A DNA stretch of 51,423 nt from Deltaproteobacteria bacterium (GCA_016219065.1 JACRCK010000115.1:1-51423); one strand, 5' to 3'; positions 1 to 51,423 are shown, counted from the first letter of the stretch. Numbers and translations: made by a program. The notes: a model not told the origin generated them from the sequence alone.

Positions 1-206
1 TGCGGCGGAAGTGGTGGGTGATCGTCGCCGCCCTGGTCCTGGTCCTGGTCACGGTCCCCGTCTATTTCAAGCTGGGCTCGGAATTCATGCCCCCCCTGGA
101 GGAGGGCTCCATCCTCTATATGCCCACCACCATGCCGGTGATCTCCCTCACCGAGGCCCAGTAGCTGCTCCAGGTCACGGACCGGATCATCCGCCGCTTT
201 CCTGAA

Positions 207-1625
207 GTGGACCGCGTGTTGGGCAAGGCCGGTCGGGCCGAGACCTCTACGGATCCGGCGCCGCTCTCCATGCTGGAGACGGTCATCACCCTCAAACCCA
301 AGTCCCAGTGGCGGAAAACGGATACCTGGTATTCGAACTGGGCGCCGGATTGGGCCAAGGCCGCTCTGCGCCGGATCACCCCGGACCACATTTCCCAGGA
401 AGACCTGATTTCTCAGATGAACGAGGCTTTGAAGATTTCCGGACTGGCCAACTCCTGGACCATGCCGATCAAGGGCCGAATCGAGATGTTGAGCACCGGC
501 TTGAAAACCCCCCTGGGGCTCAAGATCTCCGGTGCGGACCTGGACACCATCGAAGAGATAGGGGCCCGGGTCGAGGCGGTCCTGACCCCGGTGAAGGGGA
601 CCCGCAGCGTCTTCGCCGAACGCACCGGCAGCGGCTATTTCCTGGATTTCGAATGGGACCGAGAGGCGTTGTCCCGGTACGGCTTGAGCATCGAGGAGGC
701 CCAGGGAGTGGTGCAGCGGGCCATCGGCGGGGAAAACGTGACCACCACGGTGGAAGGTCGGGAACGGTACCCGGTGAACGTCCGCTACCAGCGTGATTTC
801 CGCGGCGATCTGGGGACCCTGGCACGGGTGCTGGTCCCGGTGGCCGGCGGGCAGAAACAGATCCCGGTCTCCCTGTTGGCCCGCATCAATGTGGCCGAAG
901 GGCCGGCCATGATCCGCGACGAAGACGGCCTGCTGGCCGGTTACGTCTACCTGGACATCACCGGCCGGGATCAGGAGGGCTACATCGCCGAAGCCGGAAA
1001 ACTGCTCCGGGAAAAGGTGAAACTGCCGCCGGGGTACGCCATCTCCTGGAGTGGTCAGTACGAGGCCCTGGAACGGGTCAAGGAAAAGCTGACCTGGGTC
1101 GTGCCCCTGACCCTGATTTTGATCCTCTTTCTCCTCTACCTCAATACCCGGTCCCTGACCAAGACCCTGATTATCACCCTGGCCGTCCCGTTCTCGGCCA
1201 TCGGGGCCTTTTGGTTTCTTTACCTGCTTGGATATAATTTAAGCATCGGCGTCTGGGTGGGGCTGATCGCCCTGCTGGGGGTGGATGCCGAAACCGGGGT
1301 TTTCATGCTTCTCTACCTCGACCTGGCCTACGAACAGGCCAAAAAGGAGGGACGCCTGCGCAGCCTGGCCGATCTGCAGGAAGCCATCCGTTACGGGGCG
1401 GTGCAGCGGTTGCGGCCCAAGTTCATGACCACGGCCACCATGTTTTTCGGACTCATTCCAATCATGTGGTCCCTGGGAGCGGGCGCCGACGTGATGAAAC
1501 GGATCGCCGCGCCCATGGTGGGGGGGATTTTCACCTCCTTCCTCCTGGAGTTGCTGGTCTATCCGGCCGTTTATCAGATTTGGAAGTGGAATTTTGAACT
1601 GAAAAAACAAGTTTCAAAGGAGTAA
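207..1625 (+). CDS. cusA: CusA/CzcA-family heavy-metal efflux RND permease, C-terminal ~470 aa. The same frame continues upstream to the window edge but is interrupted by TAG at 162-164.
   Basis: The translation (FPEVDRVLGKAGRAETSTDPAPLSMLETVITLKPKSQWR, then a C-terminal TM bundle with RLRPKFMTTATMFFGLIPIMW) is collinear by eye with E. coli CusA. Upstream codons 3-161 in the same frame read ..YFKLGSEFMPPLEEGSILYMPTTMPVISLTEAQ, which is also CusA-like. Confidence 0.85.
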   Translation: MDRVLGKAGRAETSTDPAPLSMLETVITLKPKSQWRKTDTWYSNWAPDWAKAALRRITPDHISQEDLISQMNEALKISGLANSWTMPIKGRIEMLSTGLKTPLGLKISGADLDTIEEIGARVEAVLTPVKGTRSVFAERTGSGYFLDFEWDREALSRYGLSIEEAQGVVQRAIGGENVTTTVEGRERYPVNVRYQRDFRGDLGTLARVLVPVAGGQKQIPVSLLARINVAEGPAMIRDEDGLLAGYVYLDITGRDQEGYIAEAGKLLREKVKLPPGYAISWSGQYEALERVKEKLTWVVPLTLILILFLLYLNTRSLTKTLIITLAVPFSAIGAFWFLYLLGYNLSIGVWVGLIALLGVDAETGVFMLLYLDLAYEQAKKEGRLRSLADLQEAIRYGAVQRLRPKFMTTATMFFGLIPIMWSLGAGADVMKRIAAPMVGGIFTSFLLELLVYPAVYQIWKWNFELKKQVSKE

Positions 1626-1695
1626 TGGATTGGTTGGAGTATTGGAGTATTGTTTTAAAAACCATTACTCCATCGCTCCAATATTCCATTACTCC
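1619..1695. repeat. Palindromic intergenic repeat (ggagtaatgg...ttggagtattggagtattg / ...cattactcc), copy 1 of 2
   Basis: The left arm is almost identical to 37630-37662. The arms are inverted and a T-run follows. It lies between convergent genes right after the cusA stop. Confidence 0.8.
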
Positions 1696-1701
1696 ATTTT
1701 T

Positions 1702-2100
1702 TTATCTGGCATTGATCTGGAACTTGACGGTGGACATCTTTCCGCCCAGGGTGATTTTCAGGGCGATGACCCAGGGGCCGTCCATGATCAGGCGCATGAC
1801 CATTTGGTACCGGTCGCCCTTCTGCTTGGCCGGTTCGGTAAAATTCATGGGGGCCATGCGGGGCATGGGGGGCATGTAATAATTCACCAGCACCTGGGCC
1901 TCGGTAATCCGGCGGCCCCCGGGGTCCTTGATCTCGATCTCGAGGGGATTGTCCCCGACAATAGGGGGATTCCGGCTGATCCGGATTGTCACTTCATAGG
2001 GGCCCAACATCTTGCGGGCCTCGGCGGCTTGGGCGGGAGAGGAAAGGGTCAGAAAAAAAAGGATCAGGAAGAGGGAAATTAATTTATTCACGGTTTTCAT
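1702..2100 (-). CDS. Small secreted FixH/YtkA-like protein with a Met-rich motif
   Basis: Signal peptide MKTVNKLISLFLILFFLTLSSPAQA. A 132 aa beta-rich protein with MPPMPRMAPM. It sits next to the RND metal pump. Confidence 0.6.
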   Translation of the reverse strand: MKTVNKLISLFLILFFLTLSSPAQAAEARKMLGPYEVTIRISRNPPIVGDNPLEIEIKDPGGRRITEAQVLVNYYMPPMPRMAPMNFTEPAKQKGDRYQMVMRLIMDGPWVIALKITLGGKMSTVKFQINAR

Positions 2101-2244
2101 ATTTCAGACTATGCGCCACAAAGGTACAGGGTACAATCTTTTTTTCCTTTTGGGGAAATTTTTCAAGAATATTATTCGATTAGAAGTTGAATTTTTCCAA
2201 ATTCGGGCTTATTTTACTAAATATCCACCGAGAAAACCAGCCTT

Positions 2245-2541
2245 ATGCGCAAATCGAACCTGTTCTTTTTATATACCCTTGTCCTGTTTCTGCTGCTGGG
2301 CCTGGTATTTCTCCGGGATTCCCTTGATAAGAAGACGGATACGGAAGCGTTTCAGGTCCGGGTGGAAATGGTCCGAAGCCACGGCCTGACCGATCTTTGT
2401 CTCTTTACTGAAGCACGCTACACCCGTCATCCCAGCCAGGCCGATTTTCATTCTCCTTTCCAGGACTCTCCCCTTTCCCTGGAACATTTCCCTTCCGGGT
2501 CGCTGCTCGGCTCGCCTCATCAGGCGGGGAAGAATAGATGA
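2245..2541 (+). CDS. Hypothetical single-pass membrane protein, first gene of the FtsX/ABC unit
   Basis: Hydrophobic N-terminus LFFLYTLVLFLLLGLVFL. It ends 18 nt before the permease start. I recognise no family. Confidence 0.45.
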   Translation: MRKSNLFFLYTLVLFLLLGLVFLRDSLDKKTDTEAFQVRVEMVRSHGLTDLCLFTEARYTRHPSQADFHSPFQDSPLSLEHFPSGSLLGSPHQAGKNR

Positions 2542-2559
2542 AAGGATTTTTACCGGTAA

Positions 2560-3693
2560 ATGCGCGTTTGGATTGAACGCCAGAAGAACATCCTCGATTT
2601 CACCCTGGCCTCCCTGCTGCGGCGAAAACGGAAAAACGCGGCCTTGGTGCTGGTGTACACCCTGATCGTTTTCCTGCTGTCCTCCGTAATGTTTTTTACC
2701 CGCTCCATACAGCAGGAGGCAGAGGTCCTGCTCCGGGAGGCGCCGGAGATGGTCGTTCAGAGGCAGGTGGCCGGGCGCCATGAACTGATCCCGTTGAGCT
2801 ACATGGAAAAGATCCGGGGTCTGCGGGGGGTGCAGTCCATTCGGGGACGGCTGTGGGGGTATTATTATGACCCGATCGTGGGGGCCAACTACACCCTCCT
2901 GGTGTCGGAAGACGCAGCGGTGGTCCCGGGAAGCATAGCCGTAGGGGAGGGCGTCGCCCGGGTCCGGCTGGCCGCGGTGGGTGACGACCTCGAGTTCCGG
3001 ACCCATACCGGAGTCCTCCGAGAGTTGAAAATCGGAAAGATCTTCCCCGGAGAGACGGGCCTGGTGTCTTCCGATCTGATTCTGATTACCGAGTCGGATT
3101 TCCGGGATCTTTTCGGCATTGCCGGAGCCTATGCGACCGATCTGGTGGTCCGGGTTCGGAATCCCCGGGAGCTGGCGACGATCACCTTGAAGGTGGCGGA
3201 AGCCCTGCCTGATACGCGGCAGATCCTGCGGGAGGAAATATTGCGGACCTACGAGACCGTGTTCAGTTGGCGGGGGGGCCTGCTGATCGCCATTTTCGCC
3301 GGCAGCATATTGGCCTTTATTATCCTGGCCTGGGACAAGGCCTCGGGACCGACCCTGGAGGAACGGCGGGAACTCGGCATTCTCAAGGCCGTCGGCTGGG
3401 AAACCGCGGATGTGATCCTGATGAAATTCTGGGAAGGGGTGGCGATCTCGCTGACGGCCTTTCTCCCCGGGATCCTGCTGGCCTATGTCCACGTGTTCCT
3501 GACCTCCTTCATCCTCTTCGAGCCGGTGCTGAAGGGCTGGTCGGTACTCTATCCCCATTTTTCATTGACTCCGGCCGTCGACGTGGCGCAGGTAGCCGCC
3601 CTGTTCTTCCTGATAGTGGTCCCCTATATCGTGGCCACGGTGATCCCCGCCTGGCGCGCGGCCATCGTCGACCCGGATTCGGTGATGAGATAA
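2560..3693 (+). CDS. FtsX/MacB-type ABC transporter permease
   Basis: N-terminal TM, large extracytoplasmic domain, and a C-terminal FtsX module (ELGILKAVGWETADVILMKFWEGVAISL plus 3 TMs). Confidence 0.85.
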   Translation: MRVWIERQKNILDFTLASLLRRKRKNAALVLVYTLIVFLLSSVMFFTRSIQQEAEVLLREAPEMVVQRQVAGRHELIPLSYMEKIRGLRGVQSIRGRLWGYYYDPIVGANYTLLVSEDAAVVPGSIAVGEGVARVRLAAVGDDLEFRTHTGVLRELKIGKIFPGETGLVSSDLILITESDFRDLFGIAGAYATDLVVRVRNPRELATITLKVAEALPDTRQILREEILRTYETVFSWRGGLLIAIFAGSILAFIILAWDKASGPTLEERRELGILKAVGWETADVILMKFWEGVAISLTAFLPGILLAYVHVFLTSFILFEPVLKGWSVLYPHFSLTPAVDVAQVAALFFLIVVPYIVATVIPAWRAAIVDPDSVMR

Positions 3694-3703
3694 AATCGCC
3701 TGG

Positions 3704-3951
3704 GTCATTGGGGCCGGAGGCCCGTCAATTGAGGCTGACGCCTCGGTCATTGGGCTGCGCCGTCATTTTTTAACAGCAATGGTAGGATGAAAAGAGCGAA
3801 GCGAAACTCAACAAAAAAGGCCGGCTGGGAGGTGTTGGGTTTCGCCGAAAGACGGCTCTACCCAACCTACGATCTGCCACTACCGTCTTCAATGACGGGC
3901 GAAGCCCCAATGACGAGGCGCCAGCCTCCAATTACGGCGAAGCCCAATGAC
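3704..3951. repeat. MITE-like nested palindromic element between the permease and ATPase genes
   Basis: Imperfect inverted arms of ~62 bp (3704-3767 and 3891-3951), each built from gtcattgggg-type units. They flank a core with the hairpin gttgggtttcgcc..ctctacccaac. Confidence 0.75.
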
Positions 3952-3967
3952 AAATAATAGGTATTTT

Positions 3968-4639
3968 ATGATTAAACTGGTCGAAATCAAAAAAGTCTTC
4001 AACGCGGGGAAACCCAACGAGTTCGCCGCCCTCCGGGGGATCAGCCTGACCATAGAGGACGGCCGGGCCACGGTAATCAAGGGACCCAGCGGGTCGGGGA
4101 AGACGACCCTGTTGAGCCTGATCGGCTGCATGACCCGGCCCACCGAGGGTCGGATCTGGCTGGGCGACCGGGAGATTACCAGTCTCCCGGAACGATTCCT
4201 GACCGAGATCCGCCGGAAGACCTTCGGGTTTATCTTCCAGCAGCCTAATCTCATCAAGGGACTGACCGCCCTGGATAACATCCTGCTGCCCGCCCTGCCT
4301 CTGGGAGAGCCCTATGCCGATATCCGGAAACGGGGGATGAATCTTTTGGAAAGGCTTCGTATCGGCCCCAAGGCCTCCTCCAAAGTGGAGTGGCTCTCCG
4401 GGGGGGAGGCCCAACGGGTAACCGTCGCCCGGGCCTTGATCAACGACCCTTCCTGCATCATCGCCGACGAACCCACCGCCCACCTGGATTCCGCCCTTAC
4501 CCAAGAGTTGCTGGATATTCTACAGGAATTGAAGCGGGACGGGAAAACCCTGCTGATTTCGAGCCACGACCCTCTGGTATACGATTCCCAGGCCGCGGAC
4601 CGGGTGGTCAACGTGCGGGATGGAAGGGTGGAAAATTGA
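3968..4639 (+). CDS. ABC transporter ATP-binding protein (MacB/LolD-like)
   Basis: Walker A GPSGSGKTT, Q-loop FIFQQ, signature LSGGEAQRV, Walker B IIADEPTAHLD. The ORF opens at 3947, but that ATG lies inside the repeat arm. MIKLVEIKKVF (ATG 3968) is the typical N-terminus. Confidence 0.9.
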   Translation: MIKLVEIKKVFNAGKPNEFAALRGISLTIEDGRATVIKGPSGSGKTTLLSLIGCMTRPTEGRIWLGDREITSLPERFLTEIRRKTFGFIFQQPNLIKGLTALDNILLPALPLGEPYADIRKRGMNLLERLRIGPKASSKVEWLSGGEAQRVTVARALINDPSCIIADEPTAHLDSALTQELLDILQELKRDGKTLLISSHDPLVYDSQAADRVVNVRDGRVEN

Positions 4640-4705
4640 TACGAGAATACCGTTCGGCGAAGGAGTTAAATACAGAAATAGATTCTATACCCTGACTGGT
4701 GACTC

Positions 4706-4813
4706 GTCATTGCGAGACCCGCCTGAGGCGGGTCGAAGCAATCCCCCGGATAAGCTTCGAGGAAATCCAAGCTGGGACGGGGATTGCTTCGTCGCTTCAC
4801 TCCTCGCAATGAC
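4706..4813. repeat. Palindromic intergenic repeat (gtcattgcgag...gaagcaatccc / gggattgcttc...ctcgcaatgac)
   Basis: The terminal 11-mers are exact reverse complements. Internal gcctgaggcgggtcgaagcaatccc pairs with gggattgcttcgtcgcttcac. Confidence 0.8.
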
Positions 4814-4898
4814 TTACTCGGTCAAAATTCGTATTTTCATGCTTCGCGGGTGGGTGAACTACCGTAGGTGACCGTGAGGTCGGGAAAAGGTTTTGGTC

Positions 4899-4942
4899 AT
4901 TTGAATTTGTTTCGAATTTCGAGTTTCGGATTTCGAATTTAA
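4899..4942. repeat. Short-period AT-rich tract (ttcgaattt / tttcggattt units)
   Basis: catttgaatttgtttcgaatttcgagtttcggatttcgaattt, directly upstream of the 4957 start. Confidence 0.6.
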
Positions 4943-4956
4943 TCGACGAGGTTTCA

Positions 4957-5952
4957 TTGCTTTTCCACCCCACTATCCTGGCCCTATACGTCGGTTCCCT
5001 GCTGGTGGCCTTCCTGGTGCTCTATGCGGTGCCGCCGGCCCTGCAGATACTCCGGCGCTGGGACCTGCACAGCGGCAGCGAGCTGCAACTCAACATCGAA
5101 AGAAAGACCTACCTGATCTCCACCCTGTTGGCCTATGCCTTCGGTTTTGAACTCCTCTCCTTTTTCCTGTACATTTTTGCGGCCGAGCAGCTCCACCCCC
5201 TTTTCGTGGGGGCCATGTGCGCCGCAGGGTCGCTCTACGTCAATGCCTTCGGCTATCCGACCTTGATCCTCAAGCTGATCAACTTTCTCCTTGTCGGCGT
5301 CTGGCTGATTTTGAACTATGCGGACAACCGGGGCGACGATTACCCGCTGATTCGCCTCAAGTACGGGTATTTCCTGCTCCTGGCGCCCCTGATCCTGCTG
5401 GAGACTTTTCTTCAGGCCAAATATTTTCTCGGCCTGGCGCCGGATGTCATCACCTCCTGTTGCGGCAGCCTCTTCAGCACCGGGACCGGCGTGCGTTCTT
5501 CGGGAGGGAGGCTTTTCCCGAAGGCCCCGGCTATAGCCGTTTTTTATGTCACCCAGGCCCTGACTACGGGTTCCGGGTTTTATTTCCTGCGGAAAGGCCG
5601 GGGAGGCTACCTGTTTTCGGGTCTGAGCGCCCTGGCCCTGCTCGTGTCCGTCGGCTCCATTTTTTCTTTCATCTCCCTCTATATTTACGAACTTCCAACC
5701 CATGCCTGCCCCTTTTGCCTGCTGCAGAAGGATTATCATTTTATCGGTTATCCCCTGTACCTGACCCTTTTGGGAGGGGCCATTGCCGGGATCGGTACCG
5801 GGGTGCTGATGCCTTTTAAAAAAATAGCCAGTCTCTCCACCTCCCTGCCCGGTATTCAGAAGAAATTAACCTGGACTTCGATCCTCTTCTTTCTGGTTTT
5901 CACCGGATTGGTCACCGTCCAGGTTCTTCTTTCCAACTTGGTTTTGGAGTGA
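4957..5952 (+). CDS. Polytopic membrane protein of unknown function with conserved-looking Cys motifs
   Basis: TTG start with GAGG 5 nt upstream. About 8 hydrophobic helices. Contains TSCCGSLFS and THACPFCLLQK. Confidence 0.6.
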   Translation: MLFHPTILALYVGSLLVAFLVLYAVPPALQILRRWDLHSGSELQLNIERKTYLISTLLAYAFGFELLSFFLYIFAAEQLHPLFVGAMCAAGSLYVNAFGYPTLILKLINFLLVGVWLILNYADNRGDDYPLIRLKYGYFLLLAPLILLETFLQAKYFLGLAPDVITSCCGSLFSTGTGVRSSGGRLFPKAPAIAVFYVTQALTTGSGFYFLRKGRGGYLFSGLSALALLVSVGSIFSFISLYIYELPTHACPFCLLQKDYHFIGYPLYLTLLGGAIAGIGTGVLMPFKKIASLSTSLPGIQKKLTWTSILFFLVFTGLVTVQVLLSNLVLE

Positions 5953-6028
5953 AGCCGGAGGTATAGAGGCGGCAGCGAACGCCTGGTCGGCTGGCGAGAC
6001 GCCTGTTCTATTTATCAAGCTCGCGGGT

Positions 6029-6108
6029 GTTCAGACCGCCTCGGTCTGCCAGACCGAGGCGGTCTTGCCTCTGGGCCTTCCACTCAAAGCTTTTTCAGGC
6101 TTTGCGGT
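6029..6108 (+). repeat. Nested-palindrome repeat (agaccgcctcggtct gcc agaccgaggcggtct + ..agctttttcaggctt), copy 1
   Basis: About 80% identical by hand alignment to the reverse complement of 8619-8699. Confidence 0.8.
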
Positions 6109-6142
6109 TGTGACGCCGCAGGCGTTACCTGAGGGGTTAGTA

Positions 6143-6178
6143 CAAAAAAAAGGCGCATCCTTGGATGCGCCTTTTTTG
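6143..6178. terminator. Bidirectional rho-independent terminator
   Basis: A-run, 10-bp stem aggcgcatcc/ggatgcgcct, T-run. It lies between convergent genes. Confidence 0.8.
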
Positions 6179-6190
6179 GTTAAGATTAAA

Positions 6191-8422
6191 TCACTTGACC
6201 GCTCCCTTGAATATTCCAGGCAGATGGAGCGGGAAAAGCTGTTTGGTGGTCGTGAGCAGGGAGAAGGTCTTACTTGTCAGGGTGGTGACCGACGTGGCGC
6301 TGATCTCCGCCGTGTCGCTCAAGGGAAAGATCCCCGCCGGCACGGTGACCAGGATGGTGGCCGTGGTCACGGCGTCAACGGCCATGAGACCGGTATTGAG
6401 CGTCCCGTTGGCAAAGGTGCCGGTCGTGGTCCAGTTGTGGCCGAGGTGGTTGAGGGTAAAGGAGTCCGCCACCCCGCTGGTGTTCTTGAAGTTTAAAGTA
6501 TAGGTGACCTGGGTGCCGACCTCCCCGATCTTGCCGTCTTTAATGGGCAGCAGGTAGGGGCGGATGGCCCAGAGTCGGCCCTGTCCAGCCGCGGCCCCCA
6601 AGGTAGGATCGTCGCCGCCGTACAAAGTCCCCTCGGGATCCAGGGCTAGGGCGCTTATATTCTGAAAAGGTGAATTGGGCAGCACACCGGTAGTCCCCTG
6701 GTTGGAGTAGGTCTCGGCGACCCCGTCGGCCGGGTTGAAACGCCAAACCGTATCCGCGGTGCCAATATAGAGGAAGCGGGCGCCGTCATAAGCCAGGGCA
6801 CCGGGGGTAACGATCGTCGTAGGCAGCAACGTTACCGCATTGCAGGTTCCTGTGCAGGCGGCAGCGTTGTTGATCCGGCCCAGGTTGTTGGAGCCGGCGA
6901 CGAACAGATTGTTGTTCACAAAGGCCAATTGGGTCGTCGCAATCGCGCCTGGTTCGGTGCCCACGTTCTCCATGGTCGGGGTCCCGTGGGGATTGGCAAT
7001 CCGGCTGATCGCACCGGTTCGGCCGAAGCCCACGTAGACCTTGTTGTCCGGACCGAAGGCCGCGGCGGTCGGCTGGTTATTAATGATGGTGACCGGATCG
7101 TTGACGAGCGGCCCGCTGGTGTCGAGATTAATTTCCTCGGTGGCCGGGTTGAAGACCAGGCGGTGGATGCCGGTGTTGTTCGTAGCGTTGTCCGTCAGGT
7201 AGATGAGATTCCGTACGGGATCGAAGGTGGCTTGGCCCGCGGACACGACGTTTCTATAGGCGATGGTTGAGGTTAAACCGGTTATATCTTCTACGGAAAA
7301 GATCCCGGTAACCGGGTCTTTAACGAGGCGGCAAAAGCCGTTCAGATGATCGGAGACCCAGAAATGCCCGCCCAGGGCGCCGGGCACCCAGATCAGGCCC
7401 GCCGGCGCCGTGAAATTACCGGCTGCATGAGCCGCGGTCCCCAAGACCATGTTGGTCAGTGAGGGGCCTGGAAGTGCGGTGGTATCCATGCTCCAGATCC
7501 GGCCTTGACCGAGTCCCGCTCCAGCCGTGGGGTCATCTCCAAGCAGCAGGAGGGTCCCGTTCACCCCCAGGGCGCTTCCGTTTAGAAAGGGCAATACAGG
7601 GGTTGTCGTCCCTGGAGCGGTCCCGCCGTTGGCGAAGAGGATCGCCGGTGTGGCGGGAGTGGCCGGATTGAATTGATAGACTGCCGATACGGTGCCGAAG
7701 AAAAGGTTGGTTCCGTCAAAAACGACTGCCTGGGGCAGGGATACGGTAGTGGCCACCGCGCCGCCTTGGCAGGCGCCGACACAGGCTGTAGCGTTGGCGA
7801 TCAACTCCGGGGTTTCCCCAGCGGCCAGATAGAGGTCATTACCTACAAAGGCTAGGGCCATAACTCCGCCACCGGCCCCGGCCGAATCGGTGCCTATGGT
7901 GGTTAGTAATCCCGCAGGGGTAACCTGTTCAATGAAGCCGTTGCGGATATAACTGACATAAATATTGTTGTCTGGTCCAATGGCGACACCGTTGGGAAGG
8001 TCTGCTATCCTGGCGGTCAGCGGATTAACAACCGTCCGGGTATCAAGGGTCGCCCCATTGAAATTGAAACTGATCAGTCCTGCGTCGTTGTCGGCCGCAT
8101 AGACGGTCGCACCGTTAACTGCCACCTGACCAAAGGCCCCGAGTTGGCAGGTTCCGACGTTCAGAACGAAAGTCCCGGCTATTCCACCGGGATCGAGGCG
8201 GCAAAGCCCTTGAAGATGATCGGTGACCCAGGGAGTTCCCCCCAAAAAGACGATCCCCGCCGGGGCAACCAGGCCGATCGCCGCCCGGGTGGCCACGGCC
8301 CCGTAAGAGGGTTGGATAGCAAAGAAGACCAGGAAGGCGATGAGGGCGAAGCAGATCCAACCTGATCGACCCGCACCTGGAAACATTCGGGTACTCTGTC
8401 CGGCATTTGACTGGTAATTCAT
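6191..8422 (-). CDS. Secreted protein made of two propeller-like modules plus a C-terminal Ig-like domain (paralog 1)
   Basis: AGGAGG lies 6 nt upstream of the ATG. It has an N-terminal TM/signal. The motifs W[VI][ST]DH..G.CRLD, GPD...YV...R.G, N[AT]A.C.G.C and GQGR[IL]W each occur twice. It ends ..LPGIFKGAVK. Confidence 0.8.
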   Translation of the reverse strand: MNYQSNAGQSTRMFPGAGRSGWICFALIAFLVFFAIQPSYGAVATRAAIGLVAPAGIVFLGGTPWVTDHLQGLCRLDPGGIAGTFVLNVGTCQLGAFGQVAVNGATVYAADNDAGLISFNFNGATLDTRTVVNPLTARIADLPNGVAIGPDNNIYVSYIRNGFIEQVTPAGLLTTIGTDSAGAGGGVMALAFVGNDLYLAAGETPELIANATACVGACQGGAVATTVSLPQAVVFDGTNLFFGTVSAVYQFNPATPATPAILFANGGTAPGTTTPVLPFLNGSALGVNGTLLLLGDDPTAGAGLGQGRIWSMDTTALPGPSLTNMVLGTAAHAAGNFTAPAGLIWVPGALGGHFWVSDHLNGFCRLVKDPVTGIFSVEDITGLTSTIAYRNVVSAGQATFDPVRNLIYLTDNATNNTGIHRLVFNPATEEINLDTSGPLVNDPVTIINNQPTAAAFGPDNKVYVGFGRTGAISRIANPHGTPTMENVGTEPGAIATTQLAFVNNNLFVAGSNNLGRINNAAACTGTCNAVTLLPTTIVTPGALAYDGARFLYIGTADTVWRFNPADGVAETYSNQGTTGVLPNSPFQNISALALDPEGTLYGGDDPTLGAAAGQGRLWAIRPYLLPIKDGKIGEVGTQVTYTLNFKNTSGVADSFTLNHLGHNWTTTGTFANGTLNTGLMAVDAVTTATILVTVPAGIFPLSDTAEISATSVTTLTSKTFSLLTTTKQLFPLHLPGIFKGAVK

Positions 8423-8531
8423 GGTAACCTCCTGTAATTTTATAAATTTTTATAATAAAATAGCTGACTAGCGGCTTCTCAATCGCAACACAATCATTAT
8501 ATCTAATATTTCCAGCATCAATAATGGGGGG

Positions 8532-8550
8532 AAAACATTATTTTTAGGTG
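8532..8550 (-). promoter_or_regulatory. Shared upstream motif of the two propeller paralogs (copy upstream of paralog 1)
   Basis: aaaacattatttttaggtg lies 110 nt upstream of the 8422 start and matches 11030-11048 at 17 of 19 positions. Confidence 0.35.
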
Positions 8551-8618
8551 CCAATAAATGTATTTTCTCTTCTTGCGAACTATTTAGACTAAAGGCCCAG
8601 GCTCGGGACGGCCACCCA

Positions 8619-8699
8619 CGAAGCCTGAAAAAGCTTCAGGGGTAAGGCCCTAGGTTAAGACCGACTCGGTCTGGCAGACCGAGTCGGTCTTAACCTAGG
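8619..8699 (-). repeat. Nested-palindrome repeat, copy 2, containing a perfect 24-bp-arm hairpin
   Basis: cctaggttaagaccgactcggtct ggc agaccgagtcggtcttaacctagg (8649-8699). The flanking gaagcctgaaaaagcttcagg matches copy 1. Confidence 0.85.
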
Positions 8700-8722
8700 T
8701 GGGCCTGGCAAGGCTTAAGGCT

Positions 8723-8806
8723 AACCAAAAAAATTTGGAATTTTTTTGGTTGGGAAAAACCGTTGAACAAGAACCCAAGAGAACGTAGTTTTTATATAGA
8801 TTCTTA
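8723..8806 (+). repeat. ~85-bp dispersed repeat (aaccaaaaaaatttggaatttttttggtt...gaacccaagagaacg...agattctta), copy 1
   Basis: About 90% identical to the reverse complement of 49356-49440. It starts with an 11-bp-stem A/T hairpin. Confidence 0.85.
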
Positions 8807-8944
8807 ATTGTTAATTCTTAACGGACCGGCGTTTTTTAACCAGTAGCCAGCAACGAGCAACCAGCAACAGGTTTTATTCTCGTATTAAATCAGGGGCGGT
8901 TGAAAACCCGCCCCTGGTTTGCCGGGAGATAAGATTTAGATCTT

Positions 8945-10864
8945 TTAACGCACCGCTCCTTTAAAAGTTGCCGGCAGGAAATTCAGATGGGGCAGAATTA
9001 CAAAGAGCCGAGCGTCCAGGTTATTCTCCGTAGGGGAATCGGCCACGTGAAGGAGCCCCAGAGGGCCGAAAGCAAGAGCCGTTGGGGATTGGTATAACAC
9101 CCGATTGACATCGATAAGGGCCGTATTGGAAAACATCTCGGCTGCTGGAAAAGACGTCAGCGGCAGGGTAATATCGAGCCGCCAGACGGAGTCGATGTCC
9201 GTAGCATAAATGAAGCGCTTGCCATCAAAGGCCAGGGCGGTCGGGGCCGTAATCGTCTTGCCTCTTGGCGTTCCGATGCAGGCCCCATTGCAGATTGCCG
9301 CATTGCTTATCTGATTTAGGGTTGTCAAACCGGCCGAGTAGATGTCGCCGCCGACAAAAGCCAGTTGGTTTACTCCCCCGCCCGGATCGGTGCCTACATT
9401 CACTACCGTCTGCGTAGGGCCGTTGGGAGTGGTCACACGCTGGATCATCCCGGTCCGTATAAAACCTACGTACAAGTGGCCGTCAGGGCCCAGAGCGCTG
9501 GCTATCATCCGATCGGCGGCATTCAGCAGTCCGGTGGCCACTGTGGTGAGACCGGGAAGAATCGTCTCCGAATTCCGGTCATAGTTCAACCGAAACAGGG
9601 GGTTTACGTCTGCGGCTGAATCCGGCAGGTAAACTTTGTTGTTTGCGGGATCGAAGGAAGGCTGGCCCGGTGAAACGATGCTCTGCAAACCGCCCTGGCA
9701 CGTATCGACGTTGATGATCAGATTTCCGGGGGGCAATGGGTCGCGGTCGAGCCGACAAAATCCCTGAAGATGGTCGGAAATCCAGAAGTGCCCCCCCAGC
9801 GCTCCGGGGAGGAAAATCAGCCCGGCCGGCAGGGTGAGACCGGTGGCTTCCTGTCTGCCCACTCCCGGTGCGATGAAGGCAATACCCGGCAACTGATTGG
9901 TGGGCACCCGCCAGAGGCGGCCCTGCACGGGAGGTTCACCGGCTCGAGGATCGTCCGTTACGAACAGATTAGCGCTGCCGGTATCCAGGCCCAGGGCGCT
10001 GACATTAAGAAAGGGGAGGACCGTCGGATTCGGTGGAACGGTCCCGCCGTTGACGTAAAGTTCCGCTACGGCTCCAGGAGTGATGGGATCGAAGCGAAAA
10101 ACGCCCGAGGCCCGGCCGATGTAGAGCAGGTTGTTGACCCCATCGAACGCCAGGGACATGGGAATCCCGACATTTCTTGCTCCGGTCACAAGGGCACCCG
10201 TACAGGGAACGGCCGTCGAGCAGGAGGCCGGGGCGTTGGTGATCCTCTCGACGGCCGCCGAACCGGCCAGGAAGAGATTGTTGCCCTGAAAGGCCATTTG
10301 CAGGATGCTGATCCCGGCGGATTCGGCGCCCACGTCGAGTTGCACGGTCGGGGCGCCGCCAGGGGTAAGGATGCGGTCGAAACTGCCTTTTCTGATATAG
10401 CTTACGTAGAGGCCGTCCGGTCCCAGGGCGCAGCCCACGGCGCGATTGACCGGATCGGAAAGGATGGTGACCGGATTAATGAGCGAATTGGCGCCGGCAT
10501 CGAAGGTCAACCGCACCACTCCGGTGCGGCCGTCCGCCACATAGACAAAAGTACCATCGAAGGCCGCCTGCCCGGCTTCGATCAAACCGGGGGCACAAAA
10601 GTCCCTGTTGACAACCAAGGCGCCACCGGCGCCAGGATCGAGACGGCAAAGGCCGCTGACATGATCGGAAATCCAGAGGTTGTTTTGTACTTGTACCAGT
10701 CCCGCCGGAAGGGTCAAGCCGGTTGCCGCCCGGGTCCCCACGGCCCCATAGGACAAGGCGGACAGGCCAACCAAAACCGTAAAGAATACGGTCAGAGCCA
10801 TACCGAACCAACCGGACCGTAAAGCTCCTTTAATTCTTTTTTGGGTAGTTCTCGAAGTATTCAT
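8945..10864 (-). CDS. Secreted protein made of two propeller-like modules (paralog 2)
   Basis: N-terminal TM/signal. It carries the same duplicated motif set (NNLWISDHVSGLCRLD, GGHFWISDHLQGFCRLD, NAAICNGAC, GRLWRV). It ends ..LPATFKGAVR. Confidence 0.8.
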   Translation of the reverse strand: MNTSRTTQKRIKGALRSGWFGMALTVFFTVLVGLSALSYGAVGTRAATGLTLPAGLVQVQNNLWISDHVSGLCRLDPGAGGALVVNRDFCAPGLIEAGQAAFDGTFVYVADGRTGVVRLTFDAGANSLINPVTILSDPVNRAVGCALGPDGLYVSYIRKGSFDRILTPGGAPTVQLDVGAESAGISILQMAFQGNNLFLAGSAAVERITNAPASCSTAVPCTGALVTGARNVGIPMSLAFDGVNNLLYIGRASGVFRFDPITPGAVAELYVNGGTVPPNPTVLPFLNVSALGLDTGSANLFVTDDPRAGEPPVQGRLWRVPTNQLPGIAFIAPGVGRQEATGLTLPAGLIFLPGALGGHFWISDHLQGFCRLDRDPLPPGNLIINVDTCQGGLQSIVSPGQPSFDPANNKVYLPDSAADVNPLFRLNYDRNSETILPGLTTVATGLLNAADRMIASALGPDGHLYVGFIRTGMIQRVTTPNGPTQTVVNVGTDPGGGVNQLAFVGGDIYSAGLTTLNQISNAAICNGACIGTPRGKTITAPTALAFDGKRFIYATDIDSVWRLDITLPLTSFPAAEMFSNTALIDVNRVLYQSPTALAFGPLGLLHVADSPTENNLDARLFVILPHLNFLPATFKGAVR

Positions 10865-11029
10865 TTTGCTGTCCCTTTCCTTGAAAATGTATGAAATATG
10901 ATATGCCTTTAGGTTAACTATGTTAACAGGTTAAGTTAACAGAGGCCAAGATAAGACTAACCACTTAATACCATGACAAATTATGTTAAAATAATTATGG
11001 TATTTTTTTAATAATAGTAAATGGGTACA

Positions 11030-11048
11030 AAACACTATTTTTAGGCGG
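11030..11048 (-). promoter_or_regulatory. Shared upstream motif (copy upstream of paralog 2)
   Basis: aaaacactatttttaggcg lies 166 nt upstream of the 10864 start. Confidence 0.35.
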
Positions 11049-11102
11049 ACGGGGCTGTATTTTTTTCTACCCCGGGACGTCCGATCCATCTTTTCAGGGC
11101 AT

Positions 11103-11146
11103 AAAAAAATCCGGGACGGGTAAAACACCCGCTCCGGATTTTTTTG
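11103..11146. terminator. Rho-independent terminator with flanking A and T runs
   Basis: aaaaaaatccgggacgggtaaaacacccgctccggattttttt, downstream of the minus-strand response regulator. Confidence 0.75.
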
Positions 11147-11249
11147 AACCGTTATGTCTTGAACCGAACGTTCGGTTAGGCGTTTAGCTTTGCTTCACGC
11201 TCCCCGATTTAAATCTAAAAAGTGGGCGTTGTTTTTTTTGCCAGTACGA

Positions 11250-11705
11250 TCAGGTAGGGGGCGCCGGCTCATAGGAAGTGCCCCAAAGGCCTGGTATCGA
11301 TTCCAGAGCGGTGAAAATCTCCTCCGGTTTGCAGTCCTTGGAAAAGAAAAAATCGGCCCCGTTCTTGAAGGCGGCCTGACGATACTCGGGCAGATCGTAG
11401 CTGGTAAGAAAAAAAATGACGCATCGGGATTTTTCCAAACGGATTATCTTAGAGATTTCAAAGCCGTTGCGGTCCGGAAGATTGATATCGATAAACACCA
11501 GGTCCGGGGCAAACTCCCGATACCGGTTCAGCGCTTCCTTTCCGTTTTCGGCTTCGATTATTTTCATGGTCGGGAAACGATCATTCAGAATTTTTTTGAA
11601 TGATTCCCGGAAGAAGTGATTGTCTTCGACCAACAGGGTATTTAATGGCGACATAGGAAAAACGAATTTACGAGCTTTAGCTCCTTGATTATTTTGCAGT
11701 CCCAT
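11250..11705 (-). CDS. Single-domain CheY-like response regulator (receiver only)
   Basis: LLVEDN..., DLVFIDINLPDRNG, FFLTSY..., K in FFFSKD. GAGGGG lies 5 nt upstream of the ATG at 11705. Confidence 0.85.
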   Translation of the reverse strand: MGLQNNQGAKARKFVFPMSPLNTLLVEDNHFFRESFKKILNDRFPTMKIIEAENGKEALNRYREFAPDLVFIDINLPDRNGFEISKIIRLEKSRCVIFFLTSYDLPEYRQAAFKNGADFFFSKDCKPEEIFTALESIPGLWGTSYEPAPPT

Positions 11706-11921
11706 AATACCCCCTCAGGTATGGGCGAGTAAATAAAGTAAATTATCTATTTCCGGATGAATTGAACGGTATTTTCTAAATAGATGAAGTCCGCGGTTCA
11801 ATTCAGCGCCTCCTACATGACGCCGACGGTTCCTCCGACCGAACCAGATAGACCTGCTGATCGGCCGGGCTGCTGGTTGGGCCGGGGCGAGCGGTTCGCC
11901 CGCCCCGGATGGTTCGGGTGG

Positions 11922-14381
11922 TTACCGCTGTCTGACGGCCGCCGTGGCACTCTTGCCGTATGAGGAGACCACATTGACCGCAGCATCGAAGGCTACCGGG
12001 GAATTGGCCCGGTTGAACGACCATTTGCCGTCTACCCCCACTGTGGCGGTGCCGATTACCGTTCCGGCCCCGGGTGTGGCCCCGGTGCGGATGGTCATGG
12101 TATTGGCGGGCGGCGACGGGGCCGTGGTTCTACCGGCCACCGTCCACTGACGCAACCGGAGGTTGTACTCGGCCCGGTCGGTGGTGATGACCTCGGCGTT
12201 GGTAATAATGGTGACAGTCACCGTGGCCACGTTGGAAATGACTCCCAGGGTGTTGCGGACCGTATAGGTGAAGGTGTCGGTCCCGGTAAAGGCCAGGTTG
12301 GTATGGGTATAGGCGATGGTGCCGTTCAGGACGTTGACCGAAACCGTGCCGTGGGCCGGCGGACTGGCCACCGTCAGGGAAGCGAAGTTAATGGTCCCGG
12401 TATCGTTGGCCAGCACCGGGATGATCACCGAGGCGCCCTGGGCCACGGTTCCGTTGTCATCCACGGCCATCGGGGCTGGGTTCAGCGGGTTGACGGTTAC
12501 GGTCACCGTGGCGGGAAGCGTGACCTGACCCAGGTTGTCCTGGACCGTGTAGGTGAAAGTGACCACTCCCGTAAAGGCCACGGCGGGGGTGAAGGTGATA
12601 TTCCCGGTGGCCAGGCTGACCGAGACGGCGCCGCTGGTCGGCGGGGTCACGATGGTTACCGTGGAAGGATCCAGGAAGTTGGGGACCGTGGCCGTATCAT
12701 TGGCCAGCACCGGGATGACCACGGCCACGTTCTGGAGGGTAGCGGCGGCGTCATTCACGGCCACGGGCAGGCCGGTAACCGTTACCCGGACGGTGGCGGT
12801 GTTGGAGGTCAGGGGCTGGTTATCGGCCACCGTGTAGGTAAAAATCACATCCCCGTTGAAACCGGGGAGGGAGGTGTAGGTGATGGTCCCGTCGGCATTG
12901 TCTACAGCGGTTCCGTTAGCGGGTTGAGCCGTCACGGTCACGCTCACCGGATCAAGGGCTCCCACCAGGGCCAGGTCGTTGGCCAGCACCGGGATGATCT
13001 TGGCCGCTCCGGCCGTGGCCAGGGCGCTGTCGTTGCGGGCCACCGGGGGCAGGGCCGCCGGCAGGGCCGGGCCTATGACGATCTTCTTGGAATCCGAGCC
13101 GCCCTTCGAAGAACTGACGTTGATTACGGCGGGCGGGGCGGGGGTCAGGAAATCCGCCGGGACGCCCGATGTCAAGGCTCCGGGAGTGAAGCCCACCAGG
13201 GTCAGATTGGGCGCCGGGGCCAGCAGGTCACTGGAGGCGGCGGTCACCGTCAGGTTGCCGGTGAAGGCGCTATAGTCGGCCTGGGTGATGATCACCTGGT
13301 CCACCAGGTTGACGGCGATGCTCGTGGGCGGGTTGTTGGGGTTGGCCACGGTATTGTCGGCCGTGATGGTCAGGGTGGCCGGGAGGGTGGTCGCATTGGA
13401 GATAGGAATATGGGCGAAGAACCGTCCGGTCCCGTCCCCGGTCAGGGGCCAAGTAGGTACTCCGACCCCGGTCACGGTCACGGCCGCGGTGGGCGCCGAG
13501 TTGGCGAAGACATCGACGTGCCCCACACTGGGGGTCGCGTTGGACCGGCCGTACGTGGCCCGGGTCACGGCCAGGGGGGTGGGCACGTCGCCGTTGAACA
13601 GGCGGCCGTTGAGGGTGAAGTCCGTGGTGGAAATATCCAGTCCGCCCGGTCCCTGCACCCGGAATTCATTGCCGAAAGGGCCGCCTGTGACCTTGGTGCT
13701 GGGCAAAGCCGGATCGACCAGGTATTTTTTGGTGGGGTTCAGGGTCGGGCTGCTGAAAAAGTCCAGCGGCGCCCCACCGGGGGCGGCCGAGGCCCGGAGA
13801 AACGGCCCGATGGCGCTGCCCAGAGCGCCGGTGAAATCACCGGGGGCCCCGATGCCGATATCGGAGGTGAAATTGATGGCCCGGATCCCGGGCGCGGTTA
13901 CATTGAAGGTATGGATGCCGTAGGGATGGGTAATGGTGTAGAGGCCGGCCGAAGGCGCATCCACCCGAATCCGCACCCGACCGAAAGAAACCTGCTCCCC
14001 GGGGATTACCGGCCCGGTGGCGAAGGCGCCCTCCAGACCAAGAACTAAATCGGCTGACCCCGTGCCCAGAGGAATGATGGCCCCGGCGGCAAACCAGAAG
14101 GCCTCCTCCGGGAAGTTGGTCGGGAAGAGGATGGGGGCCGTCGGGTTGGGGATGTCCGCCGGCAGTAGGAGACAGGCCCCGGCCGCCAGTTCCGCGGTGT
14201 TGGGGAGGCACAATTCCAGGGTCAGGGCATTGCTGTCCTGATACCAGAGCGGAAAGCCGTTGCCCGGGTCCGTGGGACCCACGGCTGTCAGGGCGGCCTG
14301 AACCGCCTGGCCGGAAAGGAGTAGCAGCGCCAACCCGATAAATAACAAAATCCATTTGTTAGTGTTACGTTGCGGCTTCAT
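11922..14381 (-). CDS. Secreted protein with three tandem ~95-aa cadherin-like/Ig-like repeats
   Basis: AGGAGG lies 7 nt upstream of ATG 14381. Signal MKPQRNTNKWILLFIGLALLLLSGQAVQA. Repeats have the form P.A..D.....(I/V)IPVLAND......DP.(S/T)V.....P..G(T/A)..V....G.I.(Y/F)T.....F.G...FTYTV. Confidence 0.8.
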   Translation of the reverse strand: MKPQRNTNKWILLFIGLALLLLSGQAVQAALTAVGPTDPGNGFPLWYQDSNALTLELCLPNTAELAAGACLLLPADIPNPTAPILFPTNFPEEAFWFAAGAIIPLGTGSADLVLGLEGAFATGPVIPGEQVSFGRVRIRVDAPSAGLYTITHPYGIHTFNVTAPGIRAINFTSDIGIGAPGDFTGALGSAIGPFLRASAAPGGAPLDFFSSPTLNPTKKYLVDPALPSTKVTGGPFGNEFRVQGPGGLDISTTDFTLNGRLFNGDVPTPLAVTRATYGRSNATPSVGHVDVFANSAPTAAVTVTGVGVPTWPLTGDGTGRFFAHIPISNATTLPATLTITADNTVANPNNPPTSIAVNLVDQVIITQADYSAFTGNLTVTAASSDLLAPAPNLTLVGFTPGALTSGVPADFLTPAPPAVINVSSSKGGSDSKKIVIGPALPAALPPVARNDSALATAGAAKIIPVLANDLALVGALDPVSVTVTAQPANGTAVDNADGTITYTSLPGFNGDVIFTYTVADNQPLTSNTATVRVTVTGLPVAVNDAAATLQNVAVVIPVLANDTATVPNFLDPSTVTIVTPPTSGAVSVSLATGNITFTPAVAFTGVVTFTYTVQDNLGQVTLPATVTVTVNPLNPAPMAVDDNGTVAQGASVIIPVLANDTGTINFASLTVASPPAHGTVSVNVLNGTIAYTHTNLAFTGTDTFTYTVRNTLGVISNVATVTVTIITNAEVITTDRAEYNLRLRQWTVAGRTTAPSPPANTMTIRTGATPGAGTVIGTATVGVDGKWSFNRANSPVAFDAAVNVVSSYGKSATAAVRQR

Positions 14382-14397
14382 TGAATAATCCTCCTGA

Positions 14398-15396
14398 CTA
14401 AAAGTCGGCGTCCCGGAAAAGGTTTGGCATAAAGACATAGGTCTTGCCGGGAGTTATCGCGTTCAAGGCATCCGTGGTCCCGGAGTTCCGGGCCGTCCAG
14501 GTCACTCCGTCCGGCGAAGTGACCACTCCGCCCAGGGCCCCGACCGCTGCAAAAGTCCCGCTGTTGAAGGTCACGGAGAAAAGATCGGTGGCCAGGTTGG
14601 AGATCCGGTCGGTCCAATCAGTGCCGTTGGGGGAGGTCTTGATCGTTCCGTTGGTCCCCACGGCTAGGAAGAGGCCCCGGTCGAAATGGACGCTCCAGAG
14701 TAATTCACCCAGATTGGGGGCGGTGGTCTGCTCCAGGGTCCAGATGTTTCCGTCGGTCGAGGACAGGACGGTTTCCGCATCGCCGGTGGCCACGAATTTC
14801 CCTTGACCGAAGGTCAGGCCGGTCATTAATTCGGTGGTTACCAGGCCCGAGTCGGCAACTGGGTTCCAGTTGATCCCGTCGGGCGATCTTAAAATGGTCC
14901 CGAGATTGCCAATAGCCACAAAGGCTCCGTTGCCATGCTTGACCCCGAACAGGTTGTTGGTGGTCCCCGAAAACTGATTGGTCCAATTGATCCCGTCCGG
15001 GGAGGTCACGATGGTTCCATCAGAACCGACGGCCACAAAATGTCCTCCCCCGAAGGTTATGTTGAACAGCGTGCTGATGGCGACGTTGGAAATCTGAGGG
15101 GTCCAGGTGACTCCATCCGGAGAGGTGACTACCATACCCTGGTCCCCCACGGCCACGATCAGTCCGGCGCCACGGGTGGCCCCCCATAAAAACACGGGGG
15201 AATTGGAGATCTGGGGGACCCAGACAGATCCCTGGGGGGAGGTTAGAATCCTGCCTCCAGGCGCAACGGTGTCATTCCCCACAGCCACGAAGGTGGCGGT
15301 TTGGGCCAAGGCCGGACCGGCCAGGGGCAGGTCCAGCAGGGCTGCAATAAAAAACAACCAGAGGGCAGGGCCTGTTCTTTTCATGAATGTTGACAT
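14398..15396 (-). CDS. Secreted 7-bladed beta-propeller with Asp-box (BNR) repeats
   Basis: Signal peptide ..LAGPALAQT. There are seven repeats of F(V/A)A(V/I)G..G.(I/V).TSPDG..W(T/N), which fits the S-x-D-x-G-x-T-W Asp box. Confidence 0.8.
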   Translation of the reverse strand: MSTFMKRTGPALWLFFIAALLDLPLAGPALAQTATFVAVGNDTVAPGGRILTSPQGSVWVPQISNSPVFLWGATRGAGLIVAVGDQGMVVTSPDGVTWTPQISNVAISTLFNITFGGGHFVAVGSDGTIVTSPDGINWTNQFSGTTNNLFGVKHGNGAFVAIGNLGTILRSPDGINWNPVADSGLVTTELMTGLTFGQGKFVATGDAETVLSSTDGNIWTLEQTTAPNLGELLWSVHFDRGLFLAVGTNGTIKTSPNGTDWTDRISNLATDLFSVTFNSGTFAAVGALGGVVTSPDGVTWTARNSGTTDALNAITPGKTYVFMPNLFRDADF

Positions 15397-15480
15397 CTTA
15401 CCTTCTCCTCTCTCCTTATCGATGTGATTTAACGTTTTAATGTGTTTCCCCCTTAACCTTTTGGCAAGCCATTCCCCGGT

Positions 15481-17589
15481 TCAGGGCAGAAAGGGATCGA
15501 GTCCCAAAAAAGTCTGGATTGGCGGAAGGCCGGCGGCCGGACGGCCCCCGGTGCCCACGGCCGGCAGTTCCAGCATCTGGTCCGGCAGTCCCGGCAGTCC
15601 CTCATCATGGCCGTTGGGAATAAACAACTGGGGATGATCGAAAGGTGCCCGTTCCTGGCGGACCCGCTCGTCGGTTAGGGTCAGCAGGAAGGCCACCAGC
15701 GCCCTTTTCCGACTGAGATTGCCCTGGATGAACCCGATTTCAGCGACGAAAGGGTTTAAATCATCTACATTTTCCTGGGGAAAGTTCCCGCCCCGGGCAT
15801 AGAATTCCACCACCTGCATCAGGGTGGCCGCCCCCCCATTATGGAAATAGGGCCCGGTCAGTTCCACGTTGCGCAATCCCGGAGTCTTGAAGGCCCCGTT
15901 CACAGCCACCCGATTCAAATTACAGGGCGCCGGGAATGGCTGGCATCCGGGCAAGTCCGGAATATACGGCAGCAGATCGTCAGGGACCACGGTACCGGTG
16001 GTGTTTTTTTCCAGGCCCCGCAGGGAATAAGAAAGGGGCCGGCCGAAGGGGTCGTTGCCGCCCCGGCCTTTATCTTCGGTGGTCGGGGTGGCGGCCACAT
16101 TGTAGAAGCCTACGTCATAGAAGGCCTCGCCCTGGACCATGCCCATCCGTTCCACCAACCCCTCCACGCCCAGCAGGGCGGTCGAAGCGTTGGTCAAAAC
16201 CGGGCCGCCGTGGCACTGGATGCAGCGACCCTCGTTCATGAAGATATTCAGCCCCTCCTGTTCCTGGGGGGTGAAAGTGGCCCTTCCCTCCTGAACCCTG
16301 TCAAATTTCGAGTCGTTGGCTACCAGGGTGGCCTGGTAGAGCTGCAGGGCCACCCCAAAAAAGAAGGCGAAATTGGCTTCCATCTGGGTGTATTGACCGG
16401 CGCCCAGGGGACCCTTGGCCGCCTTGGAAATCCGGGCCGGGCCCACGAGCCTGGCAAAGGTCCGAGGATTATCGAGGGTAGGCCCTTGAATTTTCGGGGC
16501 CCCCAGGGTAACCACCTGGTTCGAATTCCAATATTTGGACGGAAAGGCTTCCTGAATCATCCGGGCATAGGTGGTCCTCAAACCGGGCATCCCGGATACC
16601 CGGCTTCCCAGGGCTTTGGTCCTTATAGACAGGGGACCAAGAACGCTGTCCTGGGGGTGGATCACCTGGCGCCCCAATGGCTGCAGGGAAAGGAGCTTGC
16701 GCCCAACCTCGGGCCAGGTCCGGCCCTGGAAAGACATTTCAAAGTCGCTCAACACCGGACCAACGGCCTGGGAGGCCAGGCTGGCGAAATCCAGCCGCAG
16801 TTTGACCGGCTTTAACTGACCATCGCCGTTGACCAGTATGGTAGCCTGGTCGTCCGCCGACCCGAAGGGGTTCTGCCCGTTGAAGACCCGGTGGGCTCGC
16901 CCGTCCCAGAAATTGTGGAGATTGAACACGGCGTTGATCACCGAGGGGGTGTTGCGGGGCTCCACCCGGCGGACATTGACCCCGCCCACCTGGAAGACCG
17001 GATCGGCCAGGGGAGACCCCTGGTCCAAACGGCTGCCTTTGGTGATACCCGTGTACAGGACCAAGGGCACCCCTTGGGAGGAGACAATGTCATTGGTGTT
17101 GGCGCTGACTCCCGAACTTTGTCGGTCCGAGGGGGAAAAACGCTGATGGAAGGGGAAATCCGCGGCCTTCAGGGTAGAATTCGGCCTGGCCTTCTGGAAG
17201 GTCTGATCACCGCCCAGCAATCCGGGACCGATCTGGTTTTTGGCCCGGTTGTCCGCCCCAGCGTGAAAATGGCAGGAAGCGCAGGCGGTTTCCCCGTCGC
17301 TGCCCACCTGCAGGTCCCAAAACAGGGCCTTGCCCAGGCGGATGGCCGCGGCTTTATCGCGGACGTAATTGTCCAGCTCCGGCGGTTCGGGAACGGCCAC
17401 GGTCTTGAGCGATGGGGGAACGGGGATGACCTGGGCCCGGGCGACCGGGCTGAAGTTAAACAGGCCGGCGGGCGACAACAGGGAACCGATCAACAGCCAA
17501 GCCATTCTCTTTCGCCAGGGCTTCGGCCGGGAAGGACCGTTGTTTTTGATTTCGTTGTTCATGATGGGGCTGAAGCCTCCTCTACCCAT
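15481..17589 (-). CDS. Di-haem cytochrome c peroxidase/MauG-family protein, oversized (702 aa)
   Basis: Haem motifs CASCH (res 103-107) and CIQCH (res 456-460). CCP signature PSVINAVFNLHNFWDGRA. Signal-like ..RKRMAWLLIGSLLSPAGLF..ARA. The ATG overlaps the upstream TGA (TGATG). Confidence 0.85.
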   Translation of the reverse strand: MGRGGFSPIMNNEIKNNGPSRPKPWRKRMAWLLIGSLLSPAGLFNFSPVARAQVIPVPPSLKTVAVPEPPELDNYVRDKAAAIRLGKALFWDLQVGSDGETACASCHFHAGADNRAKNQIGPGLLGGDQTFQKARPNSTLKAADFPFHQRFSPSDRQSSGVSANTNDIVSSQGVPLVLYTGITKGSRLDQGSPLADPVFQVGGVNVRRVEPRNTPSVINAVFNLHNFWDGRAHRVFNGQNPFGSADDQATILVNGDGQLKPVKLRLDFASLASQAVGPVLSDFEMSFQGRTWPEVGRKLLSLQPLGRQVIHPQDSVLGPLSIRTKALGSRVSGMPGLRTTYARMIQEAFPSKYWNSNQVVTLGAPKIQGPTLDNPRTFARLVGPARISKAAKGPLGAGQYTQMEANFAFFFGVALQLYQATLVANDSKFDRVQEGRATFTPQEQEGLNIFMNEGRCIQCHGGPVLTNASTALLGVEGLVERMGMVQGEAFYDVGFYNVAATPTTEDKGRGGNDPFGRPLSYSLRGLEKNTTGTVVPDDLLPYIPDLPGCQPFPAPCNLNRVAVNGAFKTPGLRNVELTGPYFHNGGAATLMQVVEFYARGGNFPQENVDDLNPFVAEIGFIQGNLSRKRALVAFLLTLTDERVRQERAPFDHPQLFIPNGHDEGLPGLPDQMLELPAVGTGGRPAAGLPPIQTFLGLDPFLP

Positions 17590-18938
17590 CAGGGAACGAC
17601 ATGAATAAAGGTCTCGGCGATCCCCATCTGTTCCTGGTTGATGTGATGATGGAATTCCACCGCTACTCGGTGGCTGCCGATGTCTCGGGCCGTGGGTTTG
17701 ATCAGCAGATCGAAACGACGGGCCGCGGTCAGCTCAAAGGGTACCCCGGCGGCGATGGTGAAGGGCCGGCTGTATTTAGTATACGGGTCCTGACCCAACA
17801 CCCGCCCGTCCATGGCGATGACCTCGGCGTTCAGGCCGCTGATGGTGTATTTATTCAAGGAATACGCGGCGCAGAGCAAGCGGACCAGCAGGGTCTGCCC
17901 TACCCGGACCGTGGCGGCCACGCCGGAGTCCACCTGATTTCCGGGCAGGTTGCGACTCCAGGGATGAGGGCGGCCGGTAATCAGGAAATAGCGGGGGCTG
18001 AAATTATCAAAATGGGGGTTCTGGGGATCATTGTAGGCCATGAGGGTAGTTCCCGGAAGCGGGAATCCGGCGCTGTGGTCGGCCGCTCCGATGATGTGCC
18101 AGCGGGGGTCCACGTCATCCGAGACCCAGATTGCTTCCACGTCGTAGGGCACGATGTCGTTTCCCCGGCGGACCCACCCGGGTCCCCCGTCCACGAAGGG
18201 ACCGCCCTTTCCCGGCGGGTCGATGATCAGCATGCCGTACATGCCCATTTCAAAGTGGAGCAGCGTGTTTTTATGGCAGTGGTAAAAATAAGTCCCGGCG
18301 GCGCCGGCCAGCATCTGATAAGTGTAACCGGCTCCGCCGCTGACTTCGAAAGACAGTTTTCCCACGCCGTCGTTCATGGCTGTGGGCTCCATACCGTGCC
18401 AGTGGATGGTGTGGGTATTTTTGTGGCGGGTTAAATGGCCGTGAAAGATCTCCCCCTCCACCACCCGGATGGTAGAGGAGGGAAAAGTACGCACCAAGGG
18501 GGTAGTGCTGTCAAAAAAACCCCAAAACTCCACTAATTGTCCATCGGGCATCTGGACCATCAGGCCGGAGTAAACTTCCGGATTGAAAATTCGGTCGGGG
18601 TTAAGGAGATCGGGTGTCGCCGGGCTGCCTTGGGGCACGTCGGAGGCGAAGGCCTGGAAATGCATCGGCTCAAAGAGGTTTTTCGGGTCCCGGGACAGGA
18701 CGATGGCGGGGTTTCCCAGCCGCAGGGAGCCGGCGCGGACCTGCGGTGCTGTGGACCGAACGATGGAGGTCGGGCTATTGCTGACGGGCCCCGTCGGGGA
18801 AACACCGGGAGCGGGGATCGATTGAACCCGGATGTTGTTCATTGATCCTCCGGTGAATTTGGATCGAACATTTTTTCTTTTAAGGTTGAGGGGTTCCGCC
18901 GAGTTCCGGTTTTTTCTTCTTAATATAGATATTGGCAT
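17589..18938 (-). CDS. Multicopper oxidase B. It has no signal peptide and keeps type-1 Cu plus half of the trinuclear ligands in its first cupredoxin domain.
   Basis: HTIHWHG (nt 18393-18413). HCHKNTLLHFEMGM (nt 18240-18281). AAGGAG lies 8 nt upstream of ATG 18938 (the ORF opens at TTG 18944). The N-terminal ~110 aa are polar with no hydrophobic stretch. Confidence 0.85.
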   Translation of the reverse strand: MPISILRRKNRNSAEPLNLKRKNVRSKFTGGSMNNIRVQSIPAPGVSPTGPVSNSPTSIVRSTAPQVRAGSLRLGNPAIVLSRDPKNLFEPMHFQAFASDVPQGSPATPDLLNPDRIFNPEVYSGLMVQMPDGQLVEFWGFFDSTTPLVRTFPSSTIRVVEGEIFHGHLTRHKNTHTIHWHGMEPTAMNDGVGKLSFEVSGGAGYTYQMLAGAAGTYFYHCHKNTLLHFEMGMYGMLIIDPPGKGGPFVDGGPGWVRRGNDIVPYDVEAIWVSDDVDPRWHIIGAADHSAGFPLPGTTLMAYNDPQNPHFDNFSPRYFLITGRPHPWSRNLPGNQVDSGVAATVRVGQTLLVRLLCAAYSLNKYTISGLNAEVIAMDGRVLGQDPYTKYSRPFTIAAGVPFELTAARRFDLLIKPTARDIGSHRVAVEFHHHINQEQMGIAETFIHVVP

Positions 18939-18971
18939 GATCAATTCTCCTTGTTTCGGGCCACCGGCAGG

Positions 18972-20156
18972 TTAAACCAGGGTCCCCGTAAATTCGATAT
19001 GGACGATCATTCCCTGGGGGTAATTTCCGCCCGCCGCCGCCTGAGAAAGCTCCTGGTGGCTATGCATGGGATAGGCGATGGGAAAGCCCCTACGGATCCC
19101 TCCGGTAATCGGGTCTGGACCCGGATGGCGGGGGTTGCCGTCAAAGCCCTCCTCGGAGGTGCCGTTCTTCAGGCGGGCCCAGGTATCGGGTGGGATGTCC
19201 GGGGGGGGCATCATGGGGTACAGGACATCCTTGCACTCCCCGGGCAGCATGGTCCAGGTGTCGATCCAGAAGACGTCCTCCTGGACTTCCCCCTCCACCG
19301 ACAGCAGATAGCCATGATTGGCGTGGATGTGAGGGGAATGGGTGTCCATACCCACATGGACGTTGCGGATCAACCGCGGTTCACCGGCCATCCCCACCAG
19401 GGAGTTGTCGTGATCCTCGGCGCTGAAGAAGCCGCTTTTGCCGTTGATGGTGAAGTACCGGGGCAGGAAATTGCGTTCAAAGTCTTCTACATTGATCTCC
19501 ACCCCCTGGCGGGCCAGTTCATTGTAGTTGGGATCGATTTCACTGAAAACCCAGAGGTTGGTCCGTTCCGGCCTCCAGGGCTCACCCGGCGGCGGAAAGT
19601 GGGCGGAATTGCCCAGATCGTTGAACAACTGCTGGACCGCCGGGGTAGGGTTCCGGTAGGGGGTCAGGGCGTTCCCGGCCACGGGAATCCGGGGCATGAC
19701 GATCAAGACGCCGTGGAGCCCCAGGACCCGGTTGACCGGACTGGCCACCGGGTCTTGATAGATATAGGTGCCGGGGGGAGGAGCCGGAAAAGCGATAGTC
19801 CGGTTTTCCCCGGGAGGGATCGGCCCGGTACTGACCAGAAAATCGCCCTCGATGTCGCCCAGAACGGCGAACCCATGGTTTTTCCCCAGGGAATTGGTAA
19901 TCCTGATCCGCAGCAGGTCCCCATCCGTGGCGAATATAACAGGTCCCGGGATGCTCGGGCCGGTGATCGGGCCGGCATAGGCATAAGAATAGACTTGCGT
20001 CAGGTCCACCATTTCGTGCCAGACCTCGGTGATATCCAGGTTGATCAATTCCCGGTCGGCCAGGGCTTCGGTAACCTTAAAGATGGGTGGAATACCGCTG
20101 ATCGCCCCGGCGGTGATCGCCGACAATCCCAATTTGATAAAATCTCTTCTGTTCAT
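18972..20156 (-). CDS. Multicopper oxidase A. It has a Tat leader, its first domain lacks Cu ligands, and its second domain has HxxHxH + HSH (no type-1 Cys).
   Basis: GGAGG RBS. Tat leader MNRRDFIKLGLSAITAGA. HSPHIH (nt 19323-19340). HSH (nt 19056-19064). Domain 1 reads NHGFAVLG and GTYIYQDP where HxHG and HxH are expected. Confidence 0.85.
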   Translation of the reverse strand: MNRRDFIKLGLSAITAGAISGIPPIFKVTEALADRELINLDITEVWHEMVDLTQVYSYAYAGPITGPSIPGPVIFATDGDLLRIRITNSLGKNHGFAVLGDIEGDFLVSTGPIPPGENRTIAFPAPPPGTYIYQDPVASPVNRVLGLHGVLIVMPRIPVAGNALTPYRNPTPAVQQLFNDLGNSAHFPPPGEPWRPERTNLWVFSEIDPNYNELARQGVEINVEDFERNFLPRYFTINGKSGFFSAEDHDNSLVGMAGEPRLIRNVHVGMDTHSPHIHANHGYLLSVEGEVQEDVFWIDTWTMLPGECKDVLYPMMPPPDIPPDTWARLKNGTSEEGFDGNPRHPGPDPITGGIRRGFPIAYPMHSHQELSQAAAGGNYPQGMIVHIEFTGTLV

Positions 20157-20480
20157 TTTTCCTCCACTGACTGACTGTCCATTAAATATTTGTATTGAGG
20201 ATCATACAAATCATGTTGTTTACTCGTATCATTTTTATGTACAATGATAATAAGTGTTAATTTTTTTTTAAATAGGTTAAATTACGTATTTTTTATATAA
20301 TTATTACCCATAGTAGTTGTTAGTAGGTTAACATCCTGTTTGGAAAATCATACCCGGGCTATTTGAAAAATTTTTTAATCCGGATCCAAGCAGGATCCTT
20401 TACATGGCCGGATGAACATGATACCTTGGTAATGATATTGATCTAAAAATCAAATTCACGGGTTGCGCAGGCCGACCACC

Positions 20481-21137
20481 ATGGTTGATAAAAAAAAGCT
20501 TTTGATTGTTGACGACCACACGATCCTGCGGGAAGGATTGAAAGCCCTTTTGTTAACCAGTACAGATCTGGAAATCGTGGGGGAAGCCGATGACGGCCGC
20601 AAAGCCGTCCATCTAGCGGAGACCTTGTCGCCGGATTTGATCCTGATGGATTTATCCATGCCCCGCATGGACGGTATGGAAGCCGTTCGGGAGATAAAAA
20701 AGAAATGGCCGGATATCAAGGTGTTGGCCCTGACAGTCCATAAAACCGAGGAATATGTCCTGATGACCCTCCAGGCCGGGGTGGACGGATACCTGTTGAA
20801 GGATGCCACCCATCAGGAAATGATGACCGCGGTCCGCAGTGTTTTGGTGGGAAAACGCTACCTAAGCCCGGGAATATCGGAAAAGGTGATCGAGGGCTAC
20901 CTGAACGGGAAACAGACGGTCAAGACCCGGAGTTCCTGGGACAGTCTGACTTCCCGGGAACGGGAAGTCCTGAAGTTGATCGGCGAAGGATATAAGAACA
21001 AAGGGATCGCCGACCAGTTGAACATCAGTCCGAAAACGGTGGAGAAACACCGGGCCAATTTAATGGAAAAGCTTAATCTGCATAATACCTCGGAATTGAC
21101 GGCCTACGCCATCGAGAAGGGGCTGGTGGTCAAATAA
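20481..21137 (+). CDS. NarL/FixJ-type response regulator (receiver + LuxR HTH)
   Basis: LLIVDDH, DLILMDLSMPRMDG, LTSREREVLKLIGEGYKNKGIADQLNISPKTVEKHRANLMEKL. The ORF opens at TTG 20463, and ATG 20481 gives MVDKKKLLIVDDH. Confidence 0.9.
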   Translation: MVDKKKLLIVDDHTILREGLKALLLTSTDLEIVGEADDGRKAVHLAETLSPDLILMDLSMPRMDGMEAVREIKKKWPDIKVLALTVHKTEEYVLMTLQAGVDGYLLKDATHQEMMTAVRSVLVGKRYLSPGISEKVIEGYLNGKQTVKTRSSWDSLTSREREVLKLIGEGYKNKGIADQLNISPKTVEKHRANLMEKLNLHNTSELTAYAIEKGLVVK

Positions 21138-21236
21138 AGCACGATACTGGATAAAGGCGAAAAACGATACTTGACCCTGGATGAAAGGCCCCCTCAGATT
21201 ATGATTTTTTCCAGCATCCAGCATCGTTTTTTGTTT

Positions 21237-23384
21237 TTATCCAGCATCTGCATTAATCAACGGCCAGGTCACTTTGATCTGTGTTCCCTGACCCGCCTTG
21301 GATAAGATCTGAAAGGTTCCGCCGGACAATTCCGCCCGCTCCCGCATGCCGGGCAGGCCCAGACCCCGGGCTTCAGACCCCTTGGCCGTTACCCGTTTGA
21401 CCGGAAAGCCCCGCCCGTTATCCTTGATTTCCAGGTCCAGCCGGTGGAAATTCCGACTCAACTTCAACCGGACCCGGCTGGCCTCGCTGTGCTTGGCAAT
21501 GTTGTTCAGGGACTCCTGAATGATGCGAAAGATCACCGTCTTCAGGTTTTCAGGACACTGGTCCTCCAAAAGATCGATATCTTGATCGATCTGGATCCCG
21601 GGATAGGTTTTCTGGAATTCCCGGGTAAACCAGGCAATGGTCGCCAGAATTCCCAAATCGTCGAGCATGCTCGGCCGTAAGTCCATGCAGATACGCCGGA
21701 TTTCTTCAATGACTTCCTGGACTATCGGCACGATGGATTGCAGCCCCCGGGCGTCGGCCGGCCGTTCAGCAACGGCCTGGCCGAGCAGGGCGTTTTCCAC
21801 CCGGTATTTGATGGCGCTCAAATATTGCCCCACCCCGTCGTGCAGCTCTTTGGCGATTCGTTTCCGTTCGGTTTCCTGGGCCAACAGGACCTGGGAGGAA
21901 AGAAGACGCAATCGTTTTTCCGATTCCTGAAGGGCCAGCTCTGATTTTTTAATGGCGCTGATGTCCCGGGCTTCGGCGATCAACAGTCCCACCTTTGGCG
22001 GGTCATTTAAAACTAAAACCGGTTTAATGGAAAAATCGATCCATTGCCGGGCCCCCGGGGACAGGGAGACCGGTATTTCGAAGCGGACGAACTTACCCCG
22101 GGCGGCTGCGGAGATGCCTTTTTTAACTCTTTCCTGGAGGCTCCGCGGGACCTTTTTTTGGAGTTGGAGAAGATGTTTCCCAATGATATCTTGGTATTTC
22201 AGGTCCAGAAAGTCCAGGGTGGCCTGGTTCACTTCCAGTACCGTCCCATCCGGTTTCAACAGCCCGATCAATTGAAAAGTTTGGTTGAAAATGGCCCGGA
22301 ACTTCTGTTCGCTCTGTCCCAGGGCGCCCAGGGCCGCCTGCCGGGCTTCCATTTCTACCCGGAGTCGGGTATTGACCTGCAGCAGTTCGGCCGTCCGGTC
22401 TTGAACCTGCTGTTCCAGTCGGGACTGGGCCTGCCGGAGGGCGACCTCGGCCTTTTTACGTTCGGTGATGTCCCGGATGATGGCGGTGAAGTGCACCCCC
22501 CCGCCGGACTCCCACTCGGACAGGGACAATTCGATCGGGATTTCATGGCCGTCCCGGTGGCGGCCGGTGGCCTCTAGGGTCCGGCCCACCAGATGATAAA
22601 TCCCGGTGACCCGCACCCTTTCCATAGCCGCACAATGCCTTTCCTGAAAGCGGTCAGGGATGATGACCGTAACCGGCTGGCCGAGGGCTTCGGCCTCGGA
22701 GTATCCGAAAAGAGAAGCGGCCCGGCCGTTCCAGAAGAGGATCAGGCCCTGGCTGTCGGCGGAAACAATGGCGTCGGTAGCGGTTTGGGCCACGGCCCGG
22801 AAATGCTCCTCGCTGTTGCGGAGCAGTTGCAGGTTGCGGCTGTTGCAAAGGGCCACCCCCGCCAGTTCACCGAAGAGGGCGGCGGTCTGGGCGTCGGTTT
22901 CCGAGAAACCGCCGGGTTTATTGGCCAGACCGATCAGGCCGACGGTTTTTTCCCGAATTTTTAAAGGCGCAAAAAGGACGTTTTCCAGCCGGGCATGTTC
23001 CCGGGGCAGGAATTTTGCCCAAGGGCTTCGGGGAAAATCGTTGTGATAGATCACCCGTCCCGTTTGATAGGCTTCGGCCAGCAGCCCCCGGATCGACATG
23101 GGCAGAGAACGATCTACGGCACAAGGCAGTCCCTCGGCATCCAGGAAAAGCAGGTCATTCTCCAGCCCTCCTTTGGACAGGAGGGCCACATAGCCGGCGG
23201 TGGTGCCCAGGAGTTTTTTTAAGATCCGGTAGATGACGGCGGCGGTTTCCTTGAAATCGTCGTGGGCCAGGATTTGCCGGGAGCCTTCCTGAAGGGCCAG
23301 GATGATGGCCTGTGACCCGGGTTCCCGGGGCCGCCCGGGCGGAGAAACGGGGTTGGTCTGGTCGGCTTGGTTCATAAAAAACAA
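21237..23384 (-). CDS. Cytoplasmic sensor histidine kinase: GAF, two PAS, HisKA_3, HATPase_c
   Basis: No TM segments. PAS-like blocks (..SADSQGLILFWNGRAASLFGY.., ..GTVLEVNQATLDFL..). H-box ERKRIAKELHDGVGQ. ATPase N/G boxes IIQESLNNIAKH, DNGRGF, GLGLPGMRERA. Confidence 0.9.
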   Translation of the reverse strand: MFFMNQADQTNPVSPPGRPREPGSQAIILALQEGSRQILAHDDFKETAAVIYRILKKLLGTTAGYVALLSKGGLENDLLFLDAEGLPCAVDRSLPMSIRGLLAEAYQTGRVIYHNDFPRSPWAKFLPREHARLENVLFAPLKIREKTVGLIGLANKPGGFSETDAQTAALFGELAGVALCNSRNLQLLRNSEEHFRAVAQTATDAIVSADSQGLILFWNGRAASLFGYSEAEALGQPVTVIIPDRFQERHCAAMERVRVTGIYHLVGRTLEATGRHRDGHEIPIELSLSEWESGGGVHFTAIIRDITERKKAEVALRQAQSRLEQQVQDRTAELLQVNTRLRVEMEARQAALGALGQSEQKFRAIFNQTFQLIGLLKPDGTVLEVNQATLDFLDLKYQDIIGKHLLQLQKKVPRSLQERVKKGISAAARGKFVRFEIPVSLSPGARQWIDFSIKPVLVLNDPPKVGLLIAEARDISAIKKSELALQESEKRLRLLSSQVLLAQETERKRIAKELHDGVGQYLSAIKYRVENALLGQAVAERPADARGLQSIVPIVQEVIEEIRRICMDLRPSMLDDLGILATIAWFTREFQKTYPGIQIDQDIDLLEDQCPENLKTVIFRIIQESLNNIAKHSEASRVRLKLSRNFHRLDLEIKDNGRGFPVKRVTAKGSEARGLGLPGMRERAELSGGTFQILSKAGQGTQIKVTWPLINADAG

Positions 23385-23472
23385 TTGCTACAATTATGTT
23401 AAATCATCATTATAAGCGATAGCGGGACGCGGGTCAATGGCCCGAATAGGCCGGGGATGAAGGTGGGCTTCC

Positions 23473-23509
23473 AAAAAAATCGCCCCCCGGACCATGGGTC
23501 CGGGGGGCG
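23473..23509 (-). terminator. Rho-independent terminator of the pilin operon
   Basis: 13-bp GC stem cgccccccggacc/ggtccggggggcg with a U-tract on the minus strand. Confidence 0.8.
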
Positions 23510-23537
23510 GGAGAAAAGGTTGGGTTTTGAGGTGGAC

Positions 23538-24791
23538 TTAAAATTCCTTCCAGGAGATCATCTTGTAGCCGGTAACGGCCCCGCCGCCGCCGCCTTGATT
23601 TTTCAGCGCCTCGTCATAGTGAATGCTGCCCTGCCCGGTGACGGTAATATTCTTGGAAATAACCGAACCGAAAATATCCGCCTGTCCGGTAAAGGTGGCG
23701 TTGGCTTTGGGGGCATAGATAGCGGCGTATAAGACGGATTGGCCGGCCAACTTGAGGTCCTGACAGCTCTCCGTTCCGTAAACGATTACTTTTTCTGCTT
23801 TTTGATTCAGGTTGACGATGCCCTGGCCGTCCATGTCGATGTTGCCGTTGACGTACATGGTCAGGGAGGCACCGTCGTTGATCTTCAGTTTCGACTGCCC
23901 CGCGGTTTTAAAATTTCCGTCCACATAAAGGGTCACGTTGCCGTTGATCGTGACCGTGTTTTGCCCGGACAACTGGATGCTGGAGACCCGGTATTCACCG
24001 CCCGAAATGGTCATGGTGCCGGACAAGGTCAGGGGGATGCCCCCGCCCGGGTCCTGCTTGGGCGTCATGTCTTTCTTCTCGGAAGCCACGGTTTTCTCGC
24101 CGAAGACCTGGGCCTGGCCGGAAGTGGTCACGTCGGTGGGTGCCCCTTCGGGACCGACGATGGCATTGCCGTAGATATCGGACTGCCCTATCAGGTCGAT
24201 GACTCCTGAACCCTTGGCGTTGGTACCGATGTTTCCGTTGCGGCGGATGCCTTCGGCGGTCCAGGCGCCGGCATTGGAGTCAAAGCTGTCCACGTAACCC
24301 TGGCCCTTCATGGCCACCCAGTCATCCCCGAAAATCCCGCAATCGAAGGTGGAACCGGAATGTTTCAACTGAATGACCACCTTGATCTTTCTTTCCACTC
24401 CGTTGGCCCCGGACGAATAACCCACGGAATCGATCTGGTAATAAGGTTTGCCAGTGCCGTCATAAGCAATGGCCCTGTTGCCGGCATTGTCTGTTCGGGT
24501 CACATAAGAGACGGTAAAACTGTTGGAAAAGCCCGTAGTGCTGCCGGACTGGTTCCAGCCGGCCTGCCCGTTGCCGACGATGGTTTTATTCAGGATTTGG
24601 CGGGCGGCGTCGGCAATGCCGGCGTCGGCATTCTGCAAGGCGTCGGCGGCGTAACGGTAATTGGCGGATATTTTTTTGCCTGTGTTGGAGCTGAACAGGG
24701 CGGTTGATCCGATGAGCGACAGGAGCATGAGCAACACCAGGATCGTGACCAGGGCCATTCCTTGCTGATTTTTGATGAGGATCTTTTTCAT
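23538..24791 (-). CDS. pilX: PilX-like minor pilin fused to a large beta-helix-like C-terminal domain
   Basis: AGGAGG lies 8 nt upstream of ATG 24791. MKKILIKNQQGMALVTILVLLMLLSLIGSTALFSS. The C-terminal half has repetitive G/N/V-rich strands (TVTINGNVTLYVDGNF..INDGASLTMYVNGNIDM..). Confidence 0.75.
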   Translation of the reverse strand: MKKILIKNQQGMALVTILVLLMLLSLIGSTALFSSNTGKKISANYRYAADALQNADAGIADAARQILNKTIVGNGQAGWNQSGSTTGFSNSFTVSYVTRTDNAGNRAIAYDGTGKPYYQIDSVGYSSGANGVERKIKVVIQLKHSGSTFDCGIFGDDWVAMKGQGYVDSFDSNAGAWTAEGIRRNGNIGTNAKGSGVIDLIGQSDIYGNAIVGPEGAPTDVTTSGQAQVFGEKTVASEKKDMTPKQDPGGGIPLTLSGTMTISGGEYRVSSIQLSGQNTVTINGNVTLYVDGNFKTAGQSKLKINDGASLTMYVNGNIDMDGQGIVNLNQKAEKVIVYGTESCQDLKLAGQSVLYAAIYAPKANATFTGQADIFGSVISKNITVTGQGSIHYDEALKNQGGGGGAVTGYKMISWKEF

Positions 24792-24831
24792 ACAGCGGCC
24801 TCCTATCAGAGTATTTTTTGAAAATCGGGTT

Positions 24832-25713
24832 TTATTTGATATTCTTCGGCGCCACGCTGACATTGAATATTTTTTGCCGATAGCCGCTGTTGGTCCCATA
24901 GTCCGAGTCGGGGGCCGCGGTCCGGGCCGTCAGGGTCAGGTTGGTTCTATTGCCGTTCGGCACGGCCTGCAGGTTGGTGATGTCCGCGGCCACGGACACA
25001 AAAGGCCCGCTGTTTTCTTTTCGCATTAAAACCGGAGGGGATGCCGAAGTGAAGAGCTCGTAGGAGATGACACTGATTTTACCCACTTCCGACCATTGGC
25101 CGTGATTTTTGATCAGCCCCTGGTTGCCGGACACGGCCGGATTGGTATCGATAGTCAACTGGCTGCCGGTCACCGCCATCACTTTGGCGTTCTCGAAATC
25201 CTCTCCCACATAGATCACGTCCCCCACTGTGTAAAGAGCTGCGGTCTCCGAGCCACCCAGATTTAAAGTAATGGTGGTACTTCCCGAGCCAGCGGCTGTA
25301 GTCAGCTTGGTCGGGTTGGTGCCTTCCCCCAGTGCCCCGATGATCGTAACAGCATCGGGGTTGGTCCCGCTGCCCTGGGTGATTTTCACCGGATAATCAC
25401 CGGCGCTCAGGGAGACCGGGACGGGCGCCGGATTGGCCGGTAAAAATCCGCTGGGGATCATCTGGGCCACCGCACCCAGGGTTCCCCCGCTCAGGGCGAC
25501 TTTGAGTCCGGCAGACCGGGCCTCGCGACCGATGACCTCCGTGCAACCCAGGATGTTCTGGTTGAGGGCCAGGACCTGGTCCTGAACGGAAAAGGTCTTC
25601 TGGTTGAAGGCAAAGATGCTGTACATGGACCCCAAGATCAGGATCAATAGGCCCATGGTGACCAGGAGTTCAACGAGGCTGAAACCTCTAGGCGGCACGG
25701 CTGGACGTTTCAT
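24832..25713 (-). CDS. pilW: PilW-like minor pilin (prepilin N-terminal methylation motif)
   Basis: MKRPAVPPRG/FSLVELLVTMGLLILILG. Confidence 0.75.
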   Translation of the reverse strand: MKRPAVPPRGFSLVELLVTMGLLILILGSMYSIFAFNQKTFSVQDQVLALNQNILGCTEVIGREARSAGLKVALSGGTLGAVAQMIPSGFLPANPAPVPVSLSAGDYPVKITQGSGTNPDAVTIIGALGEGTNPTKLTTAAGSGSTTITLNLGGSETAALYTVGDVIYVGEDFENAKVMAVTGSQLTIDTNPAVSGNQGLIKNHGQWSEVGKISVISYELFTSASPPVLMRKENSGPFVSVAADITNLQAVPNGNRTNLTLTARTAAPDSDYGTNSGYRQKIFNVSVAPKNIK

Positions 25714-25715
25714 GG

Positions 25716-26111
25716 TTAATGCCCCTCGTCGGCTACCAGTGACTTTAGGGTCACTGCTTTGGCACCGCTTTCCCAGGTTACGCGGACCGTGACCTTTTTG
25801 GTTCCGGTAGTCGGACCTGAGGTCACGGTCCAGGTTCGAGTGTAGATACCCCCGTCCCCATTGGTGCCCTGGGAATTCAGCGGATTCTGGGGATCACTGA
25901 AATTCTGGAGCGCCAGCGAGCCGTAAGTATCCTTTTTGAGTTCATCTATCTTGTTTTGGGCCAGCCGCGTGGCAATGCTGTCCGCGGAAGAGTCCTGGTT
26001 CGCCCCGATGGTTGTCACCCCCATCTGGGTCAGGGCAAAAAGACCCGCAGCCAGGATGACCAAGGCCACGAACAATTCAATTAGAGTAAAGCCTTTATTC
26101 TGTTTGATCAT
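25716..26111 (-). CDS. pilV: PilV-like minor pilin
   Basis: MIKQNKG/FTLIELFVALVILAAGLFAL, 131 aa. Confidence 0.75.
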   Translation of the reverse strand: MIKQNKGFTLIELFVALVILAAGLFALTQMGVTTIGANQDSSADSIATRLAQNKIDELKKDTYGSLALQNFSDPQNPLNSQGTNGDGGIYTRTWTVTSGPTTGTKKVTVRVTWESGAKAVTLKSLVADEGH

Positions 26112-26689
26112 AGGTCAACCACCATGGTGGAAATTTTTCCAATGCTGGAAACCGCAATGGTTCCTCTTGTGTAGGCGTTTTGGACTTGGATATTGGCAGC
26201 GGTGCTGGATCCCCAGGTCTGGAATTCGACTACATTTCCGATCGGCGCCGTAATGGAAACCCCCTCATGAAAAAAAGGATTGGAACTGGAATTGAAATCC
26301 CTTGTGATTTCACCGCTCTGGTCTCTCCAAACGGCCCCGTCCCAATATTGAAATTTATAAGAAGTGTCGTTCAGGAAGAGCAGACGGGATTTTTTGCTCT
26401 GGGAAATAGCCCGCATTTTGGCCAGGTTAAGATCCATAGCAATGGTCTGGGTTGCTCCCCGGACATTGGCGGAATCGGCGATGACCCCCAGGTTCGGGAT
26501 GGCGATGGTGATCAGGATGGCCAGCAGGGCCACCACCACCAGCATTTCGACCAGGGTAAATCCCCGATCTCTGAGCCGGGTGTTTGCGGCCAGGAAGGCC
26601 CTGGAAGAAAAGTTGCCTCCTGTTCGGCCCCGGGTATTGAGAATAGTCGCAACGGAAATTGTCTTTTGCATAACCGGCGGATCAGCCAT
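26108..26689 (-). CDS. fimT: GspH/FimT-like minor pilin with an unusually long leader
   Basis: ..RLRDRG/FTLVEMLVVVALLAILITIAIP. There is no in-frame ATG/GTG/TTG closer than 37 codons to the G/F cleavage site. It overlaps pilV by 4 nt. Confidence 0.7.
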   Translation of the reverse strand: MADPPVMQKTISVATILNTRGRTGGNFSSRAFLAANTRLRDRGFTLVEMLVVVALLAILITIAIPNLGVIADSANVRGATQTIAMDLNLAKMRAISQSKKSRLLFLNDTSYKFQYWDGAVWRDQSGEITRDFNSSSNPFFHEGVSITAPIGNVVEFQTWGSSTAANIQVQNAYTRGTIAVSSIGKISTMVVDL

Positions 26690-26991
26690 CCCTTTCCTAT
26701 CCTGAAAAGCAGGATTTGGATCTTTGCTCCCAGAGTCGGGCCTGGTTTGTTCTTAAATTGTCGATTGTATTCTTTACGCAGTTAAACTAAAAAAAAGACT
26801 TTAAAAAAGAAGGAATTCAAACTGGCATAATGCAATCAAGGTGCCATGATTTCTTGACCTCCTGGCCGATAAAACTTGAATTAAATCAGAAAGTTTAAAA
26901 ATAAGACCGGTTAGGGGAAAGGTGTTTTGGACAATAATTGGTAATTTTTTAACAAAAAATGTTAAAATGATCGTAAAGGAGTTGAAGCCTA

Positions 26992-27894
26992 ATGGTTGAA
27001 TATACGAACCATGATGAAGACGAAATGGAATATGAGGGGATGGTCATTCGTCCGCCAAGTGAGGGGGACAGCATTTTGTTGCAAGTGACCGTAGGGTGTT
27101 CCCATAATAAATGTATTTTTTGCGGAACCTATAAAGATAAAAGGTTCCGGATAAAAACCGACGAGCGGATTCTGAAAGATATCCTTTTCGCCTCCCGCTA
27201 CTGCCGGCGGCAGGACCGGGTGTTCCTGATGGATGGGGATGCTTTGATTATCCCTCAGCGCCGCCTGGTCTGGATTCTGGAACGGATCCGAGAGCATCTT
27301 CCCTGGGTCCGCCGGGTCGGACTGTATGCCAATGCGAAAAGCATCAAGATGAAGAGCGACGCCGACCTGGCCCAATTGCAGGGACTGGGTTTGGGGATCG
27401 TCTATCTGGGGGTGGAAACGGGGCATCCCGAGCTGCTGAAGAAGATCTGCAAGGGGACCAGCCGGGAAAACCTGATTTTACAGGGCCGAAGAATAAAACA
27501 GGCGGGGATCCGGCTGTCGGTGACGGTGCTCTTGGGAATCGCCGGCCGGGAACTTTCCCGGGAGCACGCCCGGGAGACCGGCTCCCTGCTCACGGAGATG
27601 GATCCCGATTTCGTCGGGGCCTTGACGGTCATGGTCCTCCCGAATACCGAGCTGGGGAAGGCCTATGCCCAAAAGGAATACCAGCCCCTGACGGTTCAGG
27701 AGCTGCTCTTGGAACTGGGGGAAATGCTGGCCGCCACCCATCTTTCCCGGGGGCTGTTTTATTCCAACCACGCCTCCAATTATCTGCCCATTAAAGTCCG
27801 CTATCCCGAAGGGCAGAAGCCGGCTCTGGCCTTGATCCAGAAGGCCCTCCGGGGAGAAGTTGGACTGCGACCGGAGTGGATGCGGGCCCTGTAA
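26992..27894 (+). CDS. Radical SAM-like protein with a Cx4Cx2C cluster motif
   Basis: GGAG RBS. VTVGCSHNKCIFCGTYK near the N-terminus. TIM-barrel-like length of 300 aa. Confidence 0.7.
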   Translation: MVEYTNHDEDEMEYEGMVIRPPSEGDSILLQVTVGCSHNKCIFCGTYKDKRFRIKTDERILKDILFASRYCRRQDRVFLMDGDALIIPQRRLVWILERIREHLPWVRRVGLYANAKSIKMKSDADLAQLQGLGLGIVYLGVETGHPELLKKICKGTSRENLILQGRRIKQAGIRLSVTVLLGIAGRELSREHARETGSLLTEMDPDFVGALTVMVLPNTELGKAYAQKEYQPLTVQELLLELGEMLAATHLSRGLFYSNHASNYLPIKVRYPEGQKPALALIQKALRGEVGLRPEWMRAL

Positions 27895-27898
27895 GATC

Positions 27899-28010
27899 GG
27901 TTACTGGTTGCTGGTTACTGGTTCTGGTCTCTGGTCTTTGGTCTTTGGTTTTTGTTCTCCGATCTCCGACCTCTGACCTCTGATCTCTGTTCTCCGGCCT
28001 CTGTTCTCTG
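27899..28010. repeat. Short-period pyrimidine-rich tract (ctggtt / ctctga-type 6-9 nt units)
   Basis: ggttactggttgctggttactggttctggtctctggtctttggtctttgg...ctccgatctccgacctctgacctctgatctctg. It is related, as the reverse complement, to 8839-8872. Confidence 0.7.
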
Positions 28011-28012
28011 AA

Positions 28013-28058
28013 TAAAAAAATCCGGTCCACCGCCGAAGTAGGGGGGACCGGATTTTTT
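28013..28058. terminator. Bidirectional terminator
   Basis: aaaaaaatccggtcc....ggaccggatttttt, between convergent genes. Confidence 0.75.
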
Positions 28059-28070
28059 ATTTGTATTTAA

Positions 28071-28098
28071 TTCGATGTTGGACGTTGGATGTTCGTCT
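28071..28098 (-). repeat. Short-period tract (cgaacatccaacgtccaacatcgaa type), copy 1
   Basis: Its reverse complement agacgaacatccaacgtccaacatcgaa matches the start of 30731-30777. Confidence 0.65.
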
Positions 28099-28101
28099 GT
28101 T

Positions 28102-28743
28102 TTACCGGGGTTCCGGTTCCATATGCCCGATTTGAACGCGGCCCTGGACGGACCCCATGGCCCGGTAGGTGGCTGGGCCCAACCGGATGCCCAGCTCGTC
28201 GAAGCTGTCGTTGACGATGATGATGGCCGTGGTTTGCGGGGCCTTCTGCATGACCTGAACGACCGCATTGATATAACGAGACCACCAGGCGTCAATCTGG
28301 CCCCGGGCCCGCGATAATTCGTCGAGTCCCGAATCTCCCGGCTTGGGCGACCAGTTCATGCCGGCTACGGTGGATCCCAGGGCATAGCACTGGGCCGTCC
28401 AACGTCCTCCGAAACCGGCTCGGCTCATCTGGCTCGGGATTCGGTCCATATCGGCGATGATGAGCTGGGTCGGCCCGGCTTTGCAATAGGCTTCCAGATT
28501 GCTCCAGAATGTGGGGTCGAGGTCTTGCCCGATGAAGGGCGACTTTTCCAGGATATTGACGGTGGCCGGTCCATGGGCCGGTTCGGTTTTGGGGGGAGGG
28601 GTGGGGGAGCTGGAATTGGTGCTGGAACTGGAACTCGAGCCGGAACCGGAATTGGTCAGATTTTCCCAGTATTCGCAACCGGCTGTAAACAGCATGAGCA
28701 GCAACAGGTGAAACCCTATCCAGTTAATTTTTTTCTTGGCCAT
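28102..28743 (-). CDS. Lipoprotein of unknown function
   Basis: Lipobox LLLMLFTAG/C, Ser/Thr/Pro-rich linker, ~150-aa globular C-terminal part. Confidence 0.65.
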   Translation of the reverse strand: MAKKKINWIGFHLLLLMLFTAGCEYWENLTNSGSGSSSSSSTNSSSPTPPPKTEPAHGPATVNILEKSPFIGQDLDPTFWSNLEAYCKAGPTQLIIADMDRIPSQMSRAGFGGRWTAQCYALGSTVAGMNWSPKPGDSGLDELSRARGQIDAWWSRYINAVVQVMQKAPQTTAIIIVNDSFDELGIRLGPATYRAMGSVQGRVQIGHMEPEPR

Positions 28744-28933
28744 GGAACCTCCTGGAGAATTATTTAATAATTTTTTTAAACCATTTATACATATAAGTCA
28801 ACATATTATGAAGTAAATATCAAAAAATTTTTACATTTAATCATTTAACATGATGAATCTATACAGAATCGGATTGTTAAAAATTAAATTATTGAAATTA
28901 TTATAAAAATAAAAAATTCTGGCAGTGGCCCGC

Positions 28934-29374
28934 CTATTTCTTTTCCTTCAATTCATCCCACTTATAGTCGATAATCTCGGTCAGCACCCCATTCAGTTTC
29001 CGGGGATGGACAAAAGCGAACTCGCAATCCCGGAAGGGCCGAACGATTTCCCCGTTCGGGGCCGGGATCAAGGGGTAGCCTTGCCGCTGAAGTTCCGTAA
29101 CGGCCTCTCGGGTGTTGTCCACATTGAAACTGAGGAGCATCACCCCTTCCCCCCGCTTTTCGATAAATTTGGCCACGTCGCCGTCCGGTGTGGTGGAGGC
29201 CATCAATTCAAAACCGATTTCCCCTATCCAGTAACGGGCCACCCGGATTTTTTCGGATTCGTCAACATAGACCTCGTCCGGCCTGGATTTCCCCAGCAGG
29301 GGTTCCCAGACCTTCCTGGCCGCCTCCAGGTCTTTCACGGCGATGCAGAGATGATCGAGCTTGTTGATTTTCAT
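28934..29374 (-). CDS. VOC-family protein (glyoxalase / methylmalonyl-CoA epimerase-like)
   Basis: MKINKLDHLCIAVKDLEAARKVW.., 146 aa, paired beta-alpha-beta-beta-beta pattern. Confidence 0.7.
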   Translation of the reverse strand: MKINKLDHLCIAVKDLEAARKVWEPLLGKSRPDEVYVDESEKIRVARYWIGEIGFELMASTTPDGDVAKFIEKRGEGVMLLSFNVDNTREAVTELQRQGYPLIPAPNGEIVRPFRDCEFAFVHPRKLNGVLTEIIDYKWDELKEKK

Positions 29375-29403
29375 GTCCTTCTCCTTTTATGGGACCATTT
29401 TAT

Positions 29404-29451
29404 GGAATAATTGCCTCGTCCGGGCAGGTGACCGGGCGACGCAATTATTCC
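29404..29451. promoter_or_regulatory. Imperfect 48-bp palindrome between divergent genes (candidate operator or repeat)
   Basis: ggaataattgcctcgtccgg gcaggtga ccgggcgacgcaattattcc. Confidence 0.35.
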
Positions 29452-29487
29452 ATTGGAATAAAAAAATAAAAAGGGTAAAAAGACCGG

Positions 29488-30696
29488 ATGGACTTCCCGG
29501 ACTATTATCGATCGACCTTCACTCCTGCGGCGGAGATAAACCATCGTCTGGCCGCTTTACAGTCGCGGCTGATGGAAGAAGGGCTGGAAGCGGCGCTCCT
29601 CCATCAGTTGGTGGACCTCTATTATTTTTCCGGAACCGCCCAGCAGGGCTTCCTTTTCGTCCCGGCCCGGGGAGAGGCCATCCTCTTTATCAAAAAGGAG
29701 TTTACCAGGGCCCGGGAAGAGAGTCCTCTATCCCGGGTGGAACCATTGCCCTCCCTGGCCGGCCTGGGGAACCGGCTGCGGGAATGCGGCTGCCGGGTCC
29801 CGGCCCGGCTCGGGTTGGAACTGGACGTATTACCCGTGGGCACTTTTCGATTTCTAAAAGAGATTTTGAAATTTGAGGAAGGGTGGGACGTCTGGCCCTG
29901 GATACGTTCCCTGCGGGAGACCAAATCGGCCTATGAACTGGGGCTCCTGGAAAAAGCCGGAACCATCGCGGCCGAGGTCTATCGGGAGGTGGCGGAGTTC
30001 ATCCGTCCGGGCCTTTCCGAGATCGAGGTGGCCGGTTGGATGAATTACCTGGCCATGCGCCGGGGACATCAAAATATCCTGCGCAGCCGGGGCTTCAACA
30101 GCGAGATCTATAATTGGCACGTGGTCAGCGGGGCCCTGGGGACCCTGCCCAGCAGCATCGACGCCCCCTTCAACGGGCTGGGATTGAGCCCGGCCTTCCC
30201 GCTGGGGGCCGGTCTGAAGCCGATCGTCGCCGGGGAGCCGGTGCTGATCGATTTCGGGACCTGCTACACGGGCTACCAGGTGGACCAGACCCGGATGTAC
30301 GCCGTCGGGAAACCGGGCGCGGAATTTCTGGAAGCCTATGAGGCCCTCCGGGAAATCGAGGCCTTTATCCTCCGGAACCTGCAGCCCGGGGTCCCGTCCG
30401 AAAGCCTGTTCCCCCTGGCCCTGGACAAGGGCCGGGAACTCGGCGTGGAAGCGGTCTTTCTGGGAAGGCCGGGGAACAAGATCCGCTACGTGGGCCATGG
30501 AGTGGGGCTGGAAAGTCCGGAACCCCCTTTCTTGGCCCCGGGACATGCCTATCCCCTCCGGGAAGGCATGACCCTGGCCCTGGAGTTGAAGATCGTGCTG
30601 CCGGGAGGGGCGGTGGGTTTTGAAAACACCGTGGCCGTTACCGCTGACGGCCCGGTTAAGCTGACCACGGCCGCTGAGGATTTTTTGATTTTATGA
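29488..30696 (+). CDS. M24-family metallopeptidase (Xaa-Pro peptidase/creatinase-like)
   Basis: Creatinase-type N-domain, then pita-bread motifs VLIDFGTCYTGYQVDQTR, VGHGVGLE, TLALELKI, GFENTV. Confidence 0.85.
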   Translation: MDFPDYYRSTFTPAAEINHRLAALQSRLMEEGLEAALLHQLVDLYYFSGTAQQGFLFVPARGEAILFIKKEFTRAREESPLSRVEPLPSLAGLGNRLRECGCRVPARLGLELDVLPVGTFRFLKEILKFEEGWDVWPWIRSLRETKSAYELGLLEKAGTIAAEVYREVAEFIRPGLSEIEVAGWMNYLAMRRGHQNILRSRGFNSEIYNWHVVSGALGTLPSSIDAPFNGLGLSPAFPLGAGLKPIVAGEPVLIDFGTCYTGYQVDQTRMYAVGKPGAEFLEAYEALREIEAFILRNLQPGVPSESLFPLALDKGRELGVEAVFLGRPGNKIRYVGHGVGLESPEPPFLAPGHAYPLREGMTLALELKIVLPGGAVGFENTVAVTADGPVKLTTAAEDFLIL

Positions 30697-30730
30697 TCAG
30701 CGGGATTGAGGCTTTAATACGAAAATAAAA

Positions 30731-30777
30731 AGACGAACATTCAACATCGAACATCGAACGTCCAACATTGAATGTGG
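30731..30777 (+). repeat. Short-period tract (cgaacat / caacat units), copy 2
   Basis: agacgaacattcaacatcgaacatcgaacgtccaacattgaatg. Confidence 0.65.
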
Positions 30778-30868
30778 AAAAAATTTTCATGCTGCGGCTG
30801 CTCGCCCCGGGCATGGCGGTTTAGTACTCTGATCGAAAAAAAAAATCGAAGAGAAAGGGGACAGGCGC

Positions 30869-31336
30869 ATGATGGCACTGAAGGTGAACGGCAAGAAGGT
30901 TAAGGTGGATGTGCCTCCGGACACCCCGCTGCTCTGGGTAATCCGGGACAACCTCAAGCTGACCGGGACCAAGTACGGCTGCGGGATCGGGGAATGCGGG
31001 ACCTGCACGGTGCTCATTGACGGGCGGCCGGAACGGTCCTGCACCATCCCGGTGAAGGAGGCCCAGGGTAAAAAGATTACCACCATTGAAGGGCTCGCGG
31101 AGAACCACCCGGTGAAAAAGGCCTGGATCAAGGAACAGGTGGTCCAGTGCGGCTACTGCCAGCCCGGGGTCATGCTGCAGGTGGCCTCCCTGATCGCCCA
31201 GAAACCCAGGCCCAAAGCCGAGCAGGTGATCGGGAAGATGGACGACCTGATCTGTCGCTGCGGTACCTATCCCCGCATCAAAAAGGGGATTCGGACCGCC
31301 CTGAAGATGATGGACCAGGAGGGCAAAAAATCATGA
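30869..31336 (+). CDS. [2Fe-2S] small subunit of an IorAB-type molybdenum hydroxylase
   Basis: YGCGIGECGTCTV and QCGYCQPGVMLQ cluster motifs. 155 aa. ATGA overlap with the next gene. Confidence 0.9.
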   Translation: MMALKVNGKKVKVDVPPDTPLLWVIRDNLKLTGTKYGCGIGECGTCTVLIDGRPERSCTIPVKEAQGKKITTIEGLAENHPVKKAWIKEQVVQCGYCQPGVMLQVASLIAQKPRPKAEQVIGKMDDLICRCGTYPRIKKGIRTALKMMDQEGKKS

Positions 31337-33531
31337 GCGCTTCCATCAGCAGAAGAACTTTTTTAAAAGGTTCCCTGGCGGCCGGCGGCTTGACCATTGC
31401 CGTCTCCATCACGGATTTCGGATTTGACATTTTGAATGCCTCCGACAAGAAAGACCTGGCCTCCTTCAACCCCAACGTCTGGCTCCAGATCACCTCCGAC
31501 GACCGCATCACCATCACCATCGGCAATTCCGAAATGGGGCAGGGGGTGCATACGGCCCAGGCCATGATCCTGGCCGATGAGCTGGAAGCCGACTGGAAAG
31601 ACGTGCGGGTGAAACAGGGGGGGGCCCAGGACGGGTTTAAAAGCCCGCTGCTGAAAATGCAGATCACCGTGGGCAGCGGCAGTGTGCGGGGTTTTTACGA
31701 ACCGCTGCGCAAGGCCGGTGCGGCCGGCCGGGCCATGCTCATCCAGGCGGCGGCCGAGACCTGGGAAGTGCCCGTGTCGGAATGCCGGGCCGAGAAGGGG
31801 AAGGTCATTCATGAAAAGAGCAAGAAAAAGCTCGCTTATGGGAAGCTTTGCGGGAAGGCGGCCAAACTGGAAGTGCCCAAGGACCCGCCGCTGAAGACGG
31901 AGGCCGAATTCCGGTATATGGGTAAGCCCATGCCGCGGGTGGACATCCCGGCCAAGGTCAGCGGCCAGGCCGTCTTCGGGCTGGATGTGGAAATGAAAGG
32001 CCTGCATTACGCCGTTATTTCCCGGCCCCCGGCTTTCGGCGCCAAGCTGCTCTCCTTCGACGCCAAGGCCGCCGAACAGATCCCGGGAGTGGTCAAGGTG
32101 CTGCAGATCCCCCAGGGGGTAGCCGTCTGCGCCACGTCGACCAATGCGGCCCTGAAGGGCCGGGCGGCCCTGAAGGTGGAGTGGGACAAAGGGACCCATC
32201 CGGATATGGATAACGCCTCCATCGAAAAGACCATGATGGGCGACCTGGACCTGCCCGGGGCCAAGGTGCAGGATACCGGCGATGTCCAAAAGGCCCTGGG
32301 CGAGGCGGCGAAGAAGGTGGAGGCCACCTATTTCATTCCCTTCGTGGCGCACGCCACCATGGAACCCATGAATTGCACGGCCCTGGTTACCCCGGATCGC
32401 TGTGACGTCTGGGCCCCCAATCAGGCGCAGACGGTCTGCCAGATGGTGGCGGGGCAAATCAGCGGGCTGCCGCCGGACAAGGTCCACATTCACACCACCT
32501 ACCTGGGCTGTGGGCTGGGGCGCAGGTCCCGCCCCGATTTTCTGGCCGAGACCGTGATCGTGGCCAAAGCCCTGGGCCAACCGGTCAAGCTCCTCTGGAC
32601 CCGGGAAGAGGACATCAAATACGACGCCTTCCGCTCGGCCATGACCCATCGGATCACCGGGGCCCTGGATGGCCAGGGTAAACTGACCGGCTGGAATCAC
32701 AAGACGGCCTGCATTTCCCTCATGAAATACATCAATCCGGCGGCCGTCAAGGACGGGCTGGACTCCTATTGCCTCTGGGGCTTATGGGATTATCCGGATT
32801 CCCCGCACTGGAACGACCGGCTGCAATATGAGGTGCCCAACCTCCACATCGAATTAAAACTCACCGATCTGCCCATAATTGTCGCCCCCTGGCGTTCGGT
32901 CCAGAACGCCCCCAACGCCTTTGCCATCGAATGCTTCATCGACGAGTTGGCCCAGGCGGCCGGCCAGGACCCGCTCGAATTCCGGTTGAAGAACCTGAAA
33001 AACAATAAGCGGGCCACCCGGGTGCTGGAGACGGTGGCGGCCAAGGCCGGCTGGGGGAAGCCGCCGGCCAAGGGGATCGGCCGGGGCCTCGCCCAGCACG
33101 CCTGCTTCGGGACCTGGGTGGCCCAGGTGGTGGAGTTGTCGGTGGACTCCCAGACCGGCAAAATCAAGGTCCACCGGGTGGTGGCGGCGGTGGACTGCGG
33201 CCCGGTGATCAATCCCGATCCCTTGGTGGCCCAGATCGAGGGGGCCGTCACTATGGCCTTGAGCACCGCCTTAATGGAAGAGGTTCGTTTCGCTAAGGGC
33301 GGGGTGGCTTCGGCCAATTTCGACGACTACCGGCTGATCCGCATGAGCGAGGTGCCGGATATCGAGGTCCACATCGTCAAGAACACGGACAAGATCGGCG
33401 GTATCGGAGAACCGGGCGTGCCGCCCCTGGCGCCGGCCCTGGTCAATGCCTTCTTCAACGCCACCGGTGTCCGGATCCGGCGCATCCCCCTCACTCCGGC
33501 CCGGGTGCTGGAGGCCCTGAAGAAGACCTGA
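31333..33531 (+). CDS. Molybdopterin-binding large subunit, IorB/aldehyde-oxidase-like, with a Tat leader
   Basis: MSASISRRTFLKGSLAAGGLTIAVS. Xanthine-dehydrogenase-family a/b hammerhead and Moco domains (..GSGSVRG.., ..GCGLGRR.., ..IGEPGVPP..). The ORF-track start at 31147 overlaps the upstream gene and is rejected. Confidence 0.85.
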   Translation: MSASISRRTFLKGSLAAGGLTIAVSITDFGFDILNASDKKDLASFNPNVWLQITSDDRITITIGNSEMGQGVHTAQAMILADELEADWKDVRVKQGGAQDGFKSPLLKMQITVGSGSVRGFYEPLRKAGAAGRAMLIQAAAETWEVPVSECRAEKGKVIHEKSKKKLAYGKLCGKAAKLEVPKDPPLKTEAEFRYMGKPMPRVDIPAKVSGQAVFGLDVEMKGLHYAVISRPPAFGAKLLSFDAKAAEQIPGVVKVLQIPQGVAVCATSTNAALKGRAALKVEWDKGTHPDMDNASIEKTMMGDLDLPGAKVQDTGDVQKALGEAAKKVEATYFIPFVAHATMEPMNCTALVTPDRCDVWAPNQAQTVCQMVAGQISGLPPDKVHIHTTYLGCGLGRRSRPDFLAETVIVAKALGQPVKLLWTREEDIKYDAFRSAMTHRITGALDGQGKLTGWNHKTACISLMKYINPAAVKDGLDSYCLWGLWDYPDSPHWNDRLQYEVPNLHIELKLTDLPIIVAPWRSVQNAPNAFAIECFIDELAQAAGQDPLEFRLKNLKNNKRATRVLETVAAKAGWGKPPAKGIGRGLAQHACFGTWVAQVVELSVDSQTGKIKVHRVVAAVDCGPVINPDPLVAQIEGAVTMALSTALMEEVRFAKGGVASANFDDYRLIRMSEVPDIEVHIVKNTDKIGGIGEPGVPPLAPALVNAFFNATGVRIRRIPLTPARVLEALKKT

Positions 33532-33566
33532 AAAACTTTTTTCCATTCAACTTTAATGGATTAACC

Positions 33567-33605
33567 GGACGCCGCCGGCCCCTGCCGACGGCGTCCTTTT
33601 TTTTT
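33567..33605 (+). terminator. Rho-independent terminator
   Basis: ggacgccgccgg / ccgacggcgtcc stem followed by T9. Confidence 0.8.
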
Positions 33606-33852
33606 GGGGAAAGCCCTTGACTGCCCAAATTGCCCGGGCCGGCAACTTCCGCGACCGTGGTCTGATCCTCTATCCCCTCGATCAGGTCCCGGATCCTTGG
33701 TAATGGGCCAGGGGGCCCGATTCGCCACCGGCACCTTAAAATCCTTGTCAAAATCCCAATTCTTTGATAGATTTTTAATTTTACCAAGTGCCTGAAGCGA
33801 TTGCTCAAGACCTTGAGCGCTAGACAAAAGGAACAATCAATTTGGAGGGAAC

Positions 33853-34851
33853 ATGAGGCTGCCATCATTTCAGTATCTGGAACCAACCCAGGTCGATGAA
33901 GCGGTGTCCATTCTGGCGGATTTCGGGGACCGGGTAAAAATCTGTGCCGGCGGGACCGAGGTCATCAACCACTTGAGGCGCCGGCTGATCCGGCCCGCCG
34001 CCGTGATGAACATCCGGAAATTACCGGACCTGGAGGGCCTATCCGAAACGACCCAGGAAATCGTCATCGGCGCCAATACGACGCTCAAGGAAATCAGCCG
34101 ATCAAAGCTGATCAACCGGGAGGCCCAGGCGGTGGCCGAAGCCGCCGGGCAGACGGCTTCCCCGACGATCATAGCCATGGCCACCATCGGGGGGAACATC
34201 CTCCAGAATACCCGCTGTCTGAATTACAACCAATCGGGGATCGTCCTGCAGGGGCTGCCGGTCTGTCATAAAAGGGGCGGGGCCGACTGCCTGGCCGTCC
34301 CGGGCAGCCGGCGCTGTTTCAGCGTCTATCAGGGCGACCTGGCCCCGGCCCTGATGGCCCTGCGGGCTCAATGCGTCCTGGTAAAAAAGGGGGCTGCCCG
34401 CACCGTCCCCCTGACCGGGCTCTTTACCGGCGACGGGACCAAACCGCTGGCCCTGGAAGAGGACGAACTGCTGACGCGGATCGTCATCCCCAAAACCGAG
34501 GGCCGGCAGGCGTCGGCCTATCGCAAGTTCCGGGTTCGGGGCAGTGTCGATTTCCCGTTGGCCTCGGCCGCCGCCTTTCTGTCCGTGACCGCTGATTTTC
34601 TGCTGGCGGACAGTTGTGTGGTCATCGGGGCCTCCGGACCGGCGCCCCGGGTGGTCGAGTCGGCCGAGGCCTTGCTGAAGGGAAAAACCCCGGGAGCGGC
34701 GGACGCGGCGATCGTGGCTAAAAAGGCTTTTGACCTGTCCGAGGGGGTCGACAACCTGACTCTGCCGGGAGACTATCGGCGGAAGATGGTCCGGGTGCTG
34801 ACGCAAAGGGCCGTGCAGGCCGCTCTGGAAAATTTGAAAGGGGGCCGGTAA
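33853..34851 (+). CDS. FAD-binding medium subunit of a xanthine-dehydrogenase-family enzyme, with a four-Cys insertion (4-hydroxybenzoyl-CoA reductase beta-like)
   Basis: GGTEVINHLR FAD-binding fold. Insertion RC122LNYNQSGIVLQGLPVC138HKRGGADC146LAVPGSRRC155 (nt 34216-34317). Confidence 0.85.
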   Translation: MRLPSFQYLEPTQVDEAVSILADFGDRVKICAGGTEVINHLRRRLIRPAAVMNIRKLPDLEGLSETTQEIVIGANTTLKEISRSKLINREAQAVAEAAGQTASPTIIAMATIGGNILQNTRCLNYNQSGIVLQGLPVCHKRGGADCLAVPGSRRCFSVYQGDLAPALMALRAQCVLVKKGAARTVPLTGLFTGDGTKPLALEEDELLTRIVIPKTEGRQASAYRKFRVRGSVDFPLASAAAFLSVTADFLLADSCVVIGASGPAPRVVESAEALLKGKTPGAADAAIVAKKAFDLSEGVDNLTLPGDYRRKMVRVLTQRAVQAALENLKGGR

Positions 34852-34852
34852 G

Positions 34853-35332
34853 ATGGAGGAGTGCAAAAATCAGGTGTTGACCCTGACCGTGAACGACGAG
34901 ACCTATGAGGTGATCACCGCGCCCCATCGAACACTCCTGGAGGTGCTGCGCGACGATCTTCATTTCACCGGCGCCAAAGAGAGCTGCGGGGAGGGAGTCT
35001 GCGGATCCTGCACCGTCCTCGTGGACGGCAGCCCGGCCCGTTCCTGCCTGACCCTGGCCGTGGCGGTCGAAGGGAAGGCCATAACCACCATCGAAGGCCT
35101 GGCCCGGGGAGACAAGCTCCACCCGGTCCAGGAGGCCTTTGTGACCCACCATGCCATCCAGTGCGGTTTCTGCACCTCGGGAATGATCCTGACCACGGTG
35201 GCCCTGCTCCAGGAAAACCCCCGGCCCACGGAAGCCGAAATCCGCCGGGCCCTGTCGGGCAATATCTGCCGCTGTACCGGATATGCCAAGATTGTGGAAG
35301 CGGTTCAGTCCCTGGCCGGAGAGGAGAGGTAG
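34853..35332 (+). CDS. [2Fe-2S] small subunit (CoxS/HcrC-like)
   Basis: CGEGVCGSCTV and QCGFCTSGMIL..CRCTGY motifs, 159 aa. Confidence 0.9.
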   Translation: MEECKNQVLTLTVNDETYEVITAPHRTLLEVLRDDLHFTGAKESCGEGVCGSCTVLVDGSPARSCLTLAVAVEGKAITTIEGLARGDKLHPVQEAFVTHHAIQCGFCTSGMILTTVALLQENPRPTEAEIRRALSGNICRCTGYAKIVEAVQSLAGEER

Positions 35333-35337
35333 GTCTC

Positions 35338-37617
35338 ATGGAAAAATACGCTTATATTGGAAAAGACATGAAGCGGATCGATACGAGCCTCAAGGCCACG
35401 GGAGGGGTCCTCTTCGCCGCCGACCTTTCCCTCCCCCGCCTGCTGGTGGGCAAGGTGCTCCGTTCGCCCTATCCGCACGCCCGCATTCTGAATATCGATA
35501 CCGTCCGGGCGGAAAAGCTGCCCGGGGTCAAGGCCGTGGTTACGGCCCAGGATACCTGCGGCGATAAGTGGGGGGTATTCCGTTATACCCAGGACCAGCA
35601 GTTTCTGCCCACGGAAAAGGTGCGCTACGTGGGTGAGGAGGTGGCCGCCGTGGCCGCCGTGGATGAAGACACGGCCCTGGAGGCTTTGAGTCTCATCGAC
35701 GTGCAATACGAAGTGCTCCCGGCTGTTTTCACCATCGCAGAGGCGATGGCCCCCGAGGCCCCGCAGCTCCACGAAGTCTATCCGGGCAATATCAACATCC
35801 ACGTCCAGATCGAGGTGGGGGACCTCGAAAAAGGCTTCGCGGAATCGGCTTTGGTCCGGGAAGACACCTTTACCGCCCCGGAAGACGCCTATTTCATGGC
35901 CGAGCCCTATGCCGTAACCGCCCAGTTCGATACGGCCGGGAACCTGGAAATTTGGATGCCCAACGCCGGCCCCCATCTCAAGGCCAAGCCCCTTTCCAAT
36001 GTGCTCAAGATGCCCTTGAACAAAGTGCGGGTCCGAAAAATCGCCATCGGCGGGGCTTTCGGCGGCCGTTCGGAAATTTCGCCGGCCGATGTGATCTGCG
36101 CCCTGCTGGCCAAAAAGGCCCGCCGGCCGGTCAAGATCGTCTACACCCGGGAGGAAAACACCGTCGCCACCCGGCAGGCCCACTCCATGATCACCCGCAT
36201 CAAGACCGGCGTAGACCGGGACGGTAAGGTGCTGGCCCGGGACATTACCTGTCACTTGGACGGCGGGGCCTACAGTTCCACCGGCCCCATCGCAGTTTCC
36301 GTGCCTTTCCTTTGCATGGAGCAGGCCTACCGCCTGGACAACGTCCGCTACAACGGCTACCGGATCCTGACCAACAAACCGATCCGGGGCATGTTCCGCA
36401 CCCATGGCCGGGCCTTTGCCTGCGGCGTCGATCTGCAGCTCGACCTGCTGGGCCAGGAACTGGGCCTGGATCCCCTGACCATGCGCCTGCGCAACGCCCG
36501 TCAGACCGGGGACTATACGCCCACCAAATCTTTTGTCGCCAGTTGCGGACTGACCGAAACGATTCAGCAGACAGGCGAAAAATCCCGCTGGCGGGAAAAG
36601 TTTGGCAAACTGCCCCCCTATCACGGCATCGGCATCGGCTGCAACTCGGTGCAGACCGGCTTCCCCATGGGCATCCGGGGCGGCTCCCAGGCCCTGATCA
36701 AGCTGAATGAGGACGGCGGGGCCACGGTCATCACCGGGATCGTCGATAACGGGCAGGGCAACGATCATATGATCGTCCAGATTGCCGCCGAAGAGCTGGG
36801 GATCACTCCCGACGACATCCAGTTGATCACCGCCGATACGGAGGTGACGCCCAGCGATCCCGGCTCCTATTCCATGTGCGAAACCTTTATCGGGGGCAAC
36901 GCGGTCCGACTGGCCGCCCAGGATGTGAAGAAGAAACTCTTCAAAATCGCCGCCGAGACCCTCGGCGTGGGCGAAAAGGACCTCAGCGCCCGGGACCGGA
37001 AGATCTTCGTCACCGAAAACCCGACTCAGTCCATGAGCATGGCCAAGGCGGTCCGCATCGGCCTCAGCCGCAACGAATCCATCAGTGGGGAAGGTTCCTA
37101 CTGGCCGAACGTGGATTCCAAGCGGGAATGGGTCAAAAATCCCTTCGGCCAGCTTTCGGAGACCTTTTCCTTCGGCACGGTCATTTGCGAGGTGAAAGTC
37201 GACCCCGAAACGGGCCAGGTGGAGGTGCTGGAGGTGACGGCGGCCCAGGACGTGGGCTATGCCCTGAACCCGAAGGTCATCGAAGGGCAGTTCGAAGGCG
37301 GCATCGCCATGGGCGGCCAGGGGGGCATGCTGAGTGAATTCCTCCAGTGGCACGAAGGGCGGGTGCTCAATCCCACCCAGCTCGACTACCTGGTGCCCCT
37401 GGCCGTGGACATGCCAAAAATCAACAACATCATCGTCGAGACCATCGATCCCAACGGTCCCTACGGGGCCAAGGAGGCCGGCATGTCCGTGGCCATGTCC
37501 GCGGCCCAGGCCTACTGCGGCGCCATCTGTAACGCCATCGGGGTCGATTTGCATGAATTTCCGTTGACGCCGGATAAAATACTGAAAGCCATAGAGGAAA
37601 AGAAAAGCAAGAGTTGA
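35338..37617 (+). CDS. Molybdopterin large subunit (CoxL/XdhA/HcrA-like)
   Basis: MEKYAYIGKDMKRIDTSLKATGG.., ..GGAFGGRS.., ..GYRILTNKPIRGMFRTHG.., ..PYGAKEAGMS... The ORF-track start at 35161 overlaps the upstream gene, and ATG 35338 follows GGAGAGGAGAGG. Confidence 0.9.
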   Translation: MEKYAYIGKDMKRIDTSLKATGGVLFAADLSLPRLLVGKVLRSPYPHARILNIDTVRAEKLPGVKAVVTAQDTCGDKWGVFRYTQDQQFLPTEKVRYVGEEVAAVAAVDEDTALEALSLIDVQYEVLPAVFTIAEAMAPEAPQLHEVYPGNINIHVQIEVGDLEKGFAESALVREDTFTAPEDAYFMAEPYAVTAQFDTAGNLEIWMPNAGPHLKAKPLSNVLKMPLNKVRVRKIAIGGAFGGRSEISPADVICALLAKKARRPVKIVYTREENTVATRQAHSMITRIKTGVDRDGKVLARDITCHLDGGAYSSTGPIAVSVPFLCMEQAYRLDNVRYNGYRILTNKPIRGMFRTHGRAFACGVDLQLDLLGQELGLDPLTMRLRNARQTGDYTPTKSFVASCGLTETIQQTGEKSRWREKFGKLPPYHGIGIGCNSVQTGFPMGIRGGSQALIKLNEDGGATVITGIVDNGQGNDHMIVQIAAEELGITPDDIQLITADTEVTPSDPGSYSMCETFIGGNAVRLAAQDVKKKLFKIAAETLGVGEKDLSARDRKIFVTENPTQSMSMAKAVRIGLSRNESISGEGSYWPNVDSKREWVKNPFGQLSETFSFGTVICEVKVDPETGQVEVLEVTAAQDVGYALNPKVIEGQFEGGIAMGGQGGMLSEFLQWHEGRVLNPTQLDYLVPLAVDMPKINNIIVETIDPNGPYGAKEAGMSVAMSAAQAYCGAICNAIGVDLHEFPLTPDKILKAIEEKKSKS

Positions 37618-37629
37618 AAACATAGCCTT

Positions 37630-37705
37630 GGAGTAATGGAGTGTTGGAGTATTGGAGTATTGTTCGACAGCAGCACTCCATTACTCCAATTCTCCATCAC
37701 TCCAA
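37630..37705. repeat. Palindromic intergenic repeat (ggagtaatggagt..ttggagtattggagtattg), copy 2
   Basis: Same family as 1619-1695. It sits immediately after a + strand stop codon. Confidence 0.8.
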
Positions 37706-37726
37706 TCACGGGATTAAGGAGGCATA

Positions 37727-38872
37727 ATGAAGGCATTGGTAATCGGCGGAACAGGCGGTATGGGGCAGGGGGTGGCCCGGGACCTCATCAAACAGGAGCA
37801 GATAACAAACGTCACGCTCGGTGACATCAATATAGATCCTGGCCGAGTGCAGGATAAATTAAAGGCCAGTCCGAAAGTGGCCCTGAAAAAAATCGACGTC
37901 AACGATCATCCGGGCATGGTGTCCGCCATTAAAGAAGTGGACGTGGTCATCAATACCGCCGGGCCTTTTTACAAGACCGCCGTGGCCGTGGCCCGGGCCG
38001 CTGTGGAGGCCAAGGTCAATTATATCGATATCTGCGACGACTATGAGGCGGTGCCCGTGCTCTTTTCCGAGGCCGCCATCGACCAGGCCGCCAAAGAGGC
38101 GGGCATTACCGTGCTGACGGGCATGGGGTCCGATCCCGGAACCAATAACGTGCTGGTCAAGTGGTATGCGAATCAACTGGACCGGGTCGACGAGATCCAT
38201 CTCTTCTGGGTGGTCAGCATCGCCGAACTGGCGGGCGCGGCCTGGGATCACAGCCTGCACATGGTGACCGGAAAAATCCCCCAATATCTGGACGGAAAGC
38301 TGGAATACGTGGACGGCGGCACGGGCGAGGAGATCGCCACTTTTCTGGAGCCCCTCGGCACCTGCCAGGTCCGCTATGTGGGCCATCCGCAGCCGATCAC
38401 CATCCCCCGCTACATCGAGGGCGTGAAAAAAGTCGTCATCAAAGGCGCCCTCATCCCGGGTTGGGTGGATGCCTTGATCCAAGAGCAAAACGATACGGGA
38501 TTTCTCAGCACCGAGGTCCTGGAGGTGAAGGGAACCCGGGTGGTGCCCTACGACCTGACGCTGAAACTCTGGGAAACGATCCCCAAGGGCCGGGACAACG
38601 GGCCCAACTCCTCCGGGCTGAAGGTGATCGTCAAGGGCGAGCGCAACGGCAAACGGGTGACCTATACGGCCGATATGGCGGGCCGGATGGCGCCGGGTAC
38701 GGGTCTGCCCGCCTCCATTGCGGCGTTGATGATGGCGGCGGGCGACGTGACGGTCAAAGGCGTGGTGGCCCCCGAAGGGTGCATCGATCCGGAAAAATTC
38801 CTGGCCGCCTTGATTCTGCGCGGGGCCCGGATCCATCAGACGGAGACGATCAGTTCGTTGCTGAAGGTCTAA
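37727..38872 (+). CDS. Saccharopine-dehydrogenase-family NAD(P)-binding protein
   Basis: MKALVIGGTGGMGQGVARDL Rossmann start, ..VVINTAGPFYK.., 381 aa. Confidence 0.7.
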   Translation: MKALVIGGTGGMGQGVARDLIKQEQITNVTLGDINIDPGRVQDKLKASPKVALKKIDVNDHPGMVSAIKEVDVVINTAGPFYKTAVAVARAAVEAKVNYIDICDDYEAVPVLFSEAAIDQAAKEAGITVLTGMGSDPGTNNVLVKWYANQLDRVDEIHLFWVVSIAELAGAAWDHSLHMVTGKIPQYLDGKLEYVDGGTGEEIATFLEPLGTCQVRYVGHPQPITIPRYIEGVKKVVIKGALIPGWVDALIQEQNDTGFLSTEVLEVKGTRVVPYDLTLKLWETIPKGRDNGPNSSGLKVIVKGERNGKRVTYTADMAGRMAPGTGLPASIAALMMAAGDVTVKGVVAPEGCIDPEKFLAALILRGARIHQTETISSLLKV

Positions 38873-38886
38873 GCAAACCGCCCGAG

Positions 38887-38974
38887 TTCGTCATTCCGGA
38901 CGACCGAAGGGAGATCCGGAATCCAGGACCAGGAACAATTATCAATAATCAATTATCAATTATTAATTGTCAAT
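38887..38974. repeat. Intergenic repeat: tccgga-flanked hairpin plus an AT-rich caattatcaat short-period tract
   Basis: ttcgtcattccggacgaccgaagggagatccggaatcc, then caattatcaataatcaattatcaattattaattgtcaat. Confidence 0.6.
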
Positions 38975-39019
38975 GAAAAGCGCGGTAGACCAAATTAGGC
39001 ATCGACAAGGAAACCAATC

Positions 39020-40276
39020 ATGAACAGCGCCGAAAAACTCAACATCAGCAAAAGCCAGGCAGCGTTTCAGGAGGCCCTGGACCTCATCCCCGGAGGGGTC
39101 CTGGGGGCCCGGAAGCCCGCCGATTTCATCGAGGGGGAATACCCCATCTTCGTGGACAGCGGCCGGGGCGGCCGGGTCACCGACGTGGACGGCAACGAAT
39201 ACATCGATTTCCTCTGCGGCTACGGGCCGATCATTTTGGGATATCGGGAGGCGGAGGTGGACGAGGCCGTGTACCGCCAGATCCGGGACAAGGGCTTCTG
39301 TTTTACCCTGACGCAGCGGTATCAGAACGAGCTGGCCAAAAAACTGCGCCAACTGGTCCCCTGTTCGGAAATGAGTATTTTTTTGAAGACCGGTTCCGAC
39401 GCCACCACGGCGAGCGTCCGCATCGCCCGGGCTTTTACCGGCCGGGTCAAGGTGATGCGTAGCGGCTACCACGGCTGGCACGACTGGTGCGTAGAGATGA
39501 AGGGCGGCATCCCGGAAAAGTTTTACGAAGACGTTTTCGAGTTCCGCTACAACCGCCTCGATCAGCTAGAGGAACTGATGGCCCAGCACGGCGATCAGAC
39601 GGCGGCCATCATTATGACCCCCTTCGGACACCCCTTGCATGCCAAGATGGAAGAGCCTAAACCCGGATTCTTGGAAGGAGTCCGGGAAATTGCCGATCGC
39701 TACGGCGCCGTTCTGGTCTTTGACGAGGTCCGGACCGGATTCCGCATGTCTCTGGGCGGGGCCCAGGCCTATTACGGGGTCACCCCCGACTTGGCGGTCC
39801 TGGGCAAGGGCATGGCCAATGGTTACGCCATCAGCGTAGTGACCGGAAAAAAAGAGGTGATGATGGCCTCGGCCCAAAAACTTTTCATCTCCTCCACCTT
39901 CTTCCCCAACAGCGACGGGTACGTGGCCGCCCTGAAAACCATCGAGATTCTGGAACGGGACCGGGTCCTGGACCAGATCTGGGCCAAGGGCGCCCGTTTC
40001 TATAAAAAAATTCAGGACTGCCTGGACCGCTACGACGTAGGCGCCGAACTGACCGGCGTGGCCCCCATGTTTTTCGTTACCTTCAAGCCGGACACGGCCA
40101 AAACCCACCGGGCCAAGCGGGATGATTTTTACACTCAGCTCATCCGCCGCCGGATTTTTTTGCATCCCCACCATCATGGCTACCTCTGCCACCGACACAC
40201 CGAAAAGGACCTGGACCTCACCATCCAGGCCATCGACGAGTCCTTGACCTACGTAAAAGAAAAACACGGCCGTTAG
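39020..40276 (+). CDS. Class III PLP aminotransferase (glutamate-1-semialdehyde aminomutase-like)
   Basis: ..FLCGYGPIILGY.., ..VLVFDEVRTGFR.., PLP-Lys region AVLGKGMANGY. 418 aa. Confidence 0.85.
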   Translation: MNSAEKLNISKSQAAFQEALDLIPGGVLGARKPADFIEGEYPIFVDSGRGGRVTDVDGNEYIDFLCGYGPIILGYREAEVDEAVYRQIRDKGFCFTLTQRYQNELAKKLRQLVPCSEMSIFLKTGSDATTASVRIARAFTGRVKVMRSGYHGWHDWCVEMKGGIPEKFYEDVFEFRYNRLDQLEELMAQHGDQTAAIIMTPFGHPLHAKMEEPKPGFLEGVREIADRYGAVLVFDEVRTGFRMSLGGAQAYYGVTPDLAVLGKGMANGYAISVVTGKKEVMMASAQKLFISSTFFPNSDGYVAALKTIEILERDRVLDQIWAKGARFYKKIQDCLDRYDVGAELTGVAPMFFVTFKPDTAKTHRAKRDDFYTQLIRRRIFLHPHHHGYLCHRHTEKDLDLTIQAIDESLTYVKEKHGR

Positions 40277-40395
40277 GGTGCGGCTCAGACCCGGGACCTC
40301 GCCTGGCGCATAAGACACCGGTTTCGGCCGGGTGGCCGAGAACAAGAAAAAGGTCTGGAATTCCAGCCCTAAAATTACGCGCTAACATTTTACAG

Positions 40396-40424
40396 ACGCC
40401 GCCGGCCCTGCCGGTGGCTTTTTT
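40396..40424 (+). terminator. Rho-independent terminator nested inside a longer inverted repeat
   Basis: gccgccggc / gccggtggc stem plus T6. The outer arms gctaacatttt (40381-40391) and aaaatgttagc (40432-40442) are complementary. Confidence 0.65.
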
Positions 40425-40661
40425 GGGGGGGAAAATGTTAGCAGAAGCCATTCAGCGGTAAACGTCCTTTTCCGGAATCGCCCCTGGCAAAGTCAATAGG
40501 ATCACGGCAGTCCCCGAACCGATTACCAGAGTTATAAAGTCGAGTTCTTCCTGAGGTCCTCTGCAGGCCATTTCGAATAAAACGGTAAGGCTGCCAAAAA
40601 AATGAGCCACCTTATGAATTTAACCAACCTGGGGATTGATTCGATTAGGAGGGAGTAAGTT

Positions 40662-42134
40662 ATGAAACACCCAAGCATAATATCCAAAGTTATTCTCGCC
40701 GTGTCTTTGCTATTACTGGTCGTGGTAGCCGCGAGCGCTACGGTGTCCTCCACTGCTATAGCGGACTCACCGGGAAGAAAGAACAATATTACTACCGCTA
40801 ATACCTTTGACCACGGCGCTGAGCTGGCTTCCTGTGACAGCCAAGGCGTAAACGATGGAAGGATTTCTTTGCAAGAGCAGTATAAGGCCGATGTCGAAAC
40901 CGCCCAGTTGAACGAGGGAAGAAGGTTGACTGCTCCGTCAAGCGATCTACCTTTTTTCAAAAAAACCGGGTTGTTAATGGCTGAAACGGATACTGATGAC
41001 GATGGTATGCCTGATACCTGGGAAATTGCCAATGGATTGAATCCAAACGATCCCAGTGACACCTGGGCAGATCCTGATGGCGACCACGTCATTAATCTGT
41101 TTGAATACCAGTTAGGCAGTAACCCTCATAATGCTTCGCGCCCTACCGTTGTGACTGTATCTGCAGGGGGGAATGTAACGGCCGCTATTAATTCTGCAAC
41201 CACCGGTCAGGTTATCCGTGTGGAAGGGGGAACCTACAATCTGAATTATATAACCTTTAGCCCCAAGACGATCATGCTTCAAGGAGGGTGGAATAGTGAC
41301 TTTACCCGCCGAAGTCCCGGTGTCACCCCCACGATATTTGATGGTCGTTCTTTGGATGAAGTGCTTTATTTTTCTTTTAGCAGTGGTGCGAACTCGGTTA
41401 TCTTGGATGGCCTGACCCTGATCAACGGTAAAGGTTCTTTTGGTGCACTCAATATGACCGCTGACGGTACATCAGTGATGAAGTGGAGTTTTATGAACTC
41501 CACCATTGTCAATTCAGAGTCTACGACCACTTTTGGTGGCGCCTTTAATATTCATCACCGGACCGGAAGCGAATCGGACGTTTTTCTCATCAATAGCATC
41601 ATTGCCAATAACAGCAGCAGTGGCATATATAATCAAACGACCGGAACAGCCGTAGGAAGGTGGCATGTCAGGAATTCAGATATTACCAATAATCAGAGTC
41701 CAGACGTAGACGAAGGATACGGAATTGATGGGTTTACTTTGGATAATGGGGTGTTGGCCATCAAAATAAAAAACACCATCCTCTGGGGAAATCAAACAAC
41801 GGACTTGAACATTGATGGCTTCGGTAATTCCACTACAGTTGCGGCCGATTATTCAGACGTTGGAACGATTAATGTAGTTTTTGGTGCAATCTACACTCCA
41901 GGAGCCGGGATAATTAATAGTAATCCACGTTTCGTCGCCCCAGCGAGTGGTAATTTTACCGTTCAAAAAGGATCACCGTGTATTGATGCCGGCACCAATA
42001 CCGGTGCACCACCCACTGACTTTGCGGGTATTCCACGGCCAGTGGATGGTGACCAAAATGGTTCCGCAACATCTGACATCGGGGCGTTTGAGTTTCTGCC
42101 CTGGTCCATTTACCTGCCGCGCGTTGGGCGGTGA
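40662..42134 (+). CDS. Secreted right-handed beta-helix protein (choice-of-anchor-Q-like) with thrombospondin-type-3-like Asp-rich motifs
   Basis: AGGAGG RBS and a signal peptide. DTDDDGMPDTWEIANGLNPNDPSD..DPDGDHVINLFEY. Repetitive N/G/T-rich beta-helix turns. C-terminal ..DGDQNGSATSDIGAFEF. Confidence 0.75.
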   Translation: MKHPSIISKVILAVSLLLLVVVAASATVSSTAIADSPGRKNNITTANTFDHGAELASCDSQGVNDGRISLQEQYKADVETAQLNEGRRLTAPSSDLPFFKKTGLLMAETDTDDDGMPDTWEIANGLNPNDPSDTWADPDGDHVINLFEYQLGSNPHNASRPTVVTVSAGGNVTAAINSATTGQVIRVEGGTYNLNYITFSPKTIMLQGGWNSDFTRRSPGVTPTIFDGRSLDEVLYFSFSSGANSVILDGLTLINGKGSFGALNMTADGTSVMKWSFMNSTIVNSESTTTFGGAFNIHHRTGSESDVFLINSIIANNSSSGIYNQTTGTAVGRWHVRNSDITNNQSPDVDEGYGIDGFTLDNGVLAIKIKNTILWGNQTTDLNIDGFGNSTTVAADYSDVGTINVVFGAIYTPGAGIINSNPRFVAPASGNFTVQKGSPCIDAGTNTGAPPTDFAGIPRPVDGDQNGSATSDIGAFEFLPWSIYLPRVGR

Positions 42135-42648
42135 TGGTTGAGTGAAAACCCGAAGGGTCGGCGAAACCCTGAAGGCCCGGATGGTTCTTCGGTCGCCTCC
42201 CAACTGCCCAACATTCGGTGCAATTGACGCCGCCCGATCGGGCGCGTTTTCGATGCTGTTCGACCGTTACTGCTTTGTCGGCGGAGGGGACTGATCCGCC
42301 CGCAGGTCGACGGCGCAACTGACCTTGGCCATCGCGATGGTATCTTTTTTACGGATAATCATCTCAGGATTTTCGTCAGTTATTCCAGATAGTCTTTTCA
42401 GAGGAGAACCTGGATCTCTTTGATCCGGCTGGAGAGGTCAGCCTGGGAAATAACCCCCCGGGGGACTTTCGGGTATAGCCGGTTGTTTTTTGGTGGAAAA
42501 CCGGTAGGAATTGCTTTTTCTTGGACCAGGCCAAAAAACTTAGACGAGCGCCCGACTCTTGACCCCCTCCCTGGTCCTTCAGAGAAGGGGCCAAGAGTAG
42601 CCGAGCAGTGTAGTTTAAGTGTGATTATCCACCGTTATCGCGCCGGTG

Positions 42649-44490
42649 TTAATCATCCTCCTCTTCCTCATCATCCAAGTCTATGTACACCGTCGCAGTT
42701 CCACTCCAGAGGGCCGAAACGTTCCCGGCGGCGTCTTTGACCCACGGGTAAAGCCTCTTGGTCCCTTCGGAAGTAAATCTGTAGCTGGTGGGCGGCGTGG
42801 ACCGCCAGTAGGATGAAGAGGCCCCGGGCCGGGTGGAACTGGTGGTGACCATATATCCGGTCACCCCCACATTGTCCGTGGCCCGGAAACTCAGGATCGG
42901 CACGGTCAGCGATTCGGACTGGCGCGGGAGCAGGAACTCCGTTACGCTTGGGGCCGTCCGGTCCCCGGCGACGGTGATGTCAACATTGTCCCATACGCTT
43001 TCCGAGACATTGCCCGCCGCGTCTTTGGCCCAGCCGTAGAGGGTCTTGGCGCCCGCCGAAGAAAAGGTATAGCTGGTCGGAGGGGTGGCGCTCCAGCCCG
43101 AGGCGGTCGCCGCCGGCGCCGTCGGGGTTGTGGTGATCAGGTAGGCGGAGGCCCCGACGTTGTCGATGGCCCGGAAGGCCACGATCGGCACGGTAAGGGA
43201 GGTGCTGGTCAGGGGCAGAGTGAATTCCATCACCTCGGGAGACTCGACGTCGGCCTCGCCGCCGCCGCCGGAAGTAACGGTCACGGTCCGGCTCACGCCG
43301 TTGGAGACATTGCCGGCGGCATCTTTGGCCCAGCCGTAGAGGGTTTTGGACCCGGCGCTGGCAAAGGTATAACCGGTGGGGACCGCCGCGGTCCATCCGG
43401 CTGCCGTGGCCGCTGGTTTGGTGGGGCTTTCGTTGACCAGGTAGCCGGTCACCCCCACGTTATCCGTGGCCGAGAAGGAGGTAATCGACACGGTTAAAGA
43501 GCCGGCAGTGGCGCCAACGGTAAAGCCTGAAACCACCGGCAGGGTCGTGTCGGCCGCCGGGGGCAGGGTGACGGTCACGGTGCGGCTCAGGCTGTTGGAG
43601 ACGTTGCCGGCAGCATCCCGGGCCCAGGCATAGAGGGTCTTGGCCCCGGAAGTGGTACCGGCCGGAAAGGAAAAGCTGGTCGGGGCTGTGGTAGACCAAC
43701 CCGCCGCCGCAGCCGTGGGAGCGGTAACCGTGGCGGTCACCAGGTAACCGTTTACACCGGAGCCTCCGGTATTGTCCGAGGCCGTAAAGGAAGTAATCGG
43801 GACGGTCAAGGAACTGGCGCTGGTGGGGATGGTAAAGGTGTTGACCGTCGGCCGGGTGGTGTCGGTGGTGGTAATGGTAATCGTGACGCCGTCGCTCCGG
43901 CTGAGGGAAACGTTTCCCTTAGCATCCTTGGCCCACGCATAGAGGGTCTTGGCACCGGCGGTGCCAAAGGTATAGCTGGTGGGAGCTGAAGCCGTCCAAC
44001 CGGTGACGTAGGCTGATGGCCTAGCCGAAGTCTCTCTGACCATGTACCCGGCTACCCCCACATTATCCGTGGCGGTCAAGGTAATCGGCACGGCCAAGGA
44101 CCCGGAAGTGCCTGGGATAGTAAAAGACGCCACCGGCAGGACGGCATCGCATGACGCTGGAACGCTGCTGTTAACGTCGGGGCGGGTCCGGTCAGTTATC
44201 TCGGCTACATTGGGACAACCGTCTCCGTCTGAATCCAATGGCTCGATTGCCGCATAATCGTGATTGTTGTTCCTGAAGGCGGTGGCATAGGAAGTGAACT
44301 GGCCGGTATTCCCATTGGGGTGGCAAAGGACGCAGTTGGCGCTGCTATTGGCACCCAGGGCCGTGCCGGCGGTCGTCCCATACAAGGTATTGAACGAGGA
44401 GGTATAGGAACTGACTCCGAATACGTAGCCGGAGATCAGCAGCACAACAGCCAGGCTAAGCAAGGGTATGGTTATTCTCGATTTTCTCAT
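42649..44490 (-). CDS. Secreted protein: N-terminal CxxCH domain, five tandem ~95-aa Ig-like repeats, acidic tail
   Basis: AAGGAG lies 7 nt upstream of ATG 44490 (an alternative ATG at 44517 overlaps the protease stop as ATGA). CVLCH motif. The repeat core ..TLY(A/G)WAKDAAGNVS.. occurs five times. It ends DLDDEEEEDD. Confidence 0.8.
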   Translation of the reverse strand: MRKSRITIPLLSLAVVLLISGYVFGVSSYTSSFNTLYGTTAGTALGANSSANCVLCHPNGNTGQFTSYATAFRNNNHDYAAIEPLDSDGDGCPNVAEITDRTRPDVNSSVPASCDAVLPVASFTIPGTSGSLAVPITLTATDNVGVAGYMVRETSARPSAYVTGWTASAPTSYTFGTAGAKTLYAWAKDAKGNVSLSRSDGVTITITTTDTTRPTVNTFTIPTSASSLTVPITSFTASDNTGGSGVNGYLVTATVTAPTAAAAGWSTTAPTSFSFPAGTTSGAKTLYAWARDAAGNVSNSLSRTVTVTLPPAADTTLPVVSGFTVGATAGSLTVSITSFSATDNVGVTGYLVNESPTKPAATAAGWTAAVPTGYTFASAGSKTLYGWAKDAAGNVSNGVSRTVTVTSGGGGEADVESPEVMEFTLPLTSTSLTVPIVAFRAIDNVGASAYLITTTPTAPAATASGWSATPPTSYTFSSAGAKTLYGWAKDAAGNVSESVWDNVDITVAGDRTAPSVTEFLLPRQSESLTVPILSFRATDNVGVTGYMVTTSSTRPGASSSYWRSTPPTSYRFTSEGTKRLYPWVKDAAGNVSALWSGTATVYIDLDDEEEEDD

Positions 44491-44513
44491 ATTGGTTCTC
44501 CTTAAGATGGTAT

Positions 44514-45107
44514 TCATGGTTGTTCCAGGTAACTGGGGTGGTCGATTTTCGCTGAATTCCGACCCGTGTATTTAACGGCCTCGAGAAAATTGATCGGGTC
44601 TCGGGATTGGTAATCCCGGATCCAGTCTTCGACGATTTGCCGACTGGTCTCCCAAACCAGAGGGAGGGAGGCGGCCACTGTTTCCGAAAGCTCCAGACCG
44701 AAATCGATGCTCTCCGGTTCGATACCGATGATCGCAACGTCCGGCCTCGGATCTTTTTGGATCATTTCCAGGGCCTGGATCACCGAAAACTCATGGAGAG
44801 ACACCGGGTTGGTTCCCAGATCCATATCCTTCAGGCTGTCGACCCGGTACACGGTCCCGGGCGGACTTCCGGCCTGCATGGCATCGATGAGCAGAATTTT
44901 TTCCGCCCAGTCGAATAGGTGGAGGGCATCAAACACTGCGCACCCCACCTCGAGGGTTCGATATTCCTGACCGCCGGCCGGCGGAAACCGTTTCACGGCG
45001 TGGACCCCCACGCCGTCGTCCCGCAGCAGGATATTGCCCATTCCGGCGATCAGAATCCTCGGCCGGGGCACGCTGATTAATCCGGTTTTCCCCGGGTGCG
45101 TTTTCAT
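44514..45107 (-). CDS. [NiFe] hydrogenase maturation endopeptidase (HyaD/HybD/HynC family)
   Basis: ILIAGMGNILLRDDGVGVHAV.., ..LLIDAM.., ..HEFS... ATG 45107 has an AAGGAAA RBS 31 nt after the large-subunit stop. Confidence 0.85.
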   Translation of the reverse strand: MKTHPGKTGLISVPRPRILIAGMGNILLRDDGVGVHAVKRFPPAGGQEYRTLEVGCAVFDALHLFDWAEKILLIDAMQAGSPPGTVYRVDSLKDMDLGTNPVSLHEFSVIQALEMIQKDPRPDVAIIGIEPESIDFGLELSETVAASLPLVWETSRQIVEDWIRDYQSRDPINFLEAVKYTGRNSAKIDHPSYLEQP

Positions 45108-45138
45108 CTCGATTTCCTTAAACCGCGGTCGTCCCGGT

Positions 45139-46575
45139 TTAACAGCAACCGGTGATGACCCGGACCTGGGCCTTTTCATTGGGTCGGGAAACATGAACGG
45201 CGCAGGAAAGGCAGGGATCGAAGGAATGGATGACCCTCAGGACCTCTACCGGCTCTTTCAGGTCTTTCACCGGCGTGTCCATCAGGGCCTTTTCGATGGG
45301 ACCCATCTGACTGGCGTCATCCTCGGGAGAGGCATTCCAGCAGGTCGGGGTAATGATCTGATAACGAGAGACCTTGCCGGAAACCGTTTGGAGCCAATGC
45401 CCCAGGGCGCCGCGGGGGGCTTCGGTGAGTCCCACGCCCGAGGCCGAGGCCGGTATCGTCGGTTTGGTGTACACCGTTCCGGTTGTTTGGAGCTGGTTTA
45501 CCCAGTTTCGCAGGGCCAGGGCTATTTTTAAGGTCTCCTGGGCCCGGGCCGCGTGACGGTCCATAACGGAAATCCCCTGTCGGTAGTCGCCGTTGACCCA
45601 CATCCGGGCCAGGGGACCCACCTCATAAGGGGCGCCGCTGTAGCGCGGGGCCTTGAGCCAGGAGTAGGCCTTGGCCTTGGGGCTTTTCGGCAGGGTTTGC
45701 CCGACAGCCGGATTCAGATTGGTCGTGGAATCCTCGTACCAGGAATAACGCACCGATTCGGTGATCTGGTTCAGATCGACATAGTTTGTGGAGGAAGACC
45801 CGTTCACCGTCCGGCCCCGCCTGAGGAGCCTGGTTCGGCCCGTGGAATCCAGGTCAAAGACCCCGAAGGAAAGCAGGTTGCCGTAGCCCCTGCCGATCGT
45901 ATCATAATCCGAATAAACCCCCCGTAACGCGGCAACATCCGGCAGATAAACGTTCTGGATAAAGGGGATTAATTCATTCAGGTAGGCGGTGTACTTGGCG
46001 ATGCGGTCGGCCCGGGGTGTGGCCGTAAAACCTCCGGCGATATAGGCGGCCGGATCCGGCATACGTCCGCCAAAGAGGGCGCCCATCTCATGGGCTTTCC
46101 GGGTCATGTCGATGGCGGTTACATAATGATTCACCAGACTGGTAGCCGCCGCTCCGGTGATGCGCTTGTCCGCTTTCCAGGAGGGCTGCCAGGGTGGCAT
46201 GGCCGGCCCGTCGATATAATCCAGGGCCGTCAGGTGGTAAAAGTGCAGGATATGGGATTGGACAAAATTGGCGCCGAGGACCAGGTTGCGCATGACCCGC
46301 GCATTCGCGGGCACGCGCATCCCATAGGCCGCATCCTGGGCCATGACCGAGGCCATGCCGTGGGGCACGGGGCAGACGCCGCAGATCCGCTGGGTGAGGT
46401 GCTGGGCATCCCCCGGGTCGCGGCCGACCAGCAGTTGCTCAAAGCCGCGAAACAGAGTCCCCGTGGCCCGGGCATCGATGACCTGCTGCTGTCCCCGCAC
46501 TTCGTTCACGGTGACCGATATCTTCAGGTGCCCTTCCAGGCGGGTTACGGGATCTATAAAAATCTTGGTTGACAT
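45139..46575 (-). CDS. [NiFe] hydrogenase large subunit (short, 478 aa)
   Basis: N-terminal RLEGHLKI and RICGVCPVPHG. C-terminal DPCLSCAVH followed by a 17-aa cleavable extension. Confidence 0.95.
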   Translation of the reverse strand: MSTKIFIDPVTRLEGHLKISVTVNEVRGQQQVIDARATGTLFRGFEQLLVGRDPGDAQHLTQRICGVCPVPHGMASVMAQDAAYGMRVPANARVMRNLVLGANFVQSHILHFYHLTALDYIDGPAMPPWQPSWKADKRITGAAATSLVNHYVTAIDMTRKAHEMGALFGGRMPDPAAYIAGGFTATPRADRIAKYTAYLNELIPFIQNVYLPDVAALRGVYSDYDTIGRGYGNLLSFGVFDLDSTGRTRLLRRGRTVNGSSSTNYVDLNQITESVRYSWYEDSTTNLNPAVGQTLPKSPKAKAYSWLKAPRYSGAPYEVGPLARMWVNGDYRQGISVMDRHAARAQETLKIALALRNWVNQLQTTGTVYTKPTIPASASGVGLTEAPRGALGHWLQTVSGKVSRYQIITPTCWNASPEDDASQMGPIEKALMDTPVKDLKEPVEVLRVIHSFDPCLSCAVHVSRPNEKAQVRVITGCC

Positions 46576-46593
46576 AGAGTTACCTCCTTCAAT

Positions 46594-47490
46594 TTATTGA
46601 CCGCGGGGGGTGTAGAAAGGGTTGGTTCCGGGGAATCCGGGCTCCGTGCAGCCGATGCAGGGGGCATTGGCATCCACACACCAGTTGACTTGGTTGTTCC
46701 ATTTCTGCATGGGGCAGTTGGACATGGTCATCGGACCCCGGCAGCCCAGGTCCATCAGGCATTGATTGTCCCTGCCATAGGTGGTAGCCATGACCCCTCC
46801 CCGGCGGGGGCACAGGTCATGGACGGAAGTACTGAAAAAATGAATGGGCCGACCAAAGGCATCCAGGTCGATGGGCTGGCCGGTCAGCAGTTGCACCACC
46901 GCCCAGACGATCCAGTCGGGATGGGTGGGGCAGCCGGGAATATTGATGGTATCCAGGCCGGTAAGCTCCTTGACCCCCTTGACCCCGGTGGGGTTGGGCG
47001 GGGCCGCGGGGATGCCCCCCCAGGCGGCGCAGGTCCCGATGCAAAGGATTCCGGCCGCCTTGGCGGCCAAAGCCCGGACGGCCTGCTCGAAGGTGACTTC
47101 CTGCTCGTTGTAGGTCCAGGCATGGCAGGCCCGGCCGCCGAAGGCGGTCGGAATCCCGCCTTCTACGGCGAGCAGATATCCGCCGTTCCGGTAGGCCGCC
47201 TGGGCCTGGGCCACGGCATCCTGTCCCGCCAGGGACATGAGGTTGGGGTGGTAGACCAGATTGATGGCGTTGACCAGCACGTCGGCGGCCGTCGTGGGGC
47301 CTTCGGTGGATATCCGGTTGAGGAAAGATTCGGAGCATCCGGTGCAGCCGCTGCCCTGGAGCCAGATGACCGCAGGTCCGGTCGGATTGGCCAGGGCCTC
47401 TTCCAGCCGGATTAAATCAGTGGCGGACAGACCGACGGCCGCTGCCGACAGGCCGCAGAATTTCAAAAAGTCGCGTCGCGAGATGTTCAT
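46594..47490 (-). CDS. [NiFe] hydrogenase small subunit with a Tat leader
   Basis: MNISRRDFLKFCGLSAAAVG. GSGCTGCSES. Distal HDLCPRR..C..GC. Medial NCPMQKWNNQVNWCVDANAPCIGC. Confidence 0.95.
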   Translation of the reverse strand: MNISRRDFLKFCGLSAAAVGLSATDLIRLEEALANPTGPAVIWLQGSGCTGCSESFLNRISTEGPTTAADVLVNAINLVYHPNLMSLAGQDAVAQAQAAYRNGGYLLAVEGGIPTAFGGRACHAWTYNEQEVTFEQAVRALAAKAAGILCIGTCAAWGGIPAAPPNPTGVKGVKELTGLDTINIPGCPTHPDWIVWAVVQLLTGQPIDLDAFGRPIHFFSTSVHDLCPRRGGVMATTYGRDNQCLMDLGCRGPMTMSNCPMQKWNNQVNWCVDANAPCIGCTEPGFPGTNPFYTPRGQ

Positions 47491-48058
47491 GAAAACCTCC
47501 TAAAAATGGCTAGATGGAAATAACGTGTTTCACCGCTGTTTTCTTTGGACAACGGCCTTGGGGGACTCTGCTTGGGATGGTAAATCGGTTAGGGCATTGA
47601 AGCTTAAACCACCTCCTGTTTCGGTAATTACGGTAGTCAGTCAGCCGGGCAGGGAATGAGCGTGAGCGCATAAGAGATAAATCCGAGGGGGAGCTGCGAA
47701 GAATGTTGAAGGGATAGCCAACTGCAACGACAAAATAAAATCCTTTACTGCTTTAAAAAGGCCGACCTGGTTTTTGGATCGGGATGATCTTCTTTTCCAG
47801 TGGTCCCGATTAGCTTATGCAAATGTAATGCCGAAAATGATTATATTTGTAATATATTGAATTTAGTATTTTATTTCTATAAATCCATTTTGGGTCCGGC
47901 AACCGGTGTAGGTTGTTCTATACACTCCCCCTGTCAACTTTAAAACGTTGTCACATAATTTATTAATTAACAATTCAATATAATAGCCAAAATTATTATA
48001 TGTATAACTATTTTAAATTAAATGAAAATATAATAAGATTAGTTATAATAATATGTTA

Positions 48059-48082
48059 ATAGTTAACAAATTTGTTAACTAT
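48059..48082. promoter_or_regulatory. Perfect 24-bp palindrome in the long AT-rich region upstream of the hydrogenase operon
   Basis: atagttaacaaatttgttaactat is its own reverse complement. Confidence 0.4.
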
Positions 48083-48163
48083 GCGAATAGCTTAAGCAAG
48101 ATTTTGGAGGAGGGAAAAAGATTCCTAGGGGAGCTGTTGTAGTTTGATAGATCGGCTGGGATT

Positions 48164-49219
48164 TCAGGAGGAGAGGGCCGAAACGACCAGCAACTTTTTA
48201 ATTATCTCGGCGGCAATACGGTAGGTGGATTCCCGGCCGGGACTGCGGGGGTTGAATTCAGTCAGGTCCAACCCGGCTAATTTGATTCCTTTTTTCAATA
48301 CGGCTTTCAGATGATCGATGAGTCTGAAAAGCTGCGGCTCGCTGAGGCCCTGGCGGTCCAGGAAGCGGACCCCCTCCAGGGCATTGCGGGCGCCGATGTC
48401 CATATCCACCGAGATATAAAGGTAAGGCGTTTTGATTGCTTCCAGGATACGTCGGATGCGGGAGGGGGAGCTGGCCAGTTCCTCTTTGGTTACCAGGGTC
48501 ACGCCGCTGGTTTTCAATTCCTGGTAAAAGCGAACATAATTTCTGATCCGTTCATCTTTCAGACGGAAGGCGTGCTTGGGAGGGTAGTCGCTGATGCCGA
48601 GAACAAAAAGATTCCGGGGGGAGACGATCCCTTCGATCAATAAATGATAGAGGAACGAACTGGCCTGGTAGGAATCGGGCCGGTCGTACAGCAGGGGATC
48701 TTCGGGATCGTGCACCGATTCCGGATTGGTTGCGGCATCGTACTGAACGGCCGGCGCCAGGACGCTCATGGGGATCGCATCGGTGTGGGAATCCAGGACG
48801 ACCAGGGCCACATCGCCCGGGGCGAATCTTTCCGCCACCCGGCGGTAAACCCCCCCGGTCAGGGAGTGGTCCACGCCGATCAGGACGGGCAGATGCGGAA
48901 AGATCTGTTCTTTGACAAAGGCCCCCACTTGATCGGCCATATCCCGGCAGCCGTCTTCATCCAGAAAACGCACCATCTCCCCAGCGGTGAGCTTCTCTTT
49001 CTCCCCCCCCGGCGGAATCGGTTCCAGCCAGGTCGGTATGGTCAGGTTGCCTTTTTCCAGCCAGAGGTTTGGATCCAGGTCGGACCTTAGCAGATCGATT
49101 AAGGTCTCATAAGGGCTGGCGATTTTTTCCCCCTGATTGAGCAGAGATAACTTCTCCTGAAGGGACTCATGGCGTTCATCGCAATCGAGAGGGCAACCAA
49201 AAAAAGCTATTTTTTCCAA
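48164..49219 (-). CDS. Arginase/agmatinase-fold (ureohydrolase family) protein, divergent
   Basis: LIGVDHSLTGG, VVLDSHTDA, ISVDMDIG, GLDLTEFNP fit the ureohydrolase motifs loosely. It has a TTG start. Confidence 0.6.
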   Translation of the reverse strand: MEKIAFFGCPLDCDERHESLQEKLSLLNQGEKIASPYETLIDLLRSDLDPNLWLEKGNLTIPTWLEPIPPGGEKEKLTAGEMVRFLDEDGCRDMADQVGAFVKEQIFPHLPVLIGVDHSLTGGVYRRVAERFAPGDVALVVLDSHTDAIPMSVLAPAVQYDAATNPESVHDPEDPLLYDRPDSYQASSFLYHLLIEGIVSPRNLFVLGISDYPPKHAFRLKDERIRNYVRFYQELKTSGVTLVTKEELASSPSRIRRILEAIKTPYLYISVDMDIGARNALEGVRFLDRQGLSEPQLFRLIDHLKAVLKKGIKLAGLDLTEFNPRSPGRESTYRIAAEIIKKLLVVSALSS

Positions 49220-49308
49220 AGGTCGTTATCCAGGATATTTTTATTGGACATAATCATATGATTTTACTTCTAACAGTGCAAGCTCTATAAGGCCGGCTTA
49301 CCTGCTAT

Positions 49309-49364
49309 AGATTCTTACCGCCATTGTTCTGAGAATTTGTCTCAAACAATGGCGGTAAGAATCT
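49309..49364. repeat. Hairpin with perfect 20-bp arms
   Basis: agattcttaccgccattgtt (49309-49328) and aacaatggcggtaagaatct (49345-49364), with a 16-nt loop. The right arm runs into the dispersed repeat. Confidence 0.8.
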
Positions 49365-49440
49365 AAATAAAAAACTGCGTTCTCTTGGGTTCTTGTTCAG
49401 CGGTTTTTTCCAACCAAAAAAATTTCAAATTTTTTTGGTT
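49356..49440 (-). repeat. ~85-bp dispersed repeat, copy 2 (inverted relative to 8723-8806)
   Basis: taagaatctaaataaaaaactgcgttctcttgggttcttgttcagcggttttttccaaccaaaaaaatttcaaatttttttggtt. Confidence 0.85.
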
Positions 49441-49612
49441 AGATCTTGTTTCGTAGGATATTGAGATGATGTATCGGTTAAGATGGATTTGTTTCCATAG
49501 GATTATAGCTAATGGGGTAACCATTCAAACTGTCTGAAATTAATAATTAAAGTGGATAAGCCCCTCTCCCGATAAAGAGGAAAAAATCATTTTCAAAAGG
49601 GGAGAGTTGAAA

Positions 49613-50650
49613 ATGAAGCCAACCGAGTACGATTCAACCAATGTAACCGAATTGGCCAGGCAGGGGCTTTATCAAATGTCCCGCTTGGCCATCCCGATCA
49701 CCCCGGACAATTACCGCCTCTGGTTTAACTATGTGTCCCGTTCCATGGCCGATCTGGTCGCCGAAGTGGATGATCTGCTGTCCACCGCTAATCCTTTCAA
49801 TCCGGTGATTTGTGAAAACCTCTACCAGAAATATTTCGGGGCCGACCGGGAATCCAAACTGATACGCCTGCTTCACGATGAAACCAGGGAAATGCTCAAG
49901 GACTTGTTCGGGGAGATGCTGAATACGCACCGCTCCGCCTCTGAATACGGAAGCCAGTTAGGGACCCATGTTTCCAAACTGGAACAAGCAATGACGCTGC
50001 AGGAGGTCCGGGAAATCGTCGGCGGCATCCTGTCGGATACAGACCGCATGGTGGCAACGACCCGACAGTTGAAGGTCCAGCTCGAAGAGGCGACCCTCAA
50101 GACCAGGAAGCTGGAACAACGGATCGAAGAGACCCGGCAAGAAGCCCTGATAGACGGACTGACCGGGCTCAACAACCGCAAAGCCCTGGATCGAAAAATG
50201 CTGGAAACTTTCCAGCAATACCAGCAGGAGGGAACTCCCTTGGCTTTGATTTTGTTGGATATCGATTTTTTTAAGCAGTTCAACGACCAATACGGGCACC
50301 CGGTCGGCGATAAGGTCCTGCAGCTCATGGCCGGCCTGTTGTTGGAGACGGTCAAGGGCCGGGATTTCCCGGCCCGATACGGCGGTGAAGAGTTCGCCAT
50401 TATCCTGCCCGACACCGGCTTGGAGGGCGCATTATCACTGGCTGAACAAATCAGGAGTCAGATCGCCCAAGAAAAAATTATTATTAAGCAAACGGGAGAG
50501 AAATTGCGACCAATAACCGTCAGTCTGGGAGTGGCGGAAATCAGGTCCAAGGATTCTGTCGAAACCCTGATCGAACGGGCGGACCGGGCTTTGTACCTGG
50601 CCAAAAAAATGGGAAGAAATAATGTGAAATCTGAAAAGGACATAAACTGA
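49613..50650 (+). CDS. Diguanylate cyclase (coiled-coil N-domain + GGDEF)
   Basis: DGLTGLNNRKAL, LLDIDFFKQFNDQYGH, RYGGEEFAIILP. GGGGAGAG lies upstream of ATG 49613 (the ORF opens at TTG 49607). Confidence 0.9.
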   Translation: MKPTEYDSTNVTELARQGLYQMSRLAIPITPDNYRLWFNYVSRSMADLVAEVDDLLSTANPFNPVICENLYQKYFGADRESKLIRLLHDETREMLKDLFGEMLNTHRSASEYGSQLGTHVSKLEQAMTLQEVREIVGGILSDTDRMVATTRQLKVQLEEATLKTRKLEQRIEETRQEALIDGLTGLNNRKALDRKMLETFQQYQQEGTPLALILLDIDFFKQFNDQYGHPVGDKVLQLMAGLLLETVKGRDFPARYGGEEFAIILPDTGLEGALSLAEQIRSQIAQEKIIIKQTGEKLRPITVSLGVAEIRSKDSVETLIERADRALYLAKKMGRNNVKSEKDIN

Positions 50651-50776
50651 AAACAAACCCCGGAAATTTTCAGTAGCGGCCCCAACCGCCAGGTCCCCGG
50701 ACGCTTTATTTATTTCCGTCTTGACCTCCAATCAATCCGGCCTTAAGATAAAGTCCATCATCCACAAGGAGGAACC

Positions 50777-51370
50777 ATGAAGAAGCTACTGATCGGAATA
50801 CTCGGTCTGGCCTTGTGCCTGATCCCGGCTCTGGCCCCGGGAGAGACCAAATCCAAAACGTTTACCAAGGAGGAAATCAAAAAAATGTCGGAGACGAAAG
50901 CGGTCATCGAAACCAAGCTCGGTAAAATCGAGTTGAAGTTTTTCCCGGACCTGGCCCCCAATCATGTGAACAACTTCATCGACCTGGCCAAAAAAGGTTT
51001 CTATGACGGGACGATCTTTCACCGGGTCATCCCCGGCTTCATGATCCAGGGCGGCGATCCCAATACCAAGAATTCGGACAAATCCCGGCACGGAATGGGC
51101 GGCCCCGGTTATAACGTCAAGGCGGAATTCAGCAGCAAGGCCCACAAGCGCGGAATCGTTTCCATGGCACGGGCCCAGGACCCGGACAGCGCCGGGTCCC
51201 AGTTCTTCATCTGCGTAGCCGACGCCCCGTTTCTGGATCGGCAGTATACGGTCTTCGGCGAGGTGACCTCCGGAATGGACGCGGTCGATAAGATCGTCAG
51301 CCAGCCGCGGGACCCGCGGGACAACCCGAACGAACGGGTGGAAATAAAAGTGACGGTGGTCGAAAAGTAA
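50777..51370 (+). CDS. Periplasmic cyclophilin-type peptidyl-prolyl isomerase
   Basis: Signal peptide MKKLLIGILGLALCLIPALA. FHRVIPGFMIQGGDP, GIVSMARAQDPDSAGSQFFI, YTVFGEV. Confidence 0.95.
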   Translation: MKKLLIGILGLALCLIPALAPGETKSKTFTKEEIKKMSETKAVIETKLGKIELKFFPDLAPNHVNNFIDLAKKGFYDGTIFHRVIPGFMIQGGDPNTKNSDKSRHGMGGPGYNVKAEFSSKAHKRGIVSMARAQDPDSAGSQFFICVADAPFLDRQYTVFGEVTSGMDAVDKIVSQPRDPRDNPNERVEIKVTVVEK

Positions 51371-51423
51371 CGATGGGTTTTCAGCCGCAGACGTACGCGG
51401 ACCCATTTGGTATGACAACAGAA

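Follow-up and report, generated by a model that had tools for sequence, protein, structure and literature searches.

Two adjacent paralogous genes as a candidate split multicopper oxidase with putative co-export through a single Tat signal

The trinuclear copper cluster (TNC) of multicopper oxidases (MCOs) needs eight His residues from four HxH motifs. In every characterised MCO that we know of, the cluster is located inside a single chain, as in three- and six-domain enzymes, or at a junction of identical chains, as in two-domain homotrimers. In the type-C enzymes, such as the MCO of Nitrosomonas europaea (3g5w) and the metagenomic mgLAC (2zwn), the TNC combines the four domain-1 His of one chain with the four domain-2 His of its neighbour; these enzymes are homotrimers in which each chain carries both half-sites, with three TNCs and three type-1 sites. 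Two-domain MCOs take the TNC residues from two protomers, and in type C the type-1 site is in the N-terminal domain (PMC13151041). In ceruloplasmin and in MnxG (Mnx complex of Bacillus, 9bxa) successive cupredoxin domains are arranged much like a ring, and most of the interfaces between units have lost their TNC, with a single one left; all six domains belong to one chain, and the TNC lies between domains 1 and 6. Mnx, like the pair proposed below, is a multi-subunit MCO complex; its MnxE and MnxF subunits are not MCO-like and supply no TNC ligands. MCO heterodimers with a small subunit are described for the fungal laccases POXA3 and the 'novel laccases' (PMC10443355). Unlike in the pair described here, the small subunit of these laccases is a non-MCO protein with no copper ligands, and the large subunit by itself makes up a full three-domain laccase.

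The Tat system can carry out a signal-less partner bound to a signal-bearing one. In [NiFe] hydrogenase (HybO/HybC) and in DmsA/DmsB the signal-less partner is exported only when bound to the subunit with the twin-arginine leader. The known Tat-exported MCOs, CueO for example, are single chains, and our literature searches found no report of an MCO using Tat hitch-hiking. Nor did we find a prior description of a split two-subunit MCO of the type discussed below.

The window, that is, the whole stretch of DNA analysed (51,423 nt from a Deltaproteobacteria bacterium, GCA_016219065.1 JACRCK010000115.1), carries on its minus strand two adjacent genes that a sequence-only reading had proposed to encode complementary parts of one MCO. 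The upstream gene, MCO-A (18972..20156), has a GGAGG ribosome-binding site and encodes a 394-aa subunit with a Tat signal; the downstream gene, MCO-B (17589..18938), starts with an ATG after an AAGGAG ribosome-binding site and encodes a signal-less subunit of 449 aa. Both ORFs are present as that reading had placed them, and the coordinates it gave for the four copper motifs were reproduced by translation arithmetic. The public gene call for MCO-B (P0121) starts at Met33 and yields a protein of 417 aa. In RefSeq MCO-A is annotated as 'hypothetical protein'; the current annotation of MCO-B is a generic 'multicopper oxidase domain-containing protein'. Like the type-C MCOs, each protein has two cupredoxin domains, and the two are paralogues (hhalign probability 99.2%, E = 7.6e-20).

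MCO-A begins with MNRRDFIKLG, and its residues 1-33 (20058..20156, minus strand), which end in TEALA and are followed by D, make a twin-arginine signal peptide. This leader, noted earlier for the single protein, is a family trait: R3 and R4 are invariant in a 30-sequence alignment (A1), and the RR motif together with a hydrophobic region is found in 102/117 A homologues. In all, ∼495 homologues of A were found; at E<=1e-30, clustering at 50% identity gives 96 groups. Domain 1 of MCO-A (residues 68-156; 19689..19955, minus strand) is recognised by the Pfam model Cu-oxidase_3 with 33 bits against a gathering cut-off of 21; it is a cupredoxin domain with neither canonical type-1 nor TNC ligands. 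In a BLASTP alignment of A with B, Y133-Q-D-P136 of A pairs with Y219-H-C-H222 of B; with Q134-D135-P136 opposite H220-C221-H222, MCO-A domain 1 has no HCH motif, and the HxHG loop is left with one His, H94. The absence of copper motifs from this domain, as first read from the window alone, thus holds. Only H94, D135 and H148 are conserved in the domain, in the family alignments and in the pairs, and the former type-1 position may hold a novel His/Asp/His site.

In MCO-A, canonical TNC ligands occur in domain 2 only, as four His: H276, H278, H365 and H367. The first two belong to H273-S-P-H276-I-H278 (19323..19340, minus strand), the first HxH of the domain, which aligns opposite HAMHSH of 2zwn; H276 and H278 are kept in 118/119 A homologues, and H273 varies between loci. 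The second HxH, H365-S-H367 (19056..19064, minus strand), aligns opposite FHDH of 2zwn, and its two His are kept in 116/119 homologues. The correspondence with 2zwn extends over HxxHxH, HDH and an AGGxxPxG tail. The sequence-only reading had explained the lack of a type-1 thiolate in A by Ser in place of the Cys of HCH, and here the family alignment divides the claim. The Ser is confined to the MCO-A of the window and its closest relatives, and most family members have Cys at this position (Asp, Gly, Leu, Phe, Asn and Pro also occur). Still, A has no type-1 site even where the Cys is present, because the remaining type-1 ligands are missing or variable.

MCO-B is matched by Cu-oxidase_3 at residues 153-244 (47.3 bits against a cut-off of 21) and by Cu-oxidase_2, and its best PDB sequence match is 3g5w. 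Domain 1 contains a full type-1 site (H176, C221, H228 and M233) and four TNC His (H179, H181, H220 and H222), located in two motifs that align with 3g5w motif for motif (HTIHWHG and HCH..H..M). H176-T-I-H179-W-H181-G (18393..18413, minus strand), which has the same seven residues in 3g5w, provides the type-1 His and two TNC His, each of the three being present in at least 117/118 B homologues. H220-C221-H222-x5-H228-x4-M233 (18240..18281, minus strand) provides two TNC His and, for the type-1 site, Cys, His and the axial Met. These residues are near invariant in the B family: all 129 A-B pairs have His-Cys-His, with Met at the axial position in 73 of them and Leu there in 56. Domain 2 (residues ∼262-449; 17592..18155, minus strand) is degenerate, as had been supposed from its FHHHINQEQM: family alignments show no conserved His in this domain, with His at position 431 in just 65/118 homologues and mainly Trp at position 432. 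Ahead of domain 1 lies a polar extension of ∼110 aa (18609..18938, minus strand) with no hydrophobic segment; its 15-residue hydropathy peaks at 0.81, in keeping with the earlier description. The extension is common only to the closest relatives of MCO-B (P0122-P0127), and most B homologues begin ∼40 aa ahead of domain 1.

The MCO ligand set, a type-1 site and eight His in four HxH motifs, is complete only when A and B are taken together. Of 129 full-length A-B pairs found in further genomes and metagenomes, 128 have all eight TNC His; in one close relative (L002/P0124) Tyr replaces H181 of B. Across the two families no A alone and no B alone has a complete ligand set, with domain 1 of A and domain 2 of B devoid of canonical ligands throughout. 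The split pattern is seen again in hundreds of homologues and, judged from these alignments, is no chance occurrence. The motif patterns used in our locus scans contain some of the His, and counts are free of this bias only in the cross direction, that is, for B His in A-seeded loci and for A His in B-seeded loci. In each scan the best 80 loci were considered. B follows A in the same orientation in all 77 evaluable A-seeded genome loci (the other three lie at a contig edge), and A is upstream of B in 71/71 evaluable B-seeded metagenome loci; among the best 80 loci per scan we saw no A or B homologue standing alone. Genomes with several copies always carry them as A-B pairs. In addition, the pairwise distances of A and B are correlated (r = 0.74; permutations reached 0.09 at most).

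In two clades A and B are naturally fused into single Tat-A-B chains: the P0197 clade and a distant clade, P0251-P0258, with 37-39% identity to P0197. Both have the ligand pattern of the separate A-B pairs, the ligand-bearing domains being numbers 2 and 3. AlphaFold2 predicts compact structures with four domains for P0197 (beta-rich domains, one of them at B domain 2; pLDDT 87.6, pTM 0.89) and for P0251 (pLDDT 85.1, pTM 0.89). The top Foldseek matches of the models are MnxG, ceruloplasmin and factors V and VIII, all of the six-domain MCO fold, with TMq 0.50-0.56 over the full fusion chain and rmsd of 8-11 Å, which makes it a coarse match; TMq against three-domain MCOs is just 0.25-0.31. The likeness to six-domain MCOs spans four of the six domains. 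Unlike ceruloplasmin and MnxG, A-B has its four domains in two chains (one in the fusions), and the TNC is proposed between domains 2 and 3.

Compared with type-C MCOs, the N-terminal-domain type-1 copper site is retained in B and lost in A, and neither chain has both half-sites. As the half-sites are divided between the paralogues, an A-B pair could form only one type-1 site and one TNC; the export signal, too, is found on only one of the two chains. The pairing of the genes and their fusions point to a hetero-assembly rather than a homotrimer. Half a ligand set in each protein, constant pairing and an export signal on A only make a two-subunit, four-domain oxidase, exported together, the most likely explanation. 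We consider it probable that A-B is a 1:1 Tat-exported heterodimer with one TNC at the hetero-interface, derived from a type-C MCO by duplication and loss of half-sites.

According to this model, a type-C two-domain MCO would have been duplicated, with A and B each retaining one half of the inter-subunit copper site. We infer that the unfused proteins form a complex, joining 1:1 into an enzyme of four cupredoxin domains; its cluster geometry, O2 reduction and co-export are predictions of the same kind. B domain 1 would give the type-1 copper site with H179, H181, H220 and H222, and A domain 2 would give H276, H278, H365 and H367, so that one TNC would form at the interface of A domain 2 with B domain 1, the kind of interface that holds the TNC between neighbours in homotrimeric two-domain MCOs. 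Electrons from the substrate would enter at the type-1 copper of B and cross the His-Cys-His bridge to the TNC, where O2 would be reduced to water. The complex would assemble in the cytoplasm, probably copper-free, and Tat would export it by means of the sole signal, that of A, with B carried along.

One A-B pair cannot close a ring of six cupredoxin domains, so either the ring is open or the stoichiometry is different. A and B could share the copper site in a ratio other than 1:1, in a closed six-domain ring with a third two-domain unit beside A-B (A2B or AB2) or as stacked (AB)n, with some interfaces free of copper. In every solved structure of a two-domain MCO or NirK enzyme three chains join their six domains into a closed ring (PMC13151041), the match of the fusion models to four of six domains leaves a gap unexplained, and the conserved H94, D135 and H148 of A domain 1 could serve another interface. 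However, every A gene is paired with a single B gene, also in multi-copy genomes; the single-chain fusions of the two clades are modelled as compact monomers with high pTM; no third MCO-like gene is conserved near the A-B pairs; and B domain 2 has no conserved ligands for a second site. We therefore regard such an assembly as unlikely.

The hosts of the pair (Desulfobacterota, Brocadia, Nitrospirota, Chloroflexota, Actinomycetota and Alphaproteobacteria) include many strict anaerobes (Desulfobaccales, Brocadia, Syntrophobacteraceae and Geobacter), which makes O2 less obvious as the physiological oxidant. A heteromeric copper protein could use its eight-His site in vivo for something other than O2 reduction, either reducing nitrite or another oxidant or oxidising or handling Cu(I), Fe(II) or Mn(II) in anoxic habitats. 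Such a role would suit the anaerobic hosts, the NirK enzymes that are the top-scoring PDB sequence matches of A, and the di-haem peroxidase/MauG-like gene that shares the operon with A-B here, as in about one locus in four. We find it improbable, since MCOs are defined by eight His, the HCH bridge and a complete type-1 site, all of which are conserved here, in a pattern that differs from the type-2 site of NirK and fits the type-C motifs position for position. Moreover, the pair is also found in aerobes (Skermanella, Hyphomonadaceae, Caulobacteraceae and Salinilacustrithrix), and metal-oxidising MCOs reduce O2 all the same. As to identity, A and B are not NirK enzymes, in which a type-1 site in domain 1 is accompanied by a type-2 copper held by two His of that domain and one His from domain 2 of the neighbour: the NCBIfam NirK model, with a cut-off of 296 bits, scores only 36 bits with A and 23 bits with B, type-1 ligands are absent from A domain 1, and it is the eight-His pattern of MCOs that is conserved.

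The neighbouring di-haem gene (15481..17589, minus strand) encodes a 702-aa protein of the cytochrome c peroxidase/MauG superfamily, and its start overlaps the stop of MCO-B. The protein has a Pfam CCP_MauG match and weak NCBIfam matches to MbnH and MauG; its PDB sequence matches are di-haem peroxidases. Such a gene adjoins A-B in 20/80 genome loci (tblastn) and so is an accessory rather than a core component. In ∼8 alphaproteobacterial loci a gene for the SCO1/SenC copper chaperone is located immediately 3′ of B, a copper-related neighbour that speaks for the model. Upstream of MCO-A, an AT-rich region (20157..20460, minus strand) contains promoter-like hexamers for a putative operon of A, B, the di-haem gene and possibly further genes; the four sigma-70-like matches (20447-20231, minus strand) show likeness to the consensus only.

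Co-export of B can be judged from the family as well. No signal peptide was found on B in any of 116 homologues; still, several of these signal-less proteins carry extracellular domains, namely cell-wall-binding domains (P0151 and P0156), a dockerin (P0168) and Big_9/cadherin (P0139), and these anchor domains give independent support for hitch-hiking. In the fusions B lies behind the Tat leader of A. The signal pattern is that of the hitch-hiker pairs HybO/HybC and DmsA/DmsB, with RR on A and a signal-less B that has extracellular domains; the known hitch-hikers, unlike A-B, are Ni-Fe, molybdopterin or Fe-S enzymes with a cofactor loaded in the cytoplasm. B would thus be co-exported through the Tat signal of A. 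That A and B work apart, A as an exported copper-binding or scaffold protein like FtsP/SufI and B as a cytoplasmic blue-copper protein, with adjacency due to shared regulation only, would agree with the missing signal of B, the 'hypothetical protein' annotation of A alone and the absence of a specific family model for either, but is very hard to reconcile with half-sites kept in nearly all pairs though neither protein is complete alone, with the fusions and the anchor domains of B homologues, and with strict adjacency in both A-seeded and B-seeded searches. A copper-free FtsP/SufI-like identity is rejected: each protein keeps a four-His half-site, and B has a full type-1 site.

On balance we favour the view that the A-B genes represent a widespread, undescribed class of MCOs: an obligate heterodimer of degenerate two-domain paralogues, with a TNC at the hetero-interface and Tat hitch-hiking, as an intermediate of subfunctionalisation. 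If so, the TNC would lie between unlike chains that depend on each other, a quaternary arrangement new to MCOs. The evolution of multi-domain MCOs has long been discussed as duplication with loss of sites, and the A-B pair would be a natural intermediate, a living example of the subfunctionalisation step between homotrimeric two-domain and asymmetric single-cluster multi-domain MCOs. It would also be the first MCO proposed for Tat hitch-hiking. In practical terms, A or B expressed singly would give inactive protein, and counts of laccase-like genes in genome surveys would be wrong for the A-B genes. The family is common in anaerobes of sediment and groundwater, anammox bacteria included, and the substrate of the enzyme might be relevant to oxygen defence or to the cycling of metals in these habitats.

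The two multicopper oxidase (MCO) genes lie at the head of an apparent minus-strand operon, in which a promoter-like AT-rich region (20447-20231) is followed by MCO-A, MCO-B, a di-haem peroxidase/MauG-like gene, a propeller-like gene and a Big_9/cadherin-repeat gene. MCO-A (18972-20156) has a good ribosome-binding site and encodes 394 aa, starting with the twin-arginine (Tat) leader MNRRDFIKLG...TEALA/D. MCO-B (17589-18938) has an ATG after an AAGGAG site and encodes 449 aa, of which the first ∼110 are polar and free of any hydrophobic stretch. The start of the di-haem gene (15481-17589; 702 aa, CCP/MauG/MbnH superfamily) overlaps the stop codon of B; then come the propeller-like gene (332 aa) and the Big_9/cadherin-repeat gene (11922-14438; 838 aa), all on the minus strand. 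The motif coordinates that the sequence-only reading gave for A and B were all correct. The long plus-strand ORFs at 18951-20174, 17601-18434 and 12303-14048 were rejected as genes, being antisense shadow ORFs of the kind that GC-rich DNA commonly gives.

A and B share a reading frame and are separated by TAA plus 11 codons (18939-18974, minus strand). Fusion by stop-codon read-through was considered and rejected: the two genes share a frame at 51 of 146 loci, about as often as chance would give, and the arrangement is therefore probably meaningless.

Each protein has two cupredoxin domains, and the proteins are clearly paralogous (hhalign probability 99.2%, E = 7.6e-20). Domain 1 of B matches the Nitrosomonas europaea type-C two-domain MCO (3g5w) residue by residue at HTIHWHG and HCH..H..M; from this alignment a full type-1 site (H176, C221, H228 and M233) and four histidines of the trinuclear cluster (TNC; H179, H181, H220 and H222) can be assigned to B. 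The A-family profile aligns domain 2 of A with the type-C enzyme mgLAC (2zwn) at HSPHIHANH-HAMHSHGH, MH(C/S)H-FHDH and the tail AGGNYPQG-AGGKHPGG. Judged by this alignment, domain 2 of A is an ordinary type-C domain 2 that has TNC histidines H276, H278, H365 and H367 and no type-1 site. The other two domains lack these motifs: a BLASTP alignment of A with B sets Q134-D135-P136 of A opposite H220-C221-H222 of B, so the HCH motif has been lost from domain 1 of A, and the B-family alignments contain no conserved histidine in domain 2 of B. Identity with NirK, suggested by the top PDB matches of A, was rejected, as A scores only 36 bits against the NCBIfam NirK cut-off of 296 and the conserved set is that of an eight-histidine MCO.

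Among 119 A and 118 B homologues, the named ligands are kept in 116-118 sequences and the absent positions are absent throughout. A set of 129 full-length A-B pairs was drawn from 160 loci, all in other genomes or metagenomes. All eight TNC histidines are present in 128 pairs; the patterns used in the locus scans included some of the counted histidines, and the bias-free part of this count is that of B histidines in A-seeded loci and A histidines in B-seeded loci. The type-1 His-Cys-His of B is found in all 129 pairs, with Met (73) or Leu (56) as the axial residue. The middle residue of the second HxH of A is Cys in about half of the pairs and otherwise Asp, Gly, Ser, Leu, Phe, Asn or Pro, and H273, at the position equivalent to a type-1 histidine, varies freely. 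The earlier claim that a change from Cys to Ser leaves A without a type-1 site therefore holds as to the missing site, while the serine itself, given this variability, is only a local detail.

The sole exception among the 129 pairs is L002 (contig CAVQSS010000015.1; P0124; 72% identity in A), where Tyr replaces H181 of B; the Tyr may be genuine or may come from an error in sequencing. At L009 (11303-12230) a B homologue is broken into two frames near residue 160, either because the gene is frameshifted (a pseudogene) or because the assembly is wrong. Domain 1 of A keeps H94, D135 and H148 in most members (19713-19877, minus strand in the window), with D135 at the former position of the type-1 Cys. 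The trio reads H-D-H in ∼100 of the 129 loci and R-E-H/Y in ∼7; the counterpart of H94 is the type-1 histidine or the second histidine of HxHG, depending on which alignment of A against B is used (BLASTP or hhalign). These residues may be a remnant or a novel mononuclear site.

Pairing was assessed in two locus scans, one of GTDB species genomes seeded with A and one of metagenome contigs seeded with B, the best 80 loci being taken from each. In the genomes, B lies directly downstream of A on the same strand in 77 loci, the other three ending <600 nt after A; in the metagenomes, A lies directly upstream of B in 71, the other nine beginning within ∼270 nt of B. The survey of adjacency proposed in the sequence-only reading thus found the partner in 77 of 77 evaluable A-seeded and 71 of 71 evaluable B-seeded loci, and no solitary A or B was seen in either set of best 80 loci. 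Pairwise distances of A and of B are correlated across loci (r = 0.74; permutation maximum 0.09). Some genomes hold two to four pairs, always duplicated as pairs: Skermanella aerolata has four (L067, L068, L074 and L077), and tandem pairs occur at L039, L047 and L119. The hosts include Desulfobacterota, Brocadia and other Planctomycetota, Nitrospirota, Chloroflexota, Acidobacteriota, Armatimonadota, Actinomycetota, Myxococcota, Bdellovibrionota and Alphaproteobacteria. With 96 clusters at 50% identity (E ≤ 1e-30) among 1.84 billion representatives, the A family is moderate-sized and real. NCBIfam has no model specific to A or B, and RefSeq labels the Indioceanicola profundi pair ‘hypothetical protein’ and ‘multicopper oxidase domain-containing protein’.

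Of 146 evaluable loci, two have A and B fused. In P0197 (782 aa) and the related P0241-P0248 a single chain has the order Tat leader-A-B, as it does in a second clade, P0251-P0258 (713-1109 aa), with only 37-39% identity to P0197; both clades keep the A-B ligand pattern exactly. The fusion order places domain 2 of A directly before domain 1 of B, the domains with complementary histidine quartets. In two-domain MCO trimers, whose six domains close a ring, the cluster sits where domain 2 of one unit meets domain 1 of its neighbour (PMC13151041).

AlphaFold2 was run on natural fusions only (P0197 and P0251), using alignments with A rows and B rows on their own halves and a 54-sequence set. The models of P0197 (pLDDT 87.6, pTM 0.89) and P0251 (pLDDT 85.1, pTM 0.89) have pTM values that, for chains of 700-780 residues, mean that the four domains are confidently placed relative to each other. 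In Foldseek searches of the PDB, the top matches of both models were the six-domain MCO-fold proteins MnxG, ceruloplasmin and factors V and VIII, with TMq of 0.50-0.56 over the whole chain versus 0.25-0.31 for three-domain MCOs. The four modelled domains accordingly look like four successive domains of the six-domain ring, in a match that is coarse (rmsd 8-11 Å).

By the rule of an RR motif plus a hydrophobic region, a Tat leader is present in 102 of 117 full-length A homologues, and the other 15 look like start-codon miscalls. The lack of a signal in B, noticed in the window, extends to the family: none of 116 B homologues has a Tat leader or a hydrophobic N-terminus. Several of these signal-less proteins carry C-terminal cell-wall-binding repeats (P0151 and P0156), a dockerin (P0168) or Big_9/cadherin and related domains (P0139, P0163 and P0175), which make sense only outside the cell, and in the fusions B sits behind the Tat leader of A. 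Taken together, these features give good indirect support to the export of B along with A. Such hitch-hiker export, known for hydrogenase and DMSO reductase subunits, is the mode proposed for A-B.

A SCO1/SenC copper-chaperone gene lies directly downstream of B in alphaproteobacterial loci (L062, L065-L068, L074, L077 and L078); its products have a CxxxC motif and His-rich stretches (Pfam SCO1-SenC E = 1.8e-33 and 3.4e-21), consistent with maturation of a copper enzyme outside the cytoplasm. By tblastn, 20 of the 80 genome loci have a di-haem peroxidase/MauG-like gene beside A-B (22 by ORF clustering), and no accessory gene was found at the Indioceanicola pair. The accessory genes vary by lineage, which leaves the A-B pair as the core unit.

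Where di-haem homologues stand beside A-B pairs, they are nearly always accompanied by at least one protein sharing the N-terminal domain (∼residues 55-282) of the 838-aa protein (L002, L004, L007, L024, L054-L056, L064, L069, L072 and L075). Searches of Pfam, NCBIfam and PDB sequences gave no match for this domain, and the combination is reminiscent of enzyme-substrate pairs of the MbnH/MbnP type. The operon is flanked by genes for a LuxR-type response regulator (20463-21137, plus strand) and a GAF-PAS-HisKA_3 sensor kinase (21237-23384, minus strand), which may be its dedicated regulator; in the closest relatives, L001 and L002, a kinase from this family is encoded upstream of A. The genes at 23538-25713 (minus strand) are by appearance of the type IV pilus minor-pilin type (PilX_N and DUF7305) and have no relation to A-B.

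A and B have the same component parts as type-C two-domain MCOs, but in the latter both half-sites are present in every chain and the assembly is a homotrimer, a defining property that A and B do not share. Six-domain MCOs, the best structural match to the fusion models, differ in domain number and cluster location. No heteromeric, split or hitch-hiking bacterial MCO was found in the full-text literature, a coverage that omits most subscription journals; the only related matches were fungal heterodimeric laccases, in which a complete laccase is joined by a non-MCO small subunit. The Brocadia multicopper-oxidase/HAO protein of a 2026 preprint was considered and rejected as distinct from A-B: it joins a type-B two-domain MCO to HAO.

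The best and most likely reading is a 1:1 A-B enzyme of four cupredoxin domains, with one type-1 copper in B and one TNC that would form at the interface of A domain 2 and B domain 1. Many A-B hosts are anaerobic, and there is a slight chance that the physiological oxidant there is other than O2. There is a small chance that A and B combine in a ratio other than 1:1. The two proteins are unlikely to act independently, given that each half-site is conserved, that fusions occur and that A and B are strictly paired. The proposed split A-B enzyme has good support from the comparative evidence; its type-1 copper would take electrons from the substrate and hand them via the His-Cys-His bridge to the cluster, where O2 would accept them.
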